A DNA stretch of 62,108 nt, filler included, from Hausera hauseri (Eukaryota), in the NCBI GenBank assembly GCA_046269625.1. It is 11 parts of 11 records of this genome, joined end to end, with 100 filler letters (N's around TTAATTAATTAA, not from the genome) between each part and the next. Parts side by side here need not be neighbours in the genome. Positions count along the whole stretch, not along the records: positions 1 to 4,656 come from JBJURY010487464.1; 10 more parts are not named here. The stretch is one strand, 5' to 3'. The position numbers were made by a program, and so were the translations under genes. Of the stretch, positions 1 through 62,108 are shown piece after piece; position 1 is the first letter of the stretch, and every line of letters begins with the position of its first letter. The notes under the pieces are model-generated. The model worked only from the letters and a program-made list of their open reading frames with translations, made no database searches and had not been told where the DNA came from.

Positions 1-539
1 ATGGCAGTAATGTCTGAATGGGCATGGGAATGGTATTTATAGTTTGTTGTTGTTGTGCAATGTACATTATTTTGATTTAGTAAAACATTTATGTGATTTT
101 TAATTTGATTAATAATAGGTTCATAGTCCACTATCCGAATACCGAGTACAACAATTTTTCCACTGATAAATACATTGACGCAAAGTGGGCGAAACGATGT
201 CAGTCTCAGTGAAGGAAACAATCCTGGTTTATACGTACATTCAGCAGCGACCATTGATAATTTGTACAGATTGATTGTTTGATGGTAGTCTAACTGAGTC
301 GTTACCGATATTGATTCGATTGTGTCAGTGGCAATTCCGAATGGTAGTAGTTTAATGTTGTCAGCTATGATTGGTTTGCAACAACCCATAATACAACACT
401 TTCCCGATTGAAATACGATGCATGTAAAATCTGGTGGACACTTGAGGACGTACTGCTTCGGCTCCCACTGATTAAAAGGTAGTGTGTTAATGTCACACTC
501 GGTAACATGGCCGCGATAGTTGATATTAGTTAATATTAT
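1..539 (-). CDS. TATA-binding-protein (TBP)-like protein, divergent, two TBP half-repeats; 3' end runs off the window and no ATG start is present (possibly mutated to ATA)
   Basis: Manual translation, stop-free from 539 to 1: IILTNINYRGHVTECDINTLPFNQWEPKQYVLKCPPDFTCIVFQSGKCCIMGCCKPIIADNIKLLPFGIATDTIESISVTTQLDYHQTINLYKLSMVAAECTYKPGLFPSLRLTSFRPLCVNVFISGKIVVLGIRIVDYEPIINQIK. IVFQSGKCCIMG and YKPGLFPSL..VNVFISGKIVVLG match the TBP motifs LIFSSGKMVCTG and YEPELFPGL..LLIFVSGKVVLTG. Confidence 0.75.
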   Translation of the reverse strand, partial: MILTNINYRGHVTECDINTLPFNQWEPKQYVLKCPPDFTCIVFQSGKCCIMGCCKPIIADNIKLLPFGIATDTIESISVTTQLDYHQTINLYKLSMVAAECTYKPGLFPSLRLTSFRPLCVNVFISGKIVVLGIRIVDYEPIINQIKNHINVLLNQNNVHCTTTTNYKYHSHAHSDITA

Positions 540-562
540 GGAAACAGTGCTTATACTAAAGC

Positions 563-570
563 TATTTATA
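563..570 (-). promoter_or_regulatory. TATA box (TATAAATA) upstream of the TBP-like ORF
   Basis: tatttata at 563-570 reads TATAAATA on the minus strand, about 25-30 nt upstream of the putative start at 539. Confidence 0.4.
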
Positions 571-634
571 TGCGTGTGATACGATTATAAACAAATCATG
601 TGGTGAGAAAAGGTTGTATTATTACTATTATTAG

Positions 635-1315
635 ATGAAGCTGCAAAATAATGCCATTTTCCAGATTGTAGGCCCCAGTGGAAGTGGCAAAACACACTTT
701 GTGTGTAAACTATTGCAGAACTACTGCGATATGTTCCATTCACCGCGGTATAATCACATATACTGGCATCAGGGTGTTGGTGATTATAGTGAATCCGGTT
801 TGACACAACGGGAATTTTGTAAACTGAAATCATTAACGGTAATTGGTAGATTTCATGAGAACTGGTCAGAGAGATTACGCAACGGTGACGTTATTGCCAT
901 TGACGATTTATTTTAGGAAGCCTCGAAAGAATCGGACTTCAACAACCTACTCACGAAGATTGCACAACACCGTGGCGTAACGGTTATTTTCATTACGCAA
1001 AACATGTTTTATCAGGGCGGCCAGCATCGAACAAGAAATCTAAACGTACACTATTTGTTGTTGTTCAAAAATCCCCCTGATCAAACTATCATTGACTATG
1101 TTTAACGACAAGAATTTCCTCACAACCGAGCCTACTTGATAGATGCATATCATGATGCTACGACCGAACCACACGGACACTTGTTCATAGACTATACACA
1201 ACAGTGTCTCGATGACATGCGTGTACGAACAGACATTTTCAATCAGAAGGGTGGTGTGTCTATAAACAAATTCGAAAATCGACGACATGATTATTATAAA
1301 AAACAAACAAAATGA
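635..1315 (+). pseudogene. A32/FtsK-HerA-like viral DNA packaging ATPase with two in-frame stops
   Basis: Walker A GPSGSGKT and Walker B IAIDDL. After the TAG at 914-916 the frame continues ...KIAQHRGVTVIFITQNMF...RTRNLNVHYLLLFKNP...DATTEPHGHLFIDY to TGA at 1313-1315. Confidence 0.9.
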
Positions 1316-1416
1316 AGAATTTCGGAAAAACAATTGTTGAAAGTAAATCTACTACCAAGCGGGTGTCCGGCGGCAAGAAACGTGTATCAAAACGAACCAC
1401 CGCTACAGTCAAGTGA
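1312..1416 (+). CDS. Small basic core-like peptide (pVII-like), 34 aa
   Basis: MKNFGKTIVESKSTTKRVSGGKKRVSKRTTATVK. K/R-rich, contains an adenain-like VSGG site, ATGA overlap with the ATPase stop. Below the ORF-track cutoff. Confidence 0.45.
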   Translation: MKNFGKTIVESKSTTKRVSGGKKRVSKRTTATVK

Positions 1417-1509
1417 TTAATCAAATATGTGCTTCAAACAACAAAAGCCGTAAAAATTGCAACGGTTATAAACAGCTACGTGTCATGGTCAATACATCCA
1501 CAAAAAAAC

Positions 1510-1836
1510 ATGCGATTCAAACGTAGTCAACCGTACTTTATTGCTTTGCTCAACACACCTACGAGACATAAGCGAAACATGCTTCGATCATTCCCACAGT
1601 TTGTAGTAGACGATTTGATGGAAATTTTATACAATACCGTTGTGGGTCACGTTGACATTGGTAGTGGAAAGCCCAATATACTAAAGTATCGAAAACGACT
1701 CATTGGCATTGCTAACGCCCGTAGTAAACGACTGAAACGAGAGGTTATGTACCATCAAGACGGCGGATTCCTTGGTGCAATTCTACCGATTGTCACATCA
1801 TTACTGGGTGGACTCATTGGTTCTGCAACAACATGA
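1510..1836 (+). CDS. Polinton/adintovirus pX-like virion protein with C-terminal amphipathic peptide
   Basis: Basic body ending QDGGFLGAILPIVTSLLGGLIGS, resembling the adenovirus pX GG-FLP..IP cleavage and membrane-active motif. Confidence 0.7.
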   Translation: MRFKRSQPYFIALLNTPTRHKRNMLRSFPQFVVDDLMEILYNTVVGHVDIGSGKPNILKYRKRLIGIANARSKRLKREVMYHQDGGFLGAILPIVTSLLGGLIGSATT

Positions 1837-1950
1837 TAGTATAAACAATGACGGTAAGTATATGATAATTCGGCAATATGGGCACATGGTTTTCATCTTT
1901 CTGTCCGAGTTTACCGAATCTTTCATTTACGTTTCATTCTAATTGTTGTA

Positions 1951-3019
1951 ATGCAAACAAAACCGATACCATCGACAGCAACAATGGGCGATGTGTGGTT
2001 TAACCCGCGTCATCCCGTCGGCTATACTGGCGTCAACAAACTGGCAAAGACTGCCAAACAAACTCGGCAACATACCCAACGTTGGCTCGGGAAACACTTA
2101 GCATACAGCATAAGCAAACCGATAAGAAGGCGGTTTCCAACTCGCGCATACCGTGCTGCCGGTGTAAATAATGTATGACAAATGGATCTGATGGAAATGA
2201 TTCCATATGCCAGCATCAGTAATGGGTATCGGTACGTTCTGACATGTGTTGATGTGTTTAGTCGTTTTGCATGTGCAATTTCTGTGAAATCTAAATCTGG
2301 TAAAGATATTGCCAACGCTGTTCAGACACTGATACAACAACAAGAACCGAAGTATTTACAAAAGGATTTGGGTAAGGAATTCTACAACGCTTACGTTGCA
2401 GCCGTCTTGAAACGGTTCGGCGTAAGCCACTACTCGGTGTTTTTCCAATACAAGGCTGCACTCGTTGAACGATTTAATCGAACATTGCGCGGTCGCCTGA
2501 ACAAATTCTTTAGGAAGCAAGTCAACAAACGCCGGATAGATGTAGTTATCGGATATTATTCATGCATACAATTATTCGACACATTATGGTATCAATGGAT
2601 TACGGCCGGTTGACGTACTCGATGATTTGAACATGCGGTTTTATCAAAACAACCGACGAGGTCGACAGACAATTAAACATCGTCCAAAATATAAAATCGG
2701 TGCTTACGTACGTATTTCGAAAATAAGTTCGATATTATTCATTAAGAATTTCAATCAGAACTGGAGCGACGAGGTTTTCCGCATTTCGGCAATCAACACA
2801 AAACAAACACCTATCATGTACGTTTTAGAGGATGAAAGCGGTGAGGAAATACGCGGTAAATTCTACGAACAGGAACTGCAGGTACTACCCGAGAAACCCG
2901 ATGTATATCGTATTCAGGAAATTCTACGTTCACGCGGTAAAGGTTCGAATAAACAATATCTCGTCAAGTGGCATGGATACAATACACCGAGTTGGATATT
3001 TGCATCGCAGATTGAGTGA
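1951..3019 (+). pseudogene. Retroviral-like DDE integrase with C-terminal chromodomain (Polinton c-integrase)
   Basis: V*QMDL, YVLTCVDVFSRF, DLGKEF, VERFNRTL, NWSDEVF, GKFYEQEL and chromodomain YLVKWHGY..SWI. TGA at 2176-2178 and a frameshift near 2540-2630. Confidence 0.92.
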
Positions 3020-4095
3020 TGAGCATTTATTTGGTACTTGATAGTAACAAATCATTATCACAACATGACGACGATGACAATGACGACAATACCGCTAAAC
3101 AGCTAACCGTGCACTTAGACCAACCGGTCGATTTACGCCACAGAGACTGGAAAGTGGCTTTGACGGAATTCGCATTTACAATTTAACCAATGACAATACG
3201 TCAGAACAGTGGTATTTACTTTATCCGACATGAAGTGTACCCTATTTTAAGTCGTTAGCGGACAATCCGACACAATAACCAATATATTATTCACAATTAT
3301 TCGCGAGAAAATTTCTCAGTTTATACTTATGTTTTAAACCATCGTATGAAACTAATGAATCAAAATCCCATGGAAATGCAGTTTAATTCTGTAGCTGTTG
3401 CTCAGGCATGGGGTTTTCAATCAGTCAATGTACACTGAAAACCTTTATGGCTAAGTGGACATGTTATAATTGGTGAAAAATTGGACCTATCATACAATTC
3501 GGAATCCGATATCATAGTAAAGTGGACTAAGTCAGAATCAGTCTTCCTATCATATATTTTACAACACGATTTACTAATGGAAACGGAACTGGAATAGTGT
3601 GAATACAAAAAGAAAACGGTTACATTAGCCGTGAAGACATGTGAAATAAACGCAGATGATCATATTTCCATTATACTACATGACAATGTTCTATATTTTG
3701 CCTTTGATGAATTATTGGCTCGGAATCTGAGTTTTTTACAACGTGAATTCTATCAAAATATTGTTGGATGATCTATTGTTGCCAAATGCAAACCACAACT
3801 CTATGGAGAATTTCACCGAATCAACATTTTAACGGACTTAACCGAATTCGTACTTGTTGGTGGAGAACGTAAACAACTGCTGGCTTCTATCTAACTGGAT
3901 TCCGACACGTACAAAACATCATTGGGTGAAATTGTTCGCGTTATTATGTTCAGACCCATGTCGTTATCATTGACTCACAGTATTGTGCACAGTATTTCCA
4001 TGTATATGCTTGATAAATTTTGGGAACGCGTTAAATTTCTGTTCGGGTCAACGACACATTTGATGTTATATTTTCGACGTCGTCAACGTCGATAA
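3019..4095 (+). pseudogene. Minor capsid (penton-like, single jelly-roll) protein 1, disrupted
   Basis: N-terminus MSIYLVLDSNKS..NTAKQLTVHLDQPVDLRHRDWKVALTEFAF and C-terminus ILTDLTEFVLVGGERKQLL...ISMYMLD..VKFLFGSTTHLMLYFRR fit the Polinton penton consensus. TGATG overlap with the integrase. Confidence 0.72.
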
Positions 4096-4131
4096 TAAAC
4101 AAACTGAGTCATCATCATCATCATCGTCATC

Positions 4132-4656
4132 ATGAGTATTTACATGGTGTTTCCAAGCAAAAGTTGTCCGACGACTCGTCCGAACAATTCCGCCAGTGAA
4201 TACGTTATAGATTGGAACAATCCTTTGGTTTTATCTGCAGGACAAGGGGAGGTGCAATGACGGAATTTAACTTTCCATACGCACCGGTGACATTAAAAGG
4301 TAGTATGAAAATAACGTACAACAAGACTATTACTGAAACCAAAACACATTCTTGTCCTCTGATACTTATTAACAATAAAATAGCAATTGGGGAATCGACC
4401 ATTTGCACGGCCTAAGCATATTACGGTTTACGCGACAAAATCGGTATTTTTATTATAGATCAAAACTTACATTTTATGACAGATTTTGAATTTACCGTTG
4501 CCTTTGAGTCCTCTGAGATGGCGCAGAAATTTGGATGAACAATACAGAGTACAAAGGTCAACATATTAAAAGTGAATGAGTGGTTGGTCCAAGATTAAGT
4601 CCCGTATATTACCAGACAACGGTGAAATTTACCTATACAACAGAAAGGGTGTCAAC
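4132..4656 (+). pseudogene. Minor capsid (penton-like) protein 2, N-terminal part
   Basis: MSIYMVFPSKSCPTTRPNNSASEYVIDWNNPLVL..EV/AMTEFNFPY (frameshifted). Paralogous to the 3019 ORF; truncated by the gap. Confidence 0.68.
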
Positions 4657-4756
4657 NNNNNNNNNNNNNNNNNNNNNNNNNNNNNNNNNNNNNNNNNNNN
4701 TTAATTAATTAANNNNNNNNNNNNNNNNNNNNNNNNNNNNNNNNNNNNNNNNNNNN
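4657..4756. other. Artificial contig-joining spacer (first of ten)
   Basis: N44-TTAATTAATTAA-N44 (stops in all six frames). The same spacer recurs at 9758, 17280, 22651, 28463, 32556, 40050, 44997, 53306 and 57397. Confidence 0.97.
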
Positions 4757-4879
4757 GCATAAGGCGAACTGTCCTATGTGCCGAAACGAAAGCCAACAAG
4801 TTGAAATATTCAATGGAGCAGGAATGCTCATTTTAACTTCTTCAATAATCAGTTTGAAGAAACACAAAGAAAATGAATG

Positions 4880-5594
4880 CCCCTCTCTCCCTCTCCCTCT
4901 CTCACTCTCTCCCCTCTCTCTCTCTGTCCCTCTCTCTCTGTCCCTCTCACTCTCTCCCTCCCTCTTTCTCTCCCTCTCTCGCACTCTGTATCTCTGTGTC
5001 CCTCTNNNNNNNNNNNNNNNNNNNNNNNNNNNNNNNNNNNNNNNNNNNNNNNNNNNNNNNNNNNNNNNNNNNNNNNNNNNNNNNNNNNNNNNNNNNNNNN
5101 NNNNNNNNNNNNNNNNNNNNNNNNNNNNNNNNNNNNNNNNNNNNNNNNNNNNNNNNNNNNNNNNNNNNNNNNNNNNNNNNNNNNNNNNNNNNNNTCTCTA
5201 TCTCTCTCTACCTCTCTGTCCCTCTCTCTCTCTTTCTCTGTCCCTCTCTCCCTCTCTCTATCTCTCTACCTCTCTGTCCCTCTCTCACTCTCTCTCTACC
5301 TCTCTGTCCCTCTCTCTCTCTACCTCTCTGTTCCTCTCTATCTCTCTCTACCTCTCTGTCCCTCTCTCTCTCTTTCTCTGTCCCTCTGTCCCTCTCTCTA
5401 TCTCTCTACCTCTCTGTCCCTCTCTCACTCTCTCTCTCTACCTCTCTGTCCCTCTCTCTCAACTTCTCTGTCCCTCTCTCTCTCTCTCTACCTCTCTGTC
5501 CCTCTCTCTCTCTCTCTACTTCTCTGTCCCTCTCTCTCTCTACCTCTCTGTCCCTCTCTCTCTCTCTACCTATCTGTCCCTTTATCTCTCTCTC
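4880..5594. repeat. (CT)n-based compound microsatellite/minisatellite with internal N gaps
   Basis: Iterated ctctctgtccctctct and ctctctacct units. Confidence 0.95.
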
Positions 5595-6009
5595 TNNNNN
5601 NNNNNNNNNNNNNNNNNNNNNNNNNNNNNNNNNNNNNNNNNNNNNNNNNNNNNNNNNNNNNNNNNNNNNNNNNNNNNNNNNNNNNNNNNNNNNNNNNNNN
5701 NNNNNNNNNNNNNNNNNNNNNNNNNNNNNNNNNNNNNNNNNNNNNNNNNNNNNCAAAATTTGAATTTCTTTCTTCTCCACTTGCTGAAAAATTAATTGCA
5801 GCAAAATTTCAATAAAATTTATCATCTGTTAGGTGTGGTCATCAACCACCCAAAGCTTTTAAGAATTTCAAAATTATTAATAATTTGGCAAAGATAAACA
5901 GAAACAAAGATATATTAACTTTTTAAATGACGTTTTAAAAATAAACAAATCATTGTTTTTTAATATTAATATTTCATTCAGAATAAGCAGAATGGACACA
6001 CGTAGCTAA

Positions 6010-8006
6010 GACAATGTGTATCTGATCGGATCGTATTCAACAGTAATACTTAATGCCAAATTGCCATCAAATCGTCAATCACTTTCTGCATCTGCACAAA
6101 ATCAGAAGTCAACTGTTAGAGATGATAGTTCAAGAACAGTTACAATAGTGTCAGAATTCTGGATCAGAGCACTCAGTCCAGAAATTAGAATCAATATTTA
6201 AAGAGTGGAAGGGCTTGCATAAGCATAAGAACGGAACATCCACAGCGCATAAAAACAAAGAAGAAGGGATTGTGTCAAGACCGGACAATATATTTGATAT
6301 AGCTCATGTTGATGCCTTAACTCTTATGTCAAACACAGAAGATCAAGCAGTCTTCAAATCGCAGAGACAGAAAGATCGGCATGGTGTTATTTGATCAGTT
6401 GACAAGATTCATTGTGAACAGATGCAGAAGCAAAGCGTCAGAGAAGATTTACAGAAGAAATCGAAGCCAGCTGCAGTCATGTAATCCTTACATCAGAAAA
6501 GTCATTACCTGAATCAGACCATGAGGCACCAGACACAGTCAGTACCTCATCCACGGACAGCAATGAAGAAAGCAGTCAGATTGCTGTTGGTGGGATTGTG
6601 GAAAGAAAATAGAAAGAACAAATGTTATTCCTCCAACTCTTACATCTGCCCTTTACAGAACAAAAATATCATCTAGAAATGTCACATATATATTCAGTGA
6701 GATGGCCTCCAGCCTTCTTCATGATGTCAGAACTCTCACTATAAACCGCAACCCTATTCAGAGATCAACAGCATTTCACATGTTTTGTGCATCAGAGAAC
6801 ATCAGATTACAGTTTGATATTAATGTTCCACTAACAGTGCACTGAAATGATACGCTGATGGAGGATTTGACAACTATGAAAGATGTTGAACGATTTCCAA
6901 TCTTAGTCTCAGGTCTAGGCATTGAAAAACGTCTTGGTATGCCAAAGTTCCTTTCAGGATACAAATTCAGCTCAGGCTGAAGAAATTATAGAATACTTGG
7001 AGGAGTAAAATCTTAAATAGCAAGTAGTAGCGCTCGATTTTGACATCACTGCATCAAATATAAGACTTTATTCAGGTTCCAGTTTATTCATTGAGCAAAA
7101 TCTCGAAAAAGATCTCCTGTATCTTCCATGCCGACATTACATAATGGAGCTCATCATATATTCAGCATTTGATAAAATGACAACCCCATCAACAGGAGCA
7201 GACATTAAAATTTTCAAGCACTTTTAGGAGTATTGGAAATTTATTTCATATTATAATTTGAACACGTTGGTACCGTTGCAGCTGCAGAAATTCAAGTTGC
7301 TATATATCGCAAGGATTTACTTGAGTTTATTGATGAGCAAGTAAAACTTCAGCATCTCCGCAATGACTACAGAGAATTGATGGAGTTGTTTCTTGTTTTC
7401 CTTGGTGGCACCCATGCTCATGGTATCCATTTTTGTGCACCTGGAGCACTGCATACAGCAAGATGGATGGCTAGAGTCATCTATTCTCTCAAAATGTCGC
7501 TATCTTAAGTCAGTTTAAAATGATATCATGTGAACTAAAGTGAATAGGTGAAATCGTCATATTTGCAGTTACATTTTACCTGAGAGCATGAATAACTGCA
7601 CCATGTACAATTGAAGCACCTCTAAATGATTTTACTCTAATGAAGGCTCTACAACAGTATCAAAATAAAACCATCTTTTATGTAACAAGCAAGAAACTTT
7701 GTCTTAACTTATGGTACTTATCTGAAGAGTTAACAGCACTGGCCCTTTTTTGCTTCAAAGGTTTATACAGAAATGAAATCTCCCATGCTTCTAGTGCTTT
7801 TAACCATGAATGAAACTGCTCCTGAACATCCTGCCAAGCGTCCAAGAGTAGAATCATTAGAAGTTCTAGGATGTAGAGTCTTGGATAAGTTTTGCGTAAT
7901 GAATTCTAAGAAAACATTACATCTTCTGTCACTGCCAGAAACATTTCTGACAAGACATCAACCCACCTGGGCAGATTATAAGGATTTCAACAAAGCCGTC
8001 AGCAAT
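6010..8006 (+). pseudogene. Degenerate DDE DNA transposase with CxxH motif (superfamily not assigned)
   Basis: PLTVH*NDTLM..ERFPILVSGLGIEKRLGMPK, ALDFDITASN..EQNLEKDLLYLPCRHYIMEL, PGALHTARWMARVIY, LWYLSEEL. Many stops; 3' end replaced by the repeat at 8007. Confidence 0.75.
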
Positions 8007-8850
8007 GAGTAGGGGGAAAATGGCGGTTAAGTCCCACCCCCCAGGAATCGACACTGCACATGTGCCAATCGATAGTGCACATGCAGCACTATCAACCCAT
8101 AGAGTGCTAGGTGACAGTACCGCTAGGCACCGTTTAGGCACACTTTTTCTCATTTCACAAATCGACCGCTGCACGGTGCATTATTGATCGAATCGATTGG
8201 AACAAAGTACTAATCAATAGAGTGCATCAGTCCGCATCGATTGGTGCACATTTAAGGTGTGCAGCACATGTGCAAGAGTGCAAAAATCAATAATATCAAA
8301 TTTCCGATAATCCCAATATTGATGTTTAGCATTAGGCACCGGGTGAAAACGGTAGCAAACATGACGGGTTATGTGAATGAGCAGATAGAATTTAAATCGG
8401 TTGATTGGTTTTCGAATAATTTCCAAGTGGGACCGAACCGCCACAGGCCTTTGCGCTATACTTTTCAAATTAATAATATCAAAATGGCACATATACTGGC
8501 AGGTGCAGTACTTGATGTAGTATCGTTCAGTGAAATACTCAATATTGGTGTCCTCTTGGTTACGGTTGCAAGGGCACTTTTTCACTTTTCACATTTTTGC
8601 AGTTGTGCAGCGTAGGAATGATGAAATTGATCGGGATCAAGTGCCAATGGATAGAGCATATCGAGATACACCTTGTTATGTGGTGTGCAGTTCAATAACA
8701 TGTGTGCAAGTGTGAAAAATCAATAATATCGAAATTCCGATATTTCCAATATAGATGATTAGGAAATGTGACCGGGTGCATTCGAAAGGAAACATGGTGA
8801 AGTTTATGAATGTACAGTTAGAATTTAAATTTATTGATTAATTATCGATT
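8007..8850 (+). repeat. Palindrome-rich dispersed repeat, copy 1 (non-autonomous element, HINE/MITE-like)
   Basis: Starts (C/G)AGTAGGGGGAAAATGGCGGTT. Homologous to 40150-40611 and 58325-58949 (both minus). Internal block 8266-8420 recurs at about 8698-8850. Confidence 0.8.
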
Positions 8851-9214
8851 AATATAGATCCAAAATGCAAAATAGGGCAAAATAATATATGTTTATTATT
8901 ATGGCCTAGGGAAGCAAAATTCAATATAACATTGAGCGGTGACAAATAGTAAATCGACTATGTCGATCTCGAATCTCGAGTCGAAAACTCAAAATTCGAA
9001 TATTTTGGCTCGAATATCGAATATCGAACTATTCGAAAAATTTAACAGCAAGAATCGATTCCTCGTATTCGAACACACCTATGTACATAAAAATTACTCC
9101 ATGAAAATGTACTATATAGGCATAAAATCAATTTATCGAAATAAGCAAAATGTGCATTTAAAGCCCAGTGAAGCGAAAATCGATAAATCTAATAGCGGGA
9201 TTGGGTACAAAGTC

Positions 9215-9670
9215 ATGTATGTTGAATCGGAATATGATATTAGATGATTCAATACATTATTCGAACTCGAAGTATCGATTCGAACTCAAAAACGCGGTCA
9301 AGCATGCACTTCTCAAAGAATCTAATGACGACATTTGATTCTCAATTGTCGAAAACCTATATGGCAATTAGTATTAGTGCGGTGCAGTGCATTGCGATGT
9401 ATAAAAGCAAGGTTTTTCCAATATGATAAAAGTACTTGTTAAATGCTAAGTAATTGTTATATTGATTAAGTAATTGAGATGAATTTGAAGGTGAAGCACA
9501 TTAAAATCAAAAAATCTTTAAGCGCACACAGATAGGAAAGCATGTATGGCGAATCTGAATCTTGTGTTAAATGATCGAATCCATTATTCGAACTCAAGGA
9601 ATTATCGATTCGAACTCGAATATTCGGTCAAGCATGAATTATTCGAAGAATCAGATGACTTTAGTCGATT
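9215..9670 (+). repeat. Diverged direct repeat pair, TCGA-rich
   Basis: atgtatg..gaatc..cattattcgaactc..atcgattcgaactc..cggtcaagcatg occurs at about 9215-9340 and 9542-9670. Confidence 0.65.
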
Positions 9671-11914
9671 CCACATATATAAAAACCTATTCGAAGATGG
9701 CGCCGCCACATACTTAAATCATGTGATGCATTAAAACAGACGCATGATATTGACAAGNNNNNNNNNNNNNNNNNNNNNNNNNNNNNNNNNNNNNNNNNNN
9801 NTTAATTAATTAANNNNNNNNNNNNNNNNNNNNNNNNNNNNNNNNNNNNNNNNNNNNTTTAAGTTTCGATCAAACGACATTTCTCTTGACACATCTGTTA
9901 TGATACGATAATGATTTTCATCTTCAAACTCTTGAACTCAATCTTGATAGTTTTAATCTTTTTCCTGAATTCGGATGTGGAACATTTGGAATTGTTCGAT
10001 TAGTATTCAACGGTTGTAAACGAACATGATAAAGGCTTGTGGTTTAAATTTTGGATCTTACCAATTTCATGGCACAAATCACAAGGATAGCCGATGGATC
10101 AAAATTCATCGTATATAGTAAAATTGGCAGACCTAGCAATTTCAAGGTCAACTAAAATCATCATAGAATACAAAAAAAATTTGAAAATTGTAAAACACAA
10201 TCTAAATCAGAATCAAAAACGTTTGCAAACAGAAAACATTCCTAATATGAATTTACGAACATGATTGAATAATGACCTTGCGTAATCTTCTTGAAAGAAA
10301 CAAAAAAAGAAAAATACACATTTTCAAGTAATATACAAACAGATCCTATTTAGAAAGCACACATAACTGCCGTGTAAGCACACAGAAATTGTCATAGTAC
10401 AGGTTAAAATAAAACCAAAAGGCAGCGGACCACGGGCAATCAACACAATGATTAATTATTGCCAGACAGTTAATGCCGTTCTTCGAAATAAAAGAAATTA
10501 GTAACAGTCATGAAATCAAAGACAATTGCAATATAACAATGGAATCTTTGGTTCACTGGGAATGTTGTGAATGGTGAGACACGGATAAGGTGAGTTTGCA
10601 GGTTGGCTTTTACATGCAGATTGTTTCTGTAATTCTGTACATGTATTCATGAAATTATAGACATTGTCAGTTTATAACTCCCTACATGATACATCACGAA
10701 CCGCAGTTTGGAAACATCTGAAATAAGGAATTAAATGAACTGAGAATTCAATGAATTGCAAGATTTAAAAGGACAAGCATTAAGAGTATCTGGTAAAATA
10801 CTAAGATTGATAAGGTAATGACAATCATTATTCTTATCCATAGCGTTTGTGTTCTTAAATCGGCGATCTTGAAACGACATTGAAACAACGCGTTAAACAA
10901 AGAGGGTGCTTCAAAGGTAGGAAAATTGGAGAAGAATAAAGTTTGAGGATTTTCTGAACAGGTCTTTGAAAAAAGAAATTCAACTACAATCACGACATCA
11001 GTGGCAGGCATTATTGCAATAATGTACAATGACCAAAATATATGGAAATTAAACATGTTGTTTTCTTGAGTCTTCTCGACGGACAGTTAAATTGATGGTT
11101 GAATTTTTGGTTTGTGCCTTTTTCATGCAAGAATAGATAACTACTGATCTCATCATTTGAGGGTATTTATTTGGAGGATAACTGGGCTTTGATGCCGCTG
11201 TTCCGTTGCATTTGGCTAGCAATTATGATGATGATGAATTAGACAGATAGATCTTTGAAGTTTCCAACAGGTGTTTTGTCATTTTTCGAACTTTACTGCA
11301 TCGTGGAAGCAGATCAATGTTGCTGTAAGAATAGATGCTGTATGCACCAGTATATGACGAACTGGATGGCAACTGGAGACTGTTCTGCTGTATAGTATTT
11401 TGCGTGAAGTTCTGGTCAATGTTTACTGTTAGCGACAACTTCGGACACATTAATGGGACTTTTGTGAAGGACAACGGGGAGTATAAATCTGTTTGGAAAT
11501 TGATGTCATACGTTTGACTTAACGAATCAATCGATAGGAATGGGTAGTTCGAAAATTCGGTCCAGGAATTTGATGATGAGACTAGTAAACTGTCCATGGC
11601 AAATGACGATCGTCGTAAACAAAACGGGAATGTAAGTATTTAATAACTCGTTTCTCAATGTCCCACTTGTCAAATAACTACTAGTGAGAAATGAGCAACA
11701 ATGTCGATTTTTTAATGATTAGATAGTTGTCTCAATGGAGCAATATTCATCGGAATTATCGTTTGATTTTGTCTGTTTTGTATTCTTTGCTTAAATCCTC
11801 GAGTCGGAAGATCGGGACCGACTATGAACCCAACGCGGAGGAAACGGACACCAGGCCTTGCACGACCAAATGGGCCAAAGGGCACCGGCCGCTGTGGGCA
11901 CCATACGGGGAATT

Positions 11915-11929
11915 CGGTTACCCCGAAGT
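11915..11929 (+). promoter_or_regulatory. Variant tRNA-Trp primer-binding site
   Basis: CGGTTACCCCGAAGT versus canonical tRNA-Trp PBS TGGTGACCCCGACGT. The same CGGTT variant is at 49266-49280 (minus). Confidence 0.55.
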
Positions 11930-12039
11930 TTAGGATTCGCCGCGGCGGGGCTAAAATCCCGGCCGCCCACCCTATTCCATTAGGTCGGACGGCACCGTTC
12001 GCTGACGCCCTACGACACGCCTCTAGTTATACGGCCACC

Positions 12040-13341
12040 TTATTTTCTCTCCTTTTTTCTAAACAATAAACAAATTAACACAATTGCATCAACACATGCA
12101 AACACCACAGACTTCTACAACGCCATCTCCACTTTTCTTCACTCATCTTACTTTTATATAACACACACAATGGCTCTACAATACCCATGGCTGGAACCCT
12201 ACAATCTTCTTCAACTTATATCCACCTTTATATACACTTCCGCATCCGCGGTGGCATGAATTCATCGCAAACCATAGACACCACCGATAAAACCACCACG
12301 AAACCAAAATCTGTAATACTCCTTCAAAAACTCACCCCTACTTTCGCTAATAACCTATCACCTACTACCGCTTCCGCTCCACTCCCTCATTGCGCTGAAT
12401 TCTTCATTGAAAACCAAGACTCTAGCAAAACTTCTTTGCAATTCCACCAATTGTGGCTACAAGCCAATAACGTCACTGATTTCTTAACTAAGGCACACAA
12501 CCTCCTCTTCTTACTCCCTAACAACATAAAAACTCGAATCCACAATATTATCGAAATCTTTGAACTTCCTGATCCATATTCAGAACTCTTCAACGCTGTT
12601 TTTAAGATCACAGAACCTTCAATGGACACGATAATACAACGTTTCTTCCACGACAATGCTATAGGCGCACAACGACCATCAGACTTTTTACGCACCTTTT
12701 TAGCATATCTACAAACCCTCGGCGTCGCTAAAGAACACAACCCAGAACTACTGTGCCACTACTTTCTCAACGCATTACCCATCCAAATTCGGGCCCTACT
12801 TACCGTGGTGGAGGACTCCGCGGCTCTTGAATAATTGGTCGAATTAGCCGACAAGACACATGACGTTCTACACTTAAACTCCCCATCAATCGTTTCGGCA
12901 GAAGTTGCCGCTAACGGTATTCAAAACAATAACATATCAATAGAGCAACAACTACATCAGTTACGTGCCGAAAATACAGCACTGCAAGCAACAATTAACA
13001 ATATAAACAACAAATTAAACGATCTTTCCCTGTCCCGGCGAAGGGATTTTGTTGCTGACCGCGCCAATTCTGCATCTAGAAACCGGTCATCATCGCCTGC
13101 GCGGTCGTCTATCTGCTACTACAACGGAAGATTCAGTAAGAATGCCAAGAAATGCTGCTTAAGGTGCAAATTTTATAATAAAAGCTTTTCTCAGACACCG
13201 TTCTTTGCATTTACCACGCAAAGTTTAAAAATCAAGCCCGTAAATGCATTCGAGGCTGCACTTTCAAAACAAATACGAACGACGGACGTGCTATCTTTTC
13301 TTCTAATAGTCGTTCTAGTTCATCTTTTCAAAGAAAACTAA
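12040..13341 (+). pseudogene. Ubiquitin-like domain fused to Gag (frameshifts and stop)
   Basis: Restored FSLLFLNNKQINTIASTHANTTDFYNAISTFLHSSYFYITHNGSTIPMAGTLQSSSTYIHLYIHFRIRGG|MNSS, then Gag homologous to 47897-49195. Confidence 0.8.
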
Positions 13342-13396
13342 ATTTGCCGCCAGAAGTTACGGCAAACTCTGGCAAAGGTACTACTACACCTTCTGA

Positions 13397-16300
13397 ATGC
13401 CGACACGCCTTTTTGCTATCTTTACTCTAAAGACTGCAATCACCGCTCCTACAATGCAATCCGTTGATTTCTTCATTGATACAGGTGCAGCAATTTCTTT
13501 ATTACCACAAACTTCTCCTGCCAAAAATTCACCATTCAGAATTAAGTTCTTATACACCGCTTCAGGTCAACCGCTGCACATTTCTGGCATGGCTAAACTA
13601 TCTTTTATTTTACCAAAATTTCCTTCACCTTTCCACTGGACGTTTACAGTTGATAACGTCCAGACGGAAATTCTAGGATCCAATTTCCTATCGCATTATA
13701 ATTTATTGGTTGACTTCAGTCAACGATGTCTGAGGAGCGGCATCACGGGCAGCGTTAATGAGTATATAAATAGCGTTTCAGCTACCGTGCAGTCGATCGA
13801 GACGCGGAGATCAATTTTGAGAAAATCAAAATATAATTCGAATTTTTCTAACAATAATTCATTTTGTAACTTTTTAAATCATAGTATTGACATTCAGTCG
13901 AGATTTAATGTCGCTAATTATGGTGCTGTCGCCGACGTTGATTCACTTGACAAAATCACTTCATCCAACACCATTTTCAATTCGACCATCTTACACCAAA
14001 TACCACTCGACCGCACACCACCAAAGAATTCACAAATTGCATTTGCTACTATTCAAGCTGTTTTACCATCATCACCGAACCTCTCAGAGTTGCCTACAAC
14101 GTTAGATCAATTCGCCAAAACATTATGTCCACGAGTACTCAAAAAAGATTGTACGTTTACTCCTGCAAACAGCATTGTACATCACATAATTAAACAACAT
14201 CAACGACCAATACGCCAAAAGGTACGACCACTGTCACCTCGTCGTAGTCAGGCCGTAGAAGCCGAATTTCTTGAACTAGAACGCTCCAGCATTGTACGCC
14301 GTTCCAAATCTCCTTGGTGGTCACCTTTATGTCATACAAAAAGGGACGGAACTTTTAGACCATGCGGTGATTACCGACAGTTGAACAAAGTGAAACTTAT
14401 GGATGCATACCCCCTGCCACTCATAACGCTTATTTTGCATCGCCTTAATTCAACCGCAATTTATTCGACCGTCGATTTAGCCAAAACATACCACCAAATA
14501 CCAATTCACCCGAAGACATGGAAAAGACTACTCTCACCACTCCTTTTGGCGTCTATGAGTATCTGTTTATTCCATTCAGTTTGTGAAATGCCGCACAGAC
14601 TTTTCATCGACATATCGACTCAATTCTCTCAGATTTCCCATTTGCACACCCTTACATTGATGATGTTCTGATTGTTTCGTCTTCAGCCAAACAACCCGAA
14701 GAAGAACTTCGCGCAATATTCCAACGCCTTAATCACCATAATCTCCAAGTCAATTTTGATACATGCCATTTCTTCAAAAATCGCATCAACTTTTTAGGCT
14801 ACGTTATTTTGCCAGACAGCCACGCTCCCCAACCAGACCGAATTGAAGCTCTTAAGAACATCTAGTTACCACGTACGACCACTGAAATGCGCAGGTTTCT
14901 TGGTACATTACACTTTGTACATAAATATATACCATATTTCTCTGAATTGACAGCACCATTTGCACACTTAAGCGGCGGCAAAAAACATCAGCCAATCCAG
15001 TGGACACCTAAGTTGGTAGACAAATTTGATAAATTACGCGAAGGAATTAAGACCGTCGACATTCTCGCTTTCAATAAGCCTGATGCGGAACTCATCCTGA
15101 CTACAGACGTTTCAACTACTACCGTAGGTGCTGTACTTCTACAAATCCACAAAGGAGAAAAGCAACCCCTAGAATTTTTTTCTCGTAAGCTAACATCCCC
15201 TGAAATTAGATATTCAACGTTCGATCAAGAATTGTTGGCTATGGGTCTCGCTTTAAAGTATTTTCCCACCTACTTGTCGCTCGCCATTTTACTATACAAA
15301 CCTATCACAAGGCCTTGCTAAACATCATGGCTATGAAACATGCTTCCACACGCCAAGAACGACAGATATCATACTTATCGACATTTAACTTCGGGATAAA
15401 ACATATTAACGGGCTTAATAATTTAGTTGCCGATTTTTTATATAGGTCGGTTAGTTCGGTTAATTTTTCACCAATCTTTACTCAAGCACAACTTCAATAG
15501 AACGAGCCACCTTAGGACATGCTTAATTCTTTTAAGTCTTGCGCAACTGTTGACGACGTGGCTTTAGACACTTCCAACTCAGGTCATTCCATAATAATTC
15601 TTGCTGCACCATTGCAAAGGCAAGCATTTAATAGCGTACATTCGCTACACCACCCTGGTGCTAAAGCCACTTTTCGTTTACTCCACCGACAAGTAGTTTG
15701 GCCGCCAATGCATTCTGATGTGCAGGCATGGGTTAAGGAATGTGACTTGCCAAAAATACAAAACAACTAAGCATTTATAGCCACCACTGTTCCACTTTCC
15801 CTACACATCGCGTTTTGAATCCGTGCATACCGACATCGTTGGCCCTATTCCTCCAGACAACGGCCGTCAGTTCATTCTCACCATGATGGACCGTTCCTCG
15901 CGATGGCCAAAAGCCATCCTTCTACGGAGCACAAACACCGACACCGTAGCTGACGTTTTCATTCGTACATGGATTAGCAGGTTTGGATCACCTCGTTTCA
16001 TCATTACAGAGCAGGGTACACAGTTTGAATCAAACCTGTTCAAATCCTTTGTTAACCGATTGGGAATCCATCACATACATACTACGCCTTATCACCCCCA
16101 ATCAAATGGCCTTTTAGAATGTTTCCACCGAACATTGAAAACGTCACTAAGAATCTTTACAGAGTCCAACACTAAATAAACGAATCTTCTTCCGTTTGTT
16201 CTGCTTGGCTGGCGGATCACTCCGTCTACTTCTACAGGATGCTCACCCACTGAAGCCTTATTCGAAGCTCCTGTACGATCATTATTCGAACTAACTGCCT

Positions 16301-17029
16301 TAGACGACACTCTTACAGATGAAACGATACGGGCGGAGCAAAATTACTTCGTTACGATCAGCAAAGATTCGTTCTGCAGGTTACTACACAAAGAAAAGAA
16401 CATATTTTCCTGAAGATTTGTATTCAGCAAAATTAGTATGGCTAAAAACTCAAACGCCGTGCGGTTTCCAGCCGCGGTATCTGGGGCCCTATAAACTGTT
16501 ACAGCTGCATTCACACGACACTATTATTGCTAAAGATGGCAGAGACCTTACAGTGCATATTACCAACTTGAGGCCCGTCTTCTTCTTCGACGACACTTCA
16601 CCAATCTACACGTCAACCTCTTTTTTCACTCCCGCACTTCCTGCTGTTCTTATATCTGTTGCTATACTTGTTCCACCTTCTCATTCTGCTCCTAGTTCTG
16701 CTTCATCATTTTCCAAACCTTTTACTTCTATTCCTATCTCTCTTCCTATTTCTACCAATACCTCTGTTTCATTTTCTACTTCTACTCTTGCACCTAATAC
16801 AATTCCAATTTCTACTCCAATTTTCGTCTCTCCTCCTTCATCCGCCACTACACCTTTGGTCAGTCCTTTGCCTTCTAACATTCACTTGAATATCTCCAAC
16901 CGTCCGTCTCCAACAATCTCTCTTTCCTCTTCACCTTCTTCTTCTATTCATTCTGACTCGTCTCTGCACGACACAACACTCACAACAAAATCTGAAAATT
17001 TTTTCCCCAACTTAAAACTCTGCAAGTAA
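13397..17029 (+). pseudogene. Pol (PR-RT-RNaseH-IN) with S/P/T-rich tail, fragmented
   Basis: ORF-track fragments 13397, 14887, 15315, 15519, 15823 and 16319 align collinearly with the intact Pol at 45097-47810. Confidence 0.92.
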
Positions 17030-17379
17030 ACACATCGCATACAAACAAACCACGCAGTCACATTTAGCATGTATAGCAGGGAAAAATCAGCAGAGGAAAC
17101 CCAACGTCTTGTTCACACTAAGACCGACTGAAACAAACTATTCCGTTTGGCGATTTTTTCTTTTTGTCTATTTTACTCTGATAGTTTTAATCTAGCCACG
17201 GGGGTGATGTGGTGCCCACCGCGGTCGGTGCCCTTTGGCCCATTTTGTTTGAACGTGGCCGGATGTCTGTTATCGCCGCNNNNNNNNNNNNNNNNNNNNN
17301 NNNNNNNNNNNNNNNNNNNNNNNTTAATTAATTAANNNNNNNNNNNNNNNNNNNNNNNNNNNNNNNNNNNNNNNNNNNN

Positions 17380-20300
17380 GGGAAATGAGGTACGTTAAGG
17401 ACCGATATGAAATCAGGATCCCATGGATGGAGAATCCACAGAATTTGCCAAGTAACTACCGGATCGCTAAAAGCCGTTGTCGTTGCTAGAGAATAAATTG
17501 GGAAAAGATTTGGAATTAAAGGAAGGCTATCAAAAGCAAATAGTCGAACATGAGAAAAAAGGGTATATAAAAGAGGTAACAAATGAAATGGAAAACAATA
17601 CGACGGGATGGCGTCTACCTCATTTCCCAGTCGTGAGAAGAAATGCTGAAACGACGAAGATTAGAATCGTGTTTGACGCAGCTTCAAAGTGTATGGGAAT
17701 TAGCTTGAATGAAGTGATCCATCAAGGACCAAAATTGCAGTTAAATCTAGTGGATATATTGATCAGGTTCAGGAAACAAAATTGCCATGGTATGCGATAT
17801 CACAGAGATGTTCTTACAAATTGGAGTGGCACCAGAGGATCGAAATTTCTTAAGATTCCTTTGGAAAGATGGAGAATGTGTAAAAGTTTATGAGTTTCAA
17901 CGATTGATGTTCGGATTGAATGCAGCACCTTACTTGGCGCAATTGGTAAGTCGGGTAAACGCGGAGAAGTACGAAAAAGAAGTACCCGAGGCGGCTTGGG
18001 TTGTTACAAATGCTACATATATGGACGATAATTTAGTGTCTGTTAGGACAGAAGAAGAAGCTATAAAGATGTATCAAGGATTGAAATGGTTATTGAGTCA
18101 GGCTGAGATGTCTGCAAGGAAGTGGGTATCAAATTCTGAGAAGTTACGTGAGATCATACTAGAAGATGAAAGGTCGGCGTGCTACCAGATAGTATAGGAA
18201 GAGACGAAAACCAAAACTCTGGGGATGAGGTGGAATGCCAACAGTGACGTGTTCTCATTCGATAGAAGGGTCTAGTCAGAAGAGATAACTACAAAGAGGA
18301 AGTTCTTGAGCTCGGTAGCAAAAATATTTGACCCATTAGGATTTCTTAGCAGTTACCTAATGAAAGGAAAATTAATCATCCAAGAGATGTGGATGCACGG
18401 TGCAGATTGGGATGAACAGCTTTCAGACCACTTAATCAGACGAGCGAAAGAATGGGTAGCAGAACAACAGGATTTAGATAAGATTCAAATAAAACGTGCC
18501 TTAATATCAGACCAGTCCCAGTATGAGGTACATATATTCTGCGATGCATCTAAAGATGCCTATGGGGCGGTCGCTTATTTGGTCACAGCAGGAGAAAAGA
18601 GAATTAGCAACATAATAGCGGCGAAAAGTAAGATAGCGCCCACAAAGGTGGTGTCAGTGCCACGGTTGGAATTATTAGCAGCTGTAATAGGGATAAAAAT
18701 GGGACAGAAGATATCAACAGCGTTGGAATATGATATTAGTAAATTGTGTTATTGGAGTGATAGTATGGATGTACTGCACTGGGTAAGGCAGCACGGAAAA
18801 CTATATAAGACATTTGTGGCAAATAGGATTAGTTATATTCAAGAATGGTCAAATGGAGGTCAATGGAAATATGTTCCGACAAAGATTAACCCGGCGGATA
18901 TTCTAACTAGAAGCTTTACAATAAATCAGTTAGCCGAGAACCAGTTGTGGTGGCAGGGACCAGAATTTTTAATTCAACCAAAGGAAAAATGGCCTATACA
19001 ACCAGTTATTGAAGAGGGTCCTGACAAGGAGAAGAGGAAATTCACGTTACTTACGAGCAATTCAGCTGAACAAGCAACTTTAGAAGAGACGGAACGAGAG
19101 AGCTCGAGGTGGACCCAACTTATACACGCGAAAGTTAAAGAGTTGAAAACTAACCGGACTGAAGATCATAACAAAGTGGATGAAAGTCAGTTGTTTAAAG
19201 AGGCCAGAATACAGCTACTGAAGGAAGACCAACAGAACGAATTGGCTGAGGAGTTAAAAGCATTGGTAAAAGGTATAGAACTAAAAGGGAGGAGTTTGAT
19301 TAGAAGAGCCAACCCGATAATCACTGCAGACGGACTAATTAGAAGCAATAGTAGACTGGTAACGAACGAGTTATTTCTGTGGGAATTTAAATATCCAGTC
19401 ATCCTACTTAACAAGGGTAAAGTAGCCAGACTCCTCATGGAACATTACCACCTGAAATTGAAGCACTGCGAAGGAATAAACCATCAAATGTCGGAGATTT
19501 CAGAAAAATATTGGATTCCAAGGTTAAGAAAGCTGATCAAAGGATACAATGCGTATTGCAAGAGATGTAGAGAGTATAATGCCAAAGGAATAAAAGTTCA
19601 GATGGCCCCAATTCCAAAGTTTCGGTTACAAGAACCGTTGAGAGCCTTTGACAAAGTAGGGATTGATTACACCGGGCCCATATTTACGAAGCACGGTCGA
19701 GATAGACCCAGAGAGAAAAGGTACGTCTGCTTATTTAACTGCTTATTGAGTAGAGGAGTGCATTTAGAGGTTGCTACAAACTTGGAAACAGATGCCTTCA
19801 TACGAGCATTTCAACGATTTATGGCTAGGCGAGGAAAACCCTCTCTCGTGATAACAGATAATAAAACTAACTTTGTAGGTGCTAACAAGGACGTTGTAGA
19901 GATAAGAGTAGACACGTACAGAATAAAACAGGAGTTAGAGCCAGGGGAGATTAGATGGATATTTAATCCGCACTCAGCACCGCATTTTGGAGGAATATTT
20001 GAGACAATGATTAAAGCTACCAAAATAGCATTTTATAAAACACTGTCAAACGCGGAGATAAACGATGAAGAATTGAATACTGCGCTGATCGAGGTAGAGG
20101 CAATATTAAACTCCAGACCTTTAACCGTACCATCCGGAGATGAAAGAGATGACGTCCTATTGTCGCCGAACCACTTCATAATAGCTGGGTATCGAGGTGA
20201 AATGGATATTAGTTTGACAGGAACTACGAAGTCACAGATGAATAAGCGTTGGAGATACGTGCAAAATCTAGCCGACCGATATTGGGAGAGGTGGAAGAAA

Positions 20301-20618
20301 GAATTGTTATTAAGATGGCGAGATAGGTCGAAATGGAATTCCGATGGAAATGTCCTAATGGTGGGTGACGAGGTATGGCTTTTAGATGACAACGATAAAA
20401 GAAAGCAGTGGCCGGTAGGAAAAATAACAAAAACCTTTCCAGGTCCAGATGGAAAGGTTCGAGTAGCAGAATTAAGAATCGGATCCGAAATAATGACTAG
20501 GCCAGTGAATAAAATGTGCAAGATTGAGAGGAAATTAGAAGATTGGGTGGGTTGTGACATATTTATAAAGACCCGATTACCCCAAGGAGGGGGGAAATGT
20601 TGGAACCCGACTGATTAG
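17380..20618 (+). pseudogene. BEL/Pao LTR retrotransposon pol (RT, RNase H, integrase)
   Basis: LPHFPV..TTKIRIVFDAA, DITEMFLQI, MFGL..AP, YMDD, FDPLG, HIFCDAS, AAKSKIAP..VPRLEL, WSDS, INPAD, GIDYTGP, VHLEV, PHFGGIFE, LNSRPL. The integrase reads through the PPT into the LTR. Confidence 0.95.
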
Positions 20619-20930
20619 TTGGGTAATCCGGGGAGTGTGAAAAAGATAAAGGAGTAGGGGATGTAAATAAAGATGTAATTGCATAGTGTATATAGGTATG
20701 TTTGTGAGTTTGCATATTGTTTGAGTTGAATATAAGAGATTGTAGAAAAATAAGGGTTGTATGGAGCGTATGGACTGTTGGAAATTGTATGCATGGTTTA
20801 TGTAGATTGTCTGGTGTAGAAAGAGGATGCCCTGAACATGTGTGATTGTGATATGACCTCTGGCAGGGTTCGGAAGACTGAGAGAGCAATAGTAGCCATG
20901 GTTTACCGGGAGTCGAAAGCCGTTAGACGG
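20598..20930 (+). mobile_element. BEL/Pao 3' LTR (right boundary approximate)
   Basis: Polypurine tract aaggaggggggaaa immediately followed by TGTTGG at 20598. Confidence 0.55.
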
Positions 20931-20950
20931 TCGTTATTGTTTTATAATAG

Positions 20951-22366
20951 CATGTCGAAGACAAGTGTACAAACAACACGCTCCAAGGTAAACTAGATGA
21001 AGATTGTATTCTCGGACCAATTGTCAGTTCATGCGTCAAGAAGACATGTACCTCACCGGAAATACTCATAGACAACAAATGCGTACGAGTGGATGAGTTA
21101 TGTTTAACGAAGAAATGTGGTGAAAATGCCGTATGCAAAGTAGATAATAATGAATCAAGTTGTGTCTGCGATTCGGGATATTCCGGAGATGGAGAATCAT
21201 GTTACGATACCGATGAATGTTCGCCTCATTCTGTGACTTGTCCGAATAATTCCCGATGTAAAAATGTTGTTGGATCATACTACTGTGATTGCATTCCTGG
21301 ATTCGAACGACAAAACTCAGACAGTTCATCTATTCCCTGCACCGATATTGACGAATGCAAAGGGCCGAACGTTTGTGGTAACAACGCTAACCGTACCAAC
21401 ACCGCTGGATCGTTCTCATGTAATTGCAATCCCGGGTATACCGGTGATGGACAGTTTAATTGCCGTCTGGACTTTAGCTGTAATCAATATGGTGGTTGTG
21501 ATGATCACGCATCGTGCATTTTCAGCTCTCAAACAGTAACGTATAAGTGCTGATGTAACACCGGTTACTCAGGGGATGGTGTAAAGCAATGCACCAAGAT
21601 TGGTTTGTGCCAAGATACGACGCAACCGAAATGTAGTCAGAATGCAATATGTGTAGAGTCGAATGATTCATATACTTGTGTATGTCCTCAAGGTTACCAT
21701 GGTGATGGTTACAATTTTTGCTTGAATATCGATGAATGTTCTTCACCAACATTTAATAATTGTTCGAAGTTAGAGAAATGCATCAATACAAATAGTACTT
21801 ATACGTGTGTCTGTAAAGATGGTGCAGCGTTGGTCAATGGACAGTGCCAAGATGTTGACGAATGTAGTGGAACTGGCAAATCAAAATGCTCGCCATATGC
21901 TGTGTGCAACAACACCGTAGTCAGCTATTCATGTAGCTGCAAAGACGGCTACACCGGTGACGGAATCACATGCTCCGACATCGATGAATGTAAATTGGGA
22001 ATGGCAAATTGCAGCGTTAACGCTCTCTGTATAAACAAGCCGGATACGTTTTCTTGTGAATGTCAGGCTGGAACGGTGGGTAATGGTACGACTTGCACTG
22101 ACATGGACGAGTGGCAGAAGTCGAATGGAACTTACGTTAATGCACTATGTGACAAGAATGCGGAGTGTAAGAATAAAAATCCGGGATATTCGTGCACTTG
22201 CAATGATAGATATATTGGAACTGGATACACCTGCGTCAAACCCAACCCATGCAATAAACCAGCAGCTTGTCCGACAAATGAGACCTGTTATCCGGTCTAC
22301 GAAAAGAATACCGTTATCTGTGATTGCAAAGATGACAAGTGCGACTGTACATACATAAATATATAA
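20951..22366 (+). pseudogene. Tandem EGF / calcium-binding EGF repeat protein (fibrillin/nidogen/uromodulin-like), one long exon
   Basis: About ten EGF modules (DIDEC..C.N..GSY.C.C..GY.GDG..C) in one frame from a ttttataatag acceptor. One TGA at 21551-21553 and Cys losses (ANRTN, DEWQK). Confidence 0.85.
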
Positions 22367-22750
22367 ATATATTGTATTATATAAATATTGATAAATATAT
22401 ATAGATAGATAGAAATCTACTACTGCTATAGCAGTAGAATGGAAAATTGATCATAAATTTGCAAATTATGAAATGTATGATTGCTGATTTAAAAGTCCTG
22501 TTACGGACCAAATCAGAAATTGTGAAATTTGAGAAAACTACGAAAATTTATAAAGAAATTGGTGTCTCATTCAATCCAGAAAACCTTGAAGGTCAGAGGT
22601 GTAAATTCTCACCAAGCGGGGTGAAGAATTTTAGTCAGAAAAGACAAATGNNNNNNNNNNNNNNNNNNNNNNNNNNNNNNNNNNNNNNNNNNNNTTAATT
22701 AATTAANNNNNNNNNNNNNNNNNNNNNNNNNNNNNNNNNNNNNNNNNNNN

Positions 22751-23062
22751 TGGGTATCAGTTTGTGTTTTCGTGCTTATCATATGTGGTTTGGGCGTTTG
22801 GGTGAATTTAGGTTGTTTCTTGATTGGTTTGGGCCTATACCTGCGGTTGGTATACTGGGGTTGAGGTGGAGGCTGAAGGACAGTAGGTCTTTGTAGTGCA
22901 GGAAGAGGGTGATAGTGTGACCAGGAATATGATAGTGGTAGTTCAGGGAAGTAGCCTCCACTGGACACAGAAGAGACACATTTGGTGGCTTTAACGGGCC
23001 TAAATTTGGTGCGTAGATACTGAGTGTAAAGAGTCAAGATACTCGATCTTATATTGATCAAT
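22751..23062 (-). repeat. Second copy of the N-terminal coding region of the Ulp1-bearing ORF
   Basis: Direct repeat of 28152-28462 (LTLY.QYLRTKFRPVK.TKCVS.VS.GGYFPELPL.YSWSHYHPLP), offset about 5.4 kb. Confidence 0.9.
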
Positions 23063-23922
23063 TTTTCTTTATGTATATACTTCCTAAGTAGAGAACATAT
23101 ATATTCTGCAGATTCAAATGGGTACCTACAGTTTCATATATTGTAAATAATAAATTCAATAGCAGCTGCAGGCTTTCGGAGCCACTGCACGCGAAATCCA
23201 GATAACCAAATGAAAGAGCAGGTCCGAAAACCCTTACTCGACTACCGGCTTGCAGATTTTGCGTTATTGCAGTATTCGCCAAGATCCTAATCATTCCTAT
23301 ATACGAGAGCCAAATGTCCTGGCCAAGGTAACTAGCATAATCAGGGAGTATAGCCAGGACAAGGGGCTCAAGGGTAGAGATTTTGGTGCAAATTGTTTTG
23401 TGGTCTATTTTAATTGTAATATTTATCTTTATATTTATCTTACTGTATTTAAGACTTACTCCGAAAGCCTCTACTCTTCTTGTTTTTAGTGTTTCAGAAA
23501 GGGTACTGACGAAGCAACAGTAGCCTATTTTAAATCTTTGTTCAATGACTGATATAGTGTTTTGGAGCCACTGCACGCCAAAACCACCAAATGGAAGAGC
23601 AGGTCCGAAAACCCTTACTCGACCATACGCTAGCAGACCTCGCGTGATTGTAATATTCACCAAAATCCTAACTATTCCTATATAAGAGAGCCCAATGTCT
23701 TGGTCAAGGTAACTATCATAATCAAGGCGTATAGCCAGAACAAGGGGCTCAATGGCAGAAATTTCTCTGTATATTATGTTGTAACTTATTCTACTAGTCA
23801 TATTCATCCTATTGTATTGAAGAGTTATTCCGCAAAGTTTTATTCTTATAGCATTTGCTCTTTCAGACAGGGTACTGACAAAACACCAGTTCATATTTAA
23901 AGCACAGTGTGTATTACACAAT

Positions 23923-23962
23923 GTTCTAGAATATTCTAGAAGATTCCAGAATGTTCTAGAAC
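23923..23962. promoter_or_regulatory. Perfect heat-shock element, eight contiguous inverted nGAAn pentamers
   Basis: gTTCtaGAAtaTTCtaGAAgaTTCcaGAAtgTTCtaGAAc. Followed on the minus strand by TTTAAATA (23894-23901) and an Inr-like TCAGT (23874-23878). Confidence 0.8.
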
Positions 23963-24999
23963 ATACTATATGGGTTAGTGAAATTAAAAGTTGTTTAAAT
24001 TCGCTGAATGCGAAAAATTTTAAAAATTAAAAAAAGCTTGGCAGATTGTCGAGCTTATATCCTGAGAACTGCTGAACCTATTTTCATGATCTTTGGCTCG
24101 TCAAACTAGGCATGAAATTTTCAATAAATCACTATAAAAATGTATTTTAAAATATAAAAAATTGGGATGCAGAGATTTTGACTTTCCTCCGGTCGGCAAT
24201 ACCTGAATTTACTCAAATTGCAATAACTTTCGATGCGTTGGGAATCTGTAGAAACCAGACACTTTGGCCCAAAGATCTGGAAACGGAACATTTTTGTACA
24301 TGTACAGTTGTAGTTTAGCAATGGTTTGAAACTTCTGAAAAATTAATCCCATAAGATAAACTTTTCAAAAATTATTTTATGTTGCCATTGGACATTATTA
24401 AATAAATTAGATAAAATGTGTTGCCGATCGGAAGTAAAATCGACGTATTTTAAATGGAAATGTAAATTACAATTACAGTCATGGGCTTTGTATTTAAAGT
24501 ATGTAAACGAAAAAATAGCCCATGGTTTGCATATATTAAAAAAAACTCAAGTAATTACCTTGAATAATTACTGCTACTGCGAAAAGAAAATATTCCGTTA
24601 TCGTTACTGGCAATACGACTGGCATGAGCAGTAAATATCCAATGATCACAAGTAGAGATGCGACAGTCATGGGAAGACTCCTCCGCAGTAAGCATTCGTC
24701 AGTAGTAAGAACTGAACTCGTATGATTCTCCGAATACCCATAGACGGAAATGTAATTCCCGATTCTTCTTTTCTCGTTTTGAATATGTAAACTTGTGTCA
24801 TGTGAGAGACACAAGAATGGCTCCAGATCGATCGTTCGAGTAGCGATTCCGGCGTCGTCAGTAGTAATACTCAGATCCCAGTCTTTCTTCACCTTCAGAT
24901 GAAGAGAAGTGGAATTTGAGTTTCTTTCTTCTTTTTCGACTACACTGAGACATTCCTCGTGCGCGCGACAAGATCGCTGTGGCAGAAAAAATTTTCGGC

Positions 25000-27900
25000 A
25001 TGACGTCCTGGCGAAATTCCATCAAGAACGGATCCTTAAAAGATCCCGGCCCGCCTCAAAGTTTCGAAAATTACCGATATCCTGGTAACCCAATTCCCGG
25101 TCCACTTCCGGAGAGCTTTCGGTATCTCTTGCTGGTATGTAGTTTGTTTCGTAGGTGCAGTTAGGGAGGTTACACTGTAAGGTAAGGGAGGTATTGTCAT
25201 TTCTACGAAGGCGGAAGGGACAGATAACTCCGGAGGATTCTGAGCTGCTAGGAGATTCTTCTCGTGCTACTCCGAGTCTAGGAGATTTAGATGGGGTACT
25301 GTGTGAGATAGGAGAATCCGGAGCAAGAACAGTGGCGGCTCTTATTTAATTAGGGTCTACTTTAAGGCAGACTTTTCCAGCGGCGAAATGGACCATATAG
25401 TCACAAACGTAGGGTCCACAGTCATTGTAGTTACTGAGGGATTGGTGGTCTTTGTTTAGGTAAAGTCCTTTATAGGAGAGGTTAGGTATGTTGAAAACAG
25501 CTCTGAAGACGTCGACACAGAAGACTAGGAGTTCAGATCCTGCTCTTGAGTATAGTGATTGACGATAGTGATAAAGAAGGTAAAGGGATTCTGTTTTCCT
25601 ATTTATGTAGCCTAAGAGCCAGTGGCCTTCGTTCCATAAGGACATGAAGATTTGGTCAGCAGTGTTGGTTAACGCAGCATCCTCATCTGACATTTTCATG
25701 TGGGCTGTGGCGTCATAGGCGTTCGGGAAAAGTATTTTAAAGAGGGACCAGGATATATACAAGGAGTTGCATCTAAGAGTGGCCTGATAGCCCCAGTAAT
25801 CCATTTCGTCGGTGGAGAACCAAGTAGTTACATCGGGTTTTCTAAGAGCTTTTTTTGTAGAGTTGTTAGGATCCTTAGTCATGTTTTGCAGTGGTGTGTC
25901 GCATGATGATTTTACAATGTCTGAAAAGGTTTTACGAGGTAGGCAGGCAGATTCGGAAGATTTTTGTGTAGTGGCCGCTAAAGAGGAGTGTGAAGATGAG
26001 CTGCTTGCAGAAGACCTTGGCTACTTGAGGACGAGATTGTCAGGATGTCATCATCTGTGCTAGCGCCTATCCTGTTTGTCTGGTTGAAGTTAGTGGTGAC
26101 AGGGTTGTCTAATTTATAAGTATGTGCGACTAGTGTTTGTGGTGGGGCATTGATTGTGGCAATATTAAATTCTATTTTGTTGCTGTTTACTCTGGGTGTG
26201 GATATCATAATTTTATCTATGTGTAAATTCATGATTTATAAATGTTGGTTTCGGGTAGGGTATAGGTCCTATGACTGGAGTACCGACCCGAGTTTCTCCA
26301 TTATTAGATTTAGACGGTAGGGAGTTGTTTGGAGTATTATCGGGCAATTTCGGAGCTTTGAAGGATTTCAGAAGTTCACCCAGAGACGTTTCGAAAGAAG
26401 TGGTTGCATCAGATAGTAGGGTTAAGAAGTTGAGGACGCTCCGACTATCTGGAAAGTACATTATTTTGTGCTTATTTGAAGCACTGTTGTACTTCCGTAA
26501 GAACCTATTCAGGAAGTCAGCAGCCCTCAGCTTCAGCCTGTTGTTTTTAAAGTAAACTGATTTGTTTACGTAGGTGCTATTGTCCTTTTAGAAGAAGTAT
26601 CTAAGAGCTTTAGCAGTGGGTACATACGTAGAGAGTGCACTATGGGTTGAGGCGAGTGCACCATCTAGTGGCCAGGTAAAGCGCGCGTTAGGTGTGGTGA
26701 TCTGTTTAGGTGTCTCCTGTGGCATTGGTGTAGTCTTGTTTTCAATTGGCATAGGTTGAAATGTGGGTAAGGCTGCTTTGTTAGATTGCGGTTTTTCGGG
26801 GAGTAGTTCGGTCGAAGGAAGGTTATTCCTATAGATGTTGGTCTTTGATATTTTGATCTTGTTGGATAAGATGTCAAGTGATTTTAGTGGGTTGGCTGTT
26901 GTTGCATTAGAAAGTAGGGTGAGGAAGGAGAGAATTTGGCTTTTTGATTTGAAGGATGCTGAGGTATATGAGTTTGAAGTTTCCTTATATTTATTTATAA
27001 ATTCATTAGCAAATTTAATTGCTTGCTTTTTAAGATTGGTATCCTTTATCACGACCGATTGACCGACCATGGCACTCGATCCCCTCTTGAAAAAGTAGCG
27101 TAGAGCTCGAACTGAAGGAACGTATTGAAGGAGTCCCGTGTCAGGATTGACTAGGGCGTTCTCGAGAGGCCAGGTGAAGTAGGGTCTATTATCATTTTGA
27201 GCCGTAATGAAGGGTTGTTTATCTTTGGTTTGAGGCTCAGTGTTGGGGTTAATAGTGACACTGTTAATGTCTACTGGGGATTGTTCTTTTAGTGGTTTTG
27301 GTCTTTGTGGATATAGCGATTTAATTTTCAGGGATTCCCAAAGCTTATTGAACGGTTCGGGGATGCGGTCTATTAGGAGCCGTTGTACAGATTTTAGCAG
27401 GAGGAAGATTTGGTGTTTCGTTTCAAATGCAAAGTTAAGTTTTGGGGTGTCCTGACAGAAGGTTGGCATCTTATCTTTTATTGCAAAGATCCGAGAAGAG
27501 AGCTTATTCATAAGAGTCGGGGATAATTTACTTCAATCCATGTTAACGTAGTTGGTAGGTTTTTTCATAAGTAGTCTTTCTAGATCTGCTAATAAGATCG
27601 ATGCCACTGGTGGTAGCGAAACATGCCTATCATAGATGAAGTCTTCCTGATCCTCATCTATAATGTAATTCTTGCTATCTGTGTCTTGGATAGGCAAAAT
27701 CGGGTTTGTTTGAAGTTTATTACATTCATAATACGTTTTGTAAGGTTTAACACATTCAATGATAAATGTGCTGATGGTGTTGACCGAAGGGTTAGCAGAG
27801 AAGTTAGAAGTAAAGGTGGTCAGGTCAGTTAAGGGAACGTAATCCAAGGCGAGGGCTATTGTTTCTATGTATTTAACTAGGATGTATTTATTGCTTATTA

Positions 27901-28435
27901 CTCCTATTTTGAATAATCTCAACTCATTGTGTATCTGAAGTTTAGATCTTATTTTGATTACACTGGTTTTAAGGGATGCCCTTTCTGACTCTTTAAGTTT
28001 GGTAAATGGAAAGGATATCCAGGAGCACATGCTATTGTTAAGGAAAGCTAACAGTTCGGAAGTCCAGTCAAGAGCTGAGTGAAGTTGTTTATGTTGATTT
28101 TTATTTGCATTTTTTGGTGTAGCCTTGTTCATAACCTTCTCAATGTTTAGGATATCAGTTTGTGTTGCCGTGCTTATCATACGTGGTTTGGGCGTTTGGG
28201 TGAATTTAGGTAGTTTCTTGATTGGTTTGGGTCTATATCTGCGGTCGGTATGCTGGGGTTGAGGTGGAGGCTGAAGGACAATAGGTCTTTGGATTGCAGG
28301 AAGAGGGTGATAGTGTGACCAGGAGTATGGTAGTGGTAGTTCAGGGAAGTAGCCTCCACCGGACACAGGAGAGACACATTTGGTGACTTTGACGGGCCTG
28401 AATTTGGTGCGCAGATACTGAGCGTACAGAGTCAA
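25000..28435 (-). pseudogene. Large fragmented ORF with duplicated FTWPL domain and Ulp1/C48 cysteine protease; probably the 5' part of a NeSL-like non-LTR element
   Basis: 25346-25882: WFSTDEMDYW..IFMSLWNEGHWLLGYI..HQSLSNYNDCGPYVC (C48 His/Gln/Cys). Upstream ORF pieces 27533-28435, 26588-27511 and 26213-26461 are collinear. No RT core visible. Confidence 0.65.
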
Positions 28436-28562
28436 GATAAGCGATCTTATATTGATTAATTTNNNNNNNNNNNNNNNNNNNNNNNNNNNNNNNNNNNNNN
28501 NNNNNNTTAATTAATTAANNNNNNNNNNNNNNNNNNNNNNNNNNNNNNNNNNNNNNNNNNNN

Positions 28563-29790
28563 ATTTGCGTATGTTTCTATCTGTTGTTCCTTTGTTCCTA
28601 TCCTCTTAGTGAGCCAGATATTCCATTACCTCAACATGTTCATTCTCGACATTATTATCTCTCGTCTCAGACTTTTTACCACATAAAACGTTGTCATCTG
28701 TGTCTCTCTGAAGAGGTCACTGCTACCGTCTTTTTTCCGTACATTATCATTGTCTTTGGATTCACGCATAATATTCTGCAATCACTTGTCTTTGTCAGCT
28801 TTGCCGTTTTTATTTTGTCAAAAACTTGTTCATAACGTATGCAGCAGCTCCAGTATCCAATAAACGTTTAAATCCCCGATCGTTAATTTGTAGCCATGTT
28901 TTTGTTCGTCCTTGAAAATCATCATACTCAATTCTGTCCTTTGAAATTACACTTATTACTGCTTCGTTAATGCTTTCGTATTCCTTTTGCTGAACTTCAG
29001 TGATTTTCCTGTCATCAGATTGTCTCAGAATTTCATCATTATTCTCCGTAATGTATACACTACTACAATAGTTAACACTTGGGATCGTTCGGGACTTGAT
29101 ACATAAAATTTATTGCATCTACTACTAATATATTTACTACGTTTACAGTCGACTATATTACTTTTACTATTTTTATGTTTAGTTACACTAAAATGTTTTC
29201 CTACACTATGCTATAATTCATTAATTGATTTACTTAGCATGATACCTCTGTCTTTCTCTACAGGAGAGCACGGTCGTTTCTCGATCGGTTCCTTCCAAAG
29301 TCGGATACAGTGTCATCTTCCGAATCACCGCGTGTCCGCGGATATCGTTCACAGGTGTACTCTTTTGTGGGTCTGATTGTTCTGCATCTTCGGCATATCT
29401 TACATCGCGGTAGATCGCATTTGTTGCGTATTCTCGTTGTTCAAGACGTCTTTGGTAGCACCTCAATCCCAGGTGTCCGTTCCTTCTGCGGTGAGAACAT
29501 TTCACATATGGGCAGTTTTCCGAATGGGACCCTCTACATGGCATGAATAGCACTGCCTACCTGTGCCATTTGTTATTTTCACTGTCGGACAGTCTTTTCT
29601 GATGTCCCTCTTTGTAACAATTCCAGCAATCGGTCGATTTCTAGAATCGGTTTTGTGGCTTTTGGACCGTGTCATGCTGTCGTCTTTTTGCTTGTTTATC
29701 TTTCAGTATTTTACTGTCTGTTTATTGGTATGTTACCCGCATTCTTTCGAATTAATTTATACAGAATTAATATTCAGTAACCCATATTAA
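28563..29790 (-). pseudogene. LTR retrotransposon gag-protease remnant
   Basis: Degenerate zinc knuckles (CRGSH..CPYVKCSH..GHLGLRC) and aspartic protease LLDTGAA at about 28843-28863. Confidence 0.6.
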
Positions 29791-30996
29791 TAGTTTTATA
29801 ACCTAACGTTTATCCTTAACCCAAAGGAACAATGACAATTAACGACGATAAACTAGCGAAGAAATACACCATTTTGAACTTATTAACATCATTCTATTCA
29901 ATTACAACACATTGTAATGTCTAATATTTTGAATTTCCAGTTCACTTGAGCAATTATAGCAATATGTTCAAATATTTAGTATATAAATTAACTTTTCATG
30001 TTAAAGTATGACAAAGTCAAAATTTACTATTAAGAATTAGTTCTGCAATATGAATGGTCAAAGCTGATATTGATCCATTTAAAAGTAGATGAAAATTTCA
30101 ACTTCCGTTTGCATTATTTTCACTCGTACAAAGAAATTGTTAGTCTTTTCGTCTCGGCAAAGCGGCTGCAAAAATATACCCTAAAATCAGCCATCCAATA
30201 ATCTGAGACGCGTAAGAGTATGAGCGTTTCATTTCTTTAGGAAAAGGTTTTTGGAGATAATTTTTTTTAGTATTTTGTGAACAAACGTTGAAGAGACAGT
30301 TGCTAAGTCAACTAAAATTTATATTCATAGAACAATATATCAGACTGAGTGTTGAAATATGATCTCCTAACTTACCATTTCTACTATTCACCTTTGTAGT
30401 ACATTTTTAAGATACATTGATATTGAATTTCAACCACCGTCTGATACACTTGTTTATACGTTTGACGAAAATTGAAAATTTGTCAATGGTATAAGTTGTG
30501 GTACTTTTAATATACTGACTTTCATTTTTACTGATATGACTATTTATACAATTAGTAAGCATTTCCTTGATACTTTTACCACCTTGTGATTTTATGACGA
30601 ATACTTTATTTCAACAATTTTATCCGGACAAAATAGCGTTTATTCTCGTTTTATTCTTAAATGTAAAACTAACTGTCTAATAAACAGTCAATTTATAAAG
30701 TTATTGACACCCATTATCAGAGCCTTACTGAATTCTCTATGATTGTAGAAAGAGTAAAAGCATCATGAAATTTTGGATCCAATTCAAAAGGAATTTGTTC
30801 ACGGAAAAAGATGTTGAACAAAATGTCTTAATAAATATGACTTCATTGTTCACTATATTACAATTATTAATAAATAATTTTAAAAAAATTTTACAGACAT
30901 AATACACAAGTGCATCTATGCAGTATTTTTGATTTCGTTAATGTCTAAAAAAGGCGACATTGTTTAAATTTTTATTTACGTGGTCGTTTCAAGTAA

Positions 30997-31482
30997 ATGA
31001 AAGAACTTAGTGGGATTTTTATTTGTACACTATTATACTTCATAGTAAGGTTGTTTGTTTTAATTTCAAATTAATATTCTTGCTACAGGACAATGTTTTA
31101 TCAGATAGTTGCAATTATCTTGGATTTTCTTCCGAATTAAAATGCGAAAAATGCACTGAGTTGAATCAGTTCAATTTACATTTTCTCCAATCAAATTGCA
31201 ACAAATGTTGTAATAAATCCTCAACAAAAAAATCTCATTGTCAAATATCATTTTGCCGAGTTAGAGTCCTGTGGATGACAATTGAGCAGATTTACACAGA
31301 TAGAAGCCTTCATTAAAGGCATTCAGTCGGTGAAGTTTCCAAATGTCGAAGTCAAATACATTCGAGGTGCTGTCCCATTAATTAGATTGTTGGACCACCA
31401 GAAAACTGTAATTGAAGAGTTGGGTATCGAAAAGTGGGATACAAACACAATCATCGAGTTCTTTCGTGAACGACTTATTTGA
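30997..31482 (+). CDS. SELENOF: Selenoprotein F (Sep15): exon 1 30997-31044, intron 31045-31088, Sec TGA 31276-31278, +1 A in homopolymer at about 31226-31232
   Basis: Signal peptide MKELSGIFICTLLYFI/DNVLS; Cys-rich CNYLGFSSELKCEKC..CNKCC; ELESCG-U-QLSRF; VKYIRGAVPLIRLLD..EELGIEKWDTNTIIEFFRERL; downstream SECIS. Confidence 0.92.
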
Positions 31483-31505
31483 GCATCTAGTGATTTTACC
31501 TTTTG

Positions 31506-31571
31506 TTCTCCATAATGACGCATTGTTGGTCAATATTATACTTAATATCCAGCACTGCTGATGTAGGAGAA
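31506..31571 (+). promoter_or_regulatory. SECIS element (form 2)
   Basis: ttctccata-ATGA-c-gcattgttgg-tcAA-tatta(tact)taata-t-ccagcactgc-TGAT-gtaggagaa: GA/GA quartet, helix II, apical AA and mini-stem. Confidence 0.88.
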
Positions 31572-32655
31572 TGTTTTGATATCAGTATTTTGCAGTCGAA
31601 GTTCGCCTATTCAAATATTTTCTGCAATATTATTAAATAAATTTTCTTATTTGGCTTTAAATTTATTAACTTTATATTTATCCAAATATTGAAAATTTTA
31701 ATGGCAATTTATTCTTAAACAAAATCGTACGACATTTTACCGATATTTTTTATTAATTTTGACTGAACTGCAGTTATCAATAACTGGAAAACAGCTGTAA
31801 AAAATAAACATTGATAAGGAAAGTCTTCTATGACGCACTGCATTGTGCTTACACACTATTCCACCGAAATCCATGATTCAATGTATAAATTGATAAACGT
31901 GTTTGGTTAATGTTCAGAAATTCTTAGCCGACAGACAGAACTTGCTTATATGTTGATTTTGGTCTTGTTTTTTTAATAAATAAAGGTGACGTGCAGTTGC
32001 CGAAAAGATTCAAAGTAAGGAACGACAAGAATGACCGTTTGTTGAGGTTGAGATTTTCTTTTGTAGCGTTTCCCTGTATCTTGATATTGTTATATTCCGG
32101 TGATGGATTGTTTTTTTGCCTCGATCTCAGTGCCTTCTTTGATAATAATGCTGTCATGCTACTTGATTGATAGTTTCCTTGGTAATCCGTTTTTCTGAAG
32201 TAAATCAGCAAGAATATTTTTACTTTTACTGCCTTTTTCAGTGTTGATAAAAATTACAATAAGCGAAACAATAGTCCATTCACAAAAACGCATGGGGCTT
32301 GTGTATAAACCTGCATCGGTTTGTTTACGATAAACTTCTAATTCATAATTTCACTAAAATTATGAAACATAAACTGGTCACGAAGCAGTAATATTTTTCT
32401 AGGTGTATCGGTTATAGTGTTTGTATTATGTTCTGCGGAAATAACAAATATTTGATCTAAATTATGTGGTCACCGATGTGTATGGACTAAATTTAAACAT
32501 GAGAGAATGTGATTGCTAATTAGACGAATACGTTGACAGAAAACACTAAAAATCGNNNNNNNNNNNNNNNNNNNNNNNNNNNNNNNNNNNNNNNNNNNNT
32601 TAATTAATTAANNNNNNNNNNNNNNNNNNNNNNNNNNNNNNNNNNNNNNNNNNNN

Positions 32656-33266
32656 CGTTAAGGAGATGGCGATATTGCGAATAGTTTCTCGGCTAATTGT
32701 TGGGGGCAGCCAATGTAGGACCCCTTTCTTTCTTTGTCTCTCTTCGTGTTCGACGAAGACGCTCATTCGGTCATTGTATTCGAACCTTTTGCCGTGCAGG
32801 CCCTCAAAATGTTTGAGGTGTGCAGCAGAGGTAAGGGTGGCGAACCACTTGTTACGGTCCGCAAGTCTGTACAGCGTTGCGATGCCAGAAATTCCAACCT
32901 CTCCTGGACCCGCTAGTACTGCAGTCATATTGGCGTAGGTGGCCCGGTAAGCGTCTGGCCCAGACACCGTCAAGATTAGTGTTCCAGGCCGGTGCAGCTT
33001 ACCTCCTGCTAGTTCGTTGCTCCAATCTATTGTAATGGATGGGATTTGAACAACCATTTTCTACCAGTAGTGAAATAGTGCAGTAAATCTTCCGAGATGA
33101 AAGGAGACAACAGTTCTATGACCACAAATTGTTAATGAGATTCTAAAATGTATCACTACTTACAGCAAAATATTCAGAAAGTGTGACAATAATTTGTGAA
33201 AGTGTTTTACCGTTTTTTCTGTTACGGACATATTAAAAGGAAAACGTAAGTAACGATAAGAACAGA
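32656..33266 (-). mobile_element. 5' end (UTR plus ORF1 start at 33057) of a second, diverged Keno-like Tx1 element
   Basis: ORF1 GGKLHRPGTLILTVSGP..TLYR..KWFATLTSAAHLKH..LHWLPP is homologous to 37747-38877. Begins with the U2-derived TCTGTTCTTATC. Confidence 0.85.
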
Positions 33267-33519
33267 TTTTTTTTTTTTTTCAATCACCTTTATTAACACT
33301 TGTGTGTTACAATATCATAAGTAATACAATAACATTCTTGATGATATTGCACGCGTGAACATGGTAGTGTGATGTGAATGATGATACTCGTAGTATGAAG
33401 ATGAGAGCCATGAGGAGTATAATACAAGCGTGAATGGTGAAAATGATCTGTATAATATAAATGAGAATGATGGCCTAAATGGTATCTATGAGACATATGA
33501 AGATGATAAATCAGAATAC

Positions 33520-33665
33520 TAGTAGCAACAATAACAACAACAGCAGCAAAAACAATGACAGCAACAATAACAACAGCAGCAGCAATAACAACGATAGCAA
33601 CAATAACAATGACAACAACAATAACAACGACAGTAGCTTCAATATAAACAATATCATTACAACAG
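33520..33665. repeat. (AAC/AAT/AGC)n trinucleotide tract in the element's 3' UTR
   Basis: aacaataacaacaacagcagc iterations. Confidence 0.85.
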
Positions 33666-33788
33666 CATAAATCTCGCAAGCAGATAGTCGTGTGCACCAA
33701 GACGTGCAGACGACATGTCATCTACTGACGGGTATTACTATATGAGTAGCAACTTGCAATTGGGGCGCCTGCAACGGACATGTCCCCG

Positions 33789-36700
33789 CTACTGAACAAT
33801 GTCAGACGTTTGTTGTTTGAAGATATTTAGAAACAGATTCGGGTTATATACCCGTTTTTCATACATTGCTTTATTGCGACAAATCCACACCAAACGCCTG
33901 AATTCGGCCAGAAGCCGCAACAGTCTGTCACAAACACTCAAGTTGGACACAGGAAGGACATTCAAAAAAATGCATTTATATAGATTGACTTGCATCTGAA
34001 GATGTTTGTGTAATGTTCGTTTAATAAACACCAATGTGGGTATCACTGTTCTACATGTGTAATATATATGTGTTTCATTTTCCTGTATGTTTTCATTACA
34101 CAGCTTACACTTGGCGATGTGCTGTGCTCGGTGTGCTTCTGTTTGGGTTGTGGGTGTCATGTTATAAAGTAATCGAAATGTTATTTCTCGTGACTTTGGT
34201 GAAATGTTGATTTTGTGAAGATTTGTAAAAGTTTCTGTGTAATCTGTTATCCCAAAATCTGTACCCCATTTGATACGAAGAACCAGTGGCGGTGCTTGTT
34301 TTTGTACTAGTTGTTTGTAAATCTGGCTTGTTGTCTGTCCCACCAACTGCTGGTTGTTTTGTAAACTATCCACACACTCTTGATAAAATTTTGGCAACTG
34401 ACCATAAAAATGAGGCATAGCATTGTTTACCCTACACAGTCTGGATATCCTAAGCCCTATGTAGTAGTGAGCTAGTGGGTACAGTGATGCGTGTCTGATT
34501 ATGTCTCCTACGTGTTTGATTCTCAAAGCTTGTAGTTTAGTAGTAATATCTTGTAAGGCTATGCCTCCTTTCTTTTTGTCCTGAATCAGTGTTTTGTGTT
34601 GTATACTGTGTATGGTGTGTAAAAAAATAAATCTCCTAATGTTAATGTTTATTTCGTGAATGAATTTACGGGGTGGTGAAAATATGGTCATTGCGTATAC
34701 TAATTTGGGTAATACGAATGTGTTAACTACTGTACTTCTACCAAAAATTGTTGTTGTCTTGTATCTGTATCTTCCTAGCGTGTCGATAATGTTTGCTGTT
34801 ATGTTAACCCACATGGCTCTATTGTTATTATGTGGGTCCGCCTGGTAATCTACGCCGTATATCTTTAATTTGTTACATTGCCTCAGTGGAAGTAAAAAGT
34901 CCTCTTTGTCTTTCCACGAACCTATACCCATTATGGACGATTTGGAGACGTTGAGTTTCGCTTGGCTGGCTTTCCCGAATTCTGTGAATGCGTCCAGAAT
35001 GTTATTAACGGAAGTCTCAGAAGTAGGAAAGAACGCCGTGTCATCAGCGTAAGCCATTGCCTTCCGCTCCCCAGCCCCTGGTATGAACACACCCTTTATT
35101 TGGGTGTCTCGTCTGATTTTCTCCAAAACTGGTTCAAGAACGAGTACATACAGCAGGGGTGACAAGGGACACCCTTGCCTAACAGACCGTGTTAACGGGA
35201 AGGGGTCTGTGAGAGTATGATTAACTAAAAGTTGACTCACAGCCTCCCTGTATATTATAGCAATCCAGCGGCGGAAATTGTCGCCGAAATTACAGTGTCT
35301 TAGCATTTCATGCAGAAACGTGTGGGACACTCGATCAAAAGCTTTCTCTTGATCTAGTGAGAGGACTGCTGCTTGTATGTTTTTCTGATGTGTGTATTCT
35401 ATAATGTCTCGTAAAAAATGCGTGTGGCGCGTGATATTTCTGTTGGGTACGCTGCATTGTTGGTCTTCATGGACTAGAGTGTGTATAACTGATTTGAGTT
35501 TGTTGACTAATGCCTTAGCTAGTATTTTGTAATCTGTATTTAGTAAAGAAATCGGCCTATAGTTACTAATCGTGCCCTTGTCTGTATTACTCTTTGGGAT
35601 GAGTGTGATGTATGCTTGGTAGAACGTCTGTGGGAGTTTGTTGTCTGTGAATGATTGTAGTAAGACTTTAACTAAAAATGGGCCAATCAGGGGAAAAAAA
35701 TATTGATAAAACTCTGCAGTTAGGCCATCTGGGCCTGGAGATTTGTCTTTTTGAAAGGAATTTACGGCAACCTGCAGGTCACTAAGTGTTAACTGAGTGT
35801 CTAAGGCTTGCTTGTCTGTACTGGTGAGCTGTTTTGTATAACCCAAAAACTCTTCTTGCGCCTTAAGATCCGTATTCTCTGTAGTGTACAAGTTAGAGTA
35901 ATATTCATAGAATGCTTGTCCTATACTCATATTGTCGGACTGCATGTGGCCCGTCACATCGGCTACTTGTTGTATGTGTCTACTTTTGTGTATGTTCTGT
36001 TCAATTCCTAAGTATTGTTTGCTGGGTATTTCCTGTGTAATGGTGTAAAGTTTTGTCCTAAGTAATGCACCTTTAAAAATGTGTTGGTGTTGTAAATCTA
36101 GCTCTTCCTGTAGTGTATGTATATGTGGGGACTGTGGATCTACCTGCTTTGCGAGTTTAATGGATTGTTCTAATTTGCGAATGCTGGCTCGTCTATCTTT
36201 GTTTATTTGTGTTACTAATAATTGCGCCCTACTTCTAACAGTTCTTTTGAACAGTTCCCAATGCTCTATGATATTTTCTACTGGTAACTCTTGCACATAT
36301 GATTTTATTAATTGTGTCATATGTTGGGTAAAGTCGCAATTGTCGAGAAGCGTGCTGTTAAATTTCCAATGTGGTGACCTTTTGTTGTGAGCGCTGTTTA
36401 CTGGTGCGTTGAAAATGACTTGTATGGCCTTGTGATCAGTGAAGCTAAGAGTTTGCTTAATGTGTTTAACGTATGACACTGGTAAACTATCCGAGGCATA
36501 AATCCTATCTAAACGGGCTGCCCTGCTTGTAGCTACGTGTGTTTTGTTGACATGTGTTGTGTCCCTCCCTTGTGGTTGCGCCTGTCTATATGTGTCAATC
36601 AAATCATGCGTTTGGAGTATTAAATTTAACGTTTCTAACTGGGACGGGTTCTCCCTATTAGCTCGTATCGTCTGGGCTGTAAGCAGTCCACCTACGAGAT

Positions 36701-37163
36701 CATGGTCTGTGAGCACACAATTAAAATCTCCGCCCATGACAATACTGTGACCTCGGTAATGTGTACTGAGCAGATTCGAGAGTTCCTCATAAAATTGAGG
36801 TTGCTCTCTGCGTTCTGCAGGGGCGTATATATTGACTAAGGTGTGAGTGGTATTGCGTTGAGTTGCGTGTTTGATTTGTGCGATGGCAATCCTGCCGTCT
36901 CTGTCTGCGTACGTGTGTTTTATTATCCAATCTTCCGATGTGATCAGTATAGCTGTTCCTGTGTGTTTTGTCCCTAGTGCAAAATGGCTATATCGTATGC
37001 CTAGCTGCGTAGTGAGTGTACGTGCTTCGTGAAGTGTTGTTGTGTGTGTCTCTTGTAGAAAAATAATGTCGGATTTGTATGTATGTATCATCTCTATAAT
37101 TTTGTCAACTTTACATCTCAAACCACGAATATTAACACTAACAATGCATAACTTGGCATTCAT
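33789..37163 (-). CDS. ORF2: APE endonuclease, reverse transcriptase and C-terminal zinc knuckle; intact, 1124 aa
   Basis: SVNIRG, FLQETH, NIYAP, GGDFN, RLDRIY, TDH; KSPGPDG, YRPISLLN, LDQEKAFDRV, RQGCPLSP, AYADD; CKLC..ETHIYYTC. Confidence 0.97.
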   Translation of the reverse strand: MNAKLCIVSVNIRGLRCKVDKIIEMIHTYKSDIIFLQETHTTTLHEARTLTTQLGIRYSHFALGTKHTGTAILITSEDWIIKHTYADRDGRIAIAQIKHATQRNTTHTLVNIYAPAERREQPQFYEELSNLLSTHYRGHSIVMGGDFNCVLTDHDLVGGLLTAQTIRANRENPSQLETLNLILQTHDLIDTYRQAQPQGRDTTHVNKTHVATSRAARLDRIYASDSLPVSYVKHIKQTLSFTDHKAIQVIFNAPVNSAHNKRSPHWKFNSTLLDNCDFTQHMTQLIKSYVQELPVENIIEHWELFKRTVRSRAQLLVTQINKDRRASIRKLEQSIKLAKQVDPQSPHIHTLQEELDLQHQHIFKGALLRTKLYTITQEIPSKQYLGIEQNIHKSRHIQQVADVTGHMQSDNMSIGQAFYEYYSNLYTTENTDLKAQEEFLGYTKQLTSTDKQALDTQLTLSDLQVAVNSFQKDKSPGPDGLTAEFYQYFFPLIGPFLVKVLLQSFTDNKLPQTFYQAYITLIPKSNTDKGTISNYRPISLLNTDYKILAKALVNKLKSVIHTLVHEDQQCSVPNRNITRHTHFLRDIIEYTHQKNIQAAVLSLDQEKAFDRVSHTFLHEMLRHCNFGDNFRRWIAIIYREAVSQLLVNHTLTDPFPLTRSVRQGCPLSPLLYVLVLEPVLEKIRRDTQIKGVFIPGAGERKAMAYADDTAFFPTSETSVNNILDAFTEFGKASQAKLNVSKSSIMGIGSWKDKEDFLLPLRQCNKLKIYGVDYQADPHNNNRAMWVNITANIIDTLGRYRYKTTTIFGRSTVVNTFVLPKLVYAMTIFSPPRKFIHEININIRRFIFLHTIHSIQHKTLIQDKKKGGIALQDITTKLQALRIKHVGDIIRHASLYPLAHYYIGLRISRLCRVNNAMPHFYGQLPKFYQECVDSLQNNQQLVGQTTSQIYKQLVQKQAPPLVLRIKWGTDFGITDYTETFTNLHKINISPKSREITFRLLYNMTPTTQTEAHRAQHIAKCKLCNENIQENETHIYYTCRTVIPTLVFIKRTLHKHLQMQVNLYKCIFLNVLPVSNLSVCDRLLRLLAEFRRLVWICRNKAMYEKRVYNPNLFLNIFKQQTSDIVQ

Positions 37164-37746
37164 AGTTAAGTATTTAAGGGAGATAATGTTCCACTATAAC
37201 AGAATTGATACAGACATAAATAAATACAGTGTACACGTTATTATTCATCATTGAACTCATGGTAACAATAAACAAGACCAATGAATTCACCAATAACCTT
37301 ACATTCTGCAATCATGCTCATAATTCTATCTGTTGCACATATACAGTGCTCCATTGCCTGATACATTACTCCATACACATGTACATCAGGCGGAGAACAG
37401 GCATCCATTCTATCACTCATACACAGGACTGTTGGTGTGGCACCAATAATGTGTGGGAAAGCAGGACCCTTCCAGCATGAGCGTGCCTCAGTTGAGAAAG
37501 AAATGGATAGTGTGATAGGAGGCTGAGCCTGGCAAGAAATGACAGTTCCAAGAATCCGCCACACAGATACATCGGAAGACATTAGAAGGCGTATCAGAAA
37601 ATAAAGAAAAATGCTCACAACAAGTCATGAAAGAATGAGAAAGAAGAAGAATGGAGTATCTATGACACTGTGTAAGTATAACACAATAACATTGCATTAA
37701 TCTAAGTTATGTTCGCAGTTACAATATTACGCAATCGTCGTAATAA

Positions 37747-49212: not shown

Positions 49213-51467
49213 CTACCGGCGCGGGGTTGACGCCCGGGGCCCTCGCCCCACCGGGATGGCTCCAAACTGCGGGGTAACCGAAATTTCCCTCAAAGGGCCG
49301 TTAATTATTTCCACAGGGGGACCGGTGAACTGCGTTTTGGGATCTGGTGAGTATAGCGGTTTGAGTTCTCGTATGTCGGCATTGGCGATGCTGTCTGAAT
49401 CTTTGCACAACGGGGGGTTTTTTGAATTACATACGTTTAGTGTTTTAAGCGCGTGAGTAATCGCTTTGACTTTTTTCGGTATTATTGACGGTCTTTGATT
49501 TGTAACAACGGGGTGCTCTACATCGTTACGATAAGAAGAATTGATAACGAGGGTTGACTTATGAATGTATTTAAATTCCCTGTGTTGATCAAAAAGCGTG
49601 CCGTAAATGACACTAGCGGTACCTTCGGTCCGGATGAAAAATCTCGATAAAATATTCAAATGTAGAAAGTAATAGGGTATAAGCAAAAATAATCTTGGTA
49701 TAAAGTGTAATTTGAAAATGTACGTACCTGGGTATGTGTTGCACGTAGCTAACGGGAGGACCGAACCGGACGACGTTAATGAATGGTCGGCGAATTGCGG
49801 TGTCAGCGACCCACTGAGATGTACATCGGTTTTTTTGATATGGGTATAGGACTGTATAAAGTGACTTGTTGTGAAACCTGAGGTCATAGGAGCGGTATGG
49901 ACACTGAGCAAAATAGGAAATAAGACTTTAGCAATGTCGTGTGATACAAATTGAGACAAACGACTAAAACTATTGGAAACAATCCGGAAAAGGAGTGAAG
50001 CCAGTGATAAATCGCAATTTGAAGATGTAGTGATAAGTTGGGTAACTTGTATATACGAATCGGAGCTGGATAAGAGACATGTCTGGTGGAAAAAAATAAC
50101 TTCCAAAAAAAAGCGGCTTGTTTATGATGGTTCAACAAGGGTCTAAAACGCTTCGTTGTCGTTTCGTTACGTTTGGGTTGCATGAGTGTTAGGTTATTTT
50201 GTTCGGCAATTCGGAATAGCTCATTAACATCACATTTGAGTGGATGTTTGACAGGAAAACTGCAGTTCTGTTTGCGAATTGATCGTGGAAAGTCGGGATA
50301 GTGATGGAGTGGAGTAACGTGAAGACATCCACTATGTAAATTTGTTGATTCAAGATTTGTGTTATTTGTTCTTAGGGGTGGAAATTCTATCAGTAATAGC
50401 TGTTTGTAAAAAAGAACTCGTGTCTCATAATTGAGAAAATTTTTTAAACTATAATCTTTTTGTACGATCGAATTCATAATTAAATAGTTAAAATCGCCTT
50501 TGACTAGTTTGATTGGAACCATAAGTTGTTGATGGATAGCATGTATGTTGTTGATGGACTCATTGCTATTCGACATGTTTTGAACTAAGTGCGTAGTGCC
50601 ATTGGTTTTATTGTTGTATGGCGTCTTTGTAAAATATTTGGCTGCGAGACCATGAATTGTCATTTCCACTAAACGTAGGTTGGGTGTCTGGTTGCATTTT
50701 AAGTTTAATATAGATTGAAGAATATCCTGATGGTCCTGGACTACGACAGCACAGTTATACCAAGACGCTATCTTAAGATTAGCCATTTTCACTTCTGCAG
50801 CGATAACTTTCATTGACTGCATTATCCAATATCGATTCCATAAAGTGTTGAGAGTTGCTTTGTCTGGTGGTGATTTAGAATACGGTGCCGCGGGTGAATA
50901 ATATCGTTTGGAATTTGCGCCGGAGTCTGCGAATTTGTTAAGTGGAATTAAATAGCATTCGCATGGGCGACGAATATGTATAGTCGTTTTAAATAAAGCG
51001 GCGGCGTTAATTTGTATATACTTAAAGTAATCTGCATCTTTTGCCCGTGATTTCGATGTAATTATATGATTGCAGAAAGCAATGTCATGACGAAAAGGTT
51101 CATAACTGACGGTAAAGGTATCTTCTAATTCATCTTCATTGTTTTCGGCGTCTGAAACATATGCATGAATCTTGCATAGATTGCTAAGTGTTTCCAAAAT
51201 GATTATGTGAATCTCCGTATCCGGCAAATTTATTTTATATTTGCCAAATTTCGTCACTCGTGACGTTTGAGAGGAAACGCCAATCTGAAAAATGCCATGT
51301 GTCCTCGGTATATTTTTAAGGTCTGACGATAAAAACTTATCGGCCGTATAATTAACGAGCTGTTTACGAAAATTCGCAGAAATAATGTCTTTTTTAATTA
51401 AATCAGTAACACTTCCTAGGATAACGAAAATGGTATGTAAACTTTGTTGGTGTTGTTCAAAATTCAT
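49213..51467 (-). CDS. Unknown protein; 527-aa and 297-aa ORFs, probably one gene of about 750 aa broken at the A-runs near 50090-50112
   Basis: Long open frames in AT-rich DNA, overlapping at homopolymers. Ends inside the family A leader, overlapping the PBS-like motif. No recognisable domain. Confidence 0.5.
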
Positions 51468-52329
51468 TACATTACCGATAGTAGAAAGAAATGTTACCTC
51501 GGCGAAAATTTTCTGACACCATTAATTGGTTTTTCCAATGTTTACGTAAGGGATCACCCACATAATTCGTATCAACTGAAGAATCTCAGACTTTTCTTCC
51601 GATATACTTTCGCTAATTATCAATCAAAAATTTCTTCGTAGTCGGTACGAAAATCTTTAAAAACCAAATCGAATCACTAATAAATCAAAACAATGATTTA
51701 TAATATCTGAGTAAAAAAATGCAATATGGCGTAATAGAACGAAACTCTTCAAAAACCTTTTTATTGCCAAATTCTGTACAGTGTCATTTGTTCAGTAAAA
51801 CAACTTTTGAAAAATCAAGCCAAAGGAAACAATAAAAAACTATATAGTTCACAATGTTAGGCACTAATTACTCATGGGTAAATTGGAACAGAAAGGCTTC
51901 TATAATACAGCAGTCTTCTTTTGATTGATTGATTGATTACTTCGCAACAGAATAGAGTGAATAACCAGACATGTTTCTAAACAGTCGAAAACTATTATTG
52001 CTGGACAATTATCGCGATATCCTGGGAGAATGTTCTGTATAAAACTCCAAGCGGTGCTTAAAATAAAATAAATGACTGTCAAAGCGGTAAAGATAATTAA
52101 AGTTCCTTTTGTGTGGGTACAACCATCGAAAGCAAATGACGGAACCAAGCTCAAAATGGGGCAATTCTTCATATTGAGGTTTTAATGTGAAAGTGAATGG
52201 ATTTGTATCTGTACATCTGAATAGTGAATATAAAAGTGACTGATATTACAAAGTAAAGGGTTTCTTGTGACTGAAGGCTGGTCGGTAGATGTGTAAGTAC
52301 GGTTCGTGATTGCATGGAATGCGACTTTC

Positions 52330-53305
52330 GAAACCCTTAAGGCGAAAGATCGGAGCCCGCCTATGGGACCGACACGGCGGTGACGAACGCCCGGCCGCGC
52401 CCAACCGATGGGCCAGAGGGCGCGAACCGCAACGGGCACCACACCACCCCCCGTAGCAAAATGCAAACTATAAAGCGTAAAAAACGAAAGGAGGGAGAAC
52501 GCGAAACGGTAAAATGTGCCTATGAAGGTATATGTTGAGATTGTTGTATGCCCTGTTGACTTTAGAATTGTGTGTTACGGAACCTTACTGTTTTCTTGTG
52601 TGGTGTGTGTGCCTTATCTGATTGTGGAGAAAGTTGTGGTAAAACGAATGTTGAATTTTGGGATGTGTTGTGTGATACTGGGGAAGAAAGACAAGGGGAT
52701 GGAGAAAAAGAAGTGTAAGTGGTAGTGGGGGCGAAAGTAGAGATGACAGAGTCAGTGAAGGAAGGTGGTAAAAGTGAAGAAGTTGAAGGTGGGAGTGTAG
52801 ACGATTGTAAGAAAGTGAGTTGAGAAGGGTTGTGAAAATGGAAATCTGAAAGTGTGTGAAAGGTTGGAGTTAGAGCGTTGTAGGAAGATGAAGAAGATAA
52901 GTTGAAAAAGACGGGAGAAATTTGATGTTTTGATAGAAGATGGTGAGGAAGTGGGTTAAAAAATTGGACCGAAATGGGAGGTGGGGAGGTTGGTGAAGTG
53001 GTTGGAAGGATATGTGAAGTAGTGAAAGGTGGTGAAGATTGAGGTGTAACGGCTGGTTGAGTGGTTTCCTGTGAGACTTGGCAGTCAGGTAGAGTAGGAG
53101 TGTTCGAGAGAGTTGGTAAAGAATTTGTTTCAGTTGGTGTGTTATCGTCAATAAAGAAAGCTGGTTTTATATTAGTAATATTGACTGATTGTTCTTTATT
53201 ATCCTTAAGAATGATGGCGTGATGAGAATGAAGTGAAAGTAGTTTATAGGGGCCGGTGTACCGCGGCTGAAAACCGACCGGAGTTTGATTTTTTAACCAA
53301 ACGAA
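52330..53305 (-). mobile_element. 3' end of another family A element: integrase tail, S/P-rich region, PPT and LTR start at 52443
   Basis: VWLKNQTPVGFQPRYTGPYKL-like segment; gctacggggggtgg then TGTGGTGCCC, matching 17200-17279. Confidence 0.85.
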
Positions 53306-53405
53306 NNNNNNNNNNNNNNNNNNNNNNNNNNNNNNNNNNNNNNNNNNNNTTAATTAATTAANNNNNNNNNNNNNNNNNNNNNNNNNNNNNNNNNNNNNNN
53401 NNNNN

Positions 53406-56400
53406 CGTCTTGATGGGTAGGATCTTCTGTATCGGAATTGTGATAACCGAATGCGGGTTTTATCTTCGACGAGTGGACTATATGTTCAGCGTTGTCGCGT
53501 TATATTTTGGCGTTGTGCTCAGTGATTTATATAAGCTTGTAGGGGCCCGTGTAATATAATTCAAAATTGTGTCTTTGTTGGCTTTTGAGCCAGACAAAGG
53601 ATGCATCTCATAGGTTCTTGGGAATTATTGGTTTTTTGTGAGTGTTGTGGAATGCAGGGTTTGTGTCTATTGAAAGAAAATGCTTTCGAGCTTAGTTGAC
53701 AGCAGGGATTAAAGTTACTTCCTCGTTGCTCACCAGATCTTGCGGGAATGTGAGGTGGGCACCAAAGAATAGTTGTGCCGGAGAGGCATCAGTGCTAATG
53801 TTTGGAGTGTTTCTCCACCTTAATAGCACAATGGGTAATGCATCCAGCCAGTTCTTGTTATCGTGGCATAAGATTGGTAGCGATGATTTAAGTGTACGAT
53901 AACATCGTTCAATCAAGCCATTTGCCTGCGGGTGATGCGTGTATGCGCTTTGAACCAAGCGATGTGATTAATTGGGCGCACATGGCTGATTCGAATTGGG
54001 TCCCTTGATCTGTTATAATGTTTTTAGGTACTCCAAACCGAGAAATCCATATATTTAGCAGTACAGTCACAACGCTTTGCGTTGTTATTTGGCGGATTGG
54101 AATGGCTTCGGGCCATATTGTTTTCCGGTCGAGAATGGTTAGGATGTACTGATATCCGTTACATTCGGGAAGTGGTCCTACTATATCAATGTGGATGGTT
54201 TCAAAACGTCAGCCAGTACGATAGTGTAGGATTGGGGGTTGTATGGTCTTGTTGACTTTGTACTATTCGCAAAGTCAACATTCTTTTGTCCACTGCTTTA
54301 TGTCGCTGAGCAATCGAGGCCAACAAACACTACTGCTTAATAGGCGAGTGTGGCTTTTGATCTAATGTGATGGATGTTGTGTAGGGTGTCAAATGCCTGT
54401 TTTTGTATGTTTGCTGCCAGAATTGGACGTGGACAACCACTGAGGATGGTGTTGTAGTGTATTCCATCTTTAGTGTCGATTGTTTTGAAGAACGTAACAT
54501 CGTCTTCATGTGGAGCGTTCGATCGAAGAACCCCTTCTGTAAAAATTGGGTTGAAAGATATCGTCGATATCCCCTTTCTGGAAAAGAAATCAGCAACTGT
54601 TTTATCTTTTCCGGTTATGTGCTCTATATGGAATGAGAATTCCGACAGAAATGAAATGTGCCGCTCTTGACGAGGAGATGGGTTCTTCATACTCATCATG
54701 TGAATGAGTGGCTTATGCTCCGTGCGGATTGTGAACACATTCCCTTCGAGGAAATGTCAAAAGTGTTTGACACTGAGGATTATGGCTAGTAATTCTCGGT
54801 CAAAGATTGAATAGCGTTGCTCAGTCAAATTGAATTTGTGGGAAAAGAATTCAATGGGAGCATTTTTGCTATCGATTGATTGGGCAAGCATGGCTCCTGT
54901 AGCGATTGTGGATGCATCAGTTGTTAAGATAAACGGTGCATCTCGTTTAAGATAGTGTAGTGTAGGTATGTAAAGAAGCGCCATTTTTGCATTGGCAAAT
55001 GCCTGTTCAGCCTAATCTGTCCAGTTTACGTGGGATTTCTTGGGTCCTTGGCTTAGAGCAGATAGAGGTGACAATATTTCCGAGAAATGCGGAATGTAGC
55101 GATGGCAGAAATTGATCGTGCCAAGGAAGCTGTGACGTCCAATAACTGTGGATGGCTTCGGTATTTGTTTGATGGTTTCTAGTCGCTCAGGAAGTGGACC
55201 GTGATCATGTGGTGTTAATCAAAGTCCGAGAAATACGGCTTCACTTTTAAAGAATGAACATTTGTTTATGTTCAGCTGTAGCTTGTTTTCATTCAACATA
55301 TAAAACACATGTTCGAGATGTGTTTTGTGAGTCGCTTCATCGGGTGATGCAATCAATATGTCATATATGGGATTGCATGAGGCTTGTCGAAGAAGACTTG
55401 GTCTATGTGGCGTTGGTATGTCTGACTTGCATTCCTTAAGCCAAAAGGCATGCGTAGATACTCGACCAAACCAAAAGGCGTTATTACGGCCGTTTTTGGA
55501 ATGTTTTCGGTAGCCACTGGAATCTGGTGGTATGCCCTTTCCAGATAGATTGTGCTGAATATTGCGGCACCATGTTGGTGATGCAATATGTGTGTTTCCA
55601 ACGGTGTTGAATATGAATCGTGGATGGTGACATTATTCAACATTTTATAGTCACCGCAAGGCCGGTATGATCCGTCCTTTTTTGGAACCATGTGCAATGG
55701 TGATGCCTACGGTGATGTGGAGCGGCGTATGATGCCTGTTTTATCGAGGTGTCGGAATTCCGCTTCCGCGACTGCTCTCTTGACAGGGTGAAGCTCCTTC
55801 CGTGGTTGCCAAATCGTTCTTTCACATGATGTGAGGAGAAAGTGTGATGTTTTCACCTCTTTTTGTGTTGGTTGTGCTTATCATTTCAACAGTTTAGGGT
55901 ATTGCGCTTGCAGCAATGGTGCGATGTCAATGGGATTTGCGATTTTGATGTCCGTGATAGCGTTTATGGTTAGTGTGAATGCAGGTGGAGGTAGTGGATT
56001 TCGTCCGCTGGTGAGTTGTTGATTTTGGCAATCAACTGTGAAATCGTAGTGATCTAGGAAGACAGAACCAAGGATTGGTTGCATGACATTGGCCAATATG
56101 AATGACCAAGCGATGGTCGGCCTTGTAGATGAAATTGTAGGTACAGTGTACCTGTGGTTGCCATGCGCGTGCCATTGACAGCTTTGAGCAATGCGTGCGA
56201 GATCAGCGTAGGTCTATCGTATGCGCTAGGTATCAGCAATAAAGCTGCACCAGTGTCGATTAGAAAATCGAGTTGTTTCGAGATGTCAAAGTGTAGTGGC
56301 TTTGCCTCGAGGGTAAAAATAGCATCGACAATGCGTTCGCTATTTGTATACGGCAGTTGTGGTGATTGGGTTTCCAGTCGACGTGCCGTTGGTCGTCTGG

Positions 56401-57396
56401 GCCCATTTTGTTTTTTGATGGCTTGTTTAATTTGCAGCTGAGTCGACAGATTTTTGCGTCTGGACCAAAACGATTGTGATAAATGCAAGTATCTTGCATT
56501 TTTATGTTTGCAGATGGCTTGTCGAATTGACAACCATAGTAACATTTATAGGCGGATTCGCCAAATCGTGTGTAGAAATGAAAAATTTTTGGAAAATTTG
56601 CCTTTCTTTCTCTTGGGGGATTGCCGCCGAGATGACGGTTTGTCCTTGGCTGGTTCGCGTGTCCAGCTGATTTTGCTAAGTCGCCGTGACGGAGTGGATG
56701 TTTTCCGTTGAAGCGGATTCTTCGATGCCTTTAGTGCACTTACATATTTTGCCGGCTTTTGATGCCATATCGTCCAAAGTGGTATCGGGCGGTAATAGCA
56801 CAAGTGCCGCTTAAATTTGGTTGGGCAAACTACTCAGGAAGTAGTGCCGTAGTATGTGCTGATTGCTGTGGAGGTCCAGCTCAGCATTGCTCAAATCTGA
56901 GCGTGACTTTTGAAGCAAGGCAGAAAGTTTCATATTCCCTGTCTGTCGCTTGGTGAAGACCAAGTTAAACTTGTCCTGCTGGGACGGCAAATATGCTTTG
57001 CATATGGCTGCTTTGATTTTGTCAAACGGTTTTTTATCTGACAATAGCGTGTCTAGATCCGTTATGGCTGCGAGCGTTGTTGGATGCAAGTATTGAATGA
57101 GTGTTAAAGCCTTGTTTAGTTGGCCGGTGATGCTGCATTGAGTAGCCCATGTTTCAAACACATGGAACTACTTTAATGGCGTTCCGTCCGAACCTATGAA
57201 GAAGGTTGGACATGCTAGTTTAGGCGGTTTGGCCTGTCTTTCTATCAGGCGTTAGGTTGTCTACTCCTCCTTTTAGTTTCGGAGTCACCAGTATAGTAGT
57301 GTTTGCAGTGAATATTGCGCTGATTGCGCAATTATTCTTGCGTAATAATTTTCCATTATAGGAAAATGTATGCTCGGGATATTGTTGGTTTAAAGC
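53406..57396 (-). mobile_element. Ty3/Gypsy CsRN1-type family B, decayed (5' LTR end, PBS, gag, pol)
   Basis: PBS TGGTGACTCCG (tRNA-Trp-like) at 57280-57290; gag with CHCC (CIYHNRFGPDAKICRLSC), FLIDTGA, PKKDGSYRPCGDY, LTTDAS, HPQANGLIER, GPY. Many stops; no UBL domain seen. Confidence 0.9.
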
Positions 57397-58324
57397 NNNN
57401 NNNNNNNNNNNNNNNNNNNNNNNNNNNNNNNNNNNNNNNNTTAATTAATTAANNNNNNNNNNNNNNNNNNNNNNNNNNNNNNNNNNNNNNNNNNNNATTA
57501 ATCTTTGGAGATTGTTGGTCCTATGGAGTGTCCGAAGGCCAATTTGATGGCGTTTGATTATGTTCTCGGGTTCATGTACGAAAACCCATTAGGTGGTTGT
57601 CAGATAAGGATTTTAATTTCCGGACCTATGTGGAAACCCAAACGTCAATTTGTTTATCGTTCCAGATTTGATTAAGGATAATGGTCGTCCAAAATACTAT
57701 ATAAACTGCGTCCAAGCGACCATTTTATTATTTACATTATTTTCGCGACAAACAAATTTTTTTGCAATGATCATAGCGAGGAATGCAAACGTTTTTACGA
57801 AAATTCCGACTTTTACAGTTCTTGGGCATTCAACAATTAACAAAGGAAATCTTGATCTATTATAAGGTAAGTTTTATCTGTTTTAAACATTTAATATAGT
57901 TTTAACTAAGATCATTACAGCTGAAGATAACTCAAGGAAACCATGAACCAAGGTTATGGAAATCCCCAGGAGAAACAAAGTACAGGAGAAACAATTGGTA
58001 AGGAAGCAAAGTTTTTCTAAATATTATGTTAGGCAGCTTCATTATTTGTTTATGTTTTATTATTAAGTTTTATTTCAAAATTTGGTAATTTTGTTTGGGT
58101 TTTTTTTATACCAACCGAAGGGCTCTTTTAAAGGGAATGTGTTGTAGAAGAAGATCCATGGTTTTATTAAATTATTTAGGTGCAGGCTATCCTTGAGGTA
58201 GCTAACCACTCCACGAACCTACACAGGAAAACATTGCATCAGCGCAACTTCCATGAATAAAATGATATTGGACAATGAAAACAATTTTTGCACACTTTCA
58301 CACATGGTTTTGCATTGCCCACCA

Positions 58325-58949
58325 CGATCAATTCCATCAATCCTACGCTGCACAACTGCAAAAGCGTGCAAAGTGAAAAAGTGACCTGGCAACCGTATCC
58401 AAGAGCACACCAATATCGAGTTTTGCACTGATCGAAAGTACATCATGTACTGCACATGCCAGAATATGTGCCATATTGATATTATTGATTTAAAATTTAT
58501 ATCGAAAAGGCATGTGGCGGTTCGATCCCACTTGCGAATTATTCAAAAACCAATCAATATATTTAAATTCTAAATGCACATTCACATAGCGCATCATGTG
58601 TGCTACCGATTTCACCCGGTGCCAAGTGCTAATTATCAATATTGGGAATAATGGAAATTGGATATTATTGATTTTGGAACACTTGCACATGTTCTGCACA
58701 CCTTCGCTGTGCACCAATCTATGCAAACTGATGTGCGCTATCGATTAGCACTTTGTCCCGATCGATTTGATCAATACTGCACTGTGCAGCGATCGATTTG
58801 TGAAAAGTGCTAAAGCGTGCCTAGCAACGGTGCCTAGTGGTGCCGTCGCTTAGCACTCTATGGATCGATAGTGCTCCATGTGCACTATCGATTGGCACAT
58901 GTGCAGTATCGATTCCTGGGGGGACCGAACCGCCATTTTCCCCCTACTG
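58325..58949 (-). repeat. Palindrome-rich dispersed repeat, copy 3
   Basis: Terminus gaaccgccattttccccctactg; homologous to 8007-8635. Confidence 0.82.
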
Positions 58950-59357
58950 ATGGATATTTATTAGGTGGACAAAACATCAATAAAACATAATTATTCAAAT
59001 ATTAATGGTCAGAGGAAAGGGCAAAAATTTTGTCAATTCACAAAATTCTTCTGCGTGTCATGAAAAAAATTGAAGTGCAAAATGACGTAACAATTAGAAA
59101 CCCTTTTTGCATAATCTTAACTTTGTTTGCAAAAATTATTTTTATATTCTTAATCAACATAAAATTTTATACTTATTGAAGCAGTAAAACTTTTAAAACT
59201 GACTAGCAGTAAGGCGCTGTTCCTTGTTAGTAATTATGAAAGCAGTCTGACAGTCTTACCACACCATCAGCAATAATGTACTTTAAAGTAGACACGCGTC
59301 AATTACACTTTATCTACATCATTTGGTTGGCCTTGCTCATTTATTTTCATGAAAGTA

Positions 59358-60919
59358 CCATATTTTAGCGTGTATAGTGTGAACCATACTTTTTAGCTCG
59401 ACATTTTTAAAAACACTTTTTTGACATTGCCACACTTTATTCATCGTAATAACCAGGAATAACCATAATCGCAGTCCCTGTTAACAAAATTTACGTGATT
59501 GGCAAAAAAGATCAACAACATCATTAACATCTGATTCATCTTCACTTTCTTCGCAGATCTTGTGATTTTCAGTTCCATCCAGAGAATTTGAGATTGATGT
59601 CTTTCCTAATTCTTTTGCAGGTATGAAGAACCCATTCACAGACCTGTGCAATGCTTGCTGGTCTGAATTTCCCTATTACTGTAACGCTTTGACTTTCTTT
59701 GTTCATCATCCAACTGTTCCACTCATTTCGAATTGCTTACTTAAATGGCTTGTTGATGCACACATCAAGAGGTTTCAGCTGTGATATAAGGACTCCTGGA
59801 ATGACAGTTACATGTGTCTTCATGTCTGCACCAATTCGTTTTGTTCTTTCAGTCAGGTGAACCCTGAACTGATCAAAGACCGAAAGTGATTCCTTTTTCA
59901 ACAGTCCCCTTTGTCGTTTTCCCCAAATCTTCTCAAAATACAGTTTTATCCCTTCTTCATCCATCCAACTTTTCTCGTAGCAATGAACTAGTACTCCGGG
60001 TGAGATATGCTTTGGCAGAGTTTTTCTCTTGAAGATCAACATGGGTGGCAGCTTTGTTCCATATGCCAAAGCAGTCAGAACTGCTTTGAAATGATTCTTT
60101 TCGTTTCCTGATGTCTTGTTTGAAACTTCCTTTTCTCCTTTCTGATGGACAGCGGAAACTGGAAGTTCTACCCGAACTGAATCACATACTTCTGTAATAC
60201 CAAAATCTTGCTTTCATATTCTTTTGACATCTTCTGAGCCAGTTTGGTTCTTGTGTGCATTGATAGCCCTTGTCTCTTCATGAACGTAAAGACCCAGTTA
60301 AGAGTGCCAGTTAAATCGACATTGTTCTTATCAACTGCCATACTTCTTGCCTCAGAGAGAACCATTATCGTTGAAACAGCAAGCCCACTGCTCCGCTGAT
60401 CGTTGATAGCCTTGAGATCTTCTTCTAACTTTGGCCACTTTGCACTCTTTCCTCGGCAAGCTTTTTTTATTCTTAGTATCGTTTTAAGCTTGTCTTCTTC
60501 TCTTTGTCAGGCCCGAATTGCACTCTCAGTTGGTCCATACTCTCTTTCTGCGGCTCTGTTTCCATTTGTCTTGGCAAATTCAATGACTATCAATTTGAAA
60601 CCAGCAGTGTAGGACATTCGTTCTACAGAGTTATGAACTATTATAAATAATTTTATGCACTATTATAAATAAAGTATACTTAGAATAGGCACAAATACTT
60701 ATAGACGGAATATATATATATATATATAGAATATTTTATTATAATCAATAATCTAATTATTATAAATAATATAGATACAAATAGGCTATACAAAAAACAT
60801 GACTGGTTTATGCATGAGATGGTATTATCCTAGTGTTACTATACGTGTATAATATGCACCCAAGTTTTGGAGTTCAAAAAATTCGAAAAAAGGTGAGCAC
60901 TATACAAACTAAAATACGG
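59358..60919 (-). mobile_element. pogo-family (Tc1/mariner) DNA transposon, internally deleted and decayed
   Basis: TIRs TA|CCATATTTTAGCGTGTATAGTG and CACTATACAAACTAAAATACGG|TA with TA TSD; Brinker-like YTAGFKL..GNRAAER, CENP-B HTH FMKRQGLS, DDE_1 GTKLPPMLIFK, WMD, DQFRVH, LKPLDVCINKPFK. Confidence 0.92.
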
Positions 60920-62108
60920 TATTTAAGATCCACAAGAAAGGCATGTTGAATCGAACAACAAGTCCGCTAATTACCCGAAACTAAAGTTATAATTCGACGA
61001 CTTTCGGAAAATGCTTTCTGCAAATCCCGAACATTTTCAGGTTCAATAATAGGAATCTGTATCTAAAAGCACACATTATTTGTATGTGTCAATTAACGAC
61101 AAACAATTTTTTTCGAACTTTCGCATTCGTGGTATGTCATGGAGATATTTGTTAATTCAAGAAGACTTTTAATCCACATTTGATCTTTATAATAATGCGT
61201 GGTATTTAGAACATGTATCGTTATGAAATATTCGTTACCATTTTGATTTTTAATAGGGTCTTTCACATTTGTCCTCCACTTTTGTATAAATTTCACTTTT
61301 TCTGGCATACTGAAAAGACAATGGAAAGTATCGCAGTGGAAAAAGTTTATACTTCACGATTTGACAATTAGTTTTATTACCATGTGTATGTTCTGTATCA
61401 CCGTCGAATATCTAAATTGAAATCGAAGAGTGTGAAAATAATGTGAAGCGGAAAACTAAGTTTGAACTCTAAATTTCATTCAACAATTCCCAAGAGATGA
61501 TCAAATTAAAATCCAAACAGAATGAAAATAATTTAAAAATGGGTCCAACATGGCGGTCATATCGTAGGAAATGAAAAGCAAATTATTCAAGAAAAACATT
61601 TGTAATTTGCCATATGCAATACCTACTGGAAACAAAAGCTATTTGTACTGGTGAAAAAGGAAGCAATTATTGACTCAGCGTTGAAGACAAAAGAAATCAT
61701 GCTTTTGTCGGAATTTACTCCAGCCANNNNNNNNNNTATAATGAATCTTTGATTAGCACATATAAAGGAGGAAGTAATGCAGATTTCAATAGGTAATGGC
61801 GTCTAGAAACAAAGAGTTCCGAAGACAATTAAGAGTTTTAATGATGTGAAAAGCTTTAAGGTTCGAAAACGAAGCGGAAAAGTGAGAATATTAAAAGAGA
61901 TTCTTAAAAGGGCTGAAAGCAGCAGCTGGTAAGAGAATAAGCCATTTAAGAAAGAAGTGTTCGACAAATTGACAAGACAGATCTGGATGTGAAAAGATAC
62001 ATGAGCAAAGATGCCAAACTTTGCTATGGTGCTTTAAAAACGGCGCCATACGTTGACTGTCTACGAAAATTGCAGAATATCAAAAAACTAACGAGCGTGT
62101 TAGATCGG

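Follow-up and report, generated by a model that had tools for sequence, protein, structure and literature searches.

Poxvirus VITF-3 and the TBP of white spot syndrome virus are viral TBP-like proteins, and others are known from herpesviruses and from nucleocytoviruses, most of which encode their own RNA polymerase. The herpesvirus vTBPs of the ORF24 type direct host Pol II to non-canonical late promoters and combine TBP-like Phe residues with a polar-rich interface; ORF24 works within a multi-protein viral complex, pre-assembles with Pol II and is without the TFIIB glutamates (PMC12529657, in part). Mavericks, Polintons and adintoviruses (PMC8502044, in part) share with the elements described below pPolB, an rve integrase, an FtsK/A32 ATPase, an adenain protease, PLA2-type genes and capsid-sized genes. 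The preliminary description of the present locus placed TBP outside the standard Polinton gene set. A TBP is not wholly unreported there, as the part of Starrett 2021 (PMC8502044) that deals with non-animal datasets has a legend, that of Fig. 5 about MELD viruses, with the label 'TBP'; no other mention was found in the accessible portions of that paper and its preprint. The adintovirus accessory-gene section and the readable labels of Fig. S2 of that paper name no TBP, and the accessible portions of PMC10675990, PMC12220804 and 10.1101/2022.05.25.493380 hold nothing further on Polinton TBPs. A search of openly readable article text returned no account of a lineage-wide Maverick TBP, its reduced structure or its promoter word.

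The window analysed here, a stretch of 62,108 nucleotides from the genome assembly of Hausera hauseri, is a string of short contigs. The gaps between them are artificial linkers of the form N44-TTAATTAATTAA-N44 (44 N, 12 nt, 44 N), the first at 4657-4756 with nine more later, so the TBP-like gene is physically linked only to positions 1-4656. The gene order on this contig is TBP (minus strand), ATPase, a small basic ORF, a pX-like ORF, an rve integrase with chromodomain and two penton-like remnants. The labels 'pX-like', 'penton-like' and 'capsid-type' are tentative ones, given by position and size to ORFs without a Pfam match. The features are as follows.

3..536, minus strand: TBP-like gene of the short form (helix-less N-lobe), decayed; recognised by Pfam match, alignment to relatives and the fold of an intact relative, P0001.
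563..570, minus strand: canonical TATA box TATAAATA, 34 nt before the aligned TBP start codon; predicted, from the sequence and TBP relatives, to be the early, host-read promoter of the TBP gene.
586..592, plus strand: TATAAAC, 49 nt before the ATPase ATG (motif scan); predicted late-promoter word, 17 of 18 related ATPase genes being preceded by YATAAAC.
635..1315, plus strand: packaging ATPase of the A32/FtsK type with stops at 914 and 1103; 66% identical to the ATPase of locus L010, and its relatives match Pox_A32.
1261..1267, plus strand: TATAAAC within the 3' end of the ATPase, 51 nt before the ATG of the small basic ORF (motif scan).
1312..1416, plus strand: small Lys/Arg-rich ORF of 34 aa (ORF reading); possibly a DNA-condensing core protein, to judge from its composition only.
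1467..1473, plus strand: TATAAAC, 43 nt before the pX-like ORF (motif scan).
1510..1836, plus strand: conserved Maverick ORF with a hydrophobic C-terminal tail ('pX-like'); 48% identical to an ORF of L016, no Pfam match.
1840..1846, plus strand: TATAAAC (motif scan), 38 nt ahead of a short ORF whose ATG is at 1878 and which overlaps the start of the integrase.
1951..3019, plus strand: rve integrase with chromodomain, with a stop at 2176 and a frameshift near 2546; Pfam rve and Chromo matches, 54-58% identity to L038.
3019..4656, plus strand: two tandem penton-like ORF remnants with many stops, reaching the contig end at 4656; placed by position and size, no Pfam match.

The locus had been described as a stop-free minus frame with both TBP half-repeat signatures, and this was confirmed: the 194-codon frame has no stop between 584 and base 3, its 3' end still open where the window begins, and both quoted motifs lie inside it. 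It matches the Pfam TBP profile PF00352 at 42.5 bits (E 6e-11; cut-off 22.9), all 35 matches at E<=10 in a PDB sequence search with the frame were TBP-containing, and six intact relatives of 149-172 aa are 72-75% identical to it. The gene is intronless, as had been said, with one uninterrupted frame here and a single Met-started ORF of at least 135 aa at 57 of 70 family loci. The reported lack of an ATG in this copy was also found, with the start Met of the relatives aligning to codon 536-534 and not to 539. Nearly all other copies in four sequencing runs differ from the window copy at that codon, so the start-codon lesion is private to the window copy. Its frame overshoots the stop of its relatives and runs to the window edge, and it deviates at 4 of the 31 columns conserved in at least 90% of members, as often as just 2 of the 107 members do; the residues lost include the N-lobe Arg and the two glutamates of the stirrup. 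With the start codon missing, the stirrup glutamates gone and the neighbouring genes broken, the window copy is dead, and the value and the testable object lie in the intact family.

From the ATPase ATG at 635, the gap to the aligned TBP start measures 98 nt (95 nt if counted from 539). The gap of about 95 nt with TATA boxes on both strands is therefore present much as described, with the refinement that the boxes are of different classes: one canonical TATA word on the minus strand and one TATAAAC on the plus strand. The head-to-head arrangement with the ATPase also holds in the window, but not as a family feature, since 19 of 23 loci have the two genes in tandem with TBP leading and only 2 have them divergent; one further locus is reversed and one convergent. 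The layout in the window is a local arrangement, and a bidirectional-promoter design for the family is ruled out by the 2 divergent loci of 23. No contig piece spanning both the TBP and ATPase frames was seen among the pieces listed. The rve integrase and the A32/FtsK ATPase, both broken, share contig 1-4656 with the TBP-like gene; pPolB and the adenovirus-type protease are absent from 1-4656, where the contig ends, and are found alongside TBP in L012, L023, L033, L036, L056, L057 and L060. The ends of the element are not visible on this contig. The element at 1-4650 is very abundant, with 42,124 contigs of run X1 mapping to it and all 30 bins covered in each of 4 runs.

Other contigs of the window hold BEL/Pao, Ty3/gypsy, LINE and Tc5-type remnants, unlinked to the Maverick contig, and these suggest an animal source. 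On a separate contig, 43263-43892 (minus strand) is a remnant resembling the N-terminal part of a Maverick pPolB (28% to L012, E 1e-17). Tandem EGF repeats are present at 20951-22366 (plus strand) as two intronless ORFs split by a stop, adjoining a Pao retroelement. At 25349-28510 (minus strand), ORFs that contain an internal repeat match Ulp1/Peptidase_C48 weakly (E 0.004) and possibly belong to a DNA transposon with a SUMO protease.

Relatives of the gene were collected across databases. A profile search yielded 309 proteins among 2205 candidates; of the best 120, 107 were aligned and 13 of atypical length or coverage were excluded. A word-free search of 50%-identity representatives gave 59 matches at E<=1e-30 and, with cellular TBPs among the weaker matches, 753 at E<=1e-10. 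Of 229 candidate stretches from a metagenome scan, 76 were confirmed; they comprise 70 family loci and 6 cellular-type TBPs, the latter without Maverick neighbours. Four relatives scored 56.7-65.2 bits against PF00352. A core Maverick gene (ATPase, integrase, protease, pPolB or capsid-type) was found at 36 of the 70 family loci; 30 had recurrent accessory genes only, and 4 were short contigs (1.0-1.6 kb) with neither. Among family loci of at least 4 kb, 18 of 20 contained a core Maverick gene. The names ATPase, integrase, protease, pPolB and PLA2 come from Pfam matches of selected representatives. The capsid candidates, which have no Pfam match, are conserved ORFs of about 410 aa and of 340-510 aa that sit where capsid genes would be expected.

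The family is under purifying selection, with a median dN/dS of 0.17 (48 of 61 pairs estimable) and two near-identical pairs near 1. Co-divergence of TBP and ATPase was significant over 17 loci (rho 0.63); within the 11 short-form loci it was not (rho 0.29, p 0.12). The gene belongs to Maverick/Polinton elements, and the earlier proposal of an element-encoded TBP is borne out by profile match, fold, linkage to Maverick genes and purifying selection. Small conserved ORFs (C9/C2, C12, C14, C15) adjoin the TBP gene, and no single neighbour gene is common to all subgroups. Besides TBP, C2H2 fingers and KilA-N were the only known transcription-factor families among 118 ORFs scanned. No TFIIB gene was found in these ORFs, nearly all of which come from family loci that are possibly partial elements, or by tblastn, and no RNA polymerase gene was seen in family loci. 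Scans of viral contigs in which TBP, ATPase, capsid-type, integrase and pPolB sequences served as queries yielded no confirmed locus, and a tblastn search of phage records gave no match.

In a tree with ten canonical-type rows, the family forms one branch with a support of 99 (SH-aLRT only). A second tree gave a family branch at 99/95 with one mis-trimmed cellular row (P0293, branch 5.87) inside it and three more cellular rows trimmed to one repeat. The trees contain neither TRF2 nor a named giant-virus TBP, and long-branch attraction is likely. The phylogeny proposed earlier sets the family branch apart from cellular TBPs, among them mammalian TBPL2.

Maverick-type contigs were also seen inside assemblies filed as bacteria (L077-L081, L090, L093), where they are probably host contamination. 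Of five ATPase-picked contigs from prokaryote assemblies, one (L077) also carries a family TBP. At L092:3778-5042, on the 22.9-kb contig G004:C86 that also holds L081, a different TBP of 189 aa (44 bits) overlaps a TFIIB homologue of 252 aa (PF00382, 27.2 bits; cut-off 23.6). This contig is Polinton-like, with ATPase, integrase, protease and pPolB- and capsid-like genes, and is without YATAAAC before its virion genes.

Intact relatives are predicted to fold as the two-lobed TBP saddle. The saddle fold anticipated earlier was modelled for P0001 (72% identical to the window frame), not for the window copy itself, with a pLDDT of 95.9. An atlas search with P0001 returned TBP clusters only, its best Foldseek E was 1.5e-8, and its top five VIA matches were TBP chains at Z 10.7-12.9 (best match Z 12.9, rmsd 2.7 over 146 residues), the next, unrelated, being at Z 6.6. 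Two forms can be told apart, each on its own branch. The long form (L056-L064, L069, L077) has 165-170 aa and lies beside PLA2 genes; the model of L060 (pLDDT 93.9) has all four helices. The short form (L001-L055) has 144-160 aa and has lost the N-lobe helices, so that the N-lobe of the P0001 model consists of strands only and helices of at least 4 residues occur just at 85-91 and 133-157. The loops that replace the N-lobe helices have conserved hydrophobic residues and a pLDDT mostly of 96-98. From the sequences and models, the two forms would represent a stepwise reduction inside the lineage.

Residues were mapped by alignment to plant TBP with the numbering of PMC10005294 and PMC1636458 (both in part). 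The stirrup glutamates of TBP contact TFIIB (PMC10005294), and I194, V203 and L205 are positions that change the specificity of yeast TBP (PMC1636458). The loci and A3 members were gathered via shared words, which inflates invariance in those words in the following counts: among 107 members, three intercalating Phe never vary, and 98% have Pro in place of the first; the two stirrup glutamates are 96% and 100% conserved; the equivalents of I194, V203 and L205 are Arg (99%), Cys (100%) and Asn (100%); and those of the N-lobe residues V122 and T124 are Arg (99%) and Met (100%). The first central Asn of TBP is kept. About nine DNA-facing positions are replaced, mostly by conserved polar residues, the offset to yeast TBP numbering and the choice of further positions that face DNA being our assumptions. 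Across 27 long-form sequences, 19 of them from the word-free search, invariance persists for the Arg, Met and Asn, for two Phe and, of the two stirrup Glu, for the second alone.

An unbiased 7-mer count on 205 dereplicated upstream regions, in which the window sequence was not used, brought out ATAAACA (61 observed against 5.4 expected), TATAAAC (54 against 4.3) and CATAAAC (31 against 2.1). Within 100 nt upstream of the gene, YATAAAC was present in 80 of 95 genes of nine late-type families, against 3.6 expected from dinucleotide shuffles and 0 antisense, the word being found and counted on the same loci. By family, the counts were 17/18 for the ATPase (0.7 expected), 11/14 pX-like, 9/12 penton-like, 5/6 C20, 9/9 capsid-type, 4/5 protease, 7/8 PLA2, 10/12 integrase and 8/11 C4. 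The word preceded 1/52 TBP genes, 0/6 C9, 1/7 C17, 0/4 C14, 0/6 C15, 3/20 C2, 2/7 C12, 1/3 pPolB and 3/4 C18. Canonical TATA was upstream of 22/52 TBP genes (6.1 expected), 4/6 C9, 5/7 C17 and 4/4 C18. The word classes are not clean, as C18 and C4 genes carry both, and 30 of the 52 TBP genes are without canonical TATA within 100 nt.

Forty of 100 YATAAAC sites lie 30-39 nt before the ATG, where starts were taken as the first Met and some are thus misplaced. At 34 sites, in two reading frames, the word is kept within coding sequence that lies upstream. Of 98 sites, 92 have a pyrimidine at position 1 and 32 have C there; the C:T ratio at this position is 23:18 in long-form against 9:42 in short-form elements, a contrast given no weight since the sites share descent. 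Divergent elements (pPolB 37-40% identical) retain the C at position 7. In the window, all 4 plus-strand TATAAAC sites lie 38-51 nt before an ATG; the number itself is within the shuffle range (mean 1.5, maximum 5), and only the placement is informative. L077, with its family TBP, carries the word, and AATAAAC precedes its ATPase. In the TBP-less L078-L080 and L090, which include an 11.8-kb pPolB-to-protease core, YATAAAC is absent before the corresponding genes. These controls are four ATPase- or capsid-picked partial contigs from two assemblies, L090 sharing an assembly with L079, and their GC content is 51-59% (TBP-bearing loci, 32-44%); being few, incomplete and GC-rich, they test only weakly whether gene and motif occur together.

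Other TATA-like words, for example TATAAGAC, precede some late-type genes in TBP-less Maverick-type contigs. C17 (L033:1296-1865) and C9 with C2 (L012:1502-2135) stand behind canonical TATA and an initiator-like TCAKT; C9 and C2 look like two exons of one gene. The atlas look-alikes of C17, at low recognition, are DUF5871 (15%), DUF2738 (10-13%) and Pox_I3 (12%), which we take to be ssDNA-binding families. As a lead only, the genes behind canonical TATA fit an early replication class.

The C(-25) AdMLP variant of PDB entry 1qn3 presumably reads TATAAAC, and a 1999 crystallography paper on TATA variants reportedly contains a Hoogsteen result. Wild-type TBP was crystallised on this variant, according to the title of 1qn3. 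Host use of TATATACA is about 7% in tobacco, <7% in Drosophila and about 50% in HeLa, that of TATAAACG is 27%, and C at TATA position 7 or 1 weakens host use (PMC10005294, in part). The two lobes of TBP divide the reading of the box, with the 5' half falling to the C-lobe and the 3' half to the N-lobe, and a TBP Pro is said to exclude all but T at position 1 (PMC1636458, in part). This T-selecting Pro is kept in 90% of members, although 32 of 98 sites begin with C.

The reading we favour, and consider rather probable, is that in intact elements the element TBP is a one-protein late-gene switch that recruits host TFIIB and Pol II at YATAAAC. Host TFIID would transcribe the TBP gene and the probable replication genes early, from canonical TATA. 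The element TBP would then bind YATAAAC before the packaging, virion and integrase genes and bring in host TFIIB and RNA polymerase II. TFIIA, TAF1, Mot1 and Brf1 contact the TBP helix that is lost here, and loss of the N-lobe helix may let the element TBP escape them. In the window, the gap would then contain two promoters, an early one directed at the TBP gene and a late one directed at the ATPase operon. We infer that YATAAAC is a promoter read by the element TBP, that timing is early or late from the type of gene, and that the element TBP recruits TFIIB. The late-gene switch, already suggested in the preliminary description, is supported, though indirectly, by the two promoter classes and the retained TFIIB stirrup. 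At position 7, and often at position 1, the element word differs from the host consensus in ways that lower host use (PMC10005294), and the protein has changed most in the lobe and on the face that would meet these positions. A cascade of this kind is the simplest reading. Against the late-gene switch stand the ability of host TBP to bind the C(-25) variant (1qn3 title), the kept T-selecting Pro, the mixed word classes, the few, incomplete and GC-rich TBP-less controls and the non-significant co-divergence within the short form (p 0.12).

The same observations were weighed under other explanations. Host TBP/TFIID might read YATAAAC as a weak TATA once the element has amplified, with the element TBP serving as a decoy or repressor that ties up host TFIIB via the stirrup or occupies canonical TATA to silence host or early genes. 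That the stirrup is the best-kept surface, that host TBP can bind the C(-25) variant (PDB 1qn3 title) and that the family is short of one intercalating Phe out of four, a loss also seen in TRF2, a factor without TATA binding (PMC10005294, in part), would all fit a decoy. A pure TFIIB sponge, however, needs no invariant new residues across the DNA-facing saddle, and the C at position 7 is held in divergent elements, even inside coding sequence, though it lowers host use; a decoy is judged unlikely.

Less probable again is that the element TBP binds YATAAAC as a subunit of a viral initiation complex with element-encoded partners, in the manner of ORF24. Loss of two helices could expose a partner surface, the small conserved ORFs C9/C2, C12, C14 and C15 neighbour the TBP gene, and another Polinton-like contig encodes a TBP beside TFIIB. 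Yet none of these neighbours is common to all subgroups, the replacement loops are confidently modelled with conserved hydrophobic residues, and C2H2 fingers and KilA-N are the only other known transcription-factor families in the 118 ORFs scanned.

We regard as very improbable that YATAAAC is a 3'-end signal for polyadenylation or termination, or a by-product of TAA stop codons, with the TBP doing something unrelated, for example binding termini during replication or packaging. The word does resemble AATAAA, and in elements this compact it frequently extends over the end of the preceding gene, but a pyrimidine at position 1 in 92 of 98 sites, its absence before 51 of 52 TBP genes, many directly after a same-strand gene, and its place in the window before an ATPase whose upstream neighbour is on the opposite strand all speak against such a signal. 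A retrocopy or pseudogene of host TBP/TRF lying beside a Maverick by chance, which the damaged, ATG-less window copy might suggest, is scarcely credible and is refuted by linkage and selection, given 19-28% identity to cellular TBPs, a family branch apart from them with mammalian TBPL2 included, Maverick genes at 18 of 20 long loci and repeat coverage shared with the element (4 runs, all 30 bins of 1-4650).

The late-gene switch bears on whether animal Mavericks/Polintons behave as viruses and how their genes are transcribed. In its fullest form, a broad animal Maverick lineage would run a virus-like early/late programme through one re-engineered TBP of 150 residues, with an altered saddle for a private YATAAAC box of which host TBP makes little use, a stripped N-lobe that evades host TBP regulators and a stirrup that recruits TFIIB/Pol II; this combined claim is tentative, its chances being put a little short of even. 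If true, no smaller orthogonal TBP-promoter pair would be known, and the programme would show directly that these 'transposons' time their virion production. A conserved element TBP with its promoter word predicts transcript starts and early versus late genes. As an experiment in TBP design, the family would indicate that N-lobe helices are dispensable, that the stirrup is required and that the saddle can be changed to accept C at position 7, and if orthogonal to host TBP the protein would be a compact Pol II switch.

The family represents a real viral TBP mimic in small integrating elements, with a candidate private promoter. The beta-saddle of two repeats that it shares with cellular and archaeal TBPs (5fur_A, 7o4i_O, 1mp9_B) superimposes on theirs at Z 12.1-12.9, with an rmsd of 2.7-2.9 over 146-147 residues; also common to both are three of the four intercalating Phe, the acidic TFIIB stirrup and the first central Asn. 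Unlike those TBPs, it has about 150 aa, is without N-lobe helices in the short form, has Pro for the first Phe, and is encoded by an intronless, element-borne gene. TRF2/TBPL1 shares the TBP fold and lost intercalating Phe and serves a separate promoter set; unlike the family, it is a chromosomal host gene and does not bind TATA (PMC10005294, in part). Nucleocytovirus TBPs (the putative TBP of Heterosigma akashiwo virus, the asfarvirus B263R type) have the same fold at 8-20% identity, and viral structure matches at E<=0.001 numbered 24. A search of longer proteins (7999 scored) gave two long family-like matches and otherwise mostly cellular TBPs. The beta/gamma-herpesvirus vTBPs (KSHV ORF24, EBV BcRF1, HCMV UL87) are alike as viral TBP mimics with TBP-like Phe and a polar-rich interface, and BcRF1 is a weak fold match (E 3e-3). 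YATAAAC before virion, packaging and integrase genes would be the counterpart of their non-canonical TATA-like late-gene word if those genes are late, as their type suggests. Unlike ORF24, members of the family have 145-170 aa and keep the TFIIB glutamates.
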